NCBI RefSeq assembly: GCF_988242995.1
Contig: NZ_OZ547043.1
Direction: 5' to 3' (one strand)
Length of the DNA: 64,000 nucleotides
The notes under the pieces: generated by a model
Databases searched by the model: none
Told to the model about the DNA's origin: nothing
What the model saw: the letters and a program-made list of their open reading frames with translations, nothing else
Program-made: the position numbers and the translations under genes
Shown: piece by piece, positions 1 to 64,000 of the stretch
Numbering within the stretch: the stretch's first letter is position 1
How the letters are laid out: each line of letters opens with the position of its first letter

Positions 1-333
1 TTGTGATAGTCACGGCCCAGCGCATAACGGCTAACATAGCCGAGTTTGGGGTTTTTCAGCGTGCTGGCAAATGCGGCGTTAGCAGGAAGGTAATTCATCC
101 GCACGCTGATCACGCGCAGCGTACCGGGCAATAACTCATGGGGGCGAGCGCGCAGCATACCGTGACGCGCCATCCAGTCCATTTCGCCGTGGTATTGTTT
201 GTCCAGCCATGCTTGCAGTTTGGGCTCGGACTCGCTGAGATCGGTATCGGTAATACCTACCTGCTGAAAGCCCAGTTCCAGCCCCCACTGTTTAATTTTT
301 TGCGCTAATTGATTGAGATCGAGGGGCTCTGAC

Positions 334-335
<2 letters not shown>
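1..335 (-). CDS. queG: epoxyqueuosine reductase QueG, N-terminal part only (gene continues past window start)
   Basis: Reverse complement of 1-335 translates from ATG (rc of 333-335) as MSEPLDLNQLAQKIKQWGLELGFQQVGITDTD...; absent from ORF track because no stop lies in the window. Confidence 0.85.
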
Positions 336-2314
<1,979 letters not shown>

Positions 2315-2332
2315 CCTTTGAAAGGTGGCGGG

Positions 2333-3670
2333 ATGATGTATCGCATCAGAAATTGGTTGGTAGCGACGTTGCTGCTGCTGTGCGCGCAGGTGGGTGCCGC
2401 GACGCTCTCTGATATTCAGGTTTCTAACGGTAATCAACAGGCGCGGATAACGTTGAGTTTTATTGGCGATCCTGATTATGCGTTTAGCCATCAAAGCAAA
2501 CGCACCGTGGCGCTCGATATCAAACAAACGGGCGTGATTCAGGGGCTGCCGTTGTTGTTCAGCGGCAATAATCTGGTGAAGGCGATTCGCTCCGGAACGC
2601 CTAAAGATGCACAAACGCTACGGCTGGTGGTTGATCTTACCGAAAACGGTAAAACCGAAGCGGTGAAGCGGCAGAATGGCAGCAATTACACTGTCGTCTT
2701 TACGATTAACGCCGATGTGCCGCCACCGCCTCCTCCGCCGCCTGTGGTTGCGAAACGCGTTGAAACGCCTGCGGTTGTCGCACCGCGCGTCAGCGAACCG
2801 GCGCGCAATCCGTTTAAAACGGAAAGTAACCGCACTACGGGTGTTATCAGCAGTAATACGGTAACGCGTCCGGCAGCGCGCGCGACGGCTAACACAGGCG
2901 ATAAAATTATCATCGCTATTGATGCCGGACACGGCGGTCAGGATCCTGGCGCTATCGGCCCCGGTGGTACGCGGGAGAAAAATGTCACCATCGCCATCGC
3001 GCGTAAATTGCGTACTTTGCTCAATGACGATCCGATGTTTAAAGGCGTTTTAACCCGTGACGGGGATTACTTTATCTCGGTGATGGGGCGCAGCGATGTG
3101 GCTCGTAAGCAAAACGCCAATTTCCTCGTGTCGATTCACGCTGATGCCGCACCAAACCGCAGTGCGACTGGCGCTTCCGTATGGGTGCTCTCTAACCGTC
3201 GTGCAAACAGCGAGATGGCAAGCTGGCTGGAACAGCATGAGAAACAGTCGGAGCTATTGGGCGGAGCGGGCGATGTGCTGGCGAACAGTCAGTCTGACCC
3301 CTATTTAAGCCAGGCTGTGCTGGATTTACAGTTCGGCCATTCCCAGCGTGTAGGGTATGATGTAGCGACCAGTATGATCAGCCAGTTGCAACGCATTGGC
3401 GAAATACATAAACGTCGACCAGAACACGCCAGCCTTGGCGTTCTGCGTTCGCCGGATATCCCATCAGTACTGGTCGAAACCGGTTTTATCAGCAACAACA
3501 GCGAAGAACGTTTGCTGGCGAGCGACGATTACCAACAACAGCTGGCAGAAGCCATTTACAAAGGCCTGCGTAATTATTTCCTTGCGCATCCGATGCAATC
3601 TGCGCCGCAGGGTGCAACGGCACAAACTGCCAGTACGGTGACGACGCCAGATCGCACGCTGCCAAACTAA
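2333..3670 (+). CDS. amiB: N-acetylmuramoyl-L-alanine amidase AmiB
   Basis: ORF 2318-3670; start placed at ATG 2333 (MMYRIRNW...); signal peptide, poly-Pro linker, amidase_3 domain. Confidence 0.93.
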
Positions 3671-3679
3671 GGACGATTG

Positions 3680-5527
3680 ATGCCAATTCAGGTCTTACCG
3701 CCACAACTGGCGAACCAGATTGCCGCAGGTGAGGTGGTCGAGCGACCTGCGTCGGTAGTCAAAGAACTGGTGGAAAACAGCCTCGATGCAGGTGCGACGC
3801 GTATCGATATTGATATCGAACGCGGTGGGGCGAAACTTATCCGCATTCGTGATAACGGCTGCGGTATCAAAAAAGATGAGCTGGCGCTGGCGCTGGCTCG
3901 TCATGCCACCAGTAAAATCGCCTCTCTGGACGATCTCGAAGCCATTATCAGCCTTGGCTTTCGCGGTGAGGCGCTGGCGAGTATCAGTTCGGTTTCGCGC
4001 CTGACGCTCACTTCACGCATCGCAGAACAGCAGGAAGCCTGGCAGGCCTATGCCGAAGGGCGCGATATGGACGTAACGGTTAAACCGGCGGCGCATCCGG
4101 TGGGAACGACGCTGGAGGTGCTGGATCTGTTCTACAACACCCCGGCGCGGCGCAAATTCCTGCGCACCGAGAAAACCGAATTTAACCATATCGATGAAAT
4201 TATTCGCCGCATTGCGCTGGCGCGTTTCGACGTCACGATCAACCTGTCGCATAACGGTAAAATTGTGCGTCAGTACCGCGCAGTGCCGGAAGGCGGGCAA
4301 AAAGAACGGCGCTTAGGCGCGATTTGCGGCACCGCTTTTCTCGAACAAGCGCTGGCGATTGAATGGCAACACGGCGATCTTACGCTGCGCGGCTGGGTGG
4401 CAGATCCGAATCACACCACGCCCGCACTGGCGGAAATTCAGTATTGCTATGTGAATGGTCGCATGATGCGCGATCGCCTGATCAATCACGCGATCCGCCA
4501 GGCCTGTGAAGACAAACTGGGGGCCGATCAGCAACCGGCATTTGTGTTGTATCTGGAGATCGACCCACATCAGGTGGACGTCAACGTGCACCCTGCCAAA
4601 CACGAAGTGCGTTTCCATCAGTCGCGTCTGGTGCATGACTTTATCTATCAGGGCGTGCTGAGCGTGCTACAACAGCAACTGGAAACGCCGCTACCGCTGA
4701 ACGATGAACCACAACCCACACCGCGTGCCATCCCGGAAAACCGCGTGGCGGCGGGGCGCAATCACTTTGCTGAACCGGCAGTTCGTGAGCCAGTAGCTCC
4801 GCGTTACACTCCTGCGCCCGCCTCAGGCAGTCGTCCGGCTGCCCCCTGGCCGAATGCGCAGCCAGGTTACCAGAAACAGCAAGGTGAAGTGTATCGCCAG
4901 CTTTTGCAAACGCCCGCGCCGATGCAAAAACTAAAAGCGCCAGAACCGCAGGAACCTGCACTTGCGGCGAACAGTCAGAGTTTTGGTCGGGTACTGACTA
5001 TCGTCCATTCCGACTGTGCGTTGCTGGAGCGCGACGGCAACATTTCACTTTTAGCCTTGCCAGTGGCAGAACGTTGGCTGCGTCAGGCGCAACTGACACC
5101 GGGTGAAGCGCCAGTTTGCGCCCAGCCGTTGCTGATTCCGCTGCGGCTAAAAGTTTCTGGCGAAGAAAAATCGGCATTAGAAAAAGCGCAGTCTGCCCTG
5201 GCGGAATTGGGTATTGATTTCCAGTCCGATGCGCAGCATGTGACCATCAGGTCCGTGCCTTTACCCTTACGCCAACAAAATTTACAAATCTTGATTCCTG
5301 AACTGATAGGCTACCTGGCGAAGCAGTCCGTATTCGAACCTGGCAATATTGCGCAGTGGATTGCACGAAATCTGATGAGCGAACATGCGCAGTGGTCAAT
5401 GGCGCAGGCCATAACCCTGCTGGCGGACGTGGAACGGTTATGTCCGCAACTTGTGAAAACGCCGCCGGGTGGTCTGTTACAATCTGTTGATTTACATCCG
5501 GCGATAAAAGCCCTGAAAGATGAGTGA
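3680..5527 (+). CDS. mutL: DNA mismatch repair protein MutL
   Basis: ORF 3677-5527; GHKL ATPase motifs ([18 protein letters not shown]); second ATG chosen to give 615 aa. Confidence 0.95.
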
Positions 5528-6470
5528 TATCAGTAAGGCGAGCCTGCCTAAGGCGATTTTTTTGATGGGGCCGACGGCCTCCGGTAAAACGGCGTTAGCC
5601 ATTGAGCTGCGTAAAATTTTACCAGTAGAGTTGATAAGCGTTGATTCTGCCCTTATTTACAAAGGGATGGATATCGGGACGGCGAAGCCGAACGCTGAAG
5701 AGTTACTCGCCGCGCCGCACCGATTGCTGGATATTCGCGATCCGTCGCAGGCTTACTCGGCTGCTGATTTTCGCCGCGATGCGCTGGCGGAAATGGCCGA
5801 TATCACCGCGGCGGGGCGGATCCCACTGTTAGTGGGCGGTACGATGTTGTATTTCAAGGCATTGCTGGAAGGGTTGTCGCCGCTACCGTCGGCAGACCCG
5901 GAAGTGCGGGCCAGAATTGAGCAACAGGCGGCAGAGCAAGGTTGGGAGTCATTGCATCGTCAACTTCAGGAGATCGATCCGGTTGCGGCAGCAAGGATTC
6001 ATCCAAATGATCCACAAAGGCTTTCCCGGGCACTGGAAGTTTTTTTCATTTCGGGTAAAACTTTAACGGAACTGACGCAAACGTCAGGAGACGCTCTACC
6101 GTATCAGGTGCATCAGTTCGCCATCGCCCCGGCGAGCCGTGAACTGCTCCATCAACGAATTGAGCAGCGTTTTCATCAGATGTTGGCTTCAGGTTTTGAA
6201 GCAGAAGTCCGGGCGCTTTTTGCCCGAGGAGATTTGCATACGGACTTGCCTTCCATTCGTTGCGTGGGTTATCGCCAGATGTGGTCTTACCTTGAAGGCG
6301 AAATCTCATACGATGAAATGGTTTATCGAGGTGTTTGCGCCACGAGACAGTTGGCGAAGCGGCAGATAACCTGGCTGCGTGGTTGGGAAGGGGTTCACTG
6401 GCTTGACAGTGAAAAACCAGAACAGGCGCGTGACGAAGTATTACAGGTTGTTGGTGCTATCGCAGGCTGA
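5520..6470 (+). CDS. miaA: tRNA dimethylallyltransferase MiaA
   Basis: 316-aa ORF, P-loop GPTASGKT; 8-bp overlap with mutL. Confidence 0.95.
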
Positions 6471-6543
6471 ATGTGTACAATTGAGACGTATCGTGCGCAA
6501 TTTTTTCAGAATCGAAAGGTTCAAAGTACAAATAAGCATATAA

Positions 6544-6864
<321 letters not shown>

Positions 6865-6940
6865 GGTTTCGGGCTGTTTTTTTTACACGGGGAGCCAGCG
6901 ATCCTGCGTTCCCCGCTGATCTATTTAGAGGGTTATACGC

Positions 6941-8221
6941 TTGTTTGACCGTTATGATGCTGGTGAGCAGGCGGTACTGGTACACATCTATTTTACGCAA
7001 GACAAAGATATGGAAGACCTCCAGGAGTTTGAATCTCTGGTCTCTTCCGCCGGTGTCGAAGCATTGCAGGTGATTACCGGTAGCCGTAAAGCGCCGCACC
7101 CAAAGTATTTTGTAGGTGAAGGTAAAGCAGTTGAAATTGCGGAAGCTGTCAAAGCGACGGGTGCTTCGGTCGTTCTTTTTGACCATGCCCTGAGCCCGGC
7201 GCAAGAGCGTAACCTGGAGCGTTTGTGCGAGTGTCGTGTTATCGACCGCACCGGCCTTATTTTAGATATTTTCGCCCAACGTGCGCGTACCCATGAGGGT
7301 AAGTTGCAGGTTGAGCTGGCGCAGCTGCGCCATCTGGCTACGCGCCTGGTGCGTGGCTGGACCCACCTTGAAAGACAGAAAGGCGGGATAGGTTTGCGTG
7401 GTCCGGGTGAAACCCAGCTCGAAACCGACCGTCGTTTGTTGCGTAATCGCATCGTGCAGATACAGTCGCGCCTGGAAAGAGTTGAAAAGCAGCGTGAGCA
7501 GGGGCGGCAATCGCGTATCAAAGCCGACGTTCCTACTGTTTCGCTGGTGGGATATACCAACGCCGGTAAATCTACCCTTTTCAATCGCATCACCGAAGCG
7601 CGGGTCTACGCGGCAGACCAGTTGTTTGCCACCCTCGACCCGACGTTGCGGCGTATTGACGTCGCGGATGTCGGTGAAACCGTGTTGGCAGATACCGTAG
7701 GGTTTATTCGCCACCTGCCGCACGATCTGGTGGCGGCATTTAAAGCCACGTTACAAGAGACGCGGCAAGCCACATTGCTGCTGCACGTCATTGATGCGGC
7801 GGATGTACGTGTACAAGAAAACATCGAAGCGGTGAATACGGTTCTTGAAGAGATCGACGCTCACGAGATCCCAACCCTGCTGGTGATGAACAAGATCGAT
7901 ATGCTGGAAGATTTCGAACCGCGTATTGATCGGGACGAAGAGAACAAACCGATCCGTGTCTGGCTTTCCGCACAGACCGGAGCGGGGATACCACAGCTTT
8001 TTCAGGCTTTGACGGAGCGGCTTTCCGGCGAGGTGGCGCAGCATACATTGCGTCTGCCACCGCAGGAAGGGCGTCTGAGAAGTCGTTTTTATCAGCTTCA
8101 GGCAATAGAAAAAGAGTGGATGGAGGAGGACGGCAGCGTAAGTCTGCAAGTTCGTATGCCGATCGTTGACTGGCGTCGCCTCTGTAAACAAGAACCGGCG
8201 TTGATCGATTACCTGATCTAA
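6941..8221 (+). CDS. hflX: ribosome-associated GTPase HflX
   Basis: 426-aa ORF with G1 GYTNAGKST and G3/G4 motifs; TTG start at 6941 per ORF track. Confidence 0.92.
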
Positions 8222-8306
8222 CGGCGTAGCGTCTGAAGCGTGGAGTCATATCCTCTGGCGTCGAAAGACAACAGGGATCACCGCATAACAAATATGGAGC
8301 ACAAAC

Positions 8307-9566
8307 ATGGCGTGGAATCAGCCCGGTAATAACGGACAAGACCGCGACCCGTGGGGAAGCAGCAAACCTGGCGGCAACTCTGAGGGAAATGGAAACAAAG
8401 GCGGTCGCGATCAAGGGCCACCTGATTTAGATGATATCTTCCGCAAGCTGAGCAAAAAGCTTGGTGGTCTGGGCGGCGGTAAAGGCACCGGATCTGGCGG
8501 TGGCAGTTCATCGCAAGGCCCGCGCCCGCAGCTTGGCGGTCGTGTCGTTACCATCGCAGCGGCAGCGATTGTCATTATCTGGGCGGCCAGTGGTTTCTAT
8601 ACCATTAAAGAAGCCGAACGTGGCGTGGTAACACGCTTTGGTAAATTCAGCCATCTGGTTGAGCCGGGTCTGAACTGGAAACCGACGTTTATCGACGAAG
8701 TCAAACCGGTGAACGTGGAAGCCGTGCGTGAACTGGCCGCTTCTGGTGTGATGCTGACGTCGGACGAGAACGTAGTGCGCGTTGAGATGAACGTGCAGTA
8801 CCGCGTCACCAATCCGGAAAAATATCTGTATAGCGTGACCAGCCCGGATGACAGTCTGCGTCAGGCTACCGACAGCGCCCTGCGTGGGGTTATCGGTAAA
8901 TACACCATGGACCGCATTCTGACGGAAGGTCGTACCGTGATTCGTAGCGATACTCAGCGCGAACTGGAAGAGACGATTCGTCCGTATGACATGGGTATCA
9001 CTCTGCTGGACGTCAACTTCCAGGCAGCTCGTCCGCCGGAAGAAGTAAAAGCGGCGTTTGACGATGCGATTGCCGCGCGTGAAAACGAACAGCAATATAT
9101 TCGTGAAGCAGAAGCGTATACCAACGAAGTTCAGCCGCGTGCGAACGGTCAGGCGCAACGTATCCTCGAAGAGGCGCGTGCGTACAAGGCCCAGACCATC
9201 CTGGAAGCTCAGGGTGAAGTGGCGCGCTTTGCTAAACTTCTGCCGGAATATAAAGCCGCGCCGGAAATTACTCGCGAGCGTCTGTATATCGAGACGATGG
9301 AAAAAGTGTTGGGCAACACCCGCAAAGTGCTGGTTAACGACAAAGGTGGCAACCTGATGGTTCTGCCGTTAGACCAGATGCTGAAAGGTGGTAACGCCCC
9401 TGCGGCGAAGAGCGATAACGGTGCCAGCAATCTGCTGCGTCTGCCGCCAGCCTCTTCCTCCACAACCAGTGGAGCAAGCAACACGTCGTCCACCAGTCAG
9501 GGCGATATTATGGACCAACGCCGCGCCAACGCGCAGCGTAACGACTACCAGCGTCAGGGGGAATAA
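8307..9566 (+). CDS. hflK: FtsH modulator HflK (SPFH/band-7)
   Basis: 419-aa ORF; Gly-rich N-terminus, TM segment, SPFH domain. Confidence 0.95.
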   Translation: MAWNQPGNNGQDRDPWGSSKPGGNSEGNGNKGGRDQGPPDLDDIFRKLSKKLGGLGGGKGTGSGGGSSSQGPRPQLGGRVVTIAAAAIVIIWAASGFYTIKEAERGVVTRFGKFSHLVEPGLNWKPTFIDEVKPVNVEAVRELAASGVMLTSDENVVRVEMNVQYRVTNPEKYLYSVTSPDDSLRQATDSALRGVIGKYTMDRILTEGRTVIRSDTQRELEETIRPYDMGITLLDVNFQAARPPEEVKAAFDDAIAARENEQQYIREAEAYTNEVQPRANGQAQRILEEARAYKAQTILEAQGEVARFAKLLPEYKAAPEITRERLYIETMEKVLGNTRKVLVNDKGGNLMVLPLDQMLKGGNAPAAKSDNGASNLLRLPPASSSTTSGASNTSSTSQGDIMDQRRANAQRNDYQRQGE

Positions 9567-9568
9567 CG

Positions 9569-10573
9569 ATGCGTAAGTCAGTTATCGCGATTATCATCAT
9601 CGTGCTGGTAGTGCTTTACATGTCTGTCTTTGTCGTCAAAGAAGGTGAGCGCGGTATTACGCTGCGTTTTGGTAAGGTACTGCGTGACGATGACAACAAA
9701 CCTCTGGTTTATGAGCCGGGTCTGCATTTCAAGATACCGTTCATTGAAACGGTGAAAATGCTCGACGCACGTATTCAGACCATGGACAACCAGGCCGACC
9801 GCTTTGTGACCAAAGAGAAGAAAGACCTGATCGTCGACTCTTACATCAAATGGCGCATCAGCGATTTCAGCCGTTACTACCTGGCAACGGGTGGTGGCGA
9901 CATTTCGCAAGCGGAAGTGCTGTTGAAACGTAAGTTCTCTGACCGTCTGCGTTCTGAAATTGGTCGCCTGGACGTGAAAGACATCGTCACCGATTCCCGT
10001 GGTCGTCTGACCCTCGAAGTACGTGACGCGCTGAACTCCGGTTCTGCGGGTACAGAAGATGAAGTTACTACCCCGGCAGCAGATAACGCCATTGCCGAAG
10101 CGGCAGAGCGCGTAACGGCTGAGACGAAGGGCAAAGTTCCGGTCATCAACCCGAACAGTATGGCGGCGCTGGGTATTGAAGTTGTCGATGTGCGTATTAA
10201 GCAGATCAACCTGCCGACCGAAGTGTCTGAAGCGATCTACAACCGTATGCGCGCCGAGCGTGAAGCGGTAGCGCGTCGTCACCGTTCACAAGGTCAGGAA
10301 GAAGCGGAAAAACTGCGCGCGACTGCCGACTATGAAGTGACCAGAACGCTGGCTGAAGCTGAGCGTCAGGGCCGCATCATGCGTGGTGAAGGCGATGCAG
10401 AAGCAGCCAAACTGTTTGCTGATGCATTCAGTAAAGATCCGGACTTCTACGCATTTATCCGTAGCCTGCGTGCTTATGAGAACAGCTTCTCTGGCAATCA
10501 GGACGTGATGGTCATGAGCCCGGATAGCGATTTCTTCCGCTACATGAAGACGCCGACTTCCGCAACGCGTTAA
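9569..10573 (+). CDS. hflC: FtsH modulator HflC (SPFH/band-7)
   Basis: 334-aa ORF immediately after hflK (2-bp gap). Confidence 0.95.
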   Translation: MRKSVIAIIIIVLVVLYMSVFVVKEGERGITLRFGKVLRDDDNKPLVYEPGLHFKIPFIETVKMLDARIQTMDNQADRFVTKEKKDLIVDSYIKWRISDFSRYYLATGGGDISQAEVLLKRKFSDRLRSEIGRLDVKDIVTDSRGRLTLEVRDALNSGSAGTEDEVTTPAADNAIAEAAERVTAETKGKVPVINPNSMAALGIEVVDVRIKQINLPTEVSEAIYNRMRAEREAVARRHRSQGQEEAEKLRATADYEVTRTLAEAERQGRIMRGEGDAEAAKLFADAFSKDPDFYAFIRSLRAYENSFSGNQDVMVMSPDSDFFRYMKTPTSATR

Positions 10574-10602
10574 TATAACGACTGCGGTACAGGTCAATAA
10601 AG

Positions 10603-10640
10603 CCACCGCATCCTCAGGGATGTCGGTGGTTTTCTTTTTC
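10603..10640 (+). terminator. rho-independent terminator after hflC
   Basis: Hairpin ccaccgcatcc/ggatgtcggtgg followed by ttttcttttt. Confidence 0.6.
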
Positions 10641-10654
10641 TATAAGGATAATGA

Positions 10655-10852
10655 ATGAATTCGACAATCTGGCTGGCGCTTGCCCTGGTTTTGGTACTGG
10701 AAGGTTTAGGGCCGATGCTTTACCCGAAGGCATGGAAGAAGATGATCTCTGCGATGACCAATTTGCCCGATAATATTTTACGTCGTTTTGGCGGTGGACT
10801 TGTGGTTGCGGGCGTTGTGGTCTACTACATGTTGAGGAAAACGATTGGCTGA
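10655..10852 (+). CDS. yjeT: small inner-membrane protein YjeT (DUF2065)
   Basis: 65-aa hydrophobic ORF. Confidence 0.85.
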   Translation: MNSTIWLALALVLVLEGLGPMLYPKAWKKMISAMTNLPDNILRRFGGGLVVAGVVVYYMLRKTIG

Positions 10853-10933
10853 ACAAAAAACAGACTGATCGAGGTCATTTTTGAGTGCAAAAAGTGCTGT
10901 AACTCTGAAAAAGCGATGGTAGAATCCATTTTT

Positions 10934-10949
10934 AAGCAAACGGTGATTT
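10934..10949 (+). promoter_or_regulatory. candidate PurR operator upstream of purA
   Basis: aagcaaacggtgattt resembles PurR box ANGCAAACGTTTNCNT; sits 7 bp before purA ATG. Confidence 0.4.
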
Positions 10950-10952
10950 TGA

Positions 10953-12254
<1,302 letters not shown>

Positions 12255-12307
12255 TTCTGGTACGCCTGGCAGATATTTTGCCTGCCGGGCTAACAGTGTG
12301 ATACATT

Positions 12308-12363
12308 GCTGTGTCGGGTAAGCCATTACGCTATCCGACACAGTGTTAAATCCTCGCTTTTTT
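12308..12363 (+). terminator. candidate terminator / REP-like hairpin after purA
   Basis: Inverted repeat gctgtgtcgg...ccgacacagtg followed by T-rich run. Confidence 0.4.
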
Positions 12364-12458
12364 CCTTCCCCGAACTGAAATAAATTAGCGACACAGCTTG
12401 TGGCTGGTTTATCATCAATATAAATGTATTTTTTCCCGTTTTCCCTTTTGAGGTTGAT

Positions 12459-12884
12459 GTGCAGTTAACGAGTTTCACTGATTACGGATTACGTGCGCTG
12501 ATCTACATGGCGTCATTGCCAGAAGGGCGGATGACCAGTATTTCTGAAGTGACTGACGTCTACGGCGTCTCCCGTAATCATATGGTCAAAATAATCAATC
12601 AACTTAGTCGTGCCGGCTACGTGACTGCTGTTCGTGGAAAAAATGGCGGCATTCGTCTGGGTAAACCGGCGAGTGCGATACGTATTGGTGATGTGGTGCG
12701 CGAGCTGGAGCCCTTATCGCTGGTGAATTGCAGCAGTGAGTTTTGCCACATTACACCTGCCTGTCGGTTGAAACAGGCGCTTTCTAAGGCCGTGCAAAGT
12801 TTTCTTACGGAACTGGATAACTACACGCTTGCCGATTTGGTTGAAGAGAATCAACCGCTTTATAAATTATTGCTGGTGGAGTGA
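12459..12884 (+). CDS. nsrR: nitric-oxide-sensing transcriptional repressor NsrR (Rrf2 family)
   Basis: 141-aa ORF, GTG start; Rrf2 HTH and Cys ligands ([12 protein letters not shown]). Confidence 0.93.
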
Positions 12885-12922
12885 CGAAAATCTTCATCAG
12901 AGATGACAACGGAGGAACCGAG

Positions 12923-15364
12923 ATGTCACAAGATCCTTTCCAGGAACGCGAAGCTGAAAAATACGCGAATCCCATCCCTAGTCGGGAATTTATCCTCGAA
13001 CATTTAACCAAACGTGAAAAACCGGCCAGCCGTGATGAGCTGGCGGTAGAACTGCACATTGAAGGCGAAGAGCAGCTTGAAGGCCTGCGTCGCCGCCTGC
13101 GCGCGATGGAGCGCGATGGTCAACTGGTCTTCACTCGTCGTCAGTGCTATGCGCTGCCGGAACGCCTCGACCTGGTGAAAGGTACCGTTATTGGCCACCG
13201 TGATGGCTACGGCTTTCTGCGGGTTGAAGGGCGTAAAGATGATTTGTATCTCTCCAGCGAGCAGATGAAAACCTGCATTCATGGCGATCAGGTGCTGGCG
13301 CAGCCGCTGGGTGCTGACCGTAAAGGTCGTCGTGAAGCGCGTATTGTCCGCGTACTGGTGCCAAAAACCAGCCAGATTGTTGGTCGCTACTTTACCGAAG
13401 CGGGCGTCGGCTTTGTGGTTCCTGACGACAGTCGTTTGAGCTTCGATATCTTAATCCCGCCCGATCAGATCATGGGCGCGCGGATGGGCTTTGTGGTGGT
13501 GGTTGAACTGACCCAACGCCCGACTCGCCGTACCAAAGCGGTGGGTAAAATCGTCGAAGTACTTGGCGACAATATGGGCACCGGCATGGCGGTTGATATC
13601 GCTCTGCGTACCCATGAAATTCCGTATATCTGGCCGCAGGCCGTTGAGCAACAGGTTGCCGGGTTGAAAGAAGAAGTGCCGGAAGAAGCAAAAGCGGGCC
13701 GTGTCGATTTGCGCGATTTACCGCTGGTCACCATTGATGGCGAAGACGCCCGTGACTTTGACGATGCAGTTTACTGTGAGAAAAAACGCGGCGGCGGCTG
13801 GCGTTTATGGGTCGCGATTGCCGACGTCAGCTACTATGTGCGTCCGCCAACGCCGCTGGACAGAGAAGCGCGTAACCGTGGCACGTCGGTGTACTTCCCT
13901 TCGCAGGTTATCCCGATGCTGCCGGAAGTGCTCTCTAACGGCCTGTGTTCGCTCAACCCGCAGGTAGACCGCCTGTGTATGGTGTGCGAGATGACGGTTT
14001 CGTCGAAAGGCCGCCTGACTGGCTACAAATTCTACGAAGCGGTGATGAGCTCTCACGCGCGTCTGACCTACACCAAAGTCTGGCATATTCTGCAGGGCGA
14101 TCAGGATCTGCGCGAGCAGTACGCCCCGCTGGTTAAGCATCTCGAAGAGTTGCATAACCTCTATAAAGTGCTGGATAAAGCCCGTGAAGAACGCGGCGGG
14201 ATCTCATTTGAGAGCGAAGAAGCGAAGTTCATTTTCAACGCTGAACGCCGTATTGAACGTATCGAACAGACTCAGCGTAACGACGCACACAAGTTAATTG
14301 AAGAGTGCATGATTCTGGCGAATATCTCGGCGGCGCGTTTCGTTGAGAAAGCGAAAGAACCGGCACTGTTCCGTATTCACGACAAGCCGAGCACCGAAGC
14401 GATTACCTCTTTCCGTTCAGTGCTGGCGGAGCTGGGGCTGGAACTGCCGGGCGGTAACAAGCCGGAACCGCGCGACTACGCGGAGTTGCTGGAGTCGGTT
14501 GCCGATCGTCCTGATGCAGAAATGCTGCAAACCATGCTGCTGCGCTCGATGAAACAGGCGATTTACGATCCGGAAAACCGTGGTCACTTCGGTCTGGCAT
14601 TGCAGTCCTATGCGCACTTTACTTCGCCGATTCGTCGTTATCCTGACCTGACGCTGCACCGCGCCATTAAGTATCTGCTGGCGAAAGAGCAGGGGCATCA
14701 GGGTAACACCACTGAAACCGGCGGCTACCATTATTCGATGGAAGAGATGCTGCAACTGGGTCAGCACTGTTCGATGGCGGAACGTCGTGCCGACGAAGCA
14801 ACACGCGATGTAGCTGACTGGCTGAAGTGTGACTTCATGCTCGACCAGGTAGGTAACGTCTTTAAAGGCGTAATTTCCAGCGTCACTGGCTTTGGCTTCT
14901 TCGTCCGTCTGGACGACTTGTTCATTGATGGTCTGGTCCATGTCTCTTCGCTGGACAATGACTACTATCGCTTTGACCAGGTAGGGCAACGCCTGATGGG
15001 TGAATCCAGCGGCCAGACTTATCGCCTGGGTGATCGCGTGGAAGTTCGCGTCGAAGCGGTTAATATGGACGAGCGTAAAATCGACTTTAGCCTGATCTCC
15101 AGCGAACGCGCACCGCGCAACGTCGGTAAAACGGCGCGCGAGAAAGCGAAAAAAGGCGATGCAGGCAAAAAAGGCGGCAAGCGTCGTCAGGTCGGTAAAA
15201 AGGTAAACTTTGAGCCAGACAGCGCCTTCCGCGGCGAGAAAAAAACGAAGCCGAAAGCGGCGAAGAAAGACGCGAGAAAAGCGAAAAAGCCATCGGCGAA
15301 AACGCAGAAAATAGCTGCAGCGACCAAAGCGAAGCGTGCGGCGAAGAAAAAAGTGGCAGAGTGA
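12923..15364 (+). CDS. rnr: ribonuclease R
   Basis: ORF 12881-15364; start at ATG 12923 ([14 protein letters not shown]...) gives 813 aa; RNB domain, S1 domain, Lys-rich tail. Confidence 0.95.
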
Positions 15365-15454
15365 TCATAACCCTCTTCAAACAGAAGAGGGTGAATTATC
15401 CGTAGGCCGGGCAAGCGTGGCGCTCCCGGCAAAACGTAAACAACGAGTACATTA

Positions 15455-16186
15455 ATGAGCGAAATGATTTACGGCATCCACGCAGTGCAGGCCCTGCTGG
15501 AGCGCGCCCCTGAACGTTTTCAGGAAGTCTTTATTTTAAAAGGCCGTGAAGATAAACGTCTGTTACCGCTGATTCACGCCCTTGAGTCCCAGGGCGTGGT
15601 TATCCAGTTGGCGAACCGTCAGTATCTCGACGAGAAAAGCGACGGTGCCGTGCATCAGGGCATTATCGCCCGCGTGAAGCCAGGACGTCAGTACCAGGAA
15701 AACGATCTGCCGGATCTGATCGCTTCGCTCGATCAGCCGTTCCTGCTGATCCTCGACGGTGTAACCGATCCGCACAACCTCGGCGCGTGCCTGCGTAGCG
15801 CGGACGCCGCAGGTGTTCATGCGGTGATTGTGCCGAAAGATCGCTCCGCACAGCTCAACGCCACGGCGAAAAAAGTAGCCTGCGGCGCGGCAGAAAGCGT
15901 TCCGCTGATTCGGGTGACTAATCTTGCGCGCACCATGCGTATGTTGCAGGAAGAGAATATCTGGATCGTCGGTACGGCAGGTGAGGCGGATCATACACTC
16001 TATCAGAGCAAAATGACCGGACGGCTGGCACTGGTGATGGGCGCGGAAGGTGAAGGTATGCGTCGCCTGACCCGTGAACATTGCGACGAGTTGATCAGCA
16101 TCCCAATGGCAGGAAGCGTTTCTTCCCTGAACGTTTCGGTTGCGACAGGGATTTGCTTATTTGAAGCGGTGCGTCAGCGCAGCTAG
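15455..16186 (+). CDS. rlmB: 23S rRNA (guanosine2251-2'-O)-methyltransferase RlmB
   Basis: 243-aa SpoU-family ORF. Confidence 0.95.
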
Positions 16187-16203
16187 TTCCTCTGAATTAT
16201 GAA

Positions 16204-16234
16204 AAGCCATCCAGATTTGGATGGTTTTTTTTTG
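16204..16234 (+). terminator. rho-independent terminator after rlmB
   Basis: Hairpin gccatcca-gattt-tggatgg followed by 9 T. Confidence 0.7.
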
Positions 16235-16312
16235 TGTTTAGCTGGTAAGATAATTACGTACTGCAAATATTCATTTTGTTAATATTTAAACTAAATCTAT
16301 ATGGAATAATAT

Positions 16313-16714
16313 ATGACATGGAATCCGTTGGCGCTGGCGACGGCGCTGCAAACTGTACCTGAACAAAATATTGATGTAACAAATAGCGAGAACGCATTAA
16401 TTATTAAAATGAATGATTATGGCGATTTGCAAATCAATATTCTTTTTACTTCCCGCCAAATGATTATCGAAACCTTTATTTGTCCGGTGAGTAGTATCAG
16501 CAATCCAGATGAATTTAATACCTTCTTATTAAGAAATCAGAAGATGATGCCGTTGTCATCGGTAGGGATCTCCAGCGTACAACAGGAAGAGTATTACATT
16601 GTTTTCGGGGCGTTATCGCTTAAATCTTCTCTTGAAGATATCCTGCTTGAGATAACCTCACTGGTAGATAACGCATTGGATCTGGCTGAAATTACAGAAG
16701 AATATTCACACTAA
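16313..16714 (+). CDS. yjfI: uncharacterised protein YjfI (DUF2170)
   Basis: 133-aa ORF, first gene of yjfI-yjfC cluster. Confidence 0.85.
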   Translation: MTWNPLALATALQTVPEQNIDVTNSENALIIKMNDYGDLQINILFTSRQMIIETFICPVSSISNPDEFNTFLLRNQKMMPLSSVGISSVQQEEYYIVFGALSLKSSLEDILLEITSLVDNALDLAEITEEYSH

Positions 16715-16732
16715 TTACAAGGACGGGTATTT

Positions 16733-17431
16733 ATGGGAATTTTAAAAAGTTTATTTACGCTGGGGAAATCGTTTATCTCCCAGGCGGAAGAATCCATTGA
16801 AGAAACCCAGGGCGTGCGCATGCTGGAACAGCATATTCGTGACGCTAAAGCTGAACTCGATAAAGCCGGAAAATCTCGCGTTGATCTGCTGGCGCGGGTG
16901 AAATTAAGTCACGATAAGCTGAAAGATTTACGTGAGCGCAAAGCCAGTCTGGAAGCCCGTGCGCTGGAAGCGTTAAGCAAGAACGTTAATCCGTCTTTGA
17001 TTAACGAAGTTGCTGAAGAAATCGCGCGCCTTGAGAATCTCATTACCGCTGAAGAGCAAGTGTTGTCGAATCTGGAAGTCTCCCGTGATGGCGTGGAAAA
17101 AGCAGTTACAGCGACAGCGCAGCGTATCGCTCAGTTTGAGCAGCAAATGGAAGTTGTTAAAGCCACTGAAGCCATGCAGCGTGCACAACAGGCTGTAACA
17201 ACCTCTACCGTTGGCGCATCTTCCAGCGTTTCGACAGCGGCAGAATCCTTAAAACGCCTGCAAACGCGTCAGGCCGAACGTCAGGCTCGTCTGGATGCTG
17301 CTGCACAGTTGGAAAAAGTCGCAGACGGTCGCGATCTTAATGAAAAGCTGGCGGAAGCCGGAATAGGCGGTAGCAATAAAAGTAGCGCCCAGGATGTATT
17401 AGCAAGACTGCAACGCCAACAGGGCGAGTAA
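16733..17431 (+). CDS. yjfJ: PspA/IM30-family protein YjfJ
   Basis: 232-aa ORF, highly charged coiled-coil sequence typical of PspA/Vipp1. Confidence 0.88.
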   Translation: MGILKSLFTLGKSFISQAEESIEETQGVRMLEQHIRDAKAELDKAGKSRVDLLARVKLSHDKLKDLRERKASLEARALEALSKNVNPSLINEVAEEIARLENLITAEEQVLSNLEVSRDGVEKAVTATAQRIAQFEQQMEVVKATEAMQRAQQAVTTSTVGASSSVSTAAESLKRLQTRQAERQARLDAAAQLEKVADGRDLNEKLAEAGIGGSNKSSAQDVLARLQRQQGE

Positions 17432-17481
17432 TTTTTTTGCCAGCCTCACTGCAAGGCTGGCAACTATTTTAAGGATAAAAT

Positions 17482-18141
17482 ATGTCTGGTTTTTTCCAGC
17501 GTCTGTTTGGCAAGGATAATAAGCCTGCTATCGCTCGCGGTCCTCTGGGACTTCATCTCAATAGTGGCTTTACGCTCGACACGTTAGCGTTTCGTTTGCT
17601 GGAAGATGAATTGCTGATTGCGCTGCCGGGTGAGGAATTTACGGTAGCTGCCGTCAGCCGCATCGATCTGGGCGGCGGTAGCCAGATTTTCCGCTACTAC
17701 ACTTCGGGCGATGAATTTCTGCAAATCAATACCACCGGCGGTGAAGATATTGATGACATTGATGATATTAAGCTCTTTGTCTATGAAGAGAGCTACGGTA
17801 TCAGTAAAGAGAGCCACTGGCGCGAGGCGATCAACGCCAAAGCGATGGGGGCTATGACCTTAAACTGGCAGGAAAAACGCTGGCAGCGATTTTTTAACAG
17901 TGAAGAGCCGGGAAATATCGAACCCGTCTACATGCTGGAAAAAGTAGAAAATCAAAACTATGCCAAATGGGAGGTCCATAATTTTACCATGGGCTACCAA
18001 CGGCAAGTAACCGAAGATACTTACGAATATTTGCTGCTAAATGGTGAGGAATCTTTTAACGATCTCGGCGAGCCAGAGTGGTTATTTTCGCGCGCGTTGG
18101 GTGTCGATATCCCGCTGACATCACTTCATATTATTGGTTAA
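17482..18141 (+). CDS. yjfK: uncharacterised protein YjfK (DUF2491)
   Basis: 219-aa ORF. Confidence 0.85.
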   Translation: MSGFFQRLFGKDNKPAIARGPLGLHLNSGFTLDTLAFRLLEDELLIALPGEEFTVAAVSRIDLGGGSQIFRYYTSGDEFLQINTTGGEDIDDIDDIKLFVYEESYGISKESHWREAINAKAMGAMTLNWQEKRWQRFFNSEEPGNIEPVYMLEKVENQNYAKWEVHNFTMGYQRQVTEDTYEYLLLNGEESFNDLGEPEWLFSRALGVDIPLTSLHIIG

Positions 18142-18158
18142 TTACAAGGACGTTTACA

Positions 18159-18557
18159 ATGCATATACTGGATTCTCTTCTTGCCTTTAGTGCCTATTTT
18201 TTTATTGGCGTGGCTATGGTGATTATTTTTCTGTTTATCTATTCTAAAATTACACCGCACAACGAATGGCAGTTAATCAAAAACAATAATACCGCGGCGT
18301 CACTGGCGTTCAGCGGTACATTGTTGGGTTACGTGATCCCCTTATCCAGTGCGGCAATCAATGCGGTGAGTATTCCAGACTATTTCGCCTGGGGCGGGAT
18401 TGCTCTGGTGATTCAATTACTCGTTTTTGCTGGCGTCAGGCTTTATATGCCCGCATTAAGCGAAAAAATTATTAATCACAATACCGCAGCAGGAATGTTT
18501 ATGGGAACCGCCGCACTGGCTGGCGGTATTTTTAACGCAGCTTGTATGACATGGTAA
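18159..18557 (+). CDS. yjfL: small inner-membrane protein YjfL (DUF350)
   Basis: ORF 18078-18557; start at ATG 18159 (MHILDSLLAF...) gives 132 aa; multiple hydrophobic segments. Confidence 0.85.
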   Translation: MHILDSLLAFSAYFFIGVAMVIIFLFIYSKITPHNEWQLIKNNNTAASLAFSGTLLGYVIPLSSAAINAVSIPDYFAWGGIALVIQLLVFAGVRLYMPALSEKIINHNTAAGMFMGTAALAGGIFNAACMTW

Positions 18558-18566
18558 TGGACGATC

Positions 18567-19205
18567 ATGGCCAGAAAACGCAAATCAAGAAATAACAGTA
18601 AAATTGGTCACGGAGCGATCAGTCGCATTGGTAGACCGAATAATCCTTTTGAACCGCGTCGCAATCGTTACGCACAAAAATACTTAACGTTGGCGCTAAT
18701 GGGCGGTGCCGCTTTTTTCGTATTGAAAGGTTGTGGCGATAGTGGCGATGTCGATAACGACGGCGACGGAACGTTTTACTCGACTGTGCAGGATTGTATT
18801 GATGACGGTAATAATTCAGATATCTGTGCTCATGGCTGGAACAACGCCAAAGCGGCGTTTTATGCCGATGTTCCGAAGAATATGACTCAGCAGAATTGTC
18901 AGTCTAAGTATGAAAATTGTTACTACGACAACGTTGAACAGAGTTGGATCCCGGTCGTTTCTGGATTTTTGTTAAGCCGGGTTATTCGTAAAGATCGCGA
19001 TGAGCAGTTTGTTTATAACAGCGGCGGTTCCTCTTTTGCTTCGCGCCCCGTCTGGCGCAACACTTCTGGTGATTACTCCTGGCGCTCCGGTTCTGGCAAA
19101 AAAGAGTCTTACTCTTCGGGCGGCTTTACCACCAAAAAAGCGTCAACCGTTTCTCGCGGCGGCTATGGTCGTTCTTCCAGCGCCCGTGGGCATTGGGGAG
19201 GCTAA
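18567..19205 (+). CDS. yjfM: uncharacterised protein YjfM (DUF1190)
   Basis: 212-aa ORF; basic N-terminus, one hydrophobic segment, Cys-rich middle, Gly/Ser-rich tail. Confidence 0.85.
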   Translation: MARKRKSRNNSKIGHGAISRIGRPNNPFEPRRNRYAQKYLTLALMGGAAFFVLKGCGDSGDVDNDGDGTFYSTVQDCIDDGNNSDICAHGWNNAKAAFYADVPKNMTQQNCQSKYENCYYDNVEQSWIPVVSGFLLSRVIRKDRDEQFVYNSGGSSFASRPVWRNTSGDYSWRSGSGKKESYSSGGFTTKKASTVSRGGYGRSSSARGHWGG

Positions 19206-19207
19206 TC

Positions 19208-20371
19208 ATGCTAAGACACAACGTTCCTGTGCGGCGGGATCTGGACCAGATCGCCGCTGACAACGGTTTCGACTTTCATATCATCGACAATGAAATCTAT
19301 TGGGACGAGAGTCGGGCTTACCGTTTTACTCTGCGCCAGATTGAAGAGCAGATCGAAAAACCGACTGCGGAACTGCATCAGATGTGCCTTGAGGTGGTAG
19401 ATCGCTCGGTTAAAGACGAAGAGATCCTGACGCAACTGGCGATCCCGCCGTTGTACTGGGATGTGATCGCCGAAAGCTGGCGCGCACGCGATCCTTCGCT
19501 GTATGGCCGGATGGATTTTGCCTGGTGTGGCAATGCGCCGGTGAAGCTGCTGGAGTACAACGCCGATACGCCAACCTCGTTGTATGAATCGGCTTATTTC
19601 CAGTGGCTGTGGCTGGAAGATGCCCGGCGCAGCGGCATTATTCCGCGTGATGCCGATCAGTACAATGCCATTCAGGAACGCCTGATTTCGCGCTTTAGTG
19701 AGCTTTACAGTCGGGAACCGTTTTATTTTTGCTGCTGTCAGGACACCGATGAAGACAGGACTACCGTGCTGTATTTGCAGGACTGCGCCCAGCAGGCTGG
19801 GCAGGAGTCGCGGTTTATCTACATTGAAGATCTCGGTTTGGGCGTCGGCGGTGTGCTGACCGATCTTGATGATAATGTCATCCAGCGTGCATTTAAGCTG
19901 TATCCGCTGGAGTGGATGATGCGTGACGATAACGGTCCGCTGCTGCGCAAGCGCCGCGAGCAATGGGTGGAGCCGTTATGGAAAAGTATCTTGAGCAACA
20001 AAGGGTTAATGCCGCTGCTTTGGCGCTTCTTTCCTGGTCATCCTAACCTTCTTGCATCCTGGTTTGAGGGCGAAAAACCGCAGATTGCCGCTGGCGAAAG
20101 CTATGTGCGTAAACCGATCTACTCGCGCGAAGGCGGCAATGTCACCATTTTCGACGGTCAGAATAACGTCGTTGACCACGCTGATGGTGATTACGCCGAT
20201 GAACCGATGATCTACCAGGCGTTTCAACCTCTGCCGCGATTTGGCGATAGCTACACACTCATCGGTAGCTGGATTGTCGATGATGAAGCGTGCGGAATGG
20301 GGATCCGTGAAGATAACACGCTGATCACCAAAGACACCTCACGTTTCGTTCCGCATTACATTGCTGGATAA
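19208..20371 (+). CDS. yjfC: glutathionylspermidine-synthetase-like ATP-grasp protein YjfC
   Basis: ORF 19193-20371; start at ATG 19208 (MLRHNVPVRRDL...) gives 387 aa. Confidence 0.88.
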   Translation: MLRHNVPVRRDLDQIAADNGFDFHIIDNEIYWDESRAYRFTLRQIEEQIEKPTAELHQMCLEVVDRSVKDEEILTQLAIPPLYWDVIAESWRARDPSLYGRMDFAWCGNAPVKLLEYNADTPTSLYESAYFQWLWLEDARRSGIIPRDADQYNAIQERLISRFSELYSREPFYFCCCQDTDEDRTTVLYLQDCAQQAGQESRFIYIEDLGLGVGGVLTDLDDNVIQRAFKLYPLEWMMRDDNGPLLRKRREQWVEPLWKSILSNKGLMPLLWRFFPGHPNLLASWFEGEKPQIAAGESYVRKPIYSREGGNVTIFDGQNNVVDHADGDYADEPMIYQAFQPLPRFGDSYTLIGSWIVDDEACGMGIREDNTLITKDTSRFVPHYIAG

Positions 20372-20454
20372 GAATGTTTTAGCAATCTCTTTCTGTCATG
20401 AATCCATGGCAGTGACCATACTAAGGGTGACTGCCATTGATGGAGGGAGACACA

Positions 20455-22080
20455 GTGCACTGGCAAACTCACACCGTTTTTAATCAACCTATACCATTAA
20501 ATAACAGCAACTTATACCTGTCTGACGGCGCGCTCTGTGAAGCGGTAACGCGTGAAGGTGCTGGCTGGGATAGCGATTTTCTAGCCAGTATTGGTCAGCA
20601 GTTAGGAACGGCTGAATCTCTTGAACTGGGGCGGCTGGCGAATGTGAATCCGCCTGAATTATTGCGCTACGATGCGCAAGGACGCCATCTGGACGATGTG
20701 CGTTTTCACCCCGCCTGGCACTTGCTGATGCAGGCGCTATGTACCAATCGGGTGCACAATCTTGCCTGGGAAGAAGACGCTCGCTCCGGCGCATTTGTGG
20801 CGCGCGCGGCGCGTTTTATGTTGCACGCACAGGTTGAGGCAGGGTCGTTATGTCCGATAACGATGACCTTTGCCGCCATGCCATTGCTGTTACAGATGTT
20901 ACCCGCGCCGTTTCAGGACTGGACCACGCCGCTGTTGAGCGATCGCTACGATTCTCACTTATTGCCAGGTGGGCAAAAACGCGGTTTGTTGATTGGCATG
21001 GGAATGACGGAAAAGCAGGGCGGTTCCGATGTCATGAGCAACACCACCCGCGCAGAGCGCCTGGAAGATGGCTCTTATCGGCTGGTGGGGCATAAATGGT
21101 TTTTCTCGGTGCCGCAAAGCGATGCGCATCTGGTGCTGGCGCAGACTACGGGCGGTTTGTCCTGCTTTTTTGTGCCGCGCTTTTTGCCTGACGGGCAACG
21201 CAACGCGATTCGCCTCGAGCGGCTGAAAGATAAGCTGGGTAATCGCTCTAACGCCAGCTGCGAAGTGGAGTTTCAGGATGCCATTGGCTGGTTGTTGGGG
21301 CAGGAAGGGGAAGGAATTCGTCTGATCCTGAAAATGGGTGGGATGACGCGTTTTGATTGCGCCCTGGGTAGCCATGCCATGATGCGCCGTGCATTTTCGC
21401 TAGCGATTTATCATGCACATCAACGCCATGTTTTTGGTAATCCATTGATCCAACAGCCCCTTATGCGTCATGTCTTAAGTCGCATGGCACTTCAGCTTGA
21501 AGGGCAAACGGCGTTGCTGTTTCGTCTTGCGCGAGCGTGGGACCGGCGTGCCGATGCCAAAGAAGCTCTGTGGGCGCGTTTATTTACGCCTGCGGCGAAA
21601 TTTGTGATCTGCAAACGAGGTATGCCGTTTGTGGCCGAAGCGATGGAGGTGCTGGGCGGCATTGGTTATTGCGAGGAGAGCGAGCTGCCGCGGCTTTACC
21701 GGGAGATGCCGGTAAACAGTATTTGGGAAGGTTCCGGTAATATTATGTGCCTGGATGTACTGCGCGTGCTCAATAAGCAAGCAGGTGTATACGACTTATT
21801 GTCGGAAGCATTTGTGGAAGTGAAAGGGCAGGATCGCTATTTTGATCGCGCGGTACGTCGTTTACAGCAGCAGCTGCGTAAGCCTGCTGAAGAACTGGGG
21901 CGAGAGATTACTCATCAGCTATTCCTGCTGGGCTGCGGTGCGCAAATGTTGAAATATGCCTCTCCGCCAATGGCGCAGGCGTGGTGTCAGGTGATGTTAG
22001 ATACGCGCGGCGGCGTACGGTTGTCAGAGCAGATCCAGAATGATTTATTGCTGCGGGCGACGGGGGGAGTGTGTGTGTAA
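20455..22080 (+). CDS. aidB: acyl-CoA-dehydrogenase-like adaptive-response protein AidB
   Basis: ORF 20437-22080; GTG start at 20455 (HWQTHTVFNQPIPL...) gives 541 aa. Confidence 0.92.
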   Translation: MHWQTHTVFNQPIPLNNSNLYLSDGALCEAVTREGAGWDSDFLASIGQQLGTAESLELGRLANVNPPELLRYDAQGRHLDDVRFHPAWHLLMQALCTNRVHNLAWEEDARSGAFVARAARFMLHAQVEAGSLCPITMTFAAMPLLLQMLPAPFQDWTTPLLSDRYDSHLLPGGQKRGLLIGMGMTEKQGGSDVMSNTTRAERLEDGSYRLVGHKWFFSVPQSDAHLVLAQTTGGLSCFFVPRFLPDGQRNAIRLERLKDKLGNRSNASCEVEFQDAIGWLLGQEGEGIRLILKMGGMTRFDCALGSHAMMRRAFSLAIYHAHQRHVFGNPLIQQPLMRHVLSRMALQLEGQTALLFRLARAWDRRADAKEALWARLFTPAAKFVICKRGMPFVAEAMEVLGGIGYCEESELPRLYREMPVNSIWEGSGNIMCLDVLRVLNKQAGVYDLLSEAFVEVKGQDRYFDRAVRRLQQQLRKPAEELGREITHQLFLLGCGAQMLKYASPPMAQAWCQVMLDTRGGVRLSEQIQNDLLLRATGGVCV

Positions 22081-22140
22081 GCGTATACGACTGATGCGAC
22101 GCTGGTTTCGATTAACTCAATGAAATATGTGAAAATTGTT

Positions 22141-22175
22141 AGCCGGACAAGGCGCTCGCGCCGCATCCGGCATTG
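22141..22175. repeat. REP (repetitive extragenic palindrome) element
   Basis: gccggacaaggcgctcgcgccgcatccggca, typical REP consensus. Confidence 0.6.
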
Positions 22176-22196
22176 TTCATTTGCTGTAGATGACAC

Positions 22197-22472
22197 TCAC
22201 GCATACAGGATCGCCTGTACGCGCCAGTTATCAGGCTGCTGGTCTTCGTACATGGTAATAATGCGGTACCATGACGCACCTTGTTCATCGGCCTTTAACG
22301 CCACGATACGTTCCACGTCCTGCGGATCCCCTGAAATATTGCTAACTGAGATCTGACCTATTTCATTCAGGCCCGTCACGCAGTCAGCACTGGCGAATTC
22401 TGCAGACTGTGCCGTGGCGCTCGCAGGATAAGTCACTAATTGCAGCGAGGGTGAGGCAAGTAATTGTTTCAT
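22197..22472 (-). CDS. yjfN: DUF1471 (YhcN-family) periplasmic protein YjfN
   Basis: ORF 22197-22499; start at internal Met (MKQLLASPSL...) gives 91 aa; signal peptide. Confidence 0.85.
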   Translation of the reverse strand: MKQLLASPSLQLVTYPASATAQSAEFASADCVTGLNEIGQISVSNISGDPQDVERIVALKADEQGASWYRIITMYEDQQPDNWRVQAILYA

Positions 22473-22620
22473 CGTCAGCTCCATTTTTCGTTTCCCCACA
22501 TGTTGCAGGGCATTCCATCGCGGTAATAAACGCCCGAGCTTCCAGCCGGTAATTTATTGTGCACAGGTAAACGCATAGGGACGCAAAGCAATGTAAAGCT
22601 GACTATGTAAGTTGTCTGAT

Positions 22621-22950
22621 TTATTTACGGTACAAAATGGCTTGTGAATACCACTGTCCTGTCACGATGGTTTCGTCCACCATGACGACAACGTAATAAT
22701 CAGCTTTTGCAGCGATAGCTTTCGCTCTGATTTCTGCTAATGCGTCATCCGGAGAACCCCGAACCATCGTGCTTACGCTACCTATTCGCTGTAACCCTTG
22801 CGTCTGGTCGCGGCGAATCTCTTGCGGATGGTCCGTTACTGGCGGTGCTGGCTGTGGCGTACCTTGCAGTGCGCTACAGGCACTTAACATCAACACCAAT
22901 AATAAACTGGCAAACCGGTAAATAACGCTATTACGTTTCCTGCTAACCAT
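22621..22950 (-). CDS. bsmA: biofilm stress and motility lipoprotein BsmA (YjfO)
   Basis: ORF 22621-23049; start at MVSRKRNSVIYRF... gives 109 aa; lipobox LSAC. Confidence 0.85.
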   Translation of the reverse strand: MVSRKRNSVIYRFASLLLVLMLSACSALQGTPQPAPPVTDHPQEIRRDQTQGLQRIGSVSTMVRGSPDDALAEIRAKAIAAKADYYVVVMVDETIVTGQWYSQAILYRK

Positions 22951-23131
22951 AGTGTAGTGCCTTATTAATTTAACTTTGGGGGAATGTTCCCGAATTGTTA
23001 CCTGGTACGCGATTTTCGAATGAAAACGTGATGAAAGCGTAACCCACATCTCAACATTATGAACTAATACCGCCAGCAGAAACTTGTGCTAAGGATTTCT
23101 TCATGTCATACCAGACAAAAAGGAGAGACAG

Positions 23132-23881
23132 ATGATTGAAATAGAATCACGCGAGCTGGCAGATATTCCCATTCTTCATGCTTATCCTGTCGGGCAAAAA
23201 GATACCCCGTTACCGTGCGCGATTTTTTATCACGGCTTTACTTCGTCCAGTCTGGTGTATAGCTATTTTGCCGTTGCGCTGGCGCAGGCTGGTTTGCGGG
23301 TGATCATGCCGGATGCGCCCGATCACGGTAGTCGTTTTAGTGGCGACGCAGCGCGGCGGTTAAATCAATTTTGGCAAATATTGCTACAAAGTATGCAAGA
23401 ATTCACTACGTTACGTGCGGCAATAGCCGAAGAAAACTGGCTGCTTGCTGACCGTCTGGCAGTCGGTGGCGCGTCGATGGGCGCGATGACGGCACTGGGA
23501 ATTACCGCTCGCCACCCCACGGTGAAATGTACCGCCAGCATGATGGGATCGGGCTATTTTACATCGCTCGCCCGTTCACTGTTTCCACCGCTGATACCTG
23601 AAACGGCAGCACAGCAGAATGAATTCAATAACATTGTCGCGCCGCTGGCAGAGTGGGAAGCGACAAACCACCTGGAACAACTTGGTGACAGACCTCTACT
23701 GCTGTGGCATGGCCTTGACGATGACGTCGTGCCTGCCGACGAATCACTACGTTTGCAGCAGGCCTTAAGCGAGACGGGACGGGATAAACTGCTAACCTGT
23801 TCATGGCAGCCAGGCGTGCGTCACCGCATTACGCCTGAGGCGTTAGATGCTGCCGTGACATTTTTCCGCCAGCATCTTTAA
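23132..23881 (+). CDS. yjfP: alpha/beta-hydrolase esterase YjfP
   Basis: 249-aa ORF with GASMG nucleophile elbow. Confidence 0.9.
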
Positions 23882-24633
23882 ACACGCAGAATGCTGACCC
23901 CTTGCGCTTCCAGTTGTTGCAGGATTTCCGGGTTAGCATTTTTGCCGGTGATCAGCATATCGATTTGATCGGCACGGCTAAAAAGCATTCCCGCGCGTTC
24001 GCCAATCTTACTGCTATCAACCAGTACCACCAGTTTCCCTACCACGCTTAGCATCTTCTGCTCTGCCATTGCCGTCAGCATATCGGTTTTATACAACCCT
24101 TCTGCTGTCAGCCCTTTGCCGCTGGTAAACATCCAGTGCCCGGCATAGAGACTGTTTTCGCTGCCTTGCGGGCTTAAAGTGATGGACTGACTTTTGTTGT
24201 ACTGTCCGCCCATAATGATCACGCTGTCATGCTCCTGATCGATCAGGTAATTTGCCAGCGGTAGATAATTAGTGATGATTTGCACAGGCTTGCCACACAT
24301 TTCCCGCCCAAGCAGAAACGCGGTGGAGCCGCAGTTGATGACTACGCTTTCGCCCGGATTAACCAGCTGCGAGGCCGCTTTAGCAATACGTACTTTTTCA
24401 TCGTGATTCTGCGCCTGATGCAGATTCATCGGCGTCCAGCGCGGGCGCTGCTGGGTAATAGCTTCTGCGCCATTGCGCACTTTTTTCAGTTTGCCGCTTT
24501 CGTCAAGTTTATTGATATCGCGTCGCGCAGTGGCAGGCGAAATTCCCAGACGCTCAACGACTTTCTCAACGGTCACAAAGCCCAATTGTGCGAGCATTTC
24601 CAGGAGGATTTGATGTCTTTGTGCTTCAGTCAT
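23878..24633 (-). CDS. ulaR: DeoR-family repressor of the ascorbate regulon UlaR
   Basis: 251-aa ORF, N-terminal HTH ([43 protein letters not shown]). Confidence 0.95.
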
Positions 24634-24694
24634 GAGCTATTCCGATAAAATTTGATTTTTTTAGATGATATTTGAAATAGCCAGGAAATACTAC

Positions 24695-24728
24695 GCCGGA
24701 TAGCGCGAACTACTCCACGCTATCCGGT
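24695..24728 (-). terminator. candidate terminator downstream of ulaG
   Basis: Inverted repeat gccggatagcg...cgctatccggt. Confidence 0.4.
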
Positions 24729-24740
24729 ATAAACGACAGA

Positions 24741-25805
24741 TTACAGGAATGACTTGAACGGCAGATCCGGTTCAATAGTGAAGCAATCATCGAAACCACG
24801 CGGATAGTGGTACTCGAAGTTATCTTTATCCAACGGCCAGGTAAATTTGCCGCCCACCTGCCAGATAAACGGCTTGAAGCCATACTTCAGACGATCTTTT
24901 TTCATCTCCCACAGCACGCGGATTTCTTGCGGATCGGCCTGGAAGTTTGACCAGATGTCGTGGTGGAACGGGATAACCACTTTCGCATTCAGGGCTTCAC
25001 CCATACGCAGCATATCGGCGCTGGTCATTTTGTCGGTAATACCGCGCGGGTTCTCTCCGTACGAGCCTAACGCCACATCGATCTGATGTTCGTTACCGTG
25101 CTTCGCATAATAGTTAGAGTAGTGGGAATCGCCACTGTGATACAGGGAACCGCCAGGGGTTTTGAACAGGTAGTTTACTGCGCGATCGTCCATGCCATCT
25201 GGCAGTACGCCAGCCGCTTTTTGATCGGCAGGTAGGGTGATCAGTGCAGTACGGTCGAAAGCGTCAAGCGCATGAATTTCAATGTCTTTCACTTTTACAA
25301 CATCGCCCGGTTTGACCACGATGCAACGCTCTTTCGGTACGCCCCAGCCAATCCACAAATCAACGCAGGTTTTCGGTCCAATGAACGGTACGTCATCAGC
25401 ACAGTTCTGCATCACGGCAGCAGCGACGTTAACGTCGATATGATCGTTGTGATCGTGAGTCGCCAGTACCGCGTCGATCTGGCGAATCGCAAACGGATCA
25501 AGAACAAACGGGGTGGTGCGCAGGTTTGGCTGCAGTTTTTTCACGCCAGCCATGCGCTGCATCTGGTGACCCTGTTTCATTAACGGGTTACCGTGACTTT
25601 GTTTGCCAGTGCCGCACCAGAAATCAACGCAAACGTTGGTGCCACCTTCTGATTTCAGCCAGATCCCGGTGCAGCCTAGCCACCACATCGCAAATGTGCC
25701 AGGGGCGACCTGTTCTTGTTCAATTTCTTCATTCAACCAGCTACCCCACTCCGGGAAAGTGCTCAGGATCCAGGATTCACGGGTGATACTTTTCACTTTA
25801 CTCAT
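24741..25805 (-). CDS. ulaG: L-ascorbate-6-phosphate lactonase UlaG (metallo-beta-lactamase fold)
   Basis: ORF 24741-25811; start at [12 protein letters not shown] gives 354 aa; HxHxDH motif ([10 protein letters not shown]). Confidence 0.93.
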
Positions 25806-27557
<1,752 letters not shown>

Positions 27558-27572
27558 TAAGGAGTTTTGATT

Positions 27573-27878
27573 ATGACCGTACGTATTCTGGCTGTGTGTG
27601 GCAACGGACAAGGCAGTTCCATGATCATGAAAATGAAAGTGGACCAGTTTTTAACCCAATCAAACATTGACCACACGGTAAACAGCTGCGCGGTTGGCGA
27701 ATACAAAAGCGAGTTGAGCGGCGCGGATATCATCATCGCTTCTACGCACATTGCGGGCGAAATCACCGTGACCGGCAACAAATATGTGGTTGGCGTGCGC
27801 AACATGCTCTCTCCTGCTGACTTTGGCCCGAAACTGCTGGAAGTGATCAAAGAGCATTTCCCGCAGGATGTGAAGTAA
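27573..27878 (+). CDS. ulaB: ascorbate-specific PTS EIIB component UlaB
   Basis: 101 aa, active-site Cys in [10 protein letters not shown]. Confidence 0.93.
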
Positions 27879-27887
27879 GGACGCGCC

Positions 27888-28352
27888 ATGAAATTACGTG
27901 ATTCGCTGGCGGAGAATAAATCCATCCGCCTGCAGGCTGAAGCTGAGACATGGCAGGACGCAGTAAAAATCGGCGTTGACCTGCTGGTGGCGGCGGATGT
28001 TGTCGAGCCGCGTTACTACCAGGCGATTCTGGATGCGGTTGAACAGCACGGTCCGTACTTTGTGCTCGCACCAGGCCTGGCAATGCCGCACGGTCGCCCG
28101 GAAGAGGGCGTTAAGAAAACCGGTTTTGCGCTAGTGACGCTGAAAAAGCCGCTGGAGTTCAACCACGAAGATAACGATCCGGTGGATATCCTCATCACCA
28201 TGGCGGCGGTCGATGCCAACACTCACCAGGAAGTGGGCATCATGCAGATCGTCAATCTGTTTGAAGATGAAGAGAATTTCGACCGTTTACGTGCCTGCCG
28301 TACCGAGCAGGAAGTACTGGATCTCATTGACCGCACCAACGCGGCTGCTTAA
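27888..28352 (+). CDS. ulaC: ascorbate-specific PTS EIIA component UlaC
   Basis: 154-aa ORF. Confidence 0.93.
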
Positions 28353-28365
28353 GAAGGAATTGAAG

Positions 28366-29016
28366 ATGTCATTACCCATGTTGCAAGTCGCGCTGGACAA
28401 CCAGACTATGGATAGCGCTTACGAAACCACTCGCCTGATTGCCGAAGAAGTCGACATTATCGAAGTAGGCACCATTCTGTGCGTGGGCGAAGGTGTGCGT
28501 GCGGTTCGCGATCTGAAAGCGCTGTACCCGCACAAAATCGTACTGGCAGACGCCAAAATTGCCGATGCGGGCAAAATCCTTTCTCGTATGTGCTTCGAAG
28601 CCAACGCTGACTGGGTGACCGTGATTTGCTGTGCGGATATCAACACCGCCAAAGGCGCGCTGGACGTGGCAAAAGAGTTTAACGGCGACGTGCAGATCGA
28701 ACTGACTGGCTACTGGACCTGGGAACAGGCGCAACAGTGGCGCGACGCAGGTATTCAGCAGGTGGTTTATCACCGCAGCCGTGACGCACAGGCCGCAGGC
28801 GTGGCGTGGGGCGAAGCGGACATTACCGCGATCAAACGTCTTTCCGATATGGGCTTCAAAGTCACCGTCACCGGTGGCCTGGCGCTGGAAGATCTGCCGC
28901 TGTTCAAAGGCATTCCGATTCACGTCTTTATCGCGGGCCGTAGTATCCGTGATGCCGCTTCTCCGGTTGAAGCCGCGCGTCAGTTCAAACGTTCCATCGC
29001 CGAACTGTGGGGCTAA
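28366..29016 (+). CDS. ulaD: 3-keto-L-gulonate-6-phosphate decarboxylase UlaD
   Basis: ORF 28213-29016; start at ATG 28366 ([14 protein letters not shown]...) gives 216 aa. Confidence 0.93.
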
Positions 29017-29025
29017 GGAGCGGAT

Positions 29026-29880
29026 ATGTTGTCCAAACAAATCCCGCTTGGCATCTATGAAAAAGCGCTCCCCGCCGGGGAGTGCTGGCTGGAACGCCTG
29101 CAACTGGCAAAAACGTTAGGCTTCGATTTTGTCGAGATGTCGGTAGATGAAACGGACGATCGCCTTTCGCGCCTCGACTGGAGCCGCGAGCAGCGTCTGG
29201 CGCTGGTGAATGCGATTGTTGAAACCGGCGTGCGCGTGCCGTCCATGTGCCTTTCTGCTCATCGTCGTTTCCCGCTGGGTAGCGAAGATGACGCAGTGCG
29301 GGCGCAGGGGCTGGAGATTATGCGTAAAGCTATCCAGTTCGCCCAGGACGTCGGCATTCGCGTGATCCAACTGGCGGGCTATGACGTTTACTATCAGGAA
29401 GCCAATAACGAAACGCGTCGTCGTTTCCGTGACGGCCTGAAAGAGAGCGTTGAGATGGCAAGCCGCGCGCAGGTGACGCTGGCAATGGAGATCATGGATT
29501 ATCCATTGATGAACTCCATCAGCAAGGCGCTGGGCTATGCGCACTATCTCAACAACCCGTGGTTCCAGCTCTATCCGGATATCGGCAACCTGTCGGCGTG
29601 GGACAACGACGTGCAGATGGAATTGCAGGCCGGAATCGGGCATATCGTCGCGGTGCATGTGAAAGACACCAAACCAGGCGTCTTCAAAAATGTGCCGTTT
29701 GGCGAAGGCGTAGTGGATTTCGAACGTTGCTTCGAAACGCTCAAACAGAGTGGCTATTGCGGGCCGTACCTGATTGAGATGTGGAGCGAAACGGCGGAAG
29801 ACCCGGCGGCAGAAGTGGCGAAAGCGCGTGATTGGGTGAAAGCGCGCATGGCGAAAGCGGGCATGGTGGAGGCGGCATAA
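29026..29880 (+). CDS. ulaE: L-ribulose-5-phosphate 3-epimerase UlaE
   Basis: 284-aa ORF. Confidence 0.93.
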
Positions 29881-30566
29881 TGCAAAAGCTAAAACAGCAG
29901 GTATTTGAAGCCAACATGGATCTGCCGCGCTACGGGCTGGTGACCTTTACCTGGGGCAACGTCAGCGCCATTGACCGCGAACGCGGGCTGGTGGTGATCA
30001 AGCCCAGCGGCGTCGCCTACGAAACCATGAAAGCAGACGATATGGTAGTGGTCGATATGAGCGGCAAGGTGGTGGAAGGGGAATATCGTCCGTCTTCCGA
30101 CACCGCGACGCATCTTGAACTCTACCGTCGTTATCCGTCGCTTGGTGGTATTGTCCATACCCACTCCACTCATGCTACCGCATGGGCGCAGGCGGGGCTG
30201 GCGATCCCGGCGTTAGGCACCACGCACGCCGACTACTTCTTTGGCGATATCCCGTGCACGCGCGGATTAAGCGAAGAAGAGGTGCAGGGCGAGTACGAAC
30301 TGAACACTGGCAAAGTTATTATTGAAACGCTGGGCAACGCTGAACCGCTGCATACACCGGGGATTGTGGTGTATCAGCACGGGCCGTTCGCCTGGGGGAA
30401 AGATGCCCACGATGCGGTGCATAACGCGGTAGTGATGGAAGAAGTGGCGAAAATGGCGTGGATTGCGCGCGGCATTAACCCACAACTGAATCATATCGAC
30501 AGCTTCCTGATGAATAAACACTTCATGCGTAAGCACGGTCCTAACGCTTATTACGGGCAGAAGTAA
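29880..30566 (+). CDS. ulaF: L-ribulose-5-phosphate 4-epimerase UlaF
   Basis: ORF 29832-30566; start at ATG 29880 ([12 protein letters not shown]...) gives 228 aa; start overlaps ulaE stop (taATG). Confidence 0.93.
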
Positions 30567-30627
30567 AACACGCGCTGCGGAAATTTCCTTCTTCGGGAGA
30601 TAACTGGTCTAATTCCGCAGCCGTTTT

Positions 30628-30654
30628 TCAAAAAAAGCCCCCTGCGAAGGGGGC
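30628..30654 (-). terminator. rho-independent terminator of yjfY (may also act on ulaF)
   Basis: gccccct-gcgaa-gggggc hairpin with A-run on plus strand = U-run on minus strand. Confidence 0.65.
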
Positions 30655-30694
30655 AAAGCAAACTATGGCAATGTTTCGTTGGTTATACCTGGTG

Positions 30695-30970
30695 CTAGCG
30701 ATAAATATCCGCGCTGGCGTGCATATTGCCGTTACTCCCCGGTTCCCGCATCAGAATTACGTGGTAGTACGTTGCGCCTTGCGCATCTGTCTCTTCATTT
30801 AATGCCTGACGTGCTTCACTTTCAGTTGCGAAATTATGATTGATATAAATCACGCCTAAGCTTTGCACATCATCCATATTTCTGGCCTGGTGGTTATTAA
30901 TTTCAATGGCTGCCCATGTATTTGCACTTAGCAAAAGCACAGCCAGAAGGGCTAAAACACGACTGAACAT
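30695..30970 (-). CDS. yjfY: DUF1471 (YhcN-family) periplasmic protein YjfY
   Basis: ORF 30695-31039; start at MFSRVLALLAVLLLSANTWA gives 91 aa; signal peptide. Confidence 0.85.
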   Translation of the reverse strand: MFSRVLALLAVLLLSANTWAAIEINNHQARNMDDVQSLGVIYINHNFATESEARQALNEETDAQGATYYHVILMREPGSNGNMHASADIYR

Positions 30971-31278
30971 AGATACCTCCTCGACGGCTGACTTTGTGTG
31001 CTCTCCTCTGTGATGATCTTCTGATTTAATTTTAATCAATGATAAAGAAGTTGATGGTGACCATTTCTGATGCAGTTGTTCAAAAAAACACCATGATGAA
31101 GTGTGATGAACTTCAAATCAGCGTGTTAGTACGATTTGGTGAAAGATGAGATTTATTTGTCGGCTGGCCTTGAGTTTAGCAGGGTATGTCAGTACTATAA
31201 TGCGTCATTTTTCAGCCGACCTTTAACACGTTCCTTGCCTCCCCGGGATTCGGCTGACCCAGACAGGAGGCTGAATAA

Positions 31279-31692
<414 letters not shown>

Positions 31693-31698
31693 TTTCTG

Positions 31699-32245
<547 letters not shown>

Positions 32246-32274
32246 TCGGTCACGGTCCATTAATACGACTTTGA

Positions 32275-32736
<462 letters not shown>

Positions 32737-32761
32737 TTCGTTATTCAACGAGACGTAAAAA

Positions 32762-32790
32762 CGCCGACCATTGGTCGGCGTTTTGCTTTC
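32762..32790 (+). terminator. rho-independent terminator after rplI
   Basis: cgccgacc-a-ttggtcggcg hairpin followed by ttttgctttctattttt. Confidence 0.7.
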
Positions 32791-32806
32791 TATTTTTCGT
32801 CAGGTA

Positions 32807-33601
32807 TTAGTTTCGCAAGTAGATCCATTCACCATTCTCCTGTGTCCATAATTCAGGATGGTTTGCTGGCGTTAGATGCATATGATCGCACCTTATGTCT
32901 CGGTCCTGTGGCACTCGTTCGAAACCCAAACCCGAGTAGATTGCTGCTGAACTTGATAAGGAACGCAGACCAATTTTCAAATCATGGGGTAAATCAGAAT
33001 ACGCGTTTAGCAATGCAGCAATGATGAATCCGAGGGCATTAGAAACGCCTGTAACAGTGCGAAGTTGGTCGATATAAAGATCGATTGTTGGTAGTTCAGA
33101 TGACCAGCAATTAGGCATTTGGGCAGGAAGGGTTACAACGTATCCTATCGTTTGGCCGGTATAGTCTGGAGTACCATAACCTGGACCCAAAACAACCTCG
33201 TGTATTGTGTATTTACTGTTGGGTTCGAAGGATTCGACATCTTGCAATAAATATTTCAGTTCTGCGGTTAACCTCGCACCCGCGTAAGCTTTATTGTATT
33301 TCTGGGCGTGAATATTATCTAATGTAGCTTCATGGTTCCATCCAAAAGAATTATCACCATTCATTGTTATTCCATCGTAAGTATTACACCTCGTCGCTAA
33401 CTTATTGAATGCTTGCCAGTCTGAGAGATCTAGTTTGTGGATCTCAACAGTATGTCTGCCATCGCAATTATGGTCTCTTCCACGATTTGAAAGTAATGTA
33501 GCGCGTGCGTATTGATGAAATTTTAATTTTACTGGTTTGTCGGTGGACGAAAAACGGGGTGAATATGCAGGAAATGAATAAATAGTTGTTGGTAATGTCA
33601 T
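32807..33601 (-). CDS. yjfZ: uncharacterised protein YjfZ
   Basis: 264-aa ORF, visibly AT-richer than neighbouring genes. Confidence 0.8.
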   Translation of the reverse strand: MTLPTTIYSFPAYSPRFSSTDKPVKLKFHQYARATLLSNRGRDHNCDGRHTVEIHKLDLSDWQAFNKLATRCNTYDGITMNGDNSFGWNHEATLDNIHAQKYNKAYAGARLTAELKYLLQDVESFEPNSKYTIHEVVLGPGYGTPDYTGQTIGYVVTLPAQMPNCWSSELPTIDLYIDQLRTVTGVSNALGFIIAALLNAYSDLPHDLKIGLRSLSSSAAIYSGLGFERVPQDRDIRCDHMHLTPANHPELWTQENGEWIYLRN

Positions 33602-33824
33602 TTTATTGTTGCCTGTTTAATATTTTTACAAATATCGCAGTTGAATGTTCAAAGAAAAAGAGTTGATATTAATAAAAATAAGTTTGTTTTCTGAAGTGGT
33701 GAAAATAGCGGATAGTAAAAGATATTAATATCAAAAATCGCTCATCACGGATATAACGATGCACCCAGGGAGGGAGATGACTGACAACGCCTTACACCAT
33801 ACATTCTTGTTGTGCGGTATGTAA

Positions 33825-34277
33825 TTATTCTACGCTGTCGGTATCGGTGCGTTCGTTAATCAGCAGGTTAACCAGCCACAAAAAGCCATTGAAAAAATCA
33901 TCGATTTTACCTGGGGTTATTATATTGCTAATCCCTGGTTTTTAAAAATTTTGCATAGTGAAAACCAAAGTAAAGGTGTGCATTATGCAAAATCACAGCG
34001 TCTCTTAGAAATTAATCATGCGCACTTGCGGTTAATGGAATCCTTATTGGATGAAGGGAAGAAACACAATATTTTTAAGGCAGATAGCGACCCATTGCAG
34101 GTGAATATTAATATTGCTGCGCTTGGGGGATATTATTTGATCAACCAGCATACGCTTGGCCTGGTTTATCATATCAGTATGGTTTCACCCCAGGCACTGG
34201 AAGCCAGACGTAAGGTCATCAAAGAGACGCTCCTTAGCTGGCTTCTGGTTGACCCTTCATCTACCGCGCGCGAATAA
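33825..34277 (+). pseudogene. ytfA: TetR-family regulator remnant YtfA lacking the N-terminal HTH domain
   Basis: ORF track gives 33951-34277 (TTG start, 108 aa); frame stays open upstream to the stop at 33822-33824; the 5' bound given here is the first in-frame codon after that stop, not an intact start; a short ATG-led MTDNALHHTFLLCGM* fragment lies just upstream in another frame. Confidence 0.6.
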
Positions 34278-34899
34278 AACTGCCATCCGGCTGACGGGTA
34301 AACAGGACCTGTTGATTATTCCCCGTATCAATGGTTAAGCCCGTCACCACGCCGCTGGCGTTCTGGCGGATTTTCACCATCTGCCCGTTTTGCAAATTAC
34401 TCAGCGGCTTACCCGCGCCTTCTACCTGCGCCATTGCATAGACATCGGTAGCGGGCAGCCCGTGGTCGCGGAACAGCTGTGCCATCGTTTTACCGGGTTC
34501 GACACGGTAAGAGCGCCATTGATTATCAATTCCGCTATCTGGCTGGAATGGTTGCGTTTGGGGGGGTTGCGGCTGCTCTTCTGGCTGGCCTTCCTGTATT
34601 GGTTCTGGAGCGACCGGAGCCACCTGATCAGGATCATTTTGTGGCGTGACTAATTGCGCCCGCAGCTGTTCTTCTGTCGGCGGTTGTGATTGCGACTGAA
34701 TATCTAACTGCGCTTCACGCGTCACCACCGGCGCGTTGGGCGTATCATCAGATGGAAGCAGAAATCCGACCACCAATACAATGGCGGCAATAATGATCCC
34801 CCGACGATGCATCGGCGGCAGCGGGTCCATGAAGCGAAAATTGTCCGGCGCGTGCCAGACTTTCTCCAGGGTTGGTTTTAGTTCAAAGCGCCCGGGCAT
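34261..34899 (-). CDS. ytfB: OapA-domain cell-division protein YtfB
   Basis: ORF 34261-34935; start at [15 protein letters not shown] gives 212 aa; TM segment, Pro/Gln-rich linker, C-terminal OapA/LysM-like domain. Confidence 0.85.
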
Positions 34900-35116
34900 G
34901 GTTTCCTCCTGCTCCGCGTCTTGTTCCTCAATCATAGCCTATGAATAAGCTAACGCTATGATGTCCGTGGTAAACCCGCCTTTATTATATTCATACGGGA
35001 TATTGCTATTGTTTCTTTTTCCCCGGGATTTGTCATCATTCCCGCGACAAAGTTTTACCCAAAGAAGTGTGGCTGATATGCTGCCCGCTACTTTATACCC
35101 TAAGAAAGGAAATACG

Positions 35117-35737
35117 ATGACCACCCCAACTTTTGACACCATCGAAGCGCAAGCAAGCTACGGCATTGGTTTGCAGGTAGGGCAACAACTGAGTGAATCT
35201 GGCCTGGAAGGGCTGCTGCCAGAAGCACTGGTTGCAGGCATTGCTGATGCGCTGGAAGGCAAACATCCGGCTGTTCCGGTTGATGTGGTGCACCGCGCGC
35301 TGCGTGAAATCCACGAACGCGCCGATGCCGTTCGTCGTCAGCGTTTCCAGGCGATGGCTGCTGAAGGTGTGAAATACCTGGAAGAAAACGCCAAAAAAGA
35401 AGGTGTAAATAGCACCGAATCTGGCCTGCAATTCCGCGTGATCAACCAGGGCGAAGGCGCAATTCCGGCACGTACCGACCGCGTTCGTGTTCATTACACC
35501 GGAAAACTGATCGATGGCACCGTGTTTGACAGCTCCGTCGCTCGCGGCGAGCCAGCTGAATTCCCGGTTAACGGCGTGATCCCTGGCTGGATTGAAGCGC
35601 TGACTCTGATGCCGGTAGGTTCTAAATGGGAACTGACTATCCCGCAGGAACTGGCATATGGCGAGCGTGGCGCAGGCGCGTCCATCCCTCCGTTCAGCAC
35701 CCTGGTGTTTGAAGTCGAACTGCTGGAAATCCTCTAA
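35117..35737 (+). CDS. fklB: FKBP-type peptidyl-prolyl cis-trans isomerase FklB
   Basis: ORF 34958-35737; start at ATG 35117 ([12 protein letters not shown]...) gives 206 aa. Confidence 0.93.
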
Positions 35738-36045
35738 GCAGCGCATTCTGTTCCCCTCGAGCCAGAGGGGAGCAGGCATTCAGCAATAAACCCTTCAGTT
35801 TGCCAAACGGCGCTATTTTGTGTTGCAAAGACCGCGTAAGCGTGTATTTTTGTGAGCTGTTTCGCGTTATCACCGTGATATGACACTCACTTTAAACATA
35901 AAATTAACATTAGATCTAAATCTTAGTATTCATCCCGCGTATTGTTACCTAATATCGATGAGTCCCGATACAGATTCGTCGTATCATAGACTGACTAAAG
36001 GCCGTAGAGCCTGAACAACACAGACAGGTACAGGAAGAAAAAAAC

Positions 36046-37458
36046 ATGGTAGATCAGGTAAAAGTCGTTGCCGATGATCAGGCTCCGGCTGAACAGTCGC
36101 TACGGCGCAATCTCACAAACCGACATATTCAGCTTATTGCCATTGGCGGTGCCATTGGTACGGGGTTGTTTATGGGGTCCGGCAAAACGATTAGCCTTGC
36201 CGGGCCGTCGATCATTTTCGTTTATATGATCATCGGTTTTATGCTCTTTTTCGTGATGCGGGCAATGGGGGAATTGCTGCTTTCGAATCTGGAATACAAA
36301 TCTTTTAGTGACTTCGCTTCCGATTTACTCGGGCCGTGGGCAGGATATTTCACCGGCTGGACTTACTGGTTCTGCTGGGTTGTAACCGGTATGGCAGACG
36401 TGGTGGCGATCACGGCTTATGCTCAGTTCTGGTTCCCCGAGCTCTCCGACTGGGTCGCCTCGCTGGCGGTGATAGTGCTGCTGCTGACGCTCAACCTCGC
36501 CACCGTGAAAATGTTCGGTGAGATGGAGTTCTGGTTTGCGATGATCAAAATCGTCGCCATTGTGTCACTGATTGTCGTCGGCCTGGTCATGGTGGCGATG
36601 CACTTTCAGTCACCGACCGGTGTGGAAGCGTCATTCGCGCATTTGTGGAATGATGGCGGCTGGTTCCCGAAAGGTTTAAGTGGCTTCTTTGCCGGATTCC
36701 AGATAGCGGTTTTCGCTTTCGTAGGGATTGAGCTGGTAGGTACAACAGCTGCGGAAACCAAAGACCCTGAGAAATCACTGCCACGCGCGATTAACTCCAT
36801 TCCGATCCGTATCATTATGTTCTACGTCTTCGCGCTGATTGTGATTATGTCCGTGACGCCGTGGAGTTCGGTAGTCCCGGAGAAAAGCCCGTTTGTTGAA
36901 CTGTTCGTGTTGGTGGGTCTGCCTGCTGCCGCCAGCGTGATTAACTTTGTGGTGCTGACCTCTGCCGCTTCTTCCGCTAACAGCGGCGTCTTCTCTACCA
37001 GTCGTATGCTGTTTGGTCTGGCGCAGGAAGGTGTGGCACCGAAAGCGTTCGCTAAACTCTCTAAGCGCGCCGTACCCGCGAAAGGGCTGACCTTCTCCTG
37101 CATCTGCCTGCTCGGCGGCGTGGTGATGCTGTATGTGAATCCCAGCGTGATTGGTGCGTTCACGATGATCACGACCGTTTCCGCGATTCTGTTTATGTTC
37201 GTCTGGACGATTATCCTTTGCTCGTACCTGGTGTATCGCAAACAGCGTCCGCACTTGCATGAGAAATCAATCTACAAGATGCCGCTCGGCAAGCTGATGT
37301 GCTGGGTATGTATGGCATTCTTTGTGTTCGTGGTCGTGCTGCTGACACTGGAAGATGATACCCGCCAGGCGCTGCTGGTTACCCCGCTGTGGTTTATCGC
37401 TCTGGGGCTGGGCTGGTTGTTTATTGGTAAGAAGCGGGCTGCTGAACTGCGGAAATAA
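36046..37458 (+). CDS. cycA: D-serine/D-alanine/glycine:H+ symporter CycA (APC family)
   Basis: 470-aa polytopic ORF. Confidence 0.95.
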   Translation: MVDQVKVVADDQAPAEQSLRRNLTNRHIQLIAIGGAIGTGLFMGSGKTISLAGPSIIFVYMIIGFMLFFVMRAMGELLLSNLEYKSFSDFASDLLGPWAGYFTGWTYWFCWVVTGMADVVAITAYAQFWFPELSDWVASLAVIVLLLTLNLATVKMFGEMEFWFAMIKIVAIVSLIVVGLVMVAMHFQSPTGVEASFAHLWNDGGWFPKGLSGFFAGFQIAVFAFVGIELVGTTAAETKDPEKSLPRAINSIPIRIIMFYVFALIVIMSVTPWSSVVPEKSPFVELFVLVGLPAAASVINFVVLTSAASSANSGVFSTSRMLFGLAQEGVAPKAFAKLSKRAVPAKGLTFSCICLLGGVVMLYVNPSVIGAFTMITTVSAILFMFVWTIILCSYLVYRKQRPHLHEKSIYKMPLGKLMCWVCMAFFVFVVVLLTLEDDTRQALLVTPLWFIALGLGWLFIGKKRAAELRK

Positions 37459-37502
37459 CCGCATTATCATGCTGGATGGCGCAATGCCATCCAGCTTTTA
37501 GA

Positions 37503-38165
37503 TCACTCACCCGCCAGTGCGCGCGGGAACAGCACATTATTTTCCAGGCTGATGTGCTCCATCAGGTCATCAATCAGTTCATTAATGCCGTTATACATCG
37601 CTTTCCAGGTGGTGCAGGCTTCCGGCGGCGGTGTGACGTTATTGGTAGTGTGTTTGATTACTTCCAGCAGTTCACCCGCTTCATCGTGCTCGCTTTCCAT
37701 TACGCTGATTGGCCCCATTGCCTGGCTGCCCATGCCTTGTTTGATCATCGGGAAGAGGATCTGCTCTTCTTTCATCATGTGGCTGGAAAGCTCTTCATGC
37801 AGCATAGTCAGGTATTTTGTCAGCCCTTTTGGCACGCTCGGTTTGTCGGCGTGAACGCGTTCGACTTTAGTCGCTTGCAGGATCAGCTCCGGCAGTTGCT
37901 CGCGGTGACGATCGTGGTAGCGCACGATGATATGGTCGATGATTTCTGCCAGCGGGGCGCTACGCCAGTCTTTCTCAATCGGTTGTTCAGCAAGCTTTGC
38001 CAGCTCAGCTTCAATGACCTCAACATCCAGTTCTTTACGTGCCGCCGCACGCGCCAGCGTTTGCTTACCGCCGCAGCAGTAATCCATATCATATTTACGA
38101 AACAGAGCCGAAGCGCGAGGAATAGAGAGCGCCAGTTCACCTAAAGGTTGGTCGCGATAAGCCAT
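37503..38165 (-). CDS. ytfE: iron-sulfur cluster repair di-iron protein YtfE (RIC)
   Basis: 220-aa ORF, ScdA N-domain and hemerythrin-like His/Glu motifs. Confidence 0.95.
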
Positions 38166-38191
38166 AGCTGATACCTCATTCTTAATAAGAT

Positions 38192-38214
38192 AAGATGCAT
38201 TTTAAATGCATCTT
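38192..38214. promoter_or_regulatory. NsrR operator in the ytfE promoter
   Basis: Perfect 11-1-11 inverted repeat aagatgcattt-t-aaatgcatctt, 27 bp upstream of ytfE start codon. Confidence 0.85.
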
Positions 38215-38272
38215 TAAGGCAAAAGCTATAACCCTTACGTAGCAGAGGCTTATTTAACTCACTGCCAGCGTG

Positions 38273-39238
38273 TCAACTTTCTGAGACAGATTCAGTTAAA
38301 GGTTTTTCTGGTTTTGCTCTGACCGCAATGACCACGCCAACCACTAACAGTGCGATACCGCTCAGCGTCATTAGTGGCGGCATTTGCTGGCGTAACAAAA
38401 AGGTGTACAGCAAACCTGCCAGCGTTTCGAAAACAATCAGCGGCCCGAGAATCACTGTCGGTAATCGCTGGCTGGCGACGTTCCAGCAGAGTGCGCCAAC
38501 CCATGAGCAAAGCACGGCTATTGCAATCATCAGACTAATAAACACCAGCGGACGGGGGCCAAAAGGTAGGGAGAAGTCCGGCGTTTGCGTATTCAGCCAG
38601 TAACAAGCGACGAGATAGCCGATAAGCGAAACCGGCAGCGTGACCAGCGCCTGCGCCGTCGCCCACATCATCGGATGTTTGTCGGGATTTTCCCGCAGCC
38701 AGCGGGCGTTGCGCAGGGCATACCATGCCCAGCAGACCACGGAAACTAACGCCAGCACGATGCCAGAGGTATAACGTGCCCAGTCAAAATCGGGGAGTCC
38801 GTGGTTTAACTCAGCAATATTCACACTCGCCAGGCCGATGCCAATACAAATCAGTGCCGGGGCGAGTTTTCCCCACGCGAGTTTGCCGTCGCGCTGGCTA
38901 TAAAGCAGATTGGCAAAGACAGGAATGACCACCGGCAGGGTGCCGATAATCATCGTGGAAACAGGCGCGCCAGTACGTTGAATGGCACTGGCAAGGCAGA
39001 AGTAATAAATGAGGTTGCCCATCATAGTGAGCATCAAGGCGGTAAGCCAGTCGCGACGCGCCAACTGACGCAGACGCACGCGCCCCAGCCAGGCAATGGG
39101 CAGCGCAATTAACCCTAACGCCAGATAACGCCCCATAGACTGCAACATCGCCGGGTATTCCGGCACGATCAACGGCCCGACAAAAATAAGCCCCCACATC
39201 AACCCTGCTAACAGGGCGTACAGCACGCCGCTAATCAT
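38273..39238 (-). CDS. ytfF: EamA/DMT-family inner-membrane transporter YtfF
   Basis: ORF 38273-39247 (324 aa); start at Met-4 gives the 321 aa I recall; either start possible. Confidence 0.85.
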   Translation of the reverse strand: MISGVLYALLAGLMWGLIFVGPLIVPEYPAMLQSMGRYLALGLIALPIAWLGRVRLRQLARRDWLTALMLTMMGNLIYYFCLASAIQRTGAPVSTMIIGTLPVVIPVFANLLYSQRDGKLAWGKLAPALICIGIGLASVNIAELNHGLPDFDWARYTSGIVLALVSVVCWAWYALRNARWLRENPDKHPMMWATAQALVTLPVSLIGYLVACYWLNTQTPDFSLPFGPRPLVFISLMIAIAVLCSWVGALCWNVASQRLPTVILGPLIVFETLAGLLYTFLLRQQMPPLMTLSGIALLVVGVVIAVRAKPEKPLTESVSES

Positions 39239-39346
39239 TACTGGCATCCATTGGTCTGTCAGAAGAAACGTTCAGGAAGCAGATATGATTGCTCCCGGCA
39301 TCCCGTCATTATCAGAGAGGATGCGGGAGGATGCCACTTTAATTAA

Positions 39347-40207
39347 CTAGTTATTAACATTAAAAAGATGGCTTACGCTTTCGGCTAACGTTGTCGTTGG
39401 GCGGCCAATCAATTTGCTAAGCGTTTTGCTGTTATCAAACAGACCACCTTTCGATGCGCCAACGTCAGAATCCGCCAGCATATCCGCCAGTCCGTCGGGC
39501 AGTCCGACGCTTTTCAGTGCCGCGGCGAAATCGGCTTCGCTCAGATTTTGATAGGTAACGGATTTTCCGCTCTGTTTGGTCAGCTCTGCCGCTAACTGTG
39601 TCAACGTCCAGGCACTATCGCCCGCCAGTTCGTAAACCTTGCCTTCGTGACCGGCTTCGCTAATCACGCGTGCCGCAGCTGCCGCATAATCTGCCCGCGT
39701 TGCTGAGGCGATTTTGCCATCGCCCGCCGCACCGATAAATACGCCGTGTTCCAGTGCTGCCGGGGCGCTGGCGAGGTAGTTTTCGCTGTACCAGCCGTTG
39801 CGCAGCAGGGTGTAAACGATGCCAGAATCAGCCAGCATTTTCTCCGTCTCGATGTGCTCATCGGCGAGGCCGAGCGGGGAGGTATCTGCATGTAGCAGGC
39901 TGGTATAAGCGATAAATTTCACGCCAGCCGCCTTTGCGGCATTAATAACATTACGATGCTGCGGGGCACGTTGACCCACTTCGCTGGAAGAGATCAGCAG
40001 TAGTTTTTCCACTCCCTGAAGTGCAGATGTCAGTGCGGCTTCATCGCCGTAGTCAGCCTGACGCACGGTAATGCCTTGTGCTGTCAGTGCCTGGGCTTTT
40101 GCCGGATTACGAACGATAGCCACTATTTGGCTGGCAGGAACCGTTTTCATCAAGGATTCAATAACATAGTGACCAAGTTGGCCAGAGGCACCAGTAATTG
40201 CGATCAT
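39347..40207 (-). CDS. qorB: NAD(P)H:quinone oxidoreductase QorB (YtfG)
   Basis: ORF 39347-40255; start at MIAITGASGQLG (Rossmann GxxGxxG) gives 286 aa. Confidence 0.9.
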   Translation of the reverse strand: MIAITGASGQLGHYVIESLMKTVPASQIVAIVRNPAKAQALTAQGITVRQADYGDEAALTSALQGVEKLLLISSSEVGQRAPQHRNVINAAKAAGVKFIAYTSLLHADTSPLGLADEHIETEKMLADSGIVYTLLRNGWYSENYLASAPAALEHGVFIGAAGDGKIASATRADYAAAAARVISEAGHEGKVYELAGDSAWTLTQLAAELTKQSGKSVTYQNLSEADFAAALKSVGLPDGLADMLADSDVGASKGGLFDNSKTLSKLIGRPTTTLAESVSHLFNVNN

Positions 40208-40295
40208 AGGAAGTCTCCATCGTTTTGTCTTGTGTTTAAATACGCTAACACCCAAACTTACTTTTAGTAAGTACGTACAAAAAGGTAAGTATGAG

Positions 40296-64000: not shown

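Follow-up and report, generated by a model that had tools for sequence, protein, structure and literature searches.

The eight-proline tract of the cell-division amidase AmiB: an EF-P-dependent sequence and its probable place at the start of the inter-domain linker

The proline-rich region of TonB is a rigid periplasmic spacer for which an extended polyproline-II conformation is expected. Polyproline motifs are costly to translate and have generally been lost or selected against in E. coli, and they are enriched near domain ends, between residues -2 and +9 (PMC5811046). In the cell-division amidases, the AMIN domain can relocate by means of a flexible linker of some 40-60 residues (PMC10214136). 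The amiB gene carries the longest run of proline codons in E. coli, and in wild-type cells the ribosome footprints rise sharply at its codons 130-138 (PMC4402525, 2015).

Here, we analyze this run in a 64-kb stretch of DNA (hereafter, the window) and compare it with its counterparts in other strains and species. The tract depends on EF-P, and its conservation is at the level of the protein. We consider it likely that it forms the proline-rich beginning of the flexible linker between the septum-targeting AMIN domain of AmiB and its catalytic domain. Its position fits the enrichment of polyproline motifs at domain ends (PMC5811046). The tract is a textbook-grade example and not a discovery. It is the longest proline run of the E. 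coli proteome and is found in a cell-division enzyme. The additions made here are small: a census of alleles, according to which about one sixth of the genomes carry a shorter or serine-interrupted tract, the restriction of the tract to one clade, and the ordinary in-frame slippage by which it changes.

Position of the tract in AmiB

The amiB open reading frame begins with the ATG at 2333, ends with the stop codon at 3668-3670 and encodes 445 amino acids (445 codons plus the stop). Its sequence matches the amiB annotated in strain 118UI at 100% identity (RefSeq CDS, same coordinates). The gene lies between tsaE upstream and mutL downstream, and the same flanks were present in all E. coli loci that were fetched. 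An amiB match was obtained in 5,425 of 5,426 complete E. coli genomes.

A single genome was without any amiB match, and 12 of 5,426 were without a match to a 107-base query covering the tract. In strain D3 (NZ_CP010140.1, locus 1789-3356), amiB is annotated as a pseudogene from which the N-terminus, including the AMIN domain and the tract, is gone. This pseudogene adjoins a frameshifted IS1 transposase, and cysQ and ytfJ are found upstream in place of tsaE in what is a rearranged locus. The window itself and strain 118UI have the same sequence between about 910 and 4653, a segment that covers the end of nnr, tsaE, amiB and the first 1 kb of mutL; over the positions compared (1-49921), the two differ by 12 mismatches in 297-909 and at many positions beyond 4653. 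The alignment suggests that this amiB allele sits in a mosaic background, with recombination around mutL.

A string search found CCGCCACCGCCTCCTCCGCCGCCT once in the window, at 2720-2743, where it is in frame with amiB and encodes PPPPPPPP, residues 130-137 of the protein. The sequence-only reading had reported an eight-proline run in amiB at 2719-2742. The 24-base string and its frame are confirmed, and the coordinates need to be moved one base rightward, as the range 2719-2742 translated literally gives AATASSAA. The window contains no other run of at least four prolines in open frames of 100 codons or more. With the proline frequency of the window (0.044), about 3e-7 such runs are expected in its open reading frames and about 2e-5 in a proteome the size of that of E. 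coli. A run of eight prolines is therefore far beyond chance.

Pfam places Amidase_3 (PF01520) at about residues 194-413 (E=2.8e-48, 164.7 bits against a cutoff of 27) and AMIN (PF11741) at about residues 27-112, the latter with 20.8 bits and thus barely over its cutoff of 20.5 (the match becomes 28-113 when translation starts at 2330). In the AF2 model, the AMIN beta-strands at residues 24-127 are confident, with pLDDT of 62-93 in 10-residue blocks, and the last strand comprises residues 118-127. No secondary structure is predicted for residues 131-188, where pLDDT is below 50, the tract region being a low-confidence coil, and the catalytic domain starts at residue 192. The model was built on 43 orthologues and has a mean pLDDT of 55.6, which is low overall because the alignment contains close relatives only, and it was used for the AMIN boundary and the disordered linker only. 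The only solved structure of E. coli AmiB, PDB 8c0j, matches residues 190-422 (E=5e-143), and the tract and the linker are outside every solved structure.

The tract begins three residues past the last AMIN strand. With this strand ending at residue 127, disorder extending over 131-188 and the solved structure starting at 190, the tract opens a linker of about 60 residues, in which 13 of 62 residues (128-189) are prolines. Pfam, AF2 and 8c0j thus agree with the proposal, made earlier from the letters of the DNA, that the tract lies between the N-terminal targeting domain and the amidase domain. No twin-arginine motif was seen in the putative signal peptide (about residues 1-22); we infer its cleavage site and a Sec export route from the sequence. 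The features are collected in Table 1.

Table 1. Coordinates in the window of amiB, its encoded domains and the sequence features of the proline tract
Feature	Position	Strand	Basis
amiB CDS, N-acetylmuramoyl-L-alanine amidase AmiB	2333..3670	+	ORF, RefSeq, Pfam, synteny
Putative signal peptide, about residues 1-22	2333..2398	+	Read from sequence; AF2 helix 3-17
AMIN domain, septal peptidoglycan-targeting, about residues 24-127	2402..2713	+	Pfam PF11741, AF2 strands
Inter-domain linker, residues 128-189	2714..2899	+	AF2 pLDDT <50; composition
Eight consecutive proline codons (CCG CCA CCG CCT CCT CCG CCG CCT), residues 130-137	2720..2743	+	Sequence, frame
Two overlapping CCU-C sequons (CCT CCT C), candidate +1 frameshift context	2729..2735	+	Sequence
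Amidase_3 catalytic domain, about residues 190-422	2900..3598	+	PDB 8c0j, Pfam PF01520

Alleles and conservation of the tract

The first sign of a second allele came from amiB matches whose span was 6 bases shorter and that encoded ADAPPSPPPMV. P8 is present in about 84% of 5,414 complete E. coli genomes, PPSPPP in about 13% and P6 in about 3%, with one P7 and one P11; these are estimates, as the BLAST identity bands were calibrated on few fetched loci and the genome collection is biased. Identity to the P8 query was at least 95% in 4,538 genomes, 90-95% in 154 and 80-90% in 722, and identity to the PPSPPP query was at least 99% in 698 genomes, 95-99% in 153 and 80-90% in 4,423. The loci that were fetched include P8 alleles from the K-12 lineage, APEC O18 and SCU-105, uninterrupted P6 alleles from SX4, FEA3 and strain 4750, and PPSPPP alleles from M16807, R12, Esc7 and HM670. 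Matches to the PPSPPP query also name Nissle 1917, ATCC 25922 and O25b:H4-ST131.

The two rarest alleles are instructive about how the tract changes. P11, in EC42405, is the P8 of its lineage plus a perfect 9-bp tandem duplication of CCGCCACCG, and P7, in strain 18SZHZ655Rt, is missing one CCG codon. The exact P7 and P11 proteins were recovered from independent NCBI, ENA or Logan assemblies, on at least 24 contigs apiece, and they are therefore circulating alleles and not assembly errors. A synthetic P9 probe retrieved no genome of that length among the matches listed, and no P9 or P10 appeared near the top among the matches listed for the P11 query; P9 or P10 on divergent flanks are possible. 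All allele differences within E. coli are of 3, 6 or 9 bp and keep the frame. The tract is thus variable in length between strains, as had been suspected, with P8, P6, PPSPPP, P7 and P11 alleles among E. coli genomes.

This variation raises the question of whether the tract could be a contingency (phase-variable) repeat, a hypermutable CCN run that would switch or modulate amiB within a strain. Such a repeat would be compatible with the length differences between strains and with the perfect 9-bp duplication in one allele. However, the run is imperfect, made of mixed CCG, CCA and CCT codons, and its longest exact internal repeat is 6 bases. Most genomes share one length, the length classes follow lineages, P7 and P11 occur in one complete genome each, and the matches listed for the P9 probe include none of that length. 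Since every change is a multiple of three and the frame is always kept, the tract is not a phase-variable repeat. With an imperfect repeat, rare in-frame changes and lineage-fixed alleles, this explanation is effectively refuted and retains a very slight chance of being correct. Variation in the tract is a matter of rare in-frame indels fixed in lineages, not of rapid repeat instability.

Beyond E. coli, we compared 80 AmiB loci of Enterobacteriaceae, with one genome per species. A proline tract directly past the conserved TINAD[AV] strand was found in 80 of 80 species, and VVAKRVE then follows in most of them. Taking these loci together with the window, the longest run of prolines is 8 in 30 loci (the P8 of the window being one of the thirty), 7 in 15, 6 in 15, 5 in 12, 9 in five, 4 in two, 10 in one (Raoultella planticola) and 3 in one. 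Interrupted tracts also occur between species, e.g., PPPPPSPPP, and in a minority of species the run is broken or ended by S, A, T, Q, K or R. Codon usage in the tracts is mixed (CCG 289, CCA 143, CCT 127 and CCC 17), with third positions scrambled between species. As the prolines are kept and their synonymous codons are scrambled, what is selected is the prolines, or their translation, rather than the DNA sequence.

The same comparison bears on the idea that the tract is conserved as a nucleic acid element, either an opposite-strand gene or a C-rich Rho-loading or structured RNA element, to which we assign next to no probability. An antisense ORF of 104 amino acids, rich in arginine, does span the tract (2618-2932), and the C/G ratio within amiB peaks in the 78-nt windows around the tract, at 1.56 compared with a median of 0.92. 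However, the nucleotide sequence varies between species and the prolines do not. The antisense ORF was rejected as a gene: its arginine run results from reading the CCN codons in reverse complement, the RefSeq annotation has no gene at this place, and the DNA is unconserved. A Rho-loading element was rejected as well, a C/G ratio of 1.56 being weak for a Rho site. An Rfam search of the window gave no family match at the tract region. Away from the tract, the same search returned matches at gathering score for the RpsF leader (31215-31299, +), the ES239 sRNA (42737-42859, +), STnc490 (46560-46683, -), STnc450 (48143-48200, -) and naRNA4 (CssrE; 57816-57892, +).

Codon context within the tract deserves a separate comment. 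PMC8129111 describes the CCC/U-C context as promoting +1 frameshifting and as being selected against genome-wide. The tract of the window contains two overlapping sequons of this type (Table 1), and a hypothetical +1 shift there would reach a stop after 47 codons. At least one CCY-C context is present in 63 of the 80 AmiB tracts, i.e., the context is not avoided.

More distant AmiB proteins were reached through representatives at 50% identity, as the ordinary homologue listing gave close relatives only. Among these representatives, a run of at least four prolines was present only where the AMIN domain was at least 72% identical to the query. In the more distant AmiB-like proteins, the linkers range from 15 to 127 residues, are mostly of comparable length and contain no proline run. 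The tract is thus not needed for AmiB function in general. Judging from these homologues, it is an Enterobacteriaceae innovation maintained at the protein level.

Could the tract then be simply a tolerated low-complexity linker without a selected role? In that case, an ancestral run of the Enterobacteriaceae would have persisted and its length changes would be neutral slippage. The absence of the tract from more distant AmiB proteins, its wide variation in length, the non-proline interruptions in a minority of species, the toleration of slippery CCY-C contexts and the large linker deletions found in natural isolates would all be in line with this explanation. Shortened or interrupted tracts (e.g., P5), together with linker deletions of 25-31 residues, indicate that linker geometry is loosely constrained. 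However, the tract is kept at the same junction in every one of the 80 species, with a longest run of 4-10 prolines (PPSPPP was found in the remaining locus, an E. coli-like fragment), and non-proline substitutions are rare in spite of the scrambled third codon positions. Moreover, pure neutrality predicts decay, as E. coli loses costly polyproline motifs (PMC5811046). We therefore regard an entirely neutral linker as rather unlikely, and favor a linker start whose prolines are selected.

Several natural variants of the AmiB linker were encountered along with these data. Variants of 414-420 amino acids (P0007-P0011, P0013 and P0017, from E. coli, Shigella sonnei and S. flexneri) keep P8 and are missing 25-31 residues of the downstream linker (about 2800-2890 in the window). 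Their deletion joints read '...VSEPAR|ATANTGDK' or '...VVAPR|ATANTGDK', with end points at short repeats, and one of the variants (P0008) was found on 23 contigs, one of them of 5.05 Mb. Escherichia whittamii has a 10-residue in-frame duplication just past the tract and an AmiB of 455 amino acids. Two further proteins, P0006 and P0012, combine a Citrobacter- or Salmonella-like N-terminal half, with its own tract (PPPPAP, PPPPPP), and a C-terminal half identical to that of E. coli. Each of them comes from a single short contig, and they may be either inter-genus recombinants or chimeric metagenome assemblies.

Ribosome stalling and EF-P

The sequence-only reading had also held that a poly-proline run of this kind stalls ribosomes in an EF-P-dependent manner. 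Published ribosome profiling bears this out. Supplementary Data 3B of PMC11611912 (2024) lists RiboSeq asymmetry scores, a measure of stalling strength that relates ribosome occupancy before and after a motif, for the six PPP triplets and one PPV triplet of amiB. These scores are 1.00-1.24 in BW25113 wild type and 6.74-10.5 in the delta-efp strain, and stalling in amiB without EF-P is thus about 6- to 10-fold above wild type (PMC11611912). In the delta-efpL strain the scores are 1.01-2.94, and overproduction of EfpL in delta-efp brings them to 3.77-6.68, which is a partial rescue (PMC11611912). The profiled strain was BW25113 and not the strain of the window, and genomes of the K-12 lineage, among them a Keio-collection derivative, share the protein tract.

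AmiB has reportedly served as a natural test protein in work by Doerfel in 2013. The EF-P dependence of its tract is, in any case, already known from published data. In the literature examined, no measurement of the AmiB protein level in an efp mutant was found. Full-text searches for AmiB together with EF-P, efp or polyproline returned PMC4402525 as the sole relevant paper, and amiB is absent from the supplements of Elgamal 2014 and Starosta 2014. The natural alleles described above would lend themselves to comparing tracts of different length and interruption in their EF-P dependence, and they open no new question.

A stall of this strength invites the explanation that the EF-P-sensitive pause is itself useful and that the tract is kept because of it. 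Such a programmed throttle might let EF-P activity or growth state set the AmiB copy number, or might provide a delay for Sec targeting, with the signal peptide and the AMIN domain already out of the ribosome at the pause and with allele length setting the strength of the effect. The very strong stall without EF-P and the footprint peak even in wild type would be expected under this explanation, and the family-wide conservation of the tract, although polyproline motifs are generally selected against, would also find a reason. The enrichment of polyproline motifs just past domain ends, for which a co-translational role has been proposed (PMC5811046), points the same way, as does the report that proline codon choice in CadC tunes pausing and protein copy number (PMC8129111).

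Other observations are difficult to reconcile with a selected pause. The wild-type score of about 1.0-1.2 indicates no net ribosome loss when EF-P is present. Run length drifts from 3 to 11, the codons have no consistent slow or fast pattern, and there is no known condition in which EF-P activity limits AmiB. In addition, as no twin-arginine motif was seen, AmiB is probably exported unfolded by Sec, which weakens a role in co-translational folding. Selection for the pause itself is thus quite improbable in our opinion.

A more speculative version, which we hold to be very unlikely, would make the tract an EF-P-sensing valve that ties AmiB synthesis to translational capacity, with the allele (PPSPPP/P6, P8 or P11) setting its strength. 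Stall strength, gene position and lineage-specific alleles could be read in this way. Loss of transcription-translation coupling at the stall might further affect read-through into the downstream mutL-miaA-hfq genes. If such a valve existed, lineages with short interrupted alleles (ST131, Nissle-like) would be less sensitive to EF-P limitation.

A linker start compared with known proline-rich systems

The explanation that we prefer, a proline-rich start of the inter-domain linker, can be laid out as follows. The tract is translated as eight prolines in AmiB, a periplasmic cell-division amidase, and ribosomes need EF-P to pass it. Selection on the prolines, or on their translation, keeps the tract at the AMIN junction, and occasional in-frame indels of 3, 6 or 9 bp between short CCN repeats give rise to lineage-specific alleles. 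In the protein, the run may form a short and stiff polyproline-II rod, of about 25 Å for P8 at some 3.1 Å per residue; this value comes from standard geometry, and we give the rod itself about an even chance. Such a rod would keep the remaining disordered linker and the catalytic domain at a distance from the AMIN domain. The loosely constrained geometry of the linker, and the AmiB homologues outside the Enterobacteriaceae that manage without a proline run, count against this explanation. The dependence on EF-P would then be a tolerated cost of the rod and not its purpose.

Among described systems, the EF-P-dependent polyproline motifs (XPPX/PPP, e.g., that of CadC) resemble the AmiB tract in being consecutive proline codons in a translated ORF. 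Stalling at AmiB likewise rises in delta-efp and is partly rescued by EfpL. They differ in that codon choice is reported to fine-tune the copy number of CadC (PMC8129111), whereas no regulatory use is known for the AmiB stall. Simple-sequence contingency loci are a second point of reference. Like them, the AmiB tract is a short-unit coding repeat with a copy number that varies between strains and at least one tandem duplication. Unlike them, it is an imperfect repeat that changes only in frame, with no on/off switching and with rare alleles fixed in lineages.

At the level of the protein, AmiC (PDB 4bin) and AmiB in the FtsEX-EnvC-AmiB complex (PMC10214136) have the same two-domain layout and the same Amidase_3 fold. 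A proline run is absent from the junction in the distant AmiB-like representatives, which sets the tract apart as a feature of the Enterobacteriaceae clade. The TonB spacer is similar to the AmiB tract in being a proline-dense segment of an envelope protein, with an anchoring or targeting part on one side and a functional domain on the other. The TonB spacer, however, is far longer and consists of alternating dipeptide repeats that contain proline, whereas AmiB has a pure run of 5-10 prolines followed by about 50 disordered residues. The AmiB tract may adopt an extended conformation as well.

Follow-up and report, generated by a model that had tools for sequence, protein, structure and literature searches.

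The window analysed here, a stretch of 64,000 nucleotides read on one strand, is a segment of the Escherichia coli chromosome that runs from queG to mpl and follows the K-12 gene order of 4.394-4.458 Mb. An IS200 copy lies between ytfK and paeA, and the strain of the window is therefore not K-12. A 3-kb probe taken around the hflX start found matches, 95-100% identical, in 5,425 of the 5,426 complete E. coli genomes. We transferred to the window both the RefSeq K-12 annotation and that made by PGAP for a strain of 99.9% identity, and found that the non-ATG starts of the curated K-12 annotation in this region are exactly those of hflX, nsrR, aidB, tamA, ytfT and yjfF, all on the plus strand. 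A first-pass annotation, made from the letters alone, had named the same six genes; its list was complete and correct, and each codon was found in its place at the head of a protein of the expected length. PGAP uses the same start as K-12 for five of the six, the exception being ytfT.

Six non-ATG starts among about 65 gene starts amount to 9%. It has been previously reported that 83% of E. coli genes start with AUG, 14% with GUG and 3% with UUG (10.1101/063800). With the latter two adding up to 17%, the 9% of the window lies below the average of the species and shows no enrichment of non-ATG starts (binomial P(X>=6 | n=64, p=0.17) = 0.97), and their presence is ordinary bacterial biology. All six genes have an in-frame NTG at the 5' end of the open reading frame with no better candidate before the conserved protein. 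Back to the in-frame stop, no upstream NTG is found for hflX, nsrR, tamA and yjfF, and the competing starts that do occur, an upstream ATG/TTG in aidB and a downstream ATG in ytfT, were settled by conservation. Furthermore, each start is preceded by a Shine-Dalgarno (SD) motif at functional spacing that is conserved in relatives; aligned spacings of 12-13 have been given for nsrR, tamA and ytfT (PMC9841429). None of the six starts was overlapped by an RNA element in an Rfam search.

Two sets of relatives were compared. A scan of a genome collection with YtfR yielded 80 Enterobacteriaceae loci, from which ytfT, yjfF and tamA were examined. RNase R homologues yielded 11 syntenic loci (Klebsiella, Kluyvera, Cedecea, Siccibacter, Buttiauxella, Shimwellia, Pantoea, Duffyella and others), and the comparisons of hflX, nsrR and aidB draw on these 11 genomes only. 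Start-codon alignments were anchored on the proteins by tblastn. Across the 11 to 80 Enterobacterales available for a given gene, the aligned codon was always ATG, GTG or TTG, the sole exception being a one-codon shift in aidB of Pantoea; the compared species share ancestry, and such codon counts are not independent events. Sequence upstream of the aligned starts diverges freely in relatives, conservation of the coding type starts at the aligned codon, and per-column variation revealed an invariant [A/G]TG beside hypervariable spacers.

One alternative to genuine non-ATG initiation is that some of these calls are annotation errors, the true start being a nearby ATG: 7010 in hflX, 20440 in aidB, 59432 in ytfT or 60465 in yjfF. 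For hflX, the start codon in both the K-12 and PGAP annotations is TTG (6941..6943; 426 aa), which follows an in-frame stop at 6926 and is the sole NTG before codon 24. Read from the sequence, an SD-like GAGGG lies 8 nt 5' of the TTG (6928..6932), where relatives carry a purine-rich GAGG or AGGAG, and the aligned start was TTG in 11 of 11 Enterobacterales loci spanning two families. The rival is the internal in-frame ATG of codon 24 (7010..7012, at +69). An in vitro INRI-seq peak has been reported there in 5/5 replicates, but the in vivo Ribo-RET value is 0 (PMC9825163 Table S3). The Pfam GTP-bdg_N model starts at HflX residue 25, just past the rival ATG; Pfam boundaries alone were indecisive for this gene, as they were for aidB, ytfT and yjfF, and for hflX we used alignment to solved HflX structures instead. 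Strand beta1 (residues 11-18, AVLVHIYF) aligns with the mycobacterial HflX chains, which places the rival ATG after a conserved strand, and 6 of the 11 relatives have T, I, K or L at codon 24. ATG 7010 was excluded as the conserved hflX start on these two grounds. We also observed a conserved hairpin at 6888-6915, just 5' of the hflX ribosome-binding site. The fold of the hfq-hflX spacer was no better than that of shuffled sequence (z = -1.0).

The aidB gene starts with GTG (20455..20457; 541 aa) in both the K-12 and PGAP annotations, and its conserved SD motif GGAGGG (20442..20447) places GGAGG 8 nt from the start. An in-frame ATG five codons upstream (20440) offers itself as the true start; it overlaps the SD motif, however, and Kluyvera, Siccibacter, Shimwellia and others lack it, while GGAGGG is kept. 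At the position aligned with 20455, approximately 7-8 of the 11 relatives have ATG and two have GTG. The annotated ATG of Duffyella aligns with this GTG, and that of Pantoea lies one codon downstream of the aligned position. The solved AidB chain begins at the residue of GTG 20455, but this is a property of the construct. No relevant publication on the start codon of aidB was found in a literature search.

In yjfF, the start codon GTG (60441..60443; 331 aa) lies within the last 14 nt of ytfT, and its SD motif AAGGAG (60426..60431; 9 nt to the GTG) lies inside the ytfT coding sequence, with a purine-rich AAGG(A/G)G kept across species. Of 77 species, 64 have ATG and 13 have GTG at the aligned start. 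Codons 2-8 are conserved, those 3' of the ytfT stop (codons 5-8) showing synonymous variation only, whereas codon 9, the M9 encoded by ATG 60465, is replaced by Thr in some species. The possibility, named with the first-pass calls as what would refute them, that initiation takes place at downstream ATG codons finds no counterpart in conservation either here or at M24 of HflX.

In ytfT, the K-12 start GTG (59429..59431; 341 aa) is followed directly on its 3' side by a second codon ATG (59432..59434) that is the PGAP start and was likewise the start in the 2006 K-12 annotation. The SD motif TAAGGAG (59416..59422), listed among the sites in PMC9841429 Table 3, is near invariant, holds the ytfR stop TAA and lies 6 nt from the GTG. 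Of 80 species, 68 have GTG and 12 have ATG at the aligned start, so that the first codon reads [A/G]TG in 81 of 81 sequences with T and G invariant, while at the six spacer bases between the SD motif and the start all four nucleotides occur and the major allele reaches only 36-64%. An invariant [G/A]TG beside a variable spacer is the pattern of a start codon and not of a spacer. The second codon is ATG in 79 of 80 species; the exception, Enterobacter mori L037, has AGG. A manual TetRP call ("3. 2014") corresponds to signal at GTG 59429, at a resolution at which, according to its own authors, one-codon (3 nt) differences are hard to tell apart (PMC4909307). Taken together, the comparative pattern favours GTG 59429 over ATG 59432, as the first-pass annotation had judged probable, and it is possible that ATG 59432 is also used as a second start.

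For all four genes, we thus regard annotation error as very improbable, the least credible of the readings considered here. The start calls, which had been offered as the least certain coordinates of the first-pass annotation, are better supported than was feared, since conserved protein begins at or just after all six codons. The TRAINSPOTTER N-terminomics data contained no entry for these genes by gene name or UniProt accession, and no match for these starts was found in the Giess 2017 data.

The remaining two genes, nsrR and tamA, share an overlapping start motif. The nsrR start codon GTG (12459..12461; 141 aa) stands in an AUGUG context, with an out-of-frame ATG at 12457 (ATGTG 12457-12461), and the Rrf2 domain begins at residue 3 of NsrR. 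Its SD motif GAGGT (12450..12454), 4 nt from the GTG, is kept in 11/11 relatives and has been given as GAGGU with an aligned spacing of 13 (PMC9841429). The aligned start was GTG in 10 of the 11 relatives, TTG in one and ATG in none. An in vivo Ribo-RET peak is present in the nsrR start region and was assigned to a TTG at -5 (PMC9825163 Table S3). In tamA, the GTG (49248..49250; 577 aa) is the only in-frame start from the stop at 49203 to codon 50; the signal peptide begins there, and the aligned start was GTG in 46/46 species. Upstream lies a dual SD region (49228..49242) made up of AAGGA (49228-49232) and AGGAG (49238-49242; 5 nt to the GTG); these motifs have been subjected to mutational analysis (PMC9841429), and CAGGAG is invariant across species.

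Such motifs raise the second alternative, namely that initiation at the non-AUG starts is dual or ambiguous, and that overlapping AUGUG/GUGUG or tandem starts yield an additional product or a short ORF in competition with the gene instead of just reducing output. In the tamA motif (ATGTG 49246-49250), the AUG that overlaps the GUG opens an out-of-frame ORF of 10 codons (49246..49278), which has been described previously and was found in the window; reporters showed initiation in both frames, the GUG being used 2- to 3-fold over the AUG, and the short ORF was seen by RET/Api profiling (PMC9841429). The AUGUG of nsrR, together with the GTGTG of ytfT (59427-59431) and its tandem GUG-AUG, would fit the same idea, the tamA motif being the one of the three for which use of both starts has been published. 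However, the T at -1 that makes the overlapping tamA AUG was present in just 14 of 47 sequences, most species having C, and this AUG is confined to Escherichia and a few other genera. Because the GUG is invariant and the overlapping AUG is not, conservation argues that the tamA alternative ORF is incidental. In addition, no ambiguity was predicted for the AUGUG of nsrR or the GUGUG of ytfT (PMC9841429), and hflX, aidB and yjfF lack an overlapping start motif. We therefore consider a role in dual initiation improbable as an account of these starts, and return to the reading that each of the six codons initiates its own protein.

We then asked how the same starts vary within the species. Probes of 53 nt carrying ATG in place of the native start codon were run on the 5,426 complete E. 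coli genomes; such a probe has no 28-nt exact word in common with a wild-type genome and does not seed on it, and as a control the wild-type tamA probe matched 5,425 genomes. Polymorphism in the flanks may also stop seeding, and the counts of ATG variants are lower bounds. The probe search found no ATG variant of the hflX, tamA, aidB or ytfT start among the 5,426 genomes. An ATG form of nsrR was found in one genome, strain NA3664, in which the sequence was verified, and an ATG form of yjfF in at least 370, with sequence verified in one.

In the textbook mechanism, GUG and UUG are poorer codons than AUG for initiator fMet-tRNA, and non-AUG codons are selected against by IF3. At the six starts, fMet-tRNA very probably reads the GUG or UUG in the ribosomal P site, 3' of the SD motif, and owing to the discrimination by IF3 initiation there is less efficient than at AUG. 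In reporters, non-AUG output has been found to range from 10 to 100% of that of AUG (10.1101/063800). The six starts fall into two evolutionary classes. The first comprises hflX (UUG), nsrR (GUG, with UUG in one relative) and tamA (GUG), in which a non-AUG codon is kept both across Enterobacterales and in the E. coli population. In these three genes, going by the pattern of conservation, the weak start has most likely been selected to keep protein output low. HflX shares a transcript with the very abundant Hfq, NsrR is made from a strong promoter, and TamA is a low-copy outer-membrane component. The second class comprises aidB, ytfT and yjfF, for which close relatives have either ATG or GTG at the start, as do E. 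coli genomes in the case of yjfF. Given the frequent ATG of relatives and the two forms of yjfF within E. coli, the GTG of these genes is best read as a labile, nearly neutral or weakly selected state in poorly expressed genes. The tight packing of ytfT and yjfF in their operon, with the ytfR stop inside the ytfT SD motif and the yjfF start inside the ytfT 3' end, may allow translational coupling that lowers the cost of a GTG in these two genes.

Published work bears on two genes of the first class. As summarised in PMC6950321, Chhabra and Spiro (2015) described nsrR as strongly transcribed and inefficiently translated, and the same summary states that, as a result of this inefficiency, low-affinity NsrR targets partly escape repression. 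For hflX, a preprint noted the TTG start together with the need for tight control of expression, reported harm from an excess of HflX under chloramphenicol stress, and cited a 7- to 8-fold lower output from UUG (10.1101/2022.11.25.517942). The abundances quoted from PaxDB are 27.6 ppm for nsrR, 8.0 ppm for tamA and 0.086 ppm for ytfT (PMC9841429). The first-pass annotation had characterised the six genes as mostly regulators or low-abundance proteins, consistent with a use of weak initiation to limit expression, and this description survives in part. Low abundance holds for the three genes with quoted values. Limitation of expression by the start codon agrees with the published record of nsrR and hflX, and the conservation of tamA fits it as well, but it finds no support for aidB, ytfT and yjfF, of which many relatives carry ATG. 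The description as regulators does not hold: NsrR is the only dedicated regulator, AidB is a regulator secondarily, and the other regulators in the window (ulaR, ytfH, chpS and hfq) use ATG.

The strongest competitor is that all six non-ATG starts reflect neutral drift, tolerated in weakly expressed genes, with none kept by selection. The toggling of aidB, ytfT and yjfF between ATG and GTG among relatives is what drift would produce, as is the yjfF polymorphism in E. coli; non-ATG starts in the window are fewer than the genome average, and one natural isolate carries nsrR with ATG. Against this, tamA keeps its GTG in every species of the same genome sets in which ytfT and yjfF switch repeatedly, hflX keeps its TTG in two families, and no ATG occurs at the nsrR start of any of the 11 relatives, the ATG form of this gene not having been found in 5,425 of the 5,426 E. 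coli genomes. There is in addition published functional evidence, in the form of limited nsrR translation (as summarised in PMC6950321) and sensitivity to HflX dose (10.1101/2022.11.25.517942). We therefore consider drift at all six starts unlikely, although clearly less so than annotation error or dual initiation. The conservation of GTG and TTG could instead reflect other constraints, such as local RNA structure. Overall, it is very probable that all six codons are real initiation codons, with weak starts that were most likely selected in hflX, nsrR and tamA and labile ones in aidB, ytfT and yjfF.

HflX is a ribosome-splitting stress GTPase, and its UUG may be more than a passive brake. Because IF3 and the condition of the initiation machinery affect initiation at UUG with particular strength, translation of HflX could be coupled to ribosome or initiation-factor status, a form of sensing similar to that of infC, to which the hairpin 5' of the ribosome-binding site might contribute. 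We regard this extension as very doubtful.

For annotation quality control, these results confirm the six least obvious start coordinates in the window and resolve the disagreement between K-12 and PGAP over ytfT in favour of GTG. The split between fixed starts (hflX, nsrR, tamA) and labile ones (aidB, ytfT, yjfF) means that a non-ATG start alone is no evidence of adaptive down-tuning. That weak start codons limit expression is textbook biology, and no new question is opened by it. Much was already known: all six starts are in the curated annotation, and the tamA AUGUG, the inefficiency of nsrR and the TTG of hflX have been discussed in print. What is added here is the split between fixed and labile starts, comparative support for the ytfT GTG over the ATG, and the finding that the alternative AUG of tamA is not conserved.

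Several known systems resemble these starts. The GTG of lacI lowers the abundance of a repressor (Cherrak et al. 2024, PMC11445065), and nsrR, which encodes a repressor of the Rrf2 family, is of the same kind. In lacI, replacement with ATG raised protein and cut fitness in the mouse gut, whereas the six genes described here are known from sequence comparison and the literature; furthermore, lacI start codons differ between genera, whereas none of the 11 relatives has ATG at the nsrR start. The nsrR of Chhabra and Spiro (2015; Microbiology 161:2029) is the same gene with the same start, for which inefficient translation is reported. The tamA AUGUG site described previously (NAR 2022, PMC9841429) is identical to that in the window, with two SD motifs, a GUG and an overlapping out-of-frame AUG with its 10-codon ORF. 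The AUU start of infC (mentioned in 10.1101/063800) is a conserved weak codon that depends on IF3 discrimination, the general mechanism expected for the UUG of hflX; infC, however, combines a non-canonical AUU with a demonstrated IF3 feedback loop, and hflX, nsrR and tamA are likened to it by their weak starts only. Finally, the phage lambda S holin/antiholin gene (PMC9841429) has two starts a few nucleotides apart behind SD motifs, as does the GUG-AUG of ytfT. In lambda S both starts are demonstrated and the products differ functionally, whereas the putative products of ytfT would differ by one Met.

Screening 5,426 complete E. coli genomes with ATG-start probes, we found that nsrR, which begins with GTG in the window (12459), starts with ATG in a single genome, that of E. 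coli NA3664 (locus L097; NZ_AP048497.1, 4293431-4293603). This isolate provides a natural test strain for the weak-start hypothesis.

At hflX, where the TTG start lies at 6941, an internal in-frame ATG is present at codon 24 (7010-7012). Initiation mapping in vitro by INRI-seq revealed a reproducible peak at this codon, and no initiation peak was seen there in vivo by Ribo-RET; furthermore, codon 24 is not kept as ATG across the aligned relatives. Downstream of the hfq terminator and ahead of the hflX ribosome-binding site is a hairpin (CGGGGAGCC...GUUCCCCG, 6888-6915). All nine Enterobacteriaceae loci keep the 3' arm of this hairpin, GTTCCCCGCTG, and Pantoea and Duffyella do not. The hfq-hflX spacer as a whole folds no better than its shuffled versions (z = -1.0).

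The GTG start of tamA (49248) is overlapped by a 10-codon out-of-frame ORF (49246-49278), and it has been previously reported that this ORF is translated (PMC9841429). The ORF requires T at position -1; this base is found in just 14 of the 47 aligned sequences, with C in most. The pattern in the alignment therefore makes it unlikely that the encoded peptide is a conserved functional product. Among the loci compared, one on a contig titled 'Chryseobacterium sp. 18061' (L070, CACSKA010000007.1) contains an enterobacterial ytfR-ytfT-yjfF-tamA region with 93% protein identity to E. coli, and around the start codons it is very similar in sequence to L083, 'Citrobacter sp. 18056'. This assembly is likely mislabelled or contaminated.

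In the PGAP annotation, projected from a near-identical E. coli strain, YtfT (59432-60454) bears the product name 'galactofuranose ABC transporter, ATP-binding protein'. The name is apparently wrong, because the sole family match of the protein is to the membrane permease family BPD_transp_2 and the K-12 annotation names YtfT as the membrane subunit. In addition, the product of ytfI (43879-44790) is 303 aa long in both the window and the PGAP strain as compared to 312 aa in K-12, a C-terminal length polymorphism.

Between ytfK and paeA, the minus strand carries tnpA, which encodes a transposase of the IS200 family (about 46092-46550), and an Rfam match to STnc490, the 5' RNA element of IS200 tnpA (46560-46683), which together span 46092-46683. 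Four further Rfam matches, none of them related to the six non-ATG starts, were to the RpsF leader (31215-31299), the ES239 sRNA in the cpdB-cysQ interval (42737-42859), STnc450 upstream of paeA (48143-48200) and naRNA4 in the ytfQ-ytfR interval (57816-57892). Comparison of the annotations revealed that the ytfK-paeA interval of K-12 is without the IS200 insertion, and the window therefore comes from an E. coli lineage other than K-12.

Follow-up and report, generated by a model that had tools for sequence, protein, structure and literature searches.

Repression of purA by PurR is already known; it was described in 1994 and is recorded in RegulonDB. PurR represses the gene two- to threefold by way of two operators (He & Zalkin 1994, J Bacteriol 176:1009), and two PurR sites are listed for the purA regulatory region in RegulonDB (PMC3505978). 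In ChIP-chip experiments the PurR signal at purA reached log2 1.19 when adenine was present and was lacking in its absence, and no purA motif is listed at P<1e-4 (PMC3159470). A structure-based study placed the two purA operators as the weakest cognate sites and termed the PurR regulation of purA controversial (PMC2577325). In a 2024 review purA is treated as an exception to PUR-box control that is repressed by MarA, and Schneiders et al. 2004 is cited there for direct MarA repression (PMC10912719).

A full-text literature search with both of the site sequences discussed below, on both strands, returned no match. Nothing further that was specific to the purA promoter or operator, or to RegPrecise, was found in the literature, and the same held for a mapped purA transcription start and a published site list. 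The 1994 work reportedly measured two- to threefold purR-dependent regulation of purA and is said to have defined two operators in the 5' flank, which bind PurR in vitro and are both required in vivo. It is also said to have described an additional twofold control of purA that was purR-independent and possibly post-transcriptional, and which the purA 5'-flanking region reportedly did not confer. The 16-mer considered here, AAGCAAACGGTGATTT, we take to be one of the two purA operators of that work and of later site lists.

Gene context of the purA locus

The window, the whole stretch of 64,000 nucleotides that was analyzed, contains the hflK-hflC-yjeT-purA-nsrR-rnr region of E. coli K-12. A 501-bp stretch around purA is identical to MG1655; among 5,426 complete genomes of E. 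coli it is present in 5,425, with yjeT and purA annotated; the purA ORF, with its ATG at 10956, is annotated as adenylosuccinate synthase in these 5,425 genomes. Over the 71 bp from the -35 region to the ATG, 5,395 of the 5,425 are at least 99% identical. The features of the control region are collected in Table 1. A hairpin resembling a terminator and followed by a T-run lies at 10608-10633, after hflC and before yjeT.

Table 1. Features of the purA control region, in window coordinates. Equivalent positions in MG1655 (U00096.3) are given for the two boxes (offset 4,393,731).
Feature	Position	Strand	MG1655 equivalent	Basis and remarks
Proximal PurR-like box AAGCAAACGGTGATTT	10934..10949	+	4,404,665-4,404,680	Sequence, matrix and half-site scores, conservation
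Distal PurR box AGGAAAACGATTGGCT	10835..10850	+	4,404,566-4,404,581	15.9/16.5 bits, p ~1e-6, rank 1 in the 64-kb window
purA CDS (adenylosuccinate synthetase, 432 aa)	10956..12254	+		ORF and RefSeq annotation; regulated gene
yjeT CDS (DUF2065, 65 aa)	10655..10852	+		ORF and RefSeq annotation; distal PurR box in its 3' end
Extended -10 TGgTAGAAT of the purA promoter	10917..10925	+		Read from sequence and conservation
Weak -35-like hexamer CTGTAA	10897..10902	+		17 bp upstream of the -10; within conserved block AAAAAGTGCTG
purA Shine-Dalgarno GGTGA	10942..10946	+		9 nt before the ATG; forms the right half of the flagged box

The purA promoter and ribosome-binding site

A consensus scan of 10560-11000 returned no sigma-70 promoter because the -35 hexamer is weak, and the purA promoter was therefore read from the extended -10 element and its conservation. 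Genome loci for comparison were chosen by PurA protein and include 11 Enterobacterales, in all of which TAGAAT is invariant and the TG is retained; the -35-like hexamer reads CTGAAA in most relatives, compared with CTGTAA in the window. From the promoter geometry, the purA transcript would start at about 10931-10934, which would leave a predicted 5' UTR of only about 22-26 nt. A block AAAAAGT(G/A)CTG (10889-10902 in the window, AAAAAGTGCTGTAA) overlaps the -35 region and is near-invariant across Enterobacterales. On its reverse strand GCAC can be made out by eye, and the remaining marbox consensus fits poorly.

The initial annotation had placed a PurR-box-like motif directly upstream of the purA start, and this location is exact: the flagged string aagcaaacggtgattt occupies precisely 10934-10949 and spans -22 to -7 relative to the ATG. 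The proximal box lies 8 nt after the -10 hexamer of purA, the promoter of a pur gene, and would cover roughly +1 to +16 of the predicted transcript.

The distal box in the 3' end of yjeT

The strongest PurR match of the window, which the initial annotation had overlooked, is the distal box. It takes in the final codons of yjeT together with the stop and is located 121 nt before the purA ATG. The two boxes are 99 bp apart, centre to centre. In Enterobacteriaceae-type sequences the distal box is conserved at the nucleotide level and its position is fixed, and the changes within it fall at PurR-degenerate positions; they keep or improve the PurR match even though YjeT residues alter (a change of AGG to ACG, for example, improves it), and such variation is what would be expected of a real operator. 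The ChIP-chip coordinate, 227 bp upstream of the purA ATG, is nearer to the distal box, although the resolution of the method cannot separate the two boxes (PMC3159470).

Apart from these two boxes, no sequence over the 300 bp preceding purA exceeds 0.6 bits, which leaves the proximal box as the sole candidate for the second site. Together the distal and proximal boxes make two candidate sites, in agreement with the two sites in RegulonDB (PMC3505978) and the two weak operators of the structure-based study (PMC2577325). Elsewhere in the window, PurR-like sequences were found at 38051-38066 (AAGCAAACGCTGGCGC, 12.6-14 bits) and at 50710-50725 (AGGTCACCGTTGGCGT, 11.4-14.2 bits by matrix), but both of these mid-scoring matches fall within coding sequences, those of ytfE and tamB, respectively, and are probably due to chance. 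Looping between the purA boxes was considered but is not supported: the spacings of 99 bp in the Enterobacteriaceae type and about 59 bp in the other type described below amount to 9.4 and 5.6 helical turns, so that the boxes are out of phase in either type, and PurR is dimeric.

Match of the proximal box to the PurR motif

An oriented and a symmetric weight matrix were built from the 28 in-vivo-bound PurR motifs of Cho et al. (2011) (PMC3159470, Table 1). With the oriented matrix the proximal box scores 7.3-7.6 bits (7.27; p=1.2e-4) and ranks 23rd among 128,000 window positions, with about 16 equally good matches expected per 64 kb. With the symmetric matrix it scores 3.7-4.0 bits (p=7e-4) and ranks about 130th, and about 89 such matches are expected over the same length. 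These scores are below those of all 28 training sites, for which the oriented minimum is 11.8. In leave-one-out scoring the oriented minimum drops to 7.38, so that the proximal box falls just under it, at the bottom edge of real sites, while the symmetric minimum of 7.58 compares with 3.7 for the box. The chance of one such match within the yjeT-purA spacer is 2-12%.

The two halves of the box differ sharply. On the left, AAGCAAAC reaches 10.1 bits (p=1.5e-4 among 8-mers), which is above 66% of true half-sites, and the central CG lies at 10941-10942 (positions 8-9), C8 being present in 56/56 true halves. At -6.4 bits, the right half (reverse complement AAATCACC) is below all 56 true half-sites, each of which has at least 3.4 bits. 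In the PUR box, the imperfect 16-bp palindrome to which PurR of the LacI/GalR family binds, both halves approximate A(C/G)G(C/A)AA(A/T/C)C, and here the right half departs from this pattern; the central CpG and the position in the control region of a purine-metabolism gene, both typical of PUR boxes, are present. It had been claimed that the motif matches most positions of the operator consensus. This claims too much: the box agrees with ACGCAAACGTTTGCGT at 10 of 16 positions, and 125 window positions are as good or better. The weight-matrix scan that had been proposed as a check gave a borderline to sub-threshold score, close to the low value that was to count against the site, with only one good half. 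By sequence alone the proximal box is no better than chance, and it gains its meaning from its position at a pur promoter and from the published experiments. A consensus or weight-matrix scan on its own would miss it and pick out the distal box in the 3' end of yjeT instead.

With such scores, the resemblance could be incidental, the 16-mer being simply the initial transcribed region joined to the Shine-Dalgarno sequence, and PurR acting only through the strong upstream box. The negative right half, which coincides with the GGTGA of the Shine-Dalgarno, the 16-89 equally good matches expected per 64 kb, and a ChIP-chip coordinate nearer the distal box all point in this direction. Yet repression exerted solely from a point about 90 bp before the start is not easily achieved, two purA sites are listed in RegulonDB, and the proximal box has no competitor as the second of them within 300 bp upstream of purA. 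The operators of the 1994 work, moreover, reportedly numbered two, bound in vitro and required in vivo. We consider an incidental resemblance, the main rival of the reading preferred below, rather unlikely.

Conservation of the control region

A near-invariant block, TG(G/T)TAGAAT(C/T)C(A/T)TTTTTAAGCAA(N)C...GTGA, is common to 11/11 Enterobacterales, from Escherichia to Photorhabdus and Providencia. Its invariance runs from the -10 to the Shine-Dalgarno and includes TTTTT, which lies outside the box, as would suit an incidental resemblance. Among the more distant gammaproteobacteria no convincing box was found at purA. In the distant halomonad Larsenimonas salina, AAGCAAACGGTAGAGA (L054:1477-1492) precedes the purA ATG by 24 nt and resembles the E. 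coli left half-site, a single case that is possibly due to chance.

A metagenome scan with TAGAATYCNTTTTTAAGCAA yielded 90 distinct purA upstream sequences; the scan pattern fixes AAGCAA, so only box positions 7-16 are informative. Position 7 is freely variable (T 44, A 34, C 12; n=90), and the PurR motif is just as degenerate there. Of the 90 sequences, 76 retain the central CG; it is lost in the other 14 (CCTGG, ATAGG, ATTGG, ATGGG, TCAATGG, CCAGG) with GGTGA retained, and GGTGA/GAGTG is kept even in sequences that have no central CG in the proximal box.

Upstream of the promoter, a PurR-like box of at least 5 bits is present in 78/90, and relative to the -10 hexamer it is confined to two fixed positions. 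One of them, at -84/-85, is the E. coli arrangement, in which PurA starts with MGNN and the box lies inside the yjeT end. At the second, -45, PurA starts with MGKN and the box, ACGCAAACGTGTGCTA and variants of it, abuts the -35. Examples of the -45 type are L008:1421-1436 and the metagenome loci L151, L178, and L150, with the box 45 nt upstream of TAGAAT. The MGKN lineages (Pantoea, Yersinia-like) carry a different upstream palindrome, (A/G)CGCAA(A/T)CGT(A/G)TGCTA, and the yjeT-end box is absent from them. The two fixed positions look like ordinary binding-site turnover among lineages of the Enterobacterales. That PurR controls purA by way of a strong upstream box is well supported, and within this order the control is conserved, with turnover of the site. 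The remaining 12/90 have no upstream box, and several of these have a proximal 16-mer identical to that of E. coli. One metagenome contig (L176) has an E. coli-type purA promoter in which the identity begins about 60 nt before the -10; its upstream part is unrelated sequence without yjeT and the distal box. This junction may stem from a rearrangement or insertion, or from a chimeric assembly.

The proximal block is kept where the CG is destroyed and where the upstream box is missing, and PurR alone therefore cannot explain its conservation, a further point for an incidental resemblance. Conservation of the block is at least partly independent of PurR. Nor does it testify to PurR binding, since the block is at the same time the transcript start and the ribosome-binding site.

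The depth of this conservation also bears on a different explanation, in which the block would serve an RNA-level or initiation-level, purR-independent (possibly post-transcriptional) adenine control of purA, for example through a 5'-UTR element or through initiating-nucleotide sensing at the T-run/AAG start. Conservation of the block goes deeper than that of either arrangement of PurR boxes, and the twofold purR-independent control reportedly seen in 1994 is left unexplained. However, no Rfam match at E<=1 was found in 10300-11300, the fold of the 5' UTR with the first part of the coding RNA is no better than those of shuffled sequences (z=0.14), and a UTR of some 22-26 nt would offer little room for a structured element; the 5' flank, too, is said not to have conferred the purR-independent control. 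Because of the missing Rfam match and the absence of unusual RNA structure we do not favour this explanation and hold it to be very improbable. Slightly less remote, and still doubtful, is the broader proposal that the conservation of TTTTTAAGCAA(N)C...GGTGA marks a PurR-independent element, whether for start-site or initiating-nucleotide sensing or as a translation-level signal. It is suggested because the block survives the loss of the CG and of the upstream PurR box. If true, such an element could underlie the purR-independent adenine regulation, and the PurR half-site would be secondary or incidental.

The proximal box as a probable weak operator

The reading that we prefer is that the flagged 16-mer is a weak, promoter-proximal PurR operator of purA, one of the two reported in 1994, and on balance this is probably correct. 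Binding at two sites and repression are taken from the literature, and we infer that the 16-mer is one of those sites. By itself the distal box, with its centre about 90 bp before the start, would scarcely be able to repress, and the proximal box puts a half-site and a CpG at the very point where repressor and polymerase would clash; therefore the proximal operator is the reading adopted. In its favour we count the good left half, the central CG (retained in 76/90), an oriented score level with the weakest leave-one-out motif, the place of the box 8 nt after the -10 of a pur promoter, the distal box as a second candidate 99 bp away, PurR occupancy of the purA region in vivo only when adenine is given (PMC3159470), and the fact that the varying position 7 is also degenerate for PurR. 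Counted against it are the right half at -6.4 bits, the 16-89 equal matches per 64 kb, the lack of a ChIP motif at P<1e-4 (PMC3159470), a block conserved without the CG (14/90) or the upstream box (12/90), the review that denies PUR-box control (PMC10912719), and the label "controversial" (PMC2577325).

As a working mechanism, PurR with hypoxanthine or guanine would occupy the strong distal box at 10835-10850 and, more weakly, the proximal box, and the two would act together. On the proximal box the repressor may overlap the RNA polymerase footprint and so hinder open-complex formation or promoter escape, a presumed steric mechanism. A clash of this kind would fit the modest two- to threefold repression. 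The purine-dependent repression that the initial annotation had proposed is published for purA and stands for the gene. For the flagged site it is weakened by a borderline score, by the stronger distal box that was missed, and by a conservation that does not track the integrity of the box. Beyond annotation, the significance of the proximal site is slight.

Comparison with known PurR operators

The closest counterparts are the published E. coli purA operators, which belong to the same gene in the same organism and likewise comprise two candidate sites in the 5' flank, with no known difference. With the canonical 16-bp PUR box (purF, purT, purM; ACGNAAACGTTTGCNT) the proximal site has in common a left half-site, a CpG at the centre, and its location at a purine-gene promoter, but it is without dyad symmetry and its total score is below those of all 28 in-vivo motifs. 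The operators of purR and purB lie at or after +1, that of purB being a roadblock operator, and the proximal purA box would likewise be placed at or after +1. The former two are situated deeper in the transcribed region, whereas the purA box abuts the -10. Unlike it, the purR (AGGTAAACGTTTGCCT) and purB (AGGTAACCGATTGCGT) operators are near-consensus palindromes (PMC3159470). With purR, which is autoregulated through two operators, purA finally shares the presence of more than one PurR site per gene (PMC3505978).

Follow-up and report, generated by a model that had tools for sequence, protein, structure and literature searches.

The 90-nt spacer between rnr and rlmB (15365-15454) of the window, by which we mean the whole 64-kb stretch of DNA that was analysed, contains two hairpins. 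By analogy with REP elements elsewhere, we consider it probable that these are two ordinary extragenic palindromes within the nsrR-rnr-rlmB mRNA that act as barriers to exonucleases and so stabilise the rnr segment. They are not terminators, RNase III sites or structures that sequester the rlmB ribosome binding site (RBS). Judged from its sequence and predicted fold, the downstream palindrome (hairpin 2) is a REP element, and the upstream one (hairpin 1) most likely derives by decay from a BoxC/PIT-type palindrome, with nothing but the hairpin module of that family left. Neither the REP identity of hairpin 2 nor the polymorphism of the spacer within Escherichia coli, described below, was part of the initial annotation of this region. 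The positions of the features are collected in the table.

Features of the rnr-rlmB spacer and its surroundings, in window positions
Feature	Position	Strand	Remarks
rnr (RNase R) stop codon TGA	15362-15364	+	open reading frame 12881-15364; name from the RefSeq annotation under the match
Hairpin 1	15370-15392	+	perfect 9-bp stem, loop AAACA; single-copy; resembles the BoxC hairpin module
AU-rich single-stranded linker GAAUUAUCC	15393-15401	+	unpaired in the centroid fold
REP: GTAG tag (15402-15405) and hairpin 2 (15406-15430)	15402-15431	+	6-bp basal stem, CA bulge, 4-bp upper stem, UGG loop
rlmB translation start: SD-like GAG (15445-15447) and ATG (15455-15457)	15445-15457	+	unpaired with either hairpin
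Canonical intrinsic terminator 3' of rlmB	16201-16230	+	13-bp stem followed by a T-run; from the terminator scan

The gene names rnr and rlmB were confirmed from the RefSeq annotation of near-identical E. coli genomes. The initial annotation had placed the rnr stop at 15364 and the rlmB start at 15455, both correctly, and the two hairpins that it described between them are real, save for one transcription slip in which G15384 was counted twice ('aaacag-gaagaggg'). Folding of the 111-nt segment 15355-15465 gave a minimum free energy (MFE) of -33.6 with a z-score of -3.0, and the centroid fold consisted of exactly the two hairpins. In hairpin 1, the arm at 15370-15378 (ACCCTCTTC) pairs with that at 15384-15392 (GAAGAGGGT) around a loop at 15379-15383, and when folded alone this element had a dG of -15.1 kcal/mol (z -5.8), with none of 200 shuffled sequences being equally stable. 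In hairpin 2, GCCGGG (15406-15411) pairs with CCCGGC (15425-15430), and above a 2-nt bulge the inner positions 15414-15417 pair with 15421-15424. Hairpin 2 folded alone had a dG of -17.0 kcal/mol and a z of only -1.6, since the stretch is GC-rich, and 14 of 200 shuffles were equally stable; its energy alone is within chance, and it is non-random through being a copy of a REP.

The genes nsrR-rnr-rlmB-yjfI have been described as one operon (PMC3534368), and a 14-gene operon with rlmB as its last gene has also been described (PMC4161252). A sequence scan of the spacer found no promoter-like site for rlmB, so the gene depends on read-through from upstream. A ACGAGTAC motif upstream of rlmB is conserved in other Enterobacteriaceae, and the GAG and ATG of rlmB lie at least 14 nt past the REP and were single-stranded in both the MFE and centroid folds. 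Scanning 14800-16000 against Rfam 15 at E <= 10 returned chance-level matches only (a fly lncRNA and a microRNA, with E values of 0.95 and 2.8, far under the gathering score).

REPs have been defined as short, extragenic, palindromic sequences with a shared motif that are present in many copies per genome (PMC12306157), and a structural rule used to search for them places GTAG (or GTGG) 0-2 nt 5' of a bulged hairpin with a basal stem of 7-20 bp (PMC6006769). Hairpin 2 is extragenic, forms a bulged GC-rich palindrome with a 3-nt loop, has a GTAG abutting its stem, and shares the REP consensus; its basal stem of 6 bp is 1 bp under the search rule of PMC6006769. The GTAG tag, the bulged GC-rich stem, the length of 25-30 nt and the extragenic location between two genes of one operon are all as in the REPs and BIMEs of E. 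coli and Salmonella. It differs from these in being solitary rather than one of an inverted pair, in its shorter basal stem, and in the low copy number of its exact subtype, for which about one other near-identical copy per genome was found at the sensitivity used. A sensitive search of genomes without this allele matched hairpin 2 at 30 of 33 positions to a REP inside the gdhA-ynjI BIME, where it lies beside a classical REP, and against the REP that one S. enterica (L097) carries in this spacer, 23 of 25 positions agreed. Hairpin 2 also lies where the K-12 spacer has the second REP of its BIME, with the same orientation, and REPs of the same subtype were observed at this spacer position in S. 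enterica, S. bongori and Citrobacter, the last with a single REP-like hairpin. A repeat search found no second copy of either hairpin within the 64-kb window; canonical REPs were present elsewhere in the window, near 22142 and at 48259-48358 and 57794-57868. Among seven Escherichia versions of hairpin 2, two stem pairs carried double changes (G-C/U-A and A-U/G-C), with half-changed intermediates observed in K-12 and in strain Z1323CEC0015.

Hairpin 1 was found in all ten sampled Escherichia variants, E. albertii included, and a query with either of its alleles matched at most one place per E. coli genome, always at the rnr locus. Two major alleles jointly cover approximately all of the 5,426 complete E. 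coli genomes, one with a C-G closing pair and the loop AAACA (about 2,600 genomes), and the other with a U.G closing pair or a loop length differing by 1 nt (about 2,800 genomes). Over the ten Escherichia variants, 98.9% of the stem cells were paired, with the only changes in the stem being two C-to-U substitutions that give U.G and the loss of the terminal A-U in one strain; no double compensatory change was found in the stem among these variants. A C-to-U change on the mRNA strand gives a G.U pair in the sense RNA and an A.C mismatch in the antisense strand, a pattern that we count in favour of a role of the stem in the mRNA. Between the rnr stop and the stem lie 5 nt in the window and 5-6 nt across the Escherichia variants, and both these 5 nt and the sequence following the stem were more variable than the stem itself. 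In L084, which carries the UTI89-type allele, rnr ends in the tandem stops TGA-TAA, with one extra nucleotide before hairpin 1.

RNase E prefers to cleave at RN↓WUU, with the arrow marking the cut. Reading the linker 3' of hairpin 1, we found a GA↓AUU that fits this preference, and a counterpart, AG↓AUU, in the long-form spacers. The linker site is a candidate for RNase E cleavage, for which a motif this short is weak evidence.

The BoxC elements, also known as PIT or TMECO, have an intrastrand-triplex consensus of CCCTCNCCC N3-6 GGGNGAGGG N3 GGGNGAGGG and are present in K-12 as 23 copies with high identity to one another (PMC4666352). We observed complete BoxC copies directly 3' of the rnr stop, all in one orientation, in Enterobacter cloacae, E. 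hormaechei, Pseudocitrobacter and strain RIT691, with the layout CCCTCACCC-N3-CCCTCTCCC-loop-GGGAGAGGG. Comparison with hairpin 1 was made with a pair table anchored at the base of the stem, as automatic alignment misaligned the arms. Pairs b1-b6 of hairpin 1 are those of the BoxC hairpin (CCCTCTCCC/GGGAGAGGG), while b7 is U-A instead of the C-G of BoxC, and the stem is shorter at its upper end. A further variant of the hairpin, with C-G in place of U-A at b6, was observed in S. bongori. The arms of hairpin 1 (CCCTCTTC and GAAGAGGG) thus match the first two BoxC blocks except for one compensated pair, and the full copies in other genera share its place and orientation after rnr. Set against the three-block consensus, however, hairpin 1 has these two altered blocks and is flanked on neither side by a third one, G-rich or C-rich, which makes a triplex impossible here, and it is single-copy in E. 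coli where BoxC is a repeat. For lack of a third block and of repetition we do not count hairpin 1 as a member of the BoxC family; its pairing pattern makes a decayed copy the most likely origin.

Two forms of the spacer were observed in E. coli. The 90-nt form of the window, with hairpin 1 and one REP, was present in 1,579 of the 5,426 complete genomes (29%), and a 179-nt K-12-type form, with hairpin 1 and a two-REP BIME, in 3,843 (71%). In the K-12 spacer (L001, 6097-6275), hairpin 1 is followed by a canonical REP (GCCGGATGCGGCGTGAACGCCTTATCCGGCCTAC), a linker, and an inverted second REP (GTAGGCCGGATAAACGTAGTGCATCAGGCA), which together make up the BIME. The window spacer is without the first REP and the linker, and has GTAGGCCGGGCAAGCGTGGCGCTCCCGGCA, that is, hairpin 2 with its GTAG tag, at the position of the second. 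Matches to the K-12 spacer numbered 40 or more in each E. coli genome, and the REP/BIME part of this spacer is therefore a genome-wide repeat. The long allele adds 89 nt between the genes and leaves the RBS-proximal sequence unchanged; E. albertii has the long form. What exactly the spacer contains is dispensable, given its variation within the species, and this variation constitutes a common presence/absence polymorphism. Each allele of hairpin 1 (15378-15384) was seen with both spacer forms, which implies either recombination between sites only tens of nucleotides apart or recurrent mutation.

Across 80 species the rnr-rlmB spacer ranged from 0 to 318 nt and was unalignable outside Escherichia. 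Spacers of the Enterobacterales were hypervariable and carried unrelated palindromes, and those of the Vibrionaceae, Pasteurellaceae and Alteromonadales were mostly 0-30 nt with no hairpin. In about 29 of the 37 Enterobacterales spacers of at least 45 nt, a hairpin with a folding energy of -10 kcal/mol or lower began no more than 32 nt after the stop, with the first hairpin of other genera beginning 2-32 nt after the rnr stop at no conserved distance. As a base-rate control, the co-directional spacers of 45-350 nt in the window were scored over the first 75 nt after the stop, and 10 of these 17 reached a z of -3 or lower. Since equally strong structure was present in these 10 control spacers, a post-rnr hairpin in about 29 of 37 Enterobacterales spacers is not far above background and is an ordinary finding, and we dropped positional conservation of this hairpin as strong functional evidence. 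A genuine hairpin and T-run terminator was observed in the spacer of two other Enterobacteriaceae (L004 and L011), and a conserved promoter-like motif, GGTTATAAT, in five loci (L004, L006, L014, L016, L017), which suggests that rlmB may be transcribed separately in species with such a terminator or motif. The spacers of L012, L011 and L067 measured 301-318 nt, leaving room for an inserted small gene or element.

Some S. enterica have a spacer that is likewise 90 nt long and matches that of the window with 92% identity, and their hairpin 1 agrees with ours throughout (23 of 23 positions). At third codon positions, rlmB was only 66% identical between E. coli and S. enterica, and the spacer identity exceeds this synonymous rate with a binomial P of 3e-9. 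We rejected purifying selection on the spacer as the explanation, as the high identity spilled over into both genes, by approximately 120 nt in rnr and 240 nt in rlmB, and within this tract S. enterica was much nearer to E. coli than to S. bongori (loci L090, L091 and L096 against L093 and L097). Identity of S. enterica to E. coli and to S. bongori, respectively, was 95% and 77% over the last 120 nt of rnr, 92% and 60% over the spacer, and 95% and 80% over the first 240 nt of rlmB. Outside the block, at -600 to -121 of rnr, the corresponding values were 82.8% and 87.4%. Because the high identity extends beyond the spacer and reverses the relationship to S. bongori, the comparison indicates a tract of about 450 nt (approximately 15245-15690) exchanged between genera, and not long-term constraint on the hairpins. 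Non-coding identity between E. coli and Salmonella should accordingly be read with caution, as recombination of a tract, and not selection, can be its source. One other S. enterica had a different spacer of 63 nt, with the REP only and no hairpin 1. In S. bongori (L093, 901-1194), rlmB was called as a 97-aa fragment, and its ungapped identity to the other loci collapsed after about 290 nt, which indicates a frameshifted rlmB, either a pseudogene or an assembly error.

The initial annotation had named compensatory changes as the check on whether the base-pairing is conserved, and such changes do occur, at two pairs in hairpin 2 and, against the BoxC-type homologues, at two stem positions in hairpin 1. 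They are no proof of locus-specific function, because each hairpin is a member or a derivative of a family of palindromic repeats. The double changes of hairpin 2 in particular are not locus-specific evidence, since the REP family is palindromic and prone to gene conversion. The same caution applies to palindromic repeat families at large, where compensatory changes alone do not prove a local RNA function.

Of the roles that the initial annotation had offered, a stabilising element is the one that held up best. Passages of PMC12306157 describe REP hairpins in RNA as barriers to ribonucleolytic degradation that stabilise upstream mRNA and may attenuate, and report that gdhA mRNA changes in stability when the REP 3' of the gene is deleted, which by analogy makes stabilisation the best-supported functional reading for a REP such as hairpin 2, with a neutral relic as its strong rival. 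REP-containing mRNAs have also been found to be degraded by RNase R and PNPase (PMC12320835). The spacer resembles REP-type stabilisers, such as the 3' REP of gdhA and intercistronic REPs, in having a stable stem-loop 3' of a coding region, and differs from them in that a function in the rnr-rlmB spacer is assigned by analogy only. In the preferred reading, an endonuclease would first cleave the operon transcript where it is AU-rich and single-stranded, in the GA↓AUU linker or in the A-rich region 3' of the REP. This would leave the stem-loops as the 3' terminus of the upstream fragment, where they would slow 3'-to-5' exonucleases, such that the rnr segment outlives the rlmB segment. We infer every one of these steps, from cleavage through capping of the fragment to the slowing of its decay. 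Adams et al. 2021 list in their Term-seq tables no 3' ends for K-12 between 4406146 (upstream of nsrR) and 4416378; since even the rlmB terminator is absent from them, this gap says nothing for or against ends in the spacer.

A very improbable extension of this reading is an autoregulatory loop, in which the level of RNase R would in turn affect how long rnr mRNA lasts, through the stop-proximal stem-loop and the REP, cold-shock stabilisation would operate through the same structures, and stalled termination at hairpin 1 could provide a link to tmRNA. Stabilisation of rnr transcripts on cold shock in E. coli was reportedly seen by Cairrao et al. in 2003. If stabilisation or such feedback were true, it would be a small addition to how the level of RNase R is set relative to that of a co-transcribed rRNA methyltransferase.

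The strongest competitor, which we consider possible but a good deal less likely than the decay barrier, is that the hairpins are neutral relics of the REP/BIME and BoxC families in a permissive spacer, with no measurable effect on rnr or rlmB. The two spacer forms in E. coli, the range of 0 to 318 nt with hypervariable content across Enterobacterales, and the short hairpin-free spacers of many gamma-proteobacteria are all as expected of relics, as is the frequency of post-stop hairpins in the window control. BoxC/PIT elements, moreover, had neither promoter nor terminator activity when assayed (PMC4666352). The strain-variable form of the spacer and the one S. enterica without hairpin 1 argue that nothing in it is essential. 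Relics alone, however, sit less easily with the preservation of hairpin 1 in all the Escherichia variants sampled, against variable flanks and a variable REP region, or with the general stabilisation of upstream mRNA by REPs, as stated in passages of PMC12306157. An unlikely alternative is centred on the rnr stop codon: because the stem of hairpin 1 starts 5 nt after it, a terminating ribosome must melt the base of the hairpin, and slowed termination would lead to mRNA cleavage, tmRNA tagging and less RNase R. Such an effect has a precedent, as a passage of PMC12306157 attributes to Liang, Rudd and Deutscher 2015 the finding that REPs less than 16 nt from a stop codon lower translation, and hairpin 1 falls inside this interval with a stable stem (-12 to -15 kcal/mol) and a nearly constant distance in all Escherichia variants. 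The published effect is for REPs, however, and hairpin 1 is not a REP. Hairpin 2, which is one, starts at a distance of 41 nt from the stop, outside the interval, and the distance from the stop to the first stem, in addition, is not kept in other genera.

Slightly more doubtful still is an attenuator, by which the REP, or the BIME in the long allele, would cut read-through into rlmB and lower the ratio of rlmB to rnr. REP hairpins are mentioned as possible attenuators in passages of PMC12306157, with BIME attenuation credited to Espeli et al. 2001, and a genuine terminator does stand at this position in some genera, as in L004 and L011. The hairpins of the window share with Rho-independent terminators a GC-rich stem-loop 3' of a gene, but differ from them in having no U-tract. 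As the initial annotation had observed, no T-run comes after either of them (their 3' flanks read GAATTATC and AAAACGTA), and its view that they are unlikely to be intrinsic terminators agrees with our scan, which called the terminator of rlmB and neither of these. The description of rnr and rlmB as one operon (PMC3534368; PMC4161252) and the reliance of rlmB on read-through also stand against attenuation. We regard as extremely unlikely an RNase III site or a translational-coupling structure governing rlmB initiation, both of which had been suggested in the initial annotation, and for which the one favourable point is that two stable helices separate the genes. RNase III needs about two helical turns, that is, roughly 20 bp or longer of double-stranded RNA. 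With lengths of 9 bp and 6+4 bp, the helices here fall well short of this, and processing by the enzyme found no support. Coupling fared no better, given the 90-nt gap between stop and start, the unpaired GAG and ATG of rlmB in the MFE and centroid folds, and an insertion in the long allele that does not alter the RBS-proximal sequence.

What looked like a purpose-built pair of hairpins is a REP and a BoxC-like relic in a spacer that is polymorphic in E. coli and has been exchanged between genera, a result of little consequence outside annotation. Mildly noteworthy at most are two by-products, the dimorphism of the spacer across the species and the tract recombined between genera. In the next-but-one co-directional spacer downstream in the window, we also observed a strong hairpin at 17432-17481 (GCCAGCCTCACTGCAAGGCTGGC, z = -5.6) without a clear T-run.

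Follow-up and report, generated by a model that had tools for sequence, protein, structure and literature searches.

Gene Content and Organization of the Locus

The window, a stretch of 64,000 nucleotides from contig NZ_OZ547043.1 (assembly GCF_988242995.1), carries between rlmB and aidB the genes yjfI, yjfJ, yjfK, yjfL, yjfM, and yjfC, all on the + strand (Table 1). The original prediction had described six co-directional ORFs separated by gaps of 18, 50, 17, 9, and 2 bp and preceded by a terminator, and both the ORF coordinates and the hairpin with its T-run 3' of rlmB (which ends at 16186) bear this out. The start of yjfL was taken as the internal ATG at 18159 (the longest ORF begins with GTG at 18078), and that of yjfC as the ATG of MLRHN at 19208 (the longest ORF begins with TTG at 19193). 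A consensus scan of the 126 bp upstream of yjfI found no sigma-70-like site; a mutation 80 bp upstream of yjfI has been described as an up-mutation (PMC12492005). Downstream, aidB occupies the sequence from 20437 onward, and a scan of the interval separating it from yjfC revealed no terminator-like site. The yjfIJKLMC stretch is present in 5425 of 5426 complete E. coli genomes, where yjfI, yjfJ, yjfK, yjfM, and yjfC are annotated; the cluster belongs to the E. coli core genome.

Table 1. Features of the yjfIJKLMC locus (positions in the window).
Feature	Coordinates	Strand	Description and basis
rlmB intrinsic terminator	16201..16230	+	13-pair hairpin, T-run reaching 16233
AT-rich region upstream of yjfI, presumed weak promoter	16187..16312	+	Composition, 73.8% A+T
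yjfI	16313..16714	+	DUF2170, CesT/Tir-like chaperone family, 133 aa; DUF2170 crystal structure PDB 8Q8O (BacA), 1e-16
yjfJ	16733..17431	+	PspA/IM30 (ESCRT-III-like), 232 aa; Pfam PF04012 (PspA_IM30), 3.5e-57
Hairpin in 50-bp yjfJ-yjfK spacer	17437..17463	+	RNA fold -18.5 kcal/mol, z = -3.1
yjfK	17482..18141	+	DUF2491, 219 aa; 3e-70
yjfL	18159..18557	+	DUF350 polytopic inner-membrane protein, 132 aa; Pfam 1.4e-33, hydrophobic segments
yjfM	18567..19205	+	DUF1190, 212 aa; Pfam 9e-18, family alignment
YjfM tail motif T-V-S-R-G-G-Y-G codons (residues 194-201)	19146..19169	+	Family consensus T.SRGGFG
YjfM C-terminal W-G-G codons, proposed spermidine acceptor end	19194..19202	+	GG-end conservation
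yjfC	19208..20371	+	ATP-grasp peptide-spermidine ligase, GSP-synthetase family, without amidase domain, 387 aa; PDB 7UK6/7UK7

Gene Neighborhoods in Other Species

The neighborhood survey covered 80 ligase loci from other species. A DUF1190 gene lies beside the ligase gene in 78 of them, usually 2–6 bp upstream, and most gaps are of 2–6 bp or are overlaps, which suggests translational coupling. Among divergent DUF1190 representatives whose contigs were long enough, the ligase gene was directly next in five cases out of five (four with a recorded GSP_synth hit, the fifth judged from its translation). In one genome with a solo ligase, no DUF1190 remnant was found. The remaining neighbors are optional: PspA (32 loci), DUF2170 (30, adjoining the PspA gene), DUF2491 (34), DUF350 (48, immediately 5' of DUF1190), and TolC (26), with a DUF350 or TolC gene directly 5' of the DUF1190–ligase pair in 74 loci. 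No peptide-forming enzyme was conserved across the clusters.

The order DUF2170-PspA-(channel)-DUF2491-DUF350-DUF1190-ligase recurs in 26 of the 80 loci, including those of Alteromonadales, Vibrionales, Oceanospirillales, and one Desulfurivibrionaceae genome; the genes are thus co-conserved, in agreement with the neighborhood check proposed for the prediction. In Alphaproteobacteria, the gene order is shuffled and the genes are still linked. Partial sets comprise DUF350-DUF1190-ligase alone (14 loci, including the yjfC orthologues of Citrobacter, Erwinia, and Providencia), tolC-DUF1190-ligase (26), and the bare DUF1190–ligase pair (4). The initial view of the six genes as a single module and operon therefore holds in part: the tight co-directional packing and the conserved order support it, but the arrangement is modular, and the published iModulon takes in yjfIJKL but not yjfMC (PMC12492005).

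PspA-Type Genes and the K+ Channel

The match of YjfJ to the Pfam model is full length (model positions 1–220 of 220), which confirms its assignment to the PspA/IM30 type. YjfK is beta-rich, and a strongly hydrophobic segment is absent from it. The genes yjfIJKL form a heat-adaptation iModulon, up-regulated in heat-evolved E. coli strains (Rychel 2025, PMC12492005). Because this iModulon spans the hairpin between yjfJ and yjfK, the hairpin does not stop transcription. The envelope-stress or membrane role proposed earlier fits the PspA family match, the heat up-regulation of yjfIJKL, and the growth-defect genetics of ygiBC and yjfMC in tolC mutants.

In relatives, the gene between yjfJ and yjfK encodes a K+ channel of ~350 aa (Ion_trans_2 at 1.9e-10), and the genes overlap or are coupled via this channel gene. 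Window positions 17433–17479 align in place of ~1063 bp in one relative (L003). This comparison indicates that E. coli has lost the channel gene and carries a 47-bp hairpin spacer instead. In most relatives, the counterparts of yjfI-yjfJ(-yjfK) are accompanied by the channel gene as well.

The YjfC Ligase

YjfC matches PDB entry 7UK6, named YjfC, at 1.2e-273, and its matches to GspS and trypanothione synthetase involve the synthetase half only. The alignment to the 619-residue GspS is limited to residues 253–613; therefore, the amidase half is absent, and the description of YjfC as a GSP-synthetase-like ATP-grasp protein without this half was correct. GspS and trypanothione synthetase carry out the ATP-dependent amidation of a C-terminal glycine carboxylate with spermidine. 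For YjfC and its paralogue YgiC, in vitro peptide–spermidine ligase activity has been reported (Pederick, 2023, PMID 36745518), and the RefSeq name of YgiC is "peptide--spermidine ligase." The earlier account of the ligase is out of date, because both the crystal structures (7UK6 and 7UK7) and this activity had already been published. Nor is the ligase an orphan, given the DUF1190 gene alongside it in nearly all loci and the paralogous pair ygiB-ygiC in E. coli.

YjfM and Its C-Terminus

The basic N-terminus predicted for YjfM is present, as is a Gly/Ser/Arg-rich tail, but the hydrophobic segment looks like a signal peptide or lipobox (LKGC) and not like a long membrane helix, and the cysteines number five (residues 56, 77, 87, 111, and 118; four conserved) instead of the six counted before. 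In most members of the DUF1190 family, a classic lipoprotein signal is accompanied by four conserved cysteines, and the central hydrophobic patch in the family alignment is too weak for a membrane helix.

Among the DUF1190 proteins of the ligase loci, 71 of 76 (93%) end in GG, compared with 0.57% of the remaining ORFs of at least 150 aa; among the full-length DUF1190 cluster representatives at 50% identity, 92 of 114 end in GG and 15 in GS. The RGGFG motif lies between 1 and 41 residues from the C-terminus. The residue before GG differs by operon type: WGG occurs in 28 of 32 loci of the PspA type, and MGG in 19 of 27 of the tolC type. These patterns of conservation indicate that the DUF1190 C-terminus is under selection. 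About 7–19% of the members end in GS, SS, or GE, yet the ligase still adjoins them, and the tails of Alteromonas-type loci carry a repeated SSWG[GS] unit.

In an AF2 model of the ligase joined by a linker to its cognate 30-residue tail (paired alignment of 39 rows), a pLDDT of 50 or more (50–70) was confined, within the tail, to the conserved TVSRGGY motif, which included a beta strand. The linker and the last 12 residues, including WGG, were below 50, and the model gave no support for a terminus lying in the active site.

Proposed Function and Alternative Explanations

Based on these results, we tentatively propose that yjfIJKLMC is a composite envelope-stress operon of two separable modules, yjfI-yjfJ(-yjfK) and yjfL-yjfM-yjfC, in which YjfC may attach spermidine to the YjfM C-terminal glycine; we regard this reading as possible. 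YjfJ would polymerize on the inner face of the damaged inner membrane, and YjfI, a dimeric CesT-like partner, would hold or regulate it. The cytoplasmic ATP-grasp enzyme YjfC would activate the free carboxylate of the YjfM C-terminal glycine as an acyl phosphate, which would then be amidated with spermidine by the chemistry that GSP synthetase applies to the glycine of glutathione. YjfM would be modified before or during Sec export, resulting in a polyamine-tipped envelope protein, and YjfL would serve as the membrane partner of the YjfM–YjfC pair. The domain identities, operon layout, conservation pattern, in vitro ligase activity, and heat induction of yjfIJKL are documented here or in earlier work; the choice of YjfM as the acceptor, the timing of its modification with respect to export, and what YjfK and YjfL do are inferred. 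It is gene order that suggests a functional link between the two modules. Since the ligase is almost always adjoined by a DUF1190 protein, ending mostly in GG, YjfM would be the obvious candidate substrate. Against the model stands a compartment mismatch: the body and tail of DUF1190 proteins should be periplasmic, whereas the ligase depends on ATP and lacks a signal peptide, and the model therefore needs modification before export.

This mismatch would be avoided if YjfC made a small soluble peptide–spermidine conjugate, functionally analogous to glutathionylspermidine, using a cytoplasmic peptide encoded outside the cluster. Such a conjugate might act in polyamine or redox buffering, or might be exported via YjfL (via TolC for the ygi operon) and act together with the DUF1190 protein in the periplasm. 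The closest characterized relatives, GspS and trypanothione synthetase, use small molecules, the in vitro activity is reported to be on peptides, DUF350 or TolC commonly stands directly 5' of the pair, and such operons have been read as tying PspA to polyamine metabolism (Ravi et al., 2024, PMC11237479). However, this explanation accounts neither for the GG end in 81–93% of DUF1190 proteins regardless of tail length nor for the correspondence of the preceding residue with operon type; the lack of a conserved peptide-forming enzyme and the near-obligate 2–6 bp coupling to DUF1190, which points to a protein partner, also weigh against it, and we consider it unlikely. It is improbable that DUF1190 serves as an adaptor or regulator, attached to the ligase via its SRGGFG tail motif, the acceptor being the C-terminus of another protein or an envelope precursor. 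The rise in AF2 confidence near the ligase at the internal motif and not at the terminus would suit such a role, as would the members that keep the ligase without a GG end and the SSWG[GS] repeats, which resemble a binding epitope; but the compartment problem is the same, a pure adaptor would hardly account for strong selection on the last residues at any tail length, and the minimal two-gene loci offer no other conserved candidate acceptor.

Another possibility is that the six genes are not one system, and that E. coli simply has two units side by side, one of the PspA type (yjfIJ, perhaps yjfK) and one for the ligase, yjf(L)MC, independently transcribed and used. The loci in which the units occur apart, the stable hairpin between yjfJ and yjfK, and the restriction of the iModulon to yjfIJKL agree with this, and published work refers to yjfIJ and to yjfMC. 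We assign it a low probability: the full order is shared by several orders of Gammaproteobacteria and a Desulfurivibrionaceae genome, linked rearranged forms occur in Alphaproteobacteria, in relatives there is gene overlap or coupling via the channel gene, the gaps in the window are of 2–50 bp with no promoter-like site found in the upstream region, and the iModulon runs across the hairpin. Ligation onto a cluster-encoded protein, advanced in the original prediction as a hypothesis, is the reading favored by the evidence, albeit unproven.

Comparison With Known Systems

The locus corresponds to the PspA-polyamine operons, the "third group" of CesT/Tir-PspA neighborhoods of Ravi et al. (2024, mSystems, PMC11237479), which have the same gene set (DUF2170-PspA dyad, GSP-synthetase-like ATP-grasp ligase, DUF350, DUF1190, and DUF2491) and for which E. 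coli YjfI, YjfJ, and YjfL were named as prototypes; these operons carry the K+ channel gene, in contrast to the window. The authors treated DUF1190 as a metal-chelating lipoprotein, suggested polyamine sensing, and did not propose DUF1190 as the ligase acceptor. The operon type, the YjfC structures, the in vitro ligase activity, and the yjfIJKL iModulon were thus already known, whereas the near-constant DUF1190–ligase pairing, the GG ends, the relation of the preceding residue to operon type, and the loss of the channel gene in E. coli are new. YjfC has the ATP-grasp synthetase fold and family in common with GspS and trypanothione synthetase but lacks the CHAP amidase domain of GspS; YjfC is reported to act on peptides (Pederick, 2023), with no GSP synthetase activity (Sui, 2012).

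In the bac operon of Pseudomonas aeruginosa, a DUF2170 protein (BacA/PA3732) is followed by a PspA-like protein (BacB/PA3731), as in yjfI-yjfJ. Its six genes are co-transcribed, a sigma-54 site has been proposed, and BacA is a negative regulator, in the absence of which the other Bac proteins increase 6- to 13-fold. YjfI scores 93.7 bits against the NCBIfam BacA equivalog model, far under its cut-off of 300, and the discussion of the bac paper does not equate the operon with either DUF2170 context of Ravi et al.

A parallel to the ligase module within E. coli is tolC-ygiB-ygiC, with a paralogous DUF1190–ligase pair 5 bp apart; YgiC, the structure of which is solved, matches YjfC at 3e-129 (50% identity in the alignment). 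Loss of ygiBC and yjfMC, treated as redundant pairs, is reported to worsen the growth defects of tolC mutants, with an envelope and metabolic phenotype, and Cpx regulation of ygiB has been described for Citrobacter rodentium. The ygi operon differs in having TolC upstream, in lacking genes for PspA, DUF2170, DUF2491, and DUF350, and in the YgiB end ...SRSMGG, with MGG in contrast to WGG in YjfM.

LysX acting on LysW, RimK on S6, tubulin-tyrosine ligase, and MceIJ on microcin E492 all activate the C-terminal carboxylate of a specific protein that is encoded or acts nearby, and the first three are ATP-grasp enzymes. To our knowledge, none of them attaches a polyamine or involves a DUF1190 protein. 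The Gly/Ser-rich C-terminal tail of microcin E492 is modified in the cytoplasm before export and is therefore a precedent for the order of events that the proposed model needs. The resemblance of these enzymes to YjfC is one of logic, with no homology beyond the ATP-grasp fold.

Organization and Conservation of the yjf Locus

The locus analyzed here has already been described and is known as an uncharacterized system. The six co-directional ORFs yjfI-yjfJ-yjfK-yjfL-yjfM-yjfC occupy positions 16313–20371, and their coordinates reproduce each of the originally noted gaps of 18, 50, 17, 9, and 2 bp. As core E. coli DNA, the stretch was found in 5425 of 5426 complete genomes, where yjfI, yjfJ, yjfK, yjfM, and yjfC are annotated. 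The top identity of positions 16100–20500 against the 5,426 complete E. coli genomes was only 98.8%, so the lineage of the window has no exact representative among them.

Features of the yjf cluster and its flanks (positions in the window)
Feature	Position	Strand	Remark
Hairpin	16201-16230		13 pairs and T-run; 3' of rnr, rlmB
yjfI	16313-16714	+	ORF
yjfJ	16733-17431	+	ORF
yjfK	17482-18141	+	ORF
yjfL	18159-18557	+	ORF; start is an internal ATG
yjfM	18567-19205	+	ORF
yjfC	19208-20371	+	ORF; start is the ATG of MLRHN
aidB	from 20437		3' of yjfC

The 126 bp between rlmB and yjfI have an A+T content of 73.8%; a simple promoter scan revealed no sigma-70-like site upstream of yjfI, and a scan of the yjfC–aidB interval revealed no terminator-like site. 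It has been reported that yjfIJKL form a separate iModulon, which is strongly raised in heat-evolved strains (Rychel et al., 2025, PMC12492005), the cause being the loss of a single nucleotide 80 bp ahead of yjfI (PMC12492005). In the window this heat-adaptation mutation (PMC12492005) would map to about position 16233, the final T of the nine-T run 16225–16233 of the rlmB terminator, and it might act through altered read-through from rnr-rlmB or through promoter spacing. A terminator-like hairpin was also noted in the 3' end of yjfL (18507–18527; 7 pairs, 5 of them G-C, followed by ATTTTTAA; 30 nt ahead of the stop). It could bear on the presence of yjfIJKL and the absence of yjfMC in the iModulon, or could be due to chance.

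Identity of the Encoded Proteins

The protein descriptions of the original prediction were borne out in all but one detail: YjfM contains five Cys residues, not six. YjfJ matched the PspA_IM30 profile over its full length (PF04012, 3.5e-57; residues 2–232 on model positions 1–220 of 220). No PspA or Vipp1 among the PDB sequences matched YjfJ at E ≤0.01 in a phmmer search, and it is therefore regarded as a divergent member. Judged by its sequence, YjfJ belongs to the PspA/IM30/Vipp1 (ESCRT-III-like) family, while the formation of rings or rods and the binding or remodeling of membranes are only predicted; the published YjfJ assembly is a homology-built 48-mer model only (PMC12492005). Profile searches assigned YjfK to DUF2491 (3e-70) and YjfL, which has several hydrophobic segments, to DUF350 (1.4e-33). 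YjfI aligned over residues 3–128 with the DUF2170 crystal structure 8Q8O_A (1.1e-16), but is not a BacA equivalog (93.7 bits with NF050185, cut-off 300). None of the cluster proteins matched a PADLOC model, YjfJ giving only weak coiled-coil noise (E ~1e-3), and the assumption of an anti-phage defense system was rejected on these grounds.

YjfC matched PDB entries 7UK6/7UK7, which are named YjfC (1.2e-273), as well as trypanothione synthetase (1.5e-37) and the 619-residue glutathionylspermidine synthetase/amidase GspS (2.9e-32), and its homologues carry precomputed PF03738. These matches identify it as a GSP_synth-family ATP-grasp protein. As predicted, the amidase half is missing: the alignment covered only residues 253–613 of the 619 of GspS and, likewise, the synthetase half of trypanothione synthetase. 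YjfC stayed below the cut-off of the NCBIfam model for the bifunctional architecture with N-terminal amidase (163 bits, cut-off 882). The original statement that YjfC is reportedly inactive on glutathione plus spermidine was correct but out of date. YjfC and its paralogue YgiC, encoded with the DUF1190 protein YgiB next to tolC, are described as lacking glutathionylspermidine synthetase activity (Sui, 2012), whereas peptide-spermidine ligase activity in vitro has since been reported for both, with no physiological substrate assigned (Pederick, 2023). The RefSeq product name of YgiC is 'peptide--spermidine ligase.' The growth defect of tolC mutants is reportedly aggravated by the loss of ygiBC and yjfMC.

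Gene Neighborhoods of the Ligase

One genome per species was scanned with a 14-sequence YjfC/YgiC alignment, and the 80 loci returned were annotated with profiles made from the window proteins. The ligase, originally described as an orphan, proved to have a DUF1190 partner gene in 78 of the 80 loci, mostly at a distance of 2–6 bp. Genes for DUF350 (48 of 80), DUF2491 (34), PspA (32), DUF2170 (30), and TolC (26) were less frequent. One of the two loci lacking DUF1190 is cut by the contig end. The other, in Photobacterium pectinilyticum (L059), is the only true exception among the 79 evaluable loci: a solo yjfC-like ligase gene (7956–9164) is preceded there by ~690 bp of non-coding DNA, and no DUF1190 remnant was detectable in this locus. 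From the DUF1190 side, all five divergent representatives whose contigs were long enough had a ligase gene directly downstream; four of these ligases are recorded GSP_synth hits, and the fifth was assigned on the basis of its translation. Since the pairing is seen from both sides, the DUF1190-ligase pair is the invariant core, with DUF350 as a frequent third member, and the PspA dyad, a channel, and DUF2491 constitute an outer, separable module.

The predicted co-conservation of the cluster genes was confirmed in 26 loci with the order DUF2170-PspA-(about 1 kb)-DUF2491-DUF350-DUF1190-ligase. The order TolC-DUF1190-ligase was found in 25 loci (26 including one in which DUF1190 is split into two ORFs), and DUF350-DUF1190-ligase in 14, including yjfC orthologues of Citrobacter, Mangrovibacter, Erwinia, and Providencia without yjfIJK. 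Four loci contained the DUF1190-ligase pair alone, and a few were rearranged with linkage kept.

Two further contexts were observed. In 15 loci (L013, L014, L016, L019, L023, L028, L030, L033, L037, L040, L041, L048, L055, L060, and L062) the ligase gene is directly followed by a gene for a rhomboid-family intramembrane protease of ~184 aa (e.g., L014 9232–9813; PF01694, 4.3e-19; similarity to rhombosortase weak and below cut-off). This gene does not occur in the window; its position hints at a putative membrane-level processing of a cluster protein. Locus L083 (2612–6730) carries a divergent DUF1190-ligase pair, whose DUF1190 protein ends in ...SAGE, directly downstream of a TROVE/Ro60-vWA gene and upstream of a run of small ORFs; the context is unusual and possibly represents a mobile element.

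A K+ Channel Gene Lost From E. coli

A gene for a K+ channel of ~350 aa (Ion_trans_2, 1.9e-10; weak TrkA_N match; filter sequence TLGFGD or TVGYGD) occupies the ~1 kb interval between the PspA and DUF2491 genes in 26 of the 32 PspA-type loci. It was also found in four loci without a PspA gene, giving 30 loci in total; the carriers include Citrobacter youngae, Enterobacter sp. ENT03, and locus L003 (see also loci L005 and L006). L003 is an Escherichia-clade locus labeled E. coli, with a DNA identity to the window of only 84–92%. Its channel gene overlaps the neighboring genes on both sides (TAATG and ATATGA) and is thereby translationally coupled to them, and where L003 has ~1063 bp (3072–4134) the window has 47 bp (17433–17479) in their place. 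This comparison indicates that E. coli lost a channel gene that its relatives keep.

The 47-bp spacer folds into a stable hairpin at 17437–17463 (-18.5 kcal/mol, z = -3.1). A repeated element was rejected, as the hairpin is single-copy per E. coli genome, and it is not a transcription stop because the published iModulon spans it (PMC12492005); it may serve transcription attenuation or stabilization of the yjfIJ message.

The C-Terminus of DUF1190 Proteins

YjfM matched PF06693 (DUF1190; 9.3e-18, residues 69–211) and aligned with the family at four conserved Cys residues, the SRGGFG motif, and the terminal WGG. A full HMMER scan with YjfM as the query, covering 1.84 billion cluster representatives, returned 155 hits. 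Of 114 full-length DUF1190 representatives, 92 have -GG at the end and 15 have -GS; in the ligase loci, the -GG end was present in 71 of 76 DUF1190 proteins, but in just 0.57% of the remaining ORFs of at least 150 aa in these loci. The tail consensus consists of T.SRGGFG, a variable Ser/Arg/Lys/Gly stretch, and [hydrophobic]-G-G-stop. The RGGFG motif lies anywhere from 1 to 41 residues ahead of the chain end, so that selection acts on the terminus itself. The tail of YjfM reads ...TVSRGGYGRSSSARGHWGG and ends in ...ARGHWGG, and YgiB ends in ...SRSMGG. This difference reflects a wider pattern, in which the pre-GG residue follows the operon type, with WGG predominating in PspA-type loci (28 of 32) and MGG in tolC-type loci (19 of 27).

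Most DUF1190 members have an L[AST][GA]C lipobox ~19 residues from the start, whereas a basic extension of 35–45 residues, with LKGC or IKGC in place of the lipobox, is seen in YjfM and its enterobacterial orthologues. Databases also contain E. coli 'YjfM-YjfC fusion' proteins of 548–601 aa (P0255–P0259; window 19146–19210). Natural fusions, which might have spoken against a free C-terminus, were rejected: frameshifts in the yjfM tail (e.g., after the TTKK A-run) run into the open yjfC frame and abolish the SRGGYG...WGG tail, and the entries are pseudogenes or sequencing errors.

Proposed Function

The group activated by GspS and trypanothione synthetase is the glycine carboxylate of glutathione. 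Because of this, and because YjfC and YgiC are reported to join peptides to spermidine in vitro, the simplest reading is that the natural acceptor is the free Gly carboxylate of the neighboring DUF1190 protein. We tentatively favor, as a reading with a reasonable chance of being correct, a composite operon in which YjfI-YjfJ (with YjfK), a membrane-repair pair of the PspA type, would be joined to the module YjfL-YjfM-YjfC, and YjfC would spermidinylate the C-terminal glycine of YjfM. A broader version is more doubtful: DUF1190 proteins (YjfM, YgiB) in general would be dedicated substrates of the adjacent ligases, spermidine-amidated at the terminal Gly-Gly carboxylate in the cytoplasm and then exported to the envelope as polyamine-tipped proteins, and in yjf-type operons they would be connected to an ESCRT-III-like membrane-repair polymer and, in the ancestral state, to a K+ channel. 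No earlier proposal of C-terminal spermidinylation of YgiB or YjfM was found in the literature searched.

The main objection to spermidinylation of YjfM is topological. The DUF1190 tail is expected to be periplasmic because most members have a classic lipoprotein signal together with four conserved Cys; the ligase, in contrast, is a cytoplasmic, ATP-using enzyme. A second membrane helix that would leave the tail in the cytoplasm was considered and rejected, the 19-residue Kyte-Doolittle means of the central hydrophobic patch (F.P.MAGF) being below 0.85. With a periplasmic tail, a cytoplasmic ligase, and a patch too weak for a helix, modification of the tail would have to take place before or during export. 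In microcin E492, a Gly/Ser-rich C-terminal tail is modified in the cytoplasm and then exported; this is a precedent for the modify-then-export order and not evidence for the YjfM system.

Contact between the two proteins was modeled with AlphaFold2 from a paired alignment of 39 rows, each joining a ligase through a (GGGGS)6 linker to the 30 C-terminal residues of its cognate DUF1190 protein. The model was judged by its pLDDT, which was ~90 for the ligase and <50 for the linker. At construct positions 422–435, corresponding to YjfM F187–Y200 and covering TVSRGGY, it was 50–70, with a beta strand at 429–432; the last 12 residues, including WGG, were <50. The model thus weakly suggests docking of the internal tail motif on the ligase. 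That DUF1190 proteins are adaptors of the ligase rather than its substrates seems improbable to us. The product of YjfC might instead be a small-molecule peptide-spermidine conjugate; we consider this unlikely, and it is next in line should spermidinylation of YjfM prove false. Equally improbable as the adaptor role is the assumption that the cluster consists of two unrelated neighboring units. The cluster is real, conserved, and envelope-linked, as originally supposed, but it is modular, with the PspA part separable from the DUF1190-ligase core; overall, the first interpretation of the locus was partly supported.

Few other E. coli enzymes have, like YjfC and YgiC, a solved structure and in vitro activity but no assigned physiological substrate, and YjfJ is a second, unstudied PspA/ESCRT-III homologue of this species. 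The ligase-DUF1190 pairing, the terminal Gly-Gly at any tail length, and the operon-tracking pre-GG residue make the substrate question testable by mass spectrometry. If true, spermidinylation of YjfM would represent a previously undescribed bacterial modification, C-terminal protein spermidinylation, would link polyamines to envelope maintenance, and could account for the ygiBC/yjfMC phenotypes in tolC mutants.

Comparison With Known Systems

The cluster differs from the canonical Psp system (pspF-pspABCDE), in which PspA operates with the PspB/PspC sensors and the sigma-54 activator PspF: no PspB, PspC, or PspF was found among the cluster genes, and the partners of YjfJ are DUF2170, DUF2491, DUF350, DUF1190, and an ATP-grasp ligase. 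In the bacA-F operon of P. aeruginosa, BacA is a relative of YjfI (CesT/Tir-like DUF2170); the operon is co-transcribed, and loss of BacA lifts the other Bac proteins 6- to 13-fold.

The third group of CesT/Tir-PspA neighborhoods delineated by Ravi et al. (2024, PMC11237479) is this operon type. It comprises the DUF2170-PspA dyad, a GspS-related ATP-grasp ligase, a K+ channel, a DUF350 4-TM protein, a DUF1190 'metal-chelating lipoprotein,' and DUF2491, and it was proposed that polyamines are monitored by PspA-based membrane dynamics (PMC11237479). The window shares with this group the CesT-PspA dyad, the ATP-grasp ligase, DUF350, DUF1190, and DUF2491, but differs in the absence of the K+ channel gene (with its intracellular ligand-sensing domain), only 50 bp separating yjfJ from yjfK.

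Follow-up and report, generated by a model that had tools for sequence, protein, structure and literature searches.

The window analysed here, a 64-kb stretch of DNA, holds three small genes that encode exported proteins of the DUF1471 family, namely yjfN, bsmA (yjfO) and yjfY (Table 1). RefSeq coordinates map exactly onto the three genes that the first-pass annotation had named, confirming their identities as well as the arrangement of yjfN and bsmA as a same-strand tandem. The window is E. coli chromosomal DNA. Bases 21900-23200 are 100% identical to DNA of E. coli NRZ14408, and of 5426 complete E. coli genomes 5424 contain this stretch. The third gene, yjfY, had been described as adjoining the ula regulon, and indeed it sits between ulaF (ending at 30566) and the rpsF leader (31215-31299), so that the ula gene block fills the gap that places yjfY 8 kb from bsmA and yjfN. 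An Rfam scan of 21000-32000 returned the RpsF leader alone and nothing near yjfN, bsmA or yjfY. On the far side of yjfN, the spacer toward aidB is a single-copy conserved region by megablast and contains an imperfect palindrome with arms of 14 nt each (GCCGGACAAGGCGC/GCGCCGCATCCGGC; 79% complementary), which we take to resemble the REP consensus.

Table 1. Features of the yjfN-bsmA-yjfY region, in coordinates of the window.
Feature	Position	Strand	Description
yjfN	22197..22472	-	RefSeq CDS WP_000811566.1, "DUF1471 family protease activator YjfN"; 91 aa; PF07338
bsmA (yjfO)	22621..22950	-	RefSeq CDS WP_000254634.1; 109-aa DUF1471 lipoprotein (predicted); PF07338, NF011433
yjfY	30695..30970	-	RefSeq CDS WP_000492914.1; 91-aa DUF1471 protein; PF07338
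bsmA-yjfN spacer	22473..22620	-	148 bp
CpxR-box-like tandem pentamer (candidate)	22583..22597	+	GCAAAGCAATGTAAA
In-frame ATG	22482..22484	-	12 nt upstream of the annotated yjfN start; read from sequence
yjfP esterase gene	23132..23881	+	divergent from bsmA
ulaR-ulaG-ulaABCDEF block	23878..30566	.	RefSeq annotation
REP-like imperfect palindrome	22142..22171	.	between convergent aidB and yjfN

All three proteins match the Pfam model PF07338 (YdgH/BhsA/McbA-like; DUF1471) over essentially the whole of its 55 positions, scoring 63.0 bits (YjfN), 55.2 bits (BsmA) and 71.6 bits (YjfY), which is 2-2.6x the gathering cut-off of 27 bits. The C-terminal peptides from which their kinship had originally been read are correct against the translations, and the assignment of the trio to a single family stands. 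A six-frame HMM scan of the 813 window ORFs of at least 40 aa gave exactly three family matches (E 1e-23 to 1e-28), with no fourth DUF1471 copy among them. Mature proteins were also compared pairwise by Smith-Waterman alignment against 2000 composition-preserving shuffles per pair, which yielded z = 11.5, 9.1 and 6.3 for the three pairs, with 0, 0 and 1 shuffles matching the observed score. Since the observed scores lie above the shuffles for every pair, the similarity is not compositional, the one outcome that had been named as fatal to the original claim. The sequence search of the PDB with YjfN returned marginal matches only (best E=0.12, YdgH-N), so that a fold comparison was needed. This structural comparison, suggested at the outset, was run for BsmA and YjfN, and both predicted models match solved DUF1471 structures. 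The AF2 model of BsmA (pLDDT 86.8) has DUF1471 structures as its best PDB matches (2m2j, TMt 0.79, rmsd 2.1; 4evu, TMt 0.79), and that of YjfN, with a β-α-β-β core at pLDDT >90, is best matched by 2jna, 2m2j, 2ma8 and 4evu (TMt 0.72, rmsd 1.4 for the last), the fold of both being the mixed α+β type of the solved SrfN, YahO and YdgH domains. That the C-terminal pattern is merely compositional or convergent in non-homologous proteins, as the pairwise identity of only 22-30% and the failure of BLASTP to return any alignment of YjfN with YjfY might suggest, can be dismissed as virtually impossible in view of the Pfam E-values (1e-15 to 1e-20), the shuffle test and the common predicted fold.

Within the family, the three proteins differ from one another. 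The NCBIfam equivalog model for BsmA (NF011433; cut-off 100) scores 151.6 bits with BsmA, while YjfN (52.0 bits) and YjfY (31.9 bits) fall below the cut-off and are therefore not BsmA. The model for YhcN proper (NF033776) gives 51.8 bits for YjfN, 26.7 for BsmA and 51.1 for YjfY, all below its cut-off of 125, and going by these scores the label "YhcN family" used earlier fits the trio only in a loose superfamily sense. YjfN, YjfO and YjfY have been described as separate paralogous subfamilies of DUF1471 (Eletsky et al., 2014; PMC4092069). Named homologues come nearly all from Enterobacterales genera, the exceptions being two isolated records labelled Pseudomonas, and the whole DUF1471 family falls into 509 clusters (50% identity) out of 1.84 billion representatives. 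In profile score and size all three proteins agree with the DUF1471/YhcN/BhsA-McbA family, as do BsmA and YjfY in their hydrophobic N-termini and BsmA and YjfN in their modelled fold, without a difference in kind. With good confidence, the known yjfN, bsmA and yjfY can be regarded as anciently diverged, Enterobacterales-restricted members of DUF1471 (YhcN/BhsA/McbA), encoding small exported α/β proteins. The copies would be non-redundant, sharing the β-α-β-β domain but differing in targeting, termini and regulation.

BsmA is distinguished by its N-terminal half. A strongly hydrophobic signal peptide (Kyte-Doolittle, KD, 2.89) with the lipobox LSAC (Cys25, with Ser26 at +2) is followed by a proline-rich linker and by the domain at residues 53-108. 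Among aligned BsmA orthologues, neither the lipobox cysteine nor the linker prolines vary, the cysteine being constant in full-length sequences from 10 genera in four families. LSAC fits the lipobox pattern [LVI][ASTVI][GAS]C where the signal peptide ends, and a lipobox motif occurs in 8 of 141 single-domain family representatives, seven of them BsmA-type. Because of the lipobox with Ser at +2 and the conserved linker, BsmA is probably lipid-anchored, most likely in the outer membrane. BsmA/YjfO is said to have been described by Weber and colleagues in 2010 as a biofilm and peroxide-stress protein. The bsmA promoter is recognised by the σS holoenzyme, which forms an open complex there (PMC4447067). 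Published knowledge of BsmA is at the level of phenotype. In layout the protein resembles RcsF, an outer-membrane lipoprotein stress sensor that likewise has a small α/β domain along with a lipobox and a Pro-rich linker, and after DUF1471 the next PDB folds matching the BsmA model are RcsF structures (2y1b, TMt 0.66, rmsd 2.8, E 7e-3; 2l8y), with 15-17% identity in the alignments. At the sequence level, the RcsF model NF008048 matches BsmA at 12.9 bits (E=0.09; cut-off 140) over residues 16-51 only, i.e. the signal and linker. The predicted fold resemblance is second-tier, and a likeness in fold between RclB and RcsF has already been published (PMC12096828). RcsF is further characterised by threading through outer-membrane proteins and by signalling through IgaA, while the likeness of BsmA rests on layout and predicted fold; by analogy, an RcsF-like role is conceivable for BsmA, that of an outer-membrane lipoprotein monitoring or contacting porins.

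YjfN differs from its relatives at both ends. It terminates in ...QAILYA, compared with ...YRK in BsmA and ...IYR in YjfY, and is the sole one of the 10 E. coli paralogues with a hydrophobic last residue, the other nine ending in K or R, as do 95 of 141 single-domain family representatives. The terminal residue is Ala or Val in 14 of 14 aligned YjfN orthologues, while the YjfN-like proteins of Nissabacter and Edaphovirga have a terminal Arg. PMC12096828 and bioRxiv 2024.12.25.630354 cite Kim et al. (2018; J Bacteriol 200:e00519-17) for YjfN as a "suicide activator" of DegP; in the account given there, its C-terminal Ala engages DegP, the protease is activated and YjfN itself is degraded. The protein encoded in the window is the "protease activator YjfN" of RefSeq and has the C-terminal Ala that this mechanism needs. 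By contrast, BsmA and YjfY lack a hydrophobic C-terminal residue, and with their basic termini such action would not be expected of either. The first-pass statement that the molecular function of the family is unclear thus has to be revised for YjfN, as a published DegP activator, but holds for the mechanism of BsmA and for YjfY. YjfN would be a soluble periplasmic protein of the Cpx envelope-stress modulon, its periplasmic location coming from the literature. Its presequence is weakly hydrophobic (KD 1.45; orthologues 0.62-2.27) compared with 2.09-3.48 in other paralogues, so that the export route is not obvious from the sequence; this degenerate presequence may reflect inefficient or conditional export. 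An interpretation of its "LSAG"-type motif as a decayed lipobox was set aside as unconvincing, since several non-lipoprotein paralogues have an LLSA-like motif in their signal peptides. Translation from the in-frame upstream ATG would yield the N-terminus MELTMKQ..., and a MELT(T)MK extension is also annotated in Kosakonia, Lelliottia, Scandinavium and Pluralibacter. In Ribo-RET data, yjfN shows a second peak of initiation ahead of its annotated start (10.1101/520783), making this ATG a possible second initiation site.

YjfY, which has the highest N-terminal hydrophobicity among the paralogues (KD 3.48), carries a canonical, cleavable signal peptide (...LLLSANTWA/AIE) and would be a soluble periplasmic paralogue with no function assigned. 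Its best matches by BLASTP and hhalign are YhcN and YdgH, and positional orthologues are found in Kosakonia (78% identity), Klebsiella (68%) and Yersinia (38%).

The spacer between bsmA and yjfN contains a block, TTTACAyTGCTTTGC...CCTGTGCACAATA, that is conserved in E. coli, Klebsiella and Kosakonia and partly in Pluralibacter. It also contains a CpxR-like box (GCAAAGCAATGTAAA) that matches GTAAA-N5-GTAAA with one mismatch and is located 111-125 nt upstream of the yjfN ATG. One-mismatch matches of this kind number eight in the 64 kb, which corresponds to a chance of ~2% of finding one in the spacer, and the candidate box is kept in other genera. Furthermore, yjfN is a member of the CpxR iModulon (PMC7657598). 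Judged from conservation, the spacer probably holds yjfN's own promoter region. A consensus scan of 22000-23200 gave no σ70 promoter, and a scan of the same interval for intrinsic terminators found as the sole terminator-like site one inside bsmA on the wrong strand; yjfN may therefore be co-transcribed with bsmA, and its independent transcription is judged from the conservation and the literature. RNA folding of the spacer revealed no significant structure (z = -1.6).

The adjacency of yjfN and yjfO has been taken as evidence of family expansion by duplication (Eletsky et al., 2014; PMC4092069), and the genes, the family and this argument are already known. The first-pass annotation had extended the idea of local duplication to all three copies. 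For yjfN and bsmA, a tandem duplication is plausible. BsmA has YjfN as its nearest E. coli paralogue by BLASTP (33 bits, next best 21; pairwise E=5e-6, 30% identity over 87 aa), and YjfN is the second-best E. coli match of the positional BsmA orthologue in 9 of 10 genera. In comparisons of subfamily profiles by hhalign, BsmA and YjfN score 93 (next best 79), and the BsmA model is the top NCBIfam match of YjfN. The relation is not reciprocal, as YjfN scores higher with YhcN (42 bits vs 28). In bootstraps, YjfN+BsmA is the commonest of the pairings scored, yet it reaches only 55% in the E. coli-only tree (12 domains) and 21% in the family tree (162 domains). The trees rest on ~64 alignable columns, so that the deep branching is beyond these methods; the family-wide neighbour-joining (NJ) tree leaves deep branches unsettled and no supported topology is claimed. 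The family alignment and phylogeny proposed earlier hence upheld the similarity as real but gave no statistical support to a YjfN-BsmA sister grouping, a relationship that the sequences alone do not prove.

Alternatively, yjfN could be a YhcN-like paralogue brought next to bsmA by translocation or horizontal acquisition, the adjacency being secondary. YhcN is the top paralogue both for YjfN of E. coli and for each of the positional YjfN orthologues examined. In the best family-wide NJ tree the pair is split, YjfN lying on the side of YhcN, BhsA and YbiJ and BsmA on that of YdgH. Moreover, yjfN is absent from the bsmA loci of Yersinia, Rouxiella, Pantoea and Pectobacterium (four loci, one genome per genus), which could be due to loss or to the gene never having been present, and an origin from bsmA would need the loss of both lipobox and linker. 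However, the nearest relative of BsmA is consistently YjfN, a faster BsmA branch accounts for the asymmetry equally well, and with 10 paralogues in 4.6 Mb a chance placement as same-strand neighbours 148 bp apart is very unlikely. Nissabacter (Yersiniaceae) and an Edaphovirga-like contig carry the bsmA-yjfN tandem as well, their yjfN-like gene being more divergent. On balance, acquisition from elsewhere appears rather unlikely, although it deserves to be kept in mind ahead of the alternative that follows.

Less credible still is an origin of all three genes from one local amplification, with yjfY as the third product of the series. In Klebsiella sp., yjfY-yjfP-bsmA-yjfN lie within about 2 kb, and in Yersinia yjfP is flanked by yjfY and bsmA; YjfN, BsmA, YjfY and the YdgH domains share a loop between the last two strands that exceeds that of the six other E. 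coli paralogues by 2-3 residues, and the hhalign score of YjfN with YjfY (92) is near the best of YjfN. Against this, BLASTP aligns YjfY with BsmA (E=1e-3) but not with YjfN, the three form a clade in 2.5% of the 162-domain bootstraps (BsmA+YjfY 9.5%, YjfN+YjfY 3.5%), and YjfY, closest to YhcN and YdgH, groups with the YdgH domains at 61% in the E. coli-only tree, in which these domains themselves group at 74%. In addition, yjfP separates yjfY from bsmA. YjfY is thus without specific affinity to the pair, and the claim of local duplication is best confined to yjfN and bsmA.

Gene order adds a history to the tandem duplication of yjfN and bsmA. The bsmA gene occupies the same locus across four Enterobacterales families and, of the genes in the aidB-yjfP interval, would be the oldest and the most widespread; yjfN most likely arose beside it via an old tandem duplication. 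If the Nissabacter and Edaphovirga copies were vertically inherited, this duplication would predate the split of Enterobacteriaceae and Yersiniaceae. It would have been followed by asymmetric divergence, with a later change of Arg to Ala at the C-terminus in the Enterobacteriaceae YjfN lineage. In Klebsiella and Yersinia, yjfP is the sole gene between bsmA and yjfY, and by this gene order yjfY is an old neighbour of bsmA, presumably separate and older, beyond yjfP. Klebsiella sp., Yersinia, Rouxiella and Pantoea lack the ula block in the corresponding interval and Kosakonia has it, and its placement between yjfP and yjfY would have moved yjfY 8 kb off in the Escherichia lineage. Local duplication is seen elsewhere in the same family, in the three-domain YdgH and in the adjacency of yhcN/ycfR-like genes noted in Salmonella (PMC4092069), but the YdgH repeats are still fused and mutually closest, whereas yjfN and bsmA are separate genes with far more asymmetric divergence. 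A more speculative scenario, which as a whole we consider improbable, combines the origin of yjfN from a bsmA duplicate lacking anchor and linker, the subsequent Arg to Ala change in Enterobacteriaceae only, an RcsF-like role of BsmA and conditional export of YjfN. If true, a tethered envelope protein would have given rise to a soluble, Cpx-induced and self-consuming activator of DegP.

What is added here, read from gene order and protein sequences, is the locus history, with bsmA in four families, yjfN missing at four non-Enterobacteriaceae loci and the ula gap, and the predicted lipoprotein-plus-linker architecture of BsmA kept over the four families. The import beyond housekeeping is small, the modest gain being that the locus history is clearer and the paralogues contrast more sharply, i.e. 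lipid anchor vs soluble protein and basic vs hydrophobic C-terminus, which points to simple swap experiments on the envelope roles of unassigned DUF1471 members.

Recent gene conversion was considered for the shared QAILY C-termini and rejected, as their codons disagree at each third position (CAGGCGATCCTGTAT vs CAAGCCATTTTGTAC). As a separate observation, yjfL is frameshifted in NRZ14408 according to RefSeq, yet it is present in the window as an intact ORF of 132 aa.

The window is a piece of the E. coli chromosome. Across window positions 21900-23200 the sequence matches E. coli NRZ14408 at 100%, and the stretch is found in 5424 of 5426 complete E. coli genomes. Gene positions were taken from the RefSeq annotation of the NRZ14408 record and mapped onto the window. 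They agree exactly with the three positions in the first-pass annotation, which had also described the arrangement correctly, a minus-strand yjfN/bsmA pair with yjfY beside the ula genes, and had quoted the C-terminal peptides of YjfN, BsmA and YjfY as they appear in the translations. The gene aidB is convergent with yjfN and yjfP is divergent from bsmA; beyond yjfP come ulaR/G/ABCDEF, followed by yjfY and then by the rpsF operon. Between the convergent aidB and yjfN there is an imperfect palindrome of REP-like type (GCCGGACAAGGCGC / GCGCCGCATCCGGC). RefSeq flags a frameshift for yjfL in the 100%-matching NRZ14408; in the window the gene is an intact 132-aa ORF beginning MHILD..., and the flag may be an annotation artefact.

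Coordinates of the features discussed (window positions unless a locus is named)
Feature	Position	Strand	Description	Source
yjfL	18159-18557		132-aa ORF	
REP-like palindrome	22142-22171			
yjfN	22197-22472	minus	DUF1471 family protease activator	RefSeq
YjfN residues 24-39	22356-22403		AEFASADCVTGLNEIG	
YjfN presequence	22400-22472		residues 1-23	
Upstream in-frame ATG	22482-22484		12 nt upstream of annotated yjfN start	
CpxR-type tandem pentamer	22583-22597		GCAAAGCAATGTAAA (repeat also given as TTTACATTGCTTTGC); in 148-bp bsmA-yjfN spacer	
bsmA	22621-22950	minus	biofilm peroxide resistance protein	RefSeq
BsmA Pro-rich linker	about 22800-22875		ALQGTPQPAPPVTDHPQEIRRDQTQGL	
yjfY	30695-30970	minus	DUF1471 family protein	RefSeq
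RpsF leader RNA	31215-31299		just past yjfY, upstream of rpsF; 110 bits	Rfam RF02893
Cache-domain chemotaxis gene, Kosakonia	L010 10458-12392			
Cache-domain chemotaxis gene, Pantoea	L015 3013-4944			
Cache-domain chemotaxis gene, Pectobacterium	L016 967-2907			

The assignment of all three proteins to DUF1471 is right, with PF07338 scores (YjfN 63.0, BsmA 55.2, YjfY 71.6 bits) far over the cut-off of 27 bits, and a six-frame HMM scan finds exactly three copies in the window. BLASTP aligns YjfN with BsmA (E=5e-6, 30% identity across 87 aa) and BsmA with YjfY (E=1e-3), and returns no alignment of YjfN with YjfY. A resemblance of composition only fails as an explanation, because Smith-Waterman scores of the mature proteins exceed those of 2000 composition-preserving shuffles (z = 11.5, 9.1 and 6.3 across the three pairs); the similarity is real. 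The AlphaFold2 models of BsmA (pLDDT 86.8) and YjfN (core >90) contain the beta-alpha-beta-beta domain, and in the PDB they come closest to solved structures of DUF1471 domains, from YdgH and SrfN. Eletsky et al. [quoted passage not shown] The YjfN biochemical role and the BsmA phenotype are likewise published, and the observation at this locus, although confirmed, counts as already known because it is nothing new in kind.

Local duplication of all three genes, as first proposed, is plausible for yjfN/bsmA and unsupported for yjfY, so that the earlier interpretation as a whole is partly supported, being right in family and arrangement and partial in its duplication reading. When all ten E. coli K-12 paralogues were compared all-against-all by BLASTP, the best partner of BsmA was YjfN (33 bits, next 21), while that of YjfN was YhcN (42 bits), with BsmA fourth (28 bits). 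Profile-profile scores follow the same pattern (BsmA subfamily: YjfN 93, next 79; YjfN subfamily: YhcN 99, BsmA 93, YbiJ 93, YjfY 92), and E. coli YjfN is the second-best match of the positional BsmA orthologue in nine of ten genera, YhcN being the second match of every positional YjfN. A neighbour-joining tree of 12 E. coli domains joins YjfN and BsmA with 55% bootstrap. A profile search recovered 509 family clusters among 1.84 billion representatives, and in a neighbour-joining tree of 162 non-redundant domains taken from these the pairing is absent, occurring in 21% of 200 bootstraps, the top of the pairings scored but not significant (YjfN+RclB, 13%). Tandem duplication of yjfN/bsmA followed by accelerated divergence of BsmA would be the simplest account of the adjacency and the one-way nearest-neighbour status and is slightly more likely than not, although it is beyond proof since only about 64 columns are alignable. 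YjfY has no specific relation to this pair. BLASTP pairs it best with YhcN (39 bits) and YdgH (38 bits), and its top profile-profile partner is YhcN (104); it joins the YdgH domains in the E. coli-only tree (61%), and the family-wide bootstraps give 9.5% for BsmA+YjfY and 2.5% for all three together. Its signal peptide is canonical and the most hydrophobic among the ten paralogues, and among 12 of 15 papers that mention yjfY none points to functional work on it.

That yjfY lies 8 kb away is secondary, owing to the ula block that sits between it and yjfP. In Klebsiella sp. (L008) the order is rpsF, yjfY, yjfP, bsmA, yjfN, aidB, without ula genes, and the three DUF1471 genes lie inside about 2 kb; Kosakonia (L010) has the ula block, like E. 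coli, and Pluralibacter (L009) carries the bsmA-yjfN tandem with a fimbrial operon past yjfP. The gene bsmA is at the locus in all genomes examined, one per genus, from four Enterobacterales families, while yjfN was found at none of the four bsmA loci of Yersinia kristensenii (L014; rpsF, yjfY-like, yjfP, bsmA, aidB), Rouxiella (L013; rpsF, yjfP, bsmA, aidB), Pantoea (L015; bsmA only, adjoining aidB) and Pectobacterium (L016; bsmA only, aidB not adjacent), where the gene may have been lost or may never have been present. On Nissabacter-like and Edaphovirga-like contigs bsmA is followed by a yjfN-like gene, whose products are 42-45% identical to E. coli YjfN and end in ...YR, not Ala. From these sequences we infer that the activating C-terminal Ala of YjfN is a later change specific to Enterobacteriaceae. 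A Cache-domain methyl-accepting chemotaxis protein gene, absent from the E. coli interval, lies in or beside the yjfP-bsmA-yjfN-aidB interval of Kosakonia, Pantoea and Pectobacterium.

YjfN is soluble, and alone among the ten E. coli paralogues it has a hydrophobic C-terminal residue (...ILYA). K or R takes this place in the other nine and in 95 of 141 family representatives. The terminal Ala is retained in 14 YjfN orthologues from >10 genera (Val in one). According to the account in PMC12096828, it enables YjfN to activate DegP while itself being degraded (Kim et al., 2018), and that work has been put to experimental use (bioRxiv 2024.12.25.630354), so that the description of the function as unclear is out of date for this published DegP activator. 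In the 14-orthologue alignment mature YjfN is nearly invariant and the presequence hypervariable. The presequence is weakly hydrophobic, with a maximum 10-residue Kyte-Doolittle mean of 1.45 (0.62-2.27 in 13 orthologues versus 2.09-3.48 in the nine other E. coli paralogues). Residues 24-39, which mostly precede the Pfam domain, are invariant in 14/14 orthologues, including the single Cys31, and have no regular secondary structure in the AlphaFold model, whose confidence drops there (pLDDT about 52-75); they may form a conserved interaction or cleavage segment.

The gene yjfN is a member of the CpxR iModulon (PMC7657598). The CpxR-type pentamer in the bsmA-yjfN spacer, one of eight one-mismatch matches in 64 kb, is followed by CCTGTGCACAATA, reaching about 22555; Klebsiella and Kosakonia share this conserved block, and Pluralibacter has part of it. 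The block is probably the yjfN promoter region, and conservation of the repeat fits an independent Cpx-responsive yjfN promoter with a candidate CpxR site; a simple promoter/terminator scan of the spacer found nothing. An in-frame ATG upstream of the annotated start (MELTMKQ...) is kept in several genera, and a Ribo-RET study reported that translation initiation has a second peak ahead of yjfN.

BsmA consists of a signal peptide that ends in the lipobox LSAC (Cys25, Ser at +2), a Pro-rich linker and the domain. In the aligned orthologues from Escherichia, Salmonella, Citrobacter, Klebsiella, Pluralibacter and Kosakonia, neither the lipobox Cys nor the prolines of the linker vary, and much of the remaining linker is constant too; lipobox and linker are also kept in Yersinia, Rouxiella, Pantoea, Pectobacterium and the Nissabacter-like and Edaphovirga-like BsmA. 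The lipobox motif occurs in 8 of 141 single-domain family representatives, seven of them BsmA-type. Lipoprotein sorting is governed by the +2 rule, with Ser at +2 directing to the outer membrane, so that BsmA is predicted to be sorted there. Past the DUF1471 structures, the BsmA model comes closest in fold to RcsF (2y1b, 2l8y) and to 9biy chain B, from an entry for the periplasmic domain of IgaA; the second-tier match to 2y1b has TMt 0.66 and E 7e-3, and RcsF was not found among the top 50 PDB folds for the YjfN model. RcsF and BsmA share the layout of lipobox plus Pro linker, but BsmA scores 12.9 bits against the RcsF sequence model (cut-off 140), so the resemblance is a lead, not membership; a likeness in fold between DUF1471 (RclB) and RcsF is already in print (PMC12096828). 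At the bsmA promoter, open complexes are formed specifically by the sigma-S holoenzyme in vitro (PMC4447067). Rare E. coli BsmA alleles (P0129, P0145, P0175, P0184, P0170) vary in length between 104 and 117 aa. They differ by tandem duplications of 8 residues (ALQGTPQP or QEIRRDQT) or by small deletions; most of these changes fall in the Pro-rich linker, that of P0184 within the domain helix, and a few rare alleles have read-through C-termini.

Follow-up and report, generated by a model that had tools for sequence, protein, structure and literature searches.

The ytfA frame beside yjfZ in Escherichia coli: a deletion stub of a TetR-family gene lost with its divergent operon

Introduction

Between rplI and ytfB, the E. 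coli chromosome can carry two divergently oriented genes, yjfZ and ytfA. In the DNA analysed here, a stretch of 64,000 nucleotides (contig NZ_OZ547043.1, assembly GCF_988242995.1; hereafter the window), the initial annotation saw in them a degraded regulator/target pair of foreign origin, in which a TetR-like protein had lost its helix-turn-helix (HTH) and yjfZ might now be constitutively de-repressed or silenced. The question raised by this locus is what the ytfA frame is, and whether it ever had anything to do with yjfZ. TetR/tetA, AcrR/acrAB, RutR and BetI are the classical one-target repressors, divergent from the operon that they control. The pseudogene status of ytfA and its variable presence are already recorded: RefSeq gives K-12 ytfA (b4205) as a pseudogene over the interval from codon 83 to the stop (402 bp), and a published survey describes ytfA as a TetR-family gene present in some, not all, E. 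coli (PMC6790063). What we add is the reconstruction of the alleles, which is further detail and not a new kind of biology. In our reading, held with high confidence, ytfA is the deletion stub of a TetR gene that was lost with its operon, and yjfZ is a separate cassette and not the target of the repressor.

Results

An AT-rich interval of mixed composition between rplI and ytfB

The window reads, in this part of the E. coli chromosome, rpsF-priB-rpsR-rplI (+), yjfZ (-), the ytfA frame (+), ytfB (-), fklB and cycA. Around the ytfA frame the following features were delimited:

32758..32784, no strand: candidate terminator hairpin with a 12-bp stem (terminator scan and direct sequence reading)
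32795..33638, minus strand: yjfZ cassette, 844 bp, made of the CDS with 12 bp downstream and 37 bp upstream and behaving as a one-unit indel
32807..33601, minus strand: yjfZ CDS, 264 aa, DUF2686 (ORF; Pfam E 5e-152)
33639..33765, no strand: segment U, non-coding and AT-rich (29% GC), on the upstream side of yjfZ (local BLAST, GC content)
34261..34935, minus strand: ytfB, the convergent neighbour of the TetR frame

The hairpin, which is symmetrical and GC-rich with an A-run and a T-run on its sides, lies between the convergent rplI and yjfZ genes and is probably a bidirectional terminator. As the initial annotation had noted, the 264-aa yjfZ gene is AT-richer than the ribosomal operon (41.9% GC, where rpsF-rplI has 51.2% and the whole window 51.8%; of segments of 795 bp, only 3.3% are as AT-rich), and the spacer of about 350 bp that follows is AT-rich too, 349 bp (33602-33950) at 34.7% GC. 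This spacer is composite, because TetR homology begins only at 33876 and is preceded by the remnant of an SDR gene; it consists, in order, of 37 bp of yjfZ leader, the 127-bp segment U, the SDR remnant of ~80-105 bp and the TetR remnant. Segment U is common to every yjfZ-bearing allele and to the yjfZ-less allele of Escherichia sp. E1V33, as determined by local BLAST of L015 (the E1V33 locus), L004 and L009 against the window, and the same method found no similarity between U and the intact operon described below. U probably carries the yjfZ promoter. An Rfam search found no RNA family in the spacer, and a repeat search returned nothing relevant. In K-12 the yjfZ/ytfA spacer binds RpoD holoenzyme in vitro, at a site that faces ytfA, and carries an H-NS flag (PMC3946193); silencing of the AT-rich yjfZ region by H-NS would be compatible with that flag. 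At the other end of the interval, the last 17 bp of ytfB overlap the 3' end of the TetR frame, an arrangement also present in the intact alleles.

The ytfA frame keeps the ligand-binding domain and has no HTH

Within and beside the frame we distinguished four elements:

33766..33871, minus strand: 5' remnant of an SDR ('3-ketoacyl-ACP reductase') gene, approximately codons 30-64 (80-82% identity to intact SDR genes)
33777..33824, plus strand: 15-codon ATG ORF with TAA, a chance ORF across the deletion junction (direct sequence reading)
33876..34277, plus strand: ytfA pseudogene, TetR/AcrR codons 83-215 and stop (Pfam, alignment to the intact allele)
33951..34277, plus strand: traditional ytfA ORF with a TTG start, 108 aa (ORF list, allele comparison)

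The frame is open from 33825, right after the TAA at 33822-33824, and its translation from that point matches positions 1-118 of the 119 of the Pfam profile TetR_C_29 (E 1.3e-27), so that the whole ligand-binding/dimerisation domain is retained. The HTH profile TetR_N had no Pfam match in the frame 33825-34274, and no HTH-encoding segment was present upstream of 33876 in the translated frames, which excludes a full-length in-frame HTH for the window. The description of ytfA as only the C-terminal part of a TetR-like protein, in a frame open from 33825 and listed with a TTG start at 33951, is thus correct, and the hidden upstream HTH that could have overturned it was not found in the window. 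All the close full-length homologues of ytfA do have this domain.

The 108-aa ORF is without the first 25 residues of the TetR_C_29 domain, and its TTG start is a Val-to-Leu change in KIVHS, where other alleles, including that of K-12, have GTG (Val). The 15-codon ATG ORF (33777-33821) had been assigned to another frame; it is in the frame of ytfA (33825-33777 = 48), and it sits on the junction of yjfZ-upstream DNA and the SDR remnant. We rejected it as a TetR N-terminus: the intact proteins start with MYLDTSNVQSL, which is unrelated. Since TetR homology starts at 33876 and the SDR-like stretch reaches 33871, the segment 33825-33875 is antisense SDR stub and not TetR. The SDR remnant is 80-82% identical to the SDR genes of four loci (L004, L005, L006 and L008). 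In the window haplotype its left 28 bp (33766-33793) match instead the DNA found after U in operon-bearing alleles, which leaves 33794-33871 as the unambiguous SDR remnant; the corresponding piece of E1V33 covers SDR residues 30-61 by tblastn. In a strain 99.5% identical to the window, PGAP labels the TetR remnant as 'missing N-terminus'.

Intact alleles pair the TetR gene with a six-gene operon

At rplI-ytfB the intact allele carries a gene for a 215-aa TetR/AcrR protein divergent from an operon of six genes. The full unit is present in E. coli S1-CAM-01-A, 2014EL-1346-6, HS, 536 and BL21, and lies between rplI and ytfB also in E. whittamii, K. spallanzanii and Entomohabitans; in E. albertii it adjoins ytfB, on a contig that ends before rplI. 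The operon encodes, in order, an SDR ('3-ketoacyl-ACP reductase'), a xylose-isomerase-like TIM barrel protein, an enoyl-CoA hydratase, a fused family-I CoA-transferase, a 690-aa FAD-binding oxidoreductase of the fumarate-reductase/aspartate-oxidase type and an MFS transporter of the galactonate (organic anion) type, the last being replaced in HS-type strains by three TRAP-transporter genes. These products predict a catabolic, CoA-dependent organic-acid pathway with an organic-acid transporter; for its substrate, NCBIfam, PDB and literature searches returned generic names only. In K. spallanzanii the operon proteins are 78-92% identical to those of E. coli (TetR 89%) compared to 61% for YtfB, a gap that hints at horizontal movement of the unit.

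The intact TetR (WP_001318432 / WP_001299246 in BL21, HS, 536, E. whittamii and E. albertii) is orthologous to the remnants and occupies the same chromosomal position, its C-terminal 133 residues being 93-100% identical to them. In Pfam it shows the TetR_N HTH at residues 19-61 and TetR_C_29 at residues 83-201. The 212-bp control region between the TetR gene and the operon contains a palindrome, GATCAACCATCTGGTTGGTTG, that is invariant across seven taxa despite diverged surroundings, and this palindrome (GATCAACCATCTGGTTGGTTGAT) is the candidate operator of the 215-aa protein. By the divergent arrangement, the six-gene operon is the obvious target of the intact TetR, which, judging from the gene order and the phylogenetic footprint, would repress it through the conserved palindrome. 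The intact allele would in this respect be like TetR/tetA, AcrR/acrAB, RutR and BetI: its repressor is small and has two domains, the operon runs divergently, and the control region common to both holds a palindrome; unlike those systems, its repression and its operator are predictions from sequence. HTH, control region with palindrome and operon are all missing from the window, whose copy cannot bind DNA.

Two deleted segments separate the window from the intact allele

Alignment of the window to an intact allele at rplI-ytfB mapped the junctions. Homology to the yjfZ-upstream DNA ends at 33793 (...GACAACGCCTT), and the TetR gene resumes at 33876 with residue 83; the junction 33875/33876 falls between codons 82 and 83. 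The alignment to intact homologues that had been proposed to place the truncation therefore locates a deletion and not a frameshift. Two segments are missing. The larger, of ~7.3 kb, begins at about SDR codon 63 and extends past the end of the operon's transporter gene; the smaller, of 545 bp, takes in SDR codons 1 to ~29, the control region of 212 bp and TetR codons 1-82. Each junction coincides with a short imperfect homology, which is ACGC[C/G]TT for the left one and CCGCCAC for the right one. The right-hand junction is common to all the sampled remnants, including that of E1V33, down to a derived base (CCAGCCAC compared to CC[C/G]GCCAC). On the left, the crossovers of the window type and of the K-12 type are at different points inside ~30 bp of imperfect similarity, so that a single clean deletion history is not established.

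In the history that we propose, an intact TetR-operon unit would have suffered a deletion of ~7.3 kb, which took away the operon beyond about SDR codon 63, transporter gene included, and a second one of 545 bp, taking the SDR 5' end, the divergent 212-bp control region and TetR codons 1-82, with an SDR stub of ~80-105 bp surviving between both. What is called ytfA would be the orphaned 3' two-thirds of a repressor gene, left without a DNA-binding domain, native promoter and operator, ATG or anything to regulate, and drifting under relaxed constraint. The number and order of these deletions are what we infer from the junctions. Strain TUM2820, considered as an intermediate with only the control-region deletion, was rejected, as it carries a different TetR allele.

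The locus and overall architecture of K-12 ytfA (b4205, NC_000913.3) are those of the window, and the right-hand junction is the same. The two differ in haplotype: their identity is ~96-97% overall and falls to 91% across the junction, the crossover points within the left imperfect repeat are not the same, and the window remnant carries five further amino-acid replacements, among them the one that makes the TTG start out of the K-12 GTG (Val).

The deletion allele and the operon coexist in E. coli

We searched 5426 complete E. coli genomes by megablast with window positions 32700-34400. The region is colinear with the window, that is, has the deletion allele, in 2227 of them, K-12 included, and the junction itself is colinear in 2226. 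In the genomes that are not colinear the match breaks at 33793 and resumes at 33875; operon DNA was present in 3180 of the 5426. At least two haplotypes carry the deletion junction. That of the window is the minority one (~516 genomes at 95% identity or more), and the majority one is of the K-12/O157 type (1684 genomes at 90-95% identity). The pair of SDR and TetR stubs was also found in Escherichia sp. E1V33, whose flanks are ~94.5% identical to the window (~5.5% divergent) compared to 97-98% for E. coli strains.

Among complete genomes, then, loss (~41%) stands beside retention (~59%), the retained form having interchangeable MFS and TRAP versions of uptake. This polymorphism may be common to E. 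coli and to a sister lineage with ~5.5% divergent flanking DNA.

yjfZ is a separate, maintained cassette

YjfZ matches DUF2686 (PF10887) nearly over its full length (profile positions 17-285 of 285) with 505 bits compared to a gathering score of 25; the family is one without known function or structure. Over 13.3 kb the E1V33 locus (L015) aligns colinearly to the window with ~94.5% identity, minus exactly 32795-33638. yjfZ was found in 2538 of the 5426 genomes. Because the five alleles compared are all intact, with a pN/pS of ~0.2, yjfZ is maintained and not decaying. A word-indexed protein search and a full HMMER scan of 1.84 billion representatives both returned, for YjfZ, only relatives from Escherichia and fragments; the most distant homologue is an E. 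albertii protein with 40-43% identity. There was no match in PDB sequences, PHROGs or PADLOC, and an AlphaFold2 model built from a 3-sequence alignment had a pLDDT of 37.6, too low for use. A match to a secreted repeat protein of 3635 aa was discarded as a likely compositional artefact, and the resemblance of the C-terminal half to an acetyltransferase motif, a loose impression, was dropped. YahL and YdjO, which one paper reportedly names alongside YjfZ, were compared and are not homologous.

All four presence/absence combinations of yjfZ and the TetR/operon unit exist. The operon without yjfZ is found in BL21, HS, 536 and E. whittamii, and in 536 a hipBA-like module occupies the place of yjfZ; the operon with yjfZ is found in S1-CAM-01-A and, by subtraction, in ~300 genomes; the remnant with yjfZ in the window and K-12; and the remnant without yjfZ in Escherichia sp. 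E1V33. Where both are present, the intact TetR gene is 7.5-8 kb from yjfZ, which in operon-bearing alleles lies downstream of the transporter gene, past an apparent terminator hairpin seen by eye. A search of the whole window for the palindrome conserved in intact control regions gave no match, even when 3 mismatches were tolerated, and the region upstream of yjfZ has no copy of this putative operator. As yjfZ occurs with or without the operon or remnant, is kept by purifying selection and lacks the palindrome, it is not the target of the repressor; it was the deletion that brought ytfA and yjfZ next to each other. The regulator/target pair of the initial annotation thus keeps its decayed TetR regulator and loses yjfZ as the target, and there is no basis for a de-repressed yjfZ. 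Foreign origin fares similarly: it is not shown for the TetR/operon unit and it is plausible for the yjfZ cassette, which is AT-rich, restricted to Escherichia and delimited by clean indel boundaries. The cassette would have inserted beside the rplI terminator, separately from the TetR-operon unit and with its own upstream DNA.

The TetR remnant is decaying

A further feature marks the state of the remnant in other strains:

34170, no strand: IS609 insertion site (break at this position in six strains; empty in the window)

The stub is interrupted at 34170, in six strains, by IS609, which belongs to the IS200/IS605 family and carries tnpA and tnpB, and a rough count from match rankings places this element inside the remnant in roughly three quarters of the deletion alleles. 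Between the window and its nearest relative, the remnant shows 6 non-synonymous and 2 synonymous changes, a ratio of 0.79, compared to a pN/pS of ~0.1 for intact pairs. The private changes of ten remnant alleles, small counts, are 10 non-synonymous, one of them nonsense, to 5 synonymous, and one remnant allele carries an indel. The frame is open for 133 codons in the window, K-12 and E1V33, pN/pS between deep remnant haplotypes is low (0.15-0.27), and the amino-acid sequence of the K-12 remnant is identical to the intact HS protein. The ytfA remnant is a pseudogene under relaxed constraint, with the qualification that the counts are small and that comparisons between haplotypes still look constrained.

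We attribute the low between-haplotype pN/pS and the identity of K-12 to HS to recombination with intact alleles. Such recombination, across the ytfB/TetR-C flank, would refresh the TetR stub and could not reach the SDR stub. The SDR stub differs from intact genes by 18-20% and the adjacent TetR remnant by 1.5-4.5%, a gap that fits this idea without proving it.

Discussion

The reading advanced above has to be set against other accounts of the same frame. One makes ytfA a repressor dedicated to yjfZ, the genes having arrived together as a pair of foreign origin in which HTH loss leaves yjfZ constitutively de-repressed; that they are adjacent, divergent and both AT-rich suggests it. We regard it as highly improbable: every intact allele has its TetR gene divergent from the SDR-led operon, yjfZ being 7.5-8 kb away or absent altogether, all four combinations of the two exist, the palindrome of the real control region is unmatched in the window, and the adjacency was made by the deletion itself. 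A second account takes the remnant as a functional, HTH-less TetR C-domain, started at the TTG/GTG at 33951 or at a non-canonical codon upstream and acting as a ligand sponge or as a dominant-negative partner. A frame that stays open across deep haplotypes with low pN/pS between them, and the RpoD-holoenzyme site that faces ytfA in the K-12 spacer (PMC3946193), speak for it. It is nevertheless very unlikely, given that IS609 interrupts the frame in roughly three quarters of the deletion alleles, that one allele has a nonsense codon and another an indel, and that private changes are mostly non-synonymous (6N:2S between the window and its nearest relative). Moreover, the 108-aa ORF begins 25 residues inside the domain, a consensus scan found no promoter-like site on the + strand upstream of 33951, and the HTH is present in all the close full-length homologues. 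Faulty sequencing or assembly, through a frameshift or a collapsed region, could in principle hide an intact regulator. The probability of this is negligible: 2226 complete genomes, assembled independently, are colinear over the same junction, and the 545 bp and the 7.3 kb are simply absent.

A further account, less improbable than these though improbable still, reverses the history: the deletion allele would be the older one in the E. coli lineage, and the alleles with both yjfZ and the operon would have re-acquired the operon by recombination. It finds support in the remnant without yjfZ in the divergent lineage E1V33, the resemblance of the 30 bp on the right of U to the SDR stub in the allele with yjfZ and operon, and the greater identity of the K. 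spallanzanii operon proteins, relative to YtfB, to those of E. coli. On the contrary, the fact that three genera have the intact unit syntenic between rplI and ytfB favours its ancestral presence, and because a stub can derive only from an intact gene, the intact state has to be the older one overall. The order of events cannot be read from the data, since homologous recombination in the flanks can shuffle yjfZ and the operon independently. Under the reading that we prefer, the deletion stub, a long-standing K-12 'y-gene' turns out to be the scar of a deletion, and the notion of ytfA as a regulator of yjfZ is corrected.

K-12 and the strain of the window are thus without an accessory catabolic operon that ~59% of the sequenced E. 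coli carry, and that apparently nobody has characterised. Loss and retention of the pathway might represent an old polymorphism kept by selection, with the ytfA stub as a marker of adaptive loss instead of random decay; we offer this as a speculation with some, but limited, likelihood. If true, the operon, absent from K-12, would be an unstudied determinant of the E. coli niche. yjfZ, for its part, emerges as a conserved, selected and genus-restricted gene of the DUF2686 family. It was reportedly proposed earlier as a PCR marker for E. coli as a whole, yet only ~47% of the complete genomes have it.

The operon between rplI and ytfB and its transporter

In genomes carrying the intact unit, a TetR gene divergent from a six-gene operon, the distal end of the operon is occupied either by one MFS transporter gene (L004 20931-22208) or by a three-gene TRAP transporter (L006 1395-4239), while the five-enzyme part is otherwise conserved. 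Among the 5426 complete E. coli genomes, the MFS-type query was covered over at least 80% of its length in 1661, and about 1500 others gave the 79% coverage that corresponds to the TRAP type. The difference is an uptake module exchanged within a single operon. E. coli TUM2820 appears to have had its regulator replaced: a different TetR gene, of 211 aa (L093 10290-10925), is paired with the MFS-type operon. The control region of this locus is longer, and its MFS gene contains an internal stop.

The unit in other genera

The TetR gene and the MFS-type operon also lie between rplI and ytfB in Klebsiella spallanzanii (L014) and Entomohabitans teleogrylli (L016). Compared with E. coli, the operon proteins of K. 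spallanzanii are 78-92% identical and its TetR 89%, whereas the flanking YtfB is only 61% identical; in Entomohabitans the operon proteins are 76-88% identical and YtfB 58%. Salmonella and Citrobacter were absent from the hits. The pattern suggests that the unit was exchanged horizontally into a conserved site, or else that rates are very uneven.

The deletion junction and IS609

L004 is the allele that has yjfZ as well as the operon. The 30 bp on the right-hand side of its segment U (the AT-rich stretch upstream of yjfZ) resemble the site in the SDR gene where the deletion ends:

L004 (reverse complement) 1185-1218 versus 8521-8548; window 33766-33793: left-junction similarity

Stubs of the window type and of the K-12 type differ in the point at which this similarity is resolved. 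Such a pattern could reflect either repeated deletion at a single hotspot or earlier recombination of stub-bearing with intact alleles.

Roughly three quarters of the deletion alleles, among them both window-type and K-12/O157-type haplotypes, have the TetR stub interrupted at window position 34170, the same site each time, by IS609 (L003 7472-9218; L094, L096-L099), an IS200/IS605-family element containing tnpA and tnpB/InsQ. The site is empty in the window and in K-12. Precise excision is possible for elements of this family, so the absence of IS609 there could be either the ancestral or a secondary state.

The rplI-proximal end and flanking annotation

In E. coli 536, the sole B2 strain examined, an HTH gene and a frameshifted HipA-family toxin gene (L008 640-2403) occupy the place of yjfZ, indicating that the rplI-proximal end of the interval gathers varied cargo. 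yjfZ (window 32807-33601) was put forward as a "conserved signature" for PCR, a marker said to occur in all E. coli and Shigella (PMC11057252); only 2538 of the 5426 complete E. coli genomes were found to contain the gene. Only 23 bp separate its stop codon from a symmetrical hairpin:

32758-32784: AAAACGCCGACC...GGTCGGCGTTTT, between the convergent rplI and yjfZ

This hairpin looks like a shared bidirectional terminator of both genes.

On the naming of fklB, recent PGAP annotations call the orthologue "bamJ, BamJ family beta-barrel-assembly machinery protein" (L089, L093), and other records still call it "FKBP-type peptidyl-prolyl isomerase":

about 35114-35737: fklB ORF, orthologous to L089 11624-12244 and L093 11795 onwards

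Follow-up and report, generated by a model that had tools for sequence, protein, structure and literature searches.

NsrR is a [4Fe-4S] repressor that represses its targets without NO, and nitrosylation abolishes this repressor activity (PMC9052748). The operator of ytfE is a textbook switch, and ytfE is among the genes most strongly induced by NO in enteric bacteria. An NsrR motif upstream of ytfE (dnrN) was predicted by comparative genomics by Rodionov et al. in 2005 (PMC1274295). In a Salmonella nsrR mutant, ytfE expression is increased 544-fold (PMC2884951), and in EHEC the ytfE promoter serves as an NO reporter (PMC7336997). For YtfE itself, a role as an NO-forming nitrite reductase with feedback on NsrR has been proposed (PMC9052748). 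In E. coli CFT073, the ytfE operator, AAGATGCATTTAAAATGCATCTT, is the top-scoring NsrR site of the genome (PatSer ln P, -25.13; PMC5320621, Table 4). This 23-mer is ChIP-seq positive for NsrR in vivo, and CFT073 ytfE is induced 69.6-fold by nitrate (PMC5320621).

The locus described here carries the identical 23-mer in front of the same gene, so that it differs from the CFT073 case (Mehta et al. 2015, PMC5320621) in the strain and not in the site. The K-12 ytfE site (Bodenmiller & Spiro 2006; Partridge et al. 2009) has the same position and flanks and is served by an identical NsrR, but it has A at position 17 of the ytfE strand where the present DNA has G, which makes the K-12 palindrome imperfect. 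The NsrR sites of E. coli hmp, hcp, ygbA, yeaR and tehA share the 11-1-11 architecture and the repressor (PMC5320621). The core of the motif of Rodionov et al. 2005, gATGyAT-N5-ATrCATc (PMC1274295), is exactly present in the operator, and the 23-bp definition used for E. coli is this core plus two bases on each side. The operator and its interpretation are correct and have already been published, including this exact sequence; what is added here beyond the literature is confined to allele frequencies and a cross-species picture.

The operator and the genes around it

The window, that is, the whole 64-kb stretch of DNA analysed, belongs to the chromosome of Escherichia coli. A segment of 231 bp around the operator matches 5,415 of 5,426 complete genomes and is always annotated there as ytfE/ytfF. 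The relevant features are listed below.

12459-12884, plus strand: nsrR, NO-sensing Rrf2-family repressor, GTG start, 141 aa (NF008240, 292.8 bits; cut-off, 182)
12923-15364, plus strand: rnr, RNase R (NF008648, 1789 bits)
37503-38165, minus strand: ytfE, di-iron protein (RIC/YtfE), 220 aa (NCBIfam NF008221, 417.3 bits; Pfam Hemerythrin and ScdA_N)
38174-38177, minus strand: Shine-Dalgarno-like GAGG, read from the sequence, its last base 8 nt before the ytfE ATG
38192-38214, minus strand: predicted NsrR operator (sequence, shuffles, matrix score, and identity to the ChIP-seq-positive CFT073 site)
38192-38202, plus strand: promoter-proximal half-site, AAGATGCATTT on this strand (15.6 bits, half-site matrix)
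38198: polymorphic base, C on the plus strand of the window (G on the ytfE strand), T/A in K-12
38204-38214, minus strand: promoter-distal half-site, AAGATGCATTT (15.6 of a possible 15.65 bits, half-site matrix)
38273-39247, minus strand: ytfF, DMT-family transporter (open reading frame; name from the RefSeq annotation of matching genomes)

On the plus strand, positions 38192-38214 read aagatgcattttaaatgcatctt, in which a single central base separates two 11-base arms that are exact reverse complements of each other. Read on the ytfE strand, this is the perfect 11-1-11 palindrome AAGATGCATTT-A-AAATGCATCTT, of the general form AAGATGCATTT-N-AAATGCATCTT; the symmetry that had been claimed for the site in the original prediction is thus exact, base by base. 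When up to 3 mismatches were allowed, the pattern AAGATGCATTTNAAATGCATCTT matched once in the 64-kb window and in none of 100 dinucleotide-preserving shuffles. The operator lies inside the 107-bp ytfF-ytfE spacer, in agreement with the location predicted for it, downstream of the ytfF stop codon and upstream of ytfE, with 26 nt between the edge of the palindrome and the ytfE ATG. Since ytfF and ytfE are co-directional, the operator region is not a divergent promoter region, and ytfF is context and no part of the switch. The ytfE protein differs from that of K-12 by one residue.

The repressor gene was found at the coordinates predicted for it, and its product is the K-12 repressor: the protein agrees with K-12 NsrR at every residue (100% identity) and contains Cys91, Cys96 and Cys102. 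Regulator and strong target are therefore both present in the window, as had been pointed out, with nsrR and the ytfE operator 25 kb apart. The start of rnr follows the nsrR stop codon by 38 nt, and this junction is identical to that of K-12. No terminator was found between nsrR and rnr, and the sole terminator-like site in 12200-13000 is upstream of nsrR. The co-transcription of nsrR with rnr that the original prediction had assumed fits this 38-nt gap without a terminator and, according to the citation given in PMC2884951, was reported by Cairrao et al. 2003.

Matrix scores and occurrence of the motif across species

The NsrR matrix was symmetrised and built from 25 distinct 11-1-11 sites of CFT073 (PMC5320621, Table 4), with ytfE excluded. 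On this matrix the window operator scored 31.55 bits, the maximum possible being 31.71, which bears out the match to the NsrR consensus claimed for it, and the K-12 allele scored 30.94 bits. The 25 training sites themselves ranged from 12.0 to 26.8 bits, and in a random-sequence null (n = 200) the highest maximum was 21.7 bits and the mean maximum 13.6 bits. The sites of hmp, hcp, ygbA, yeaR and tehA are more degenerate than the window operator, at 12-27 bits on the same matrix. Several of them are co-regulated by FNR or NarL/NarP.

A scan of the rest of the window for weaker sites, which had been proposed along with the original prediction, was run and gave no further NsrR site above chance. 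No second full site was found in the 64 kb, the next-best 23-mer (12.3 bits) scoring below the null mean maximum. After removal of the two ytfE halves, there was likewise no excess of half-sites in the window, with 1 observed and 0.96 expected at 14 bits or more, and 2 observed and 2.4 expected at 13 bits or more.

Highest among the extra half-sites is AAGTTACATTT (43781-43791, 14.4 bits), in the cysQ-ytfI spacer upstream of ytfI, and near it is a weak full-site match (43745-43767, 11.4 bits) that is below the null maximum. Another half-site-like sequence, AAAATACATTT, is found on the minus strand at about 12421-12432 (13.6 bits), 27 nt upstream of the nsrR GTG, and just before it is a promoter-like pair, GCGACA-16-TATCAT (12388-12415). 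The main text of the CFT073 ChIP-seq paper mentions no peak at nsrR, purA or the cysQ-ytfI genes (PMC5320621). Given that the number of half-sites equals that expected by chance and that no CFT073 peak is mentioned, AAAATACATTT and AAGTTACATTT were not counted as NsrR sites, and autoregulation of nsrR is, on the same grounds, not supported.

The occurrence of the motif in other organisms was assessed by scanning a collection of species-representative genomes with AAGATGYATTTNAAATRCATCTT, which returned at least 120 loci, a sample and not a census. The nearest open reading frames were classified with phmmer and Pfam, and a locus with two labelled neighbours was counted under both. Among the matches listed, 111 of 120 loci adjoin ytfE, hmp, nsrR, a truncated globin or tehB: ytfE is a neighbour at 42 loci, the flavohaemoglobin gene hmp at 44, an nsrR homologue at 32 and tehB at 5, a truncated globin is the only such neighbour at 1 further locus, and the remaining 9 have none of these genes. 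The nsrR loci among the matches listed also adjoin a truncated globin in 19 of 32 cases and hmp in 12 of 32. The neighbour genes are those of the NsrR regulon described by comparative genomics, and the motif-bearing organisms among the matches listed include many Enterobacterales, Acinetobacter, Legionella, Methylobacter and Bacillaceae.

The ytfE-linked sites among the matches listed, which come from other Enterobacterales species, fall largely into two forms, 19 of 42 being identical to the perfect 23-mer of the window and 18 of 42 having the K-12 form; of the remaining sites, 3 have T/G and 2 have T/A as their two position-7 bases on the ytfE strand. Each half-site thus independently tolerates C or T at this position. 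The C/T at position 7 corresponds to the 'y' in the core gATGyAT published earlier (PMC1274295), and the y/r position of the full motif is the position that is polymorphic at the window operator. The central base is A on the ytfE strand in 42 of 42 ytfE-linked sites among the matches listed, and at 28 of the 36 loci among them where the distance could be measured, 26 nt separate the site from the ytfE ATG. The K-12 operator is thus the imperfect allele, and in Enterobacterales species among the matches listed the perfect form is as common.

Proposed switch and alternative readings

We consider it highly probable (about 0.95) that the palindrome is the operator through which NsrR represses ytfE, a role that in this strain is predicted from the sequence and the literature. 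In the window, this reading is based on the sequence and position of the site, its near-maximal matrix score, and an intact NsrR, to which the conservation of site and spacing in front of ytfE in many species among the matches listed is added. In vivo occupancy of the 23-mer, dependence on NO and nsrR, and the cluster chemistry are taken from the literature rather than from this strain. An NsrR dimer would be expected on the two AAGATGCATTT half-sites, which probably overlap the core promoter directly in front of ytfE, and, when bound, would block ytfE transcription. NO would nitrosylate the [4Fe-4S] cluster, upon which NsrR should leave the DNA and ytfE should be strongly induced. An intact operator together with an intact nsrR simply confirms the standard nitrosative-stress circuit in this strain.

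Two candidate -10 hexamers were noted in the core promoter region.

38199-38204, minus strand: candidate -10 hexamer TAAAAT at the palindrome centre (inferred; 5/6 match to TATAAT, poor -35)
38187-38192, minus strand: TATCTT as another candidate -10 hexamer, overlapping the operator at its proximal edge (inferred; poor -35)

A sigma-70 promoter scan of the ytfF-ytfE spacer gave no match at the threshold of the tool. Bodenmiller and Spiro, in 2006, reportedly placed the inverted repeat of ytfE over the -10 element. On the basis of this placement and of the weak hexamer matches, the operator may overlap the -10 element.

Instead of binding a protein, a palindrome of this kind could also act chiefly as a hairpin in RNA and serve as an intrinsic terminator or insulator at the end of the ytfF transcript. 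A lenient terminator-like pattern is indeed present on the minus strand, with a 10-pair stem, a 3-nt loop and the tail ATCTTATTAA, and the hairpin of the window allele has a predicted energy of -10.7 kcal/mol and a z-score of -3.8. However, the stem has G-C at only 3 of its 10 pairs and the tail, AUCUUAUUAA, has no U run, so that neither the G+C-rich stem nor the U run of an intrinsic terminator is found. In the allele carried by the majority of E. coli strains, which is that of K-12, a C-A mismatch interrupts the stem, and the hairpin falls to -4.0 kcal/mol with a z-score of -1.5, no better than 20 of 200 shuffles. The same stem-breaking allele occurs in 18 of the 42 ytfE-linked sites among the matches listed; its presence there and in most E. 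coli genomes indicates that the pairing is not maintained. In front of hmp, nsrR and tehB, the motif also occurs in unrelated contexts without an upstream gene that needs termination, and no Rfam family matched the ytfF-ytfE spacer. Termination of ytfF as the main function was rejected on the grounds of the weak stem, the lack of a U run, the pairing that is not kept, and the occurrence of the motif elsewhere, and we regard it as very unlikely; the G allele could still have a minor secondary effect on ytfF read-through.

Binding chiefly by another regulator, with the likeness to the NsrR consensus being incidental, appears more improbable again. The obvious candidate would be the paralogous Rrf2 protein IscR, since NsrR and IscR are of one family and the NsrR of the window weakly matches IscR models. 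Against it, the operator is near the maximum of a matrix specific to NsrR, and across phyla the motif travels, among the matches listed, with nsrR and NO-detoxification genes. Full derepression of ytfE in an nsrR deletion with iscR intact has been reported for both K-12 and Salmonella. In CFT073, moreover, the identical operator was recovered with NsrR in vivo (PMC5320621). As for a chance palindrome without function, the A+T-rich context of the spacer is all that speaks for it. The absence of any match at up to 3 mismatches in the 100 shuffles, the 31.55 bits observed against null maxima that reach 21.7 bits, and the fixed distance from ytfE at which the operator is kept across genera (among the matches listed) leave this reading with a negligible probability; conservation and shuffle controls already refute it.

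Operator alleles in E. coli and other elements of the window

The operator of K-12 MG1655 is AAGATGCATTTAAAATACATCTT, with 1 mismatch, its proximal half being AAGATGTATTT instead of AAGATGCATTT; position 38198 is the sole difference between the window and K-12 across the whole 107-bp spacer. A 30-mer query, for which a megablast match is possible only if the operator is exact, found the perfect allele in 959 of 5,426 complete E. coli genomes (~18%), once in each and always on the chromosome. The carriers include Nissle 1917, UPEC 536 and an ST131 strain. With 61-mers, the exact K-12 sequence was found in 1,865 genomes and the exact window sequence in 873, counts that are confounded by flanking polymorphism, and the 30-mer count was used instead. 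The A allele was present in 10 of 10 further strains sampled across the ranking, 2 of them with rare extra changes inside the operator. The perfect symmetry is, in these terms, one of two natural alleles, both of them common, at position 7 of the half-site, which accepts either C or T.

Over positions 28000-50000 (22 kb), the best complete genomes were 98.8-99.2% identical to the window and none exceeded 99.2%. The closest full-length match over these 22 kb, NZ_CP076709.1 (98.8%), carries the A allele, and the 231 bp around the operator are 100% identical to those of strains SA186 and TUM11352. Given the A allele in the best 22-kb match and the complete local identity to other strains, the sequence comparison suggests that the ytfE operator locus is a local mosaic.

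Whether the G/A difference at 38198 matters to the cell was considered with caution. It is conceivable, though rather unlikely in our judgement, that it acts as a natural tuning knob of the nitrosative-stress response. If it did, tighter binding of the scarce NsrR by the perfect allele might raise the NO threshold of ytfE induction or titrate more repressor, and the hairpin of the G allele (-10.7 kcal/mol) could cut read-through from ytfF. With either effect, lineages with the perfect allele would have a nitrosative-stress set-point unlike that of K-12.

The rare changes within the operator were seen in E. coli strain 48 and FDAARGOS_1077. One of this pair has TTTAGAAT next to the central base, and the other has GCATCT, a change of T to C at half-site position 10; both may be natural mutants of the operator. 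Otherwise, operator and ytfE leader hardly vary among E. coli strains, while about 10 bp just upstream do. The variants at 38215-38226, where a -35 element would be expected, are GCTTTTGCCTT, GCATTTGCCTT, GCATTCACCTT and GCTTTCAACAT.

Several further elements were noted in the window. An IS200C-type tnpA lies on the minus strand between ytfK and paeA, from 46092 to about 46550, and the STnc490 RNA associated with it (Rfam RF01405) is at 46560-46683. In most complete E. coli genomes, the alignment to 28000-50000 is broken into 2-3 pieces with 97% coverage, and these genomes are thus apparently without this IS200C-type copy. Beside ytfB, at about 33877-34278, is a truncated pseudogene of the TetR/AcrR family (ytfA in K-12), according to the annotation of the closest genome. 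Rfam matches above the gathering score were obtained for the RpsF leader (31215-31299), the ES239 sRNA (42737-42859), the STnc450 sRNA (48143-48200) and naRNA4 (57816-57892), all of which are expected enterobacterial elements.
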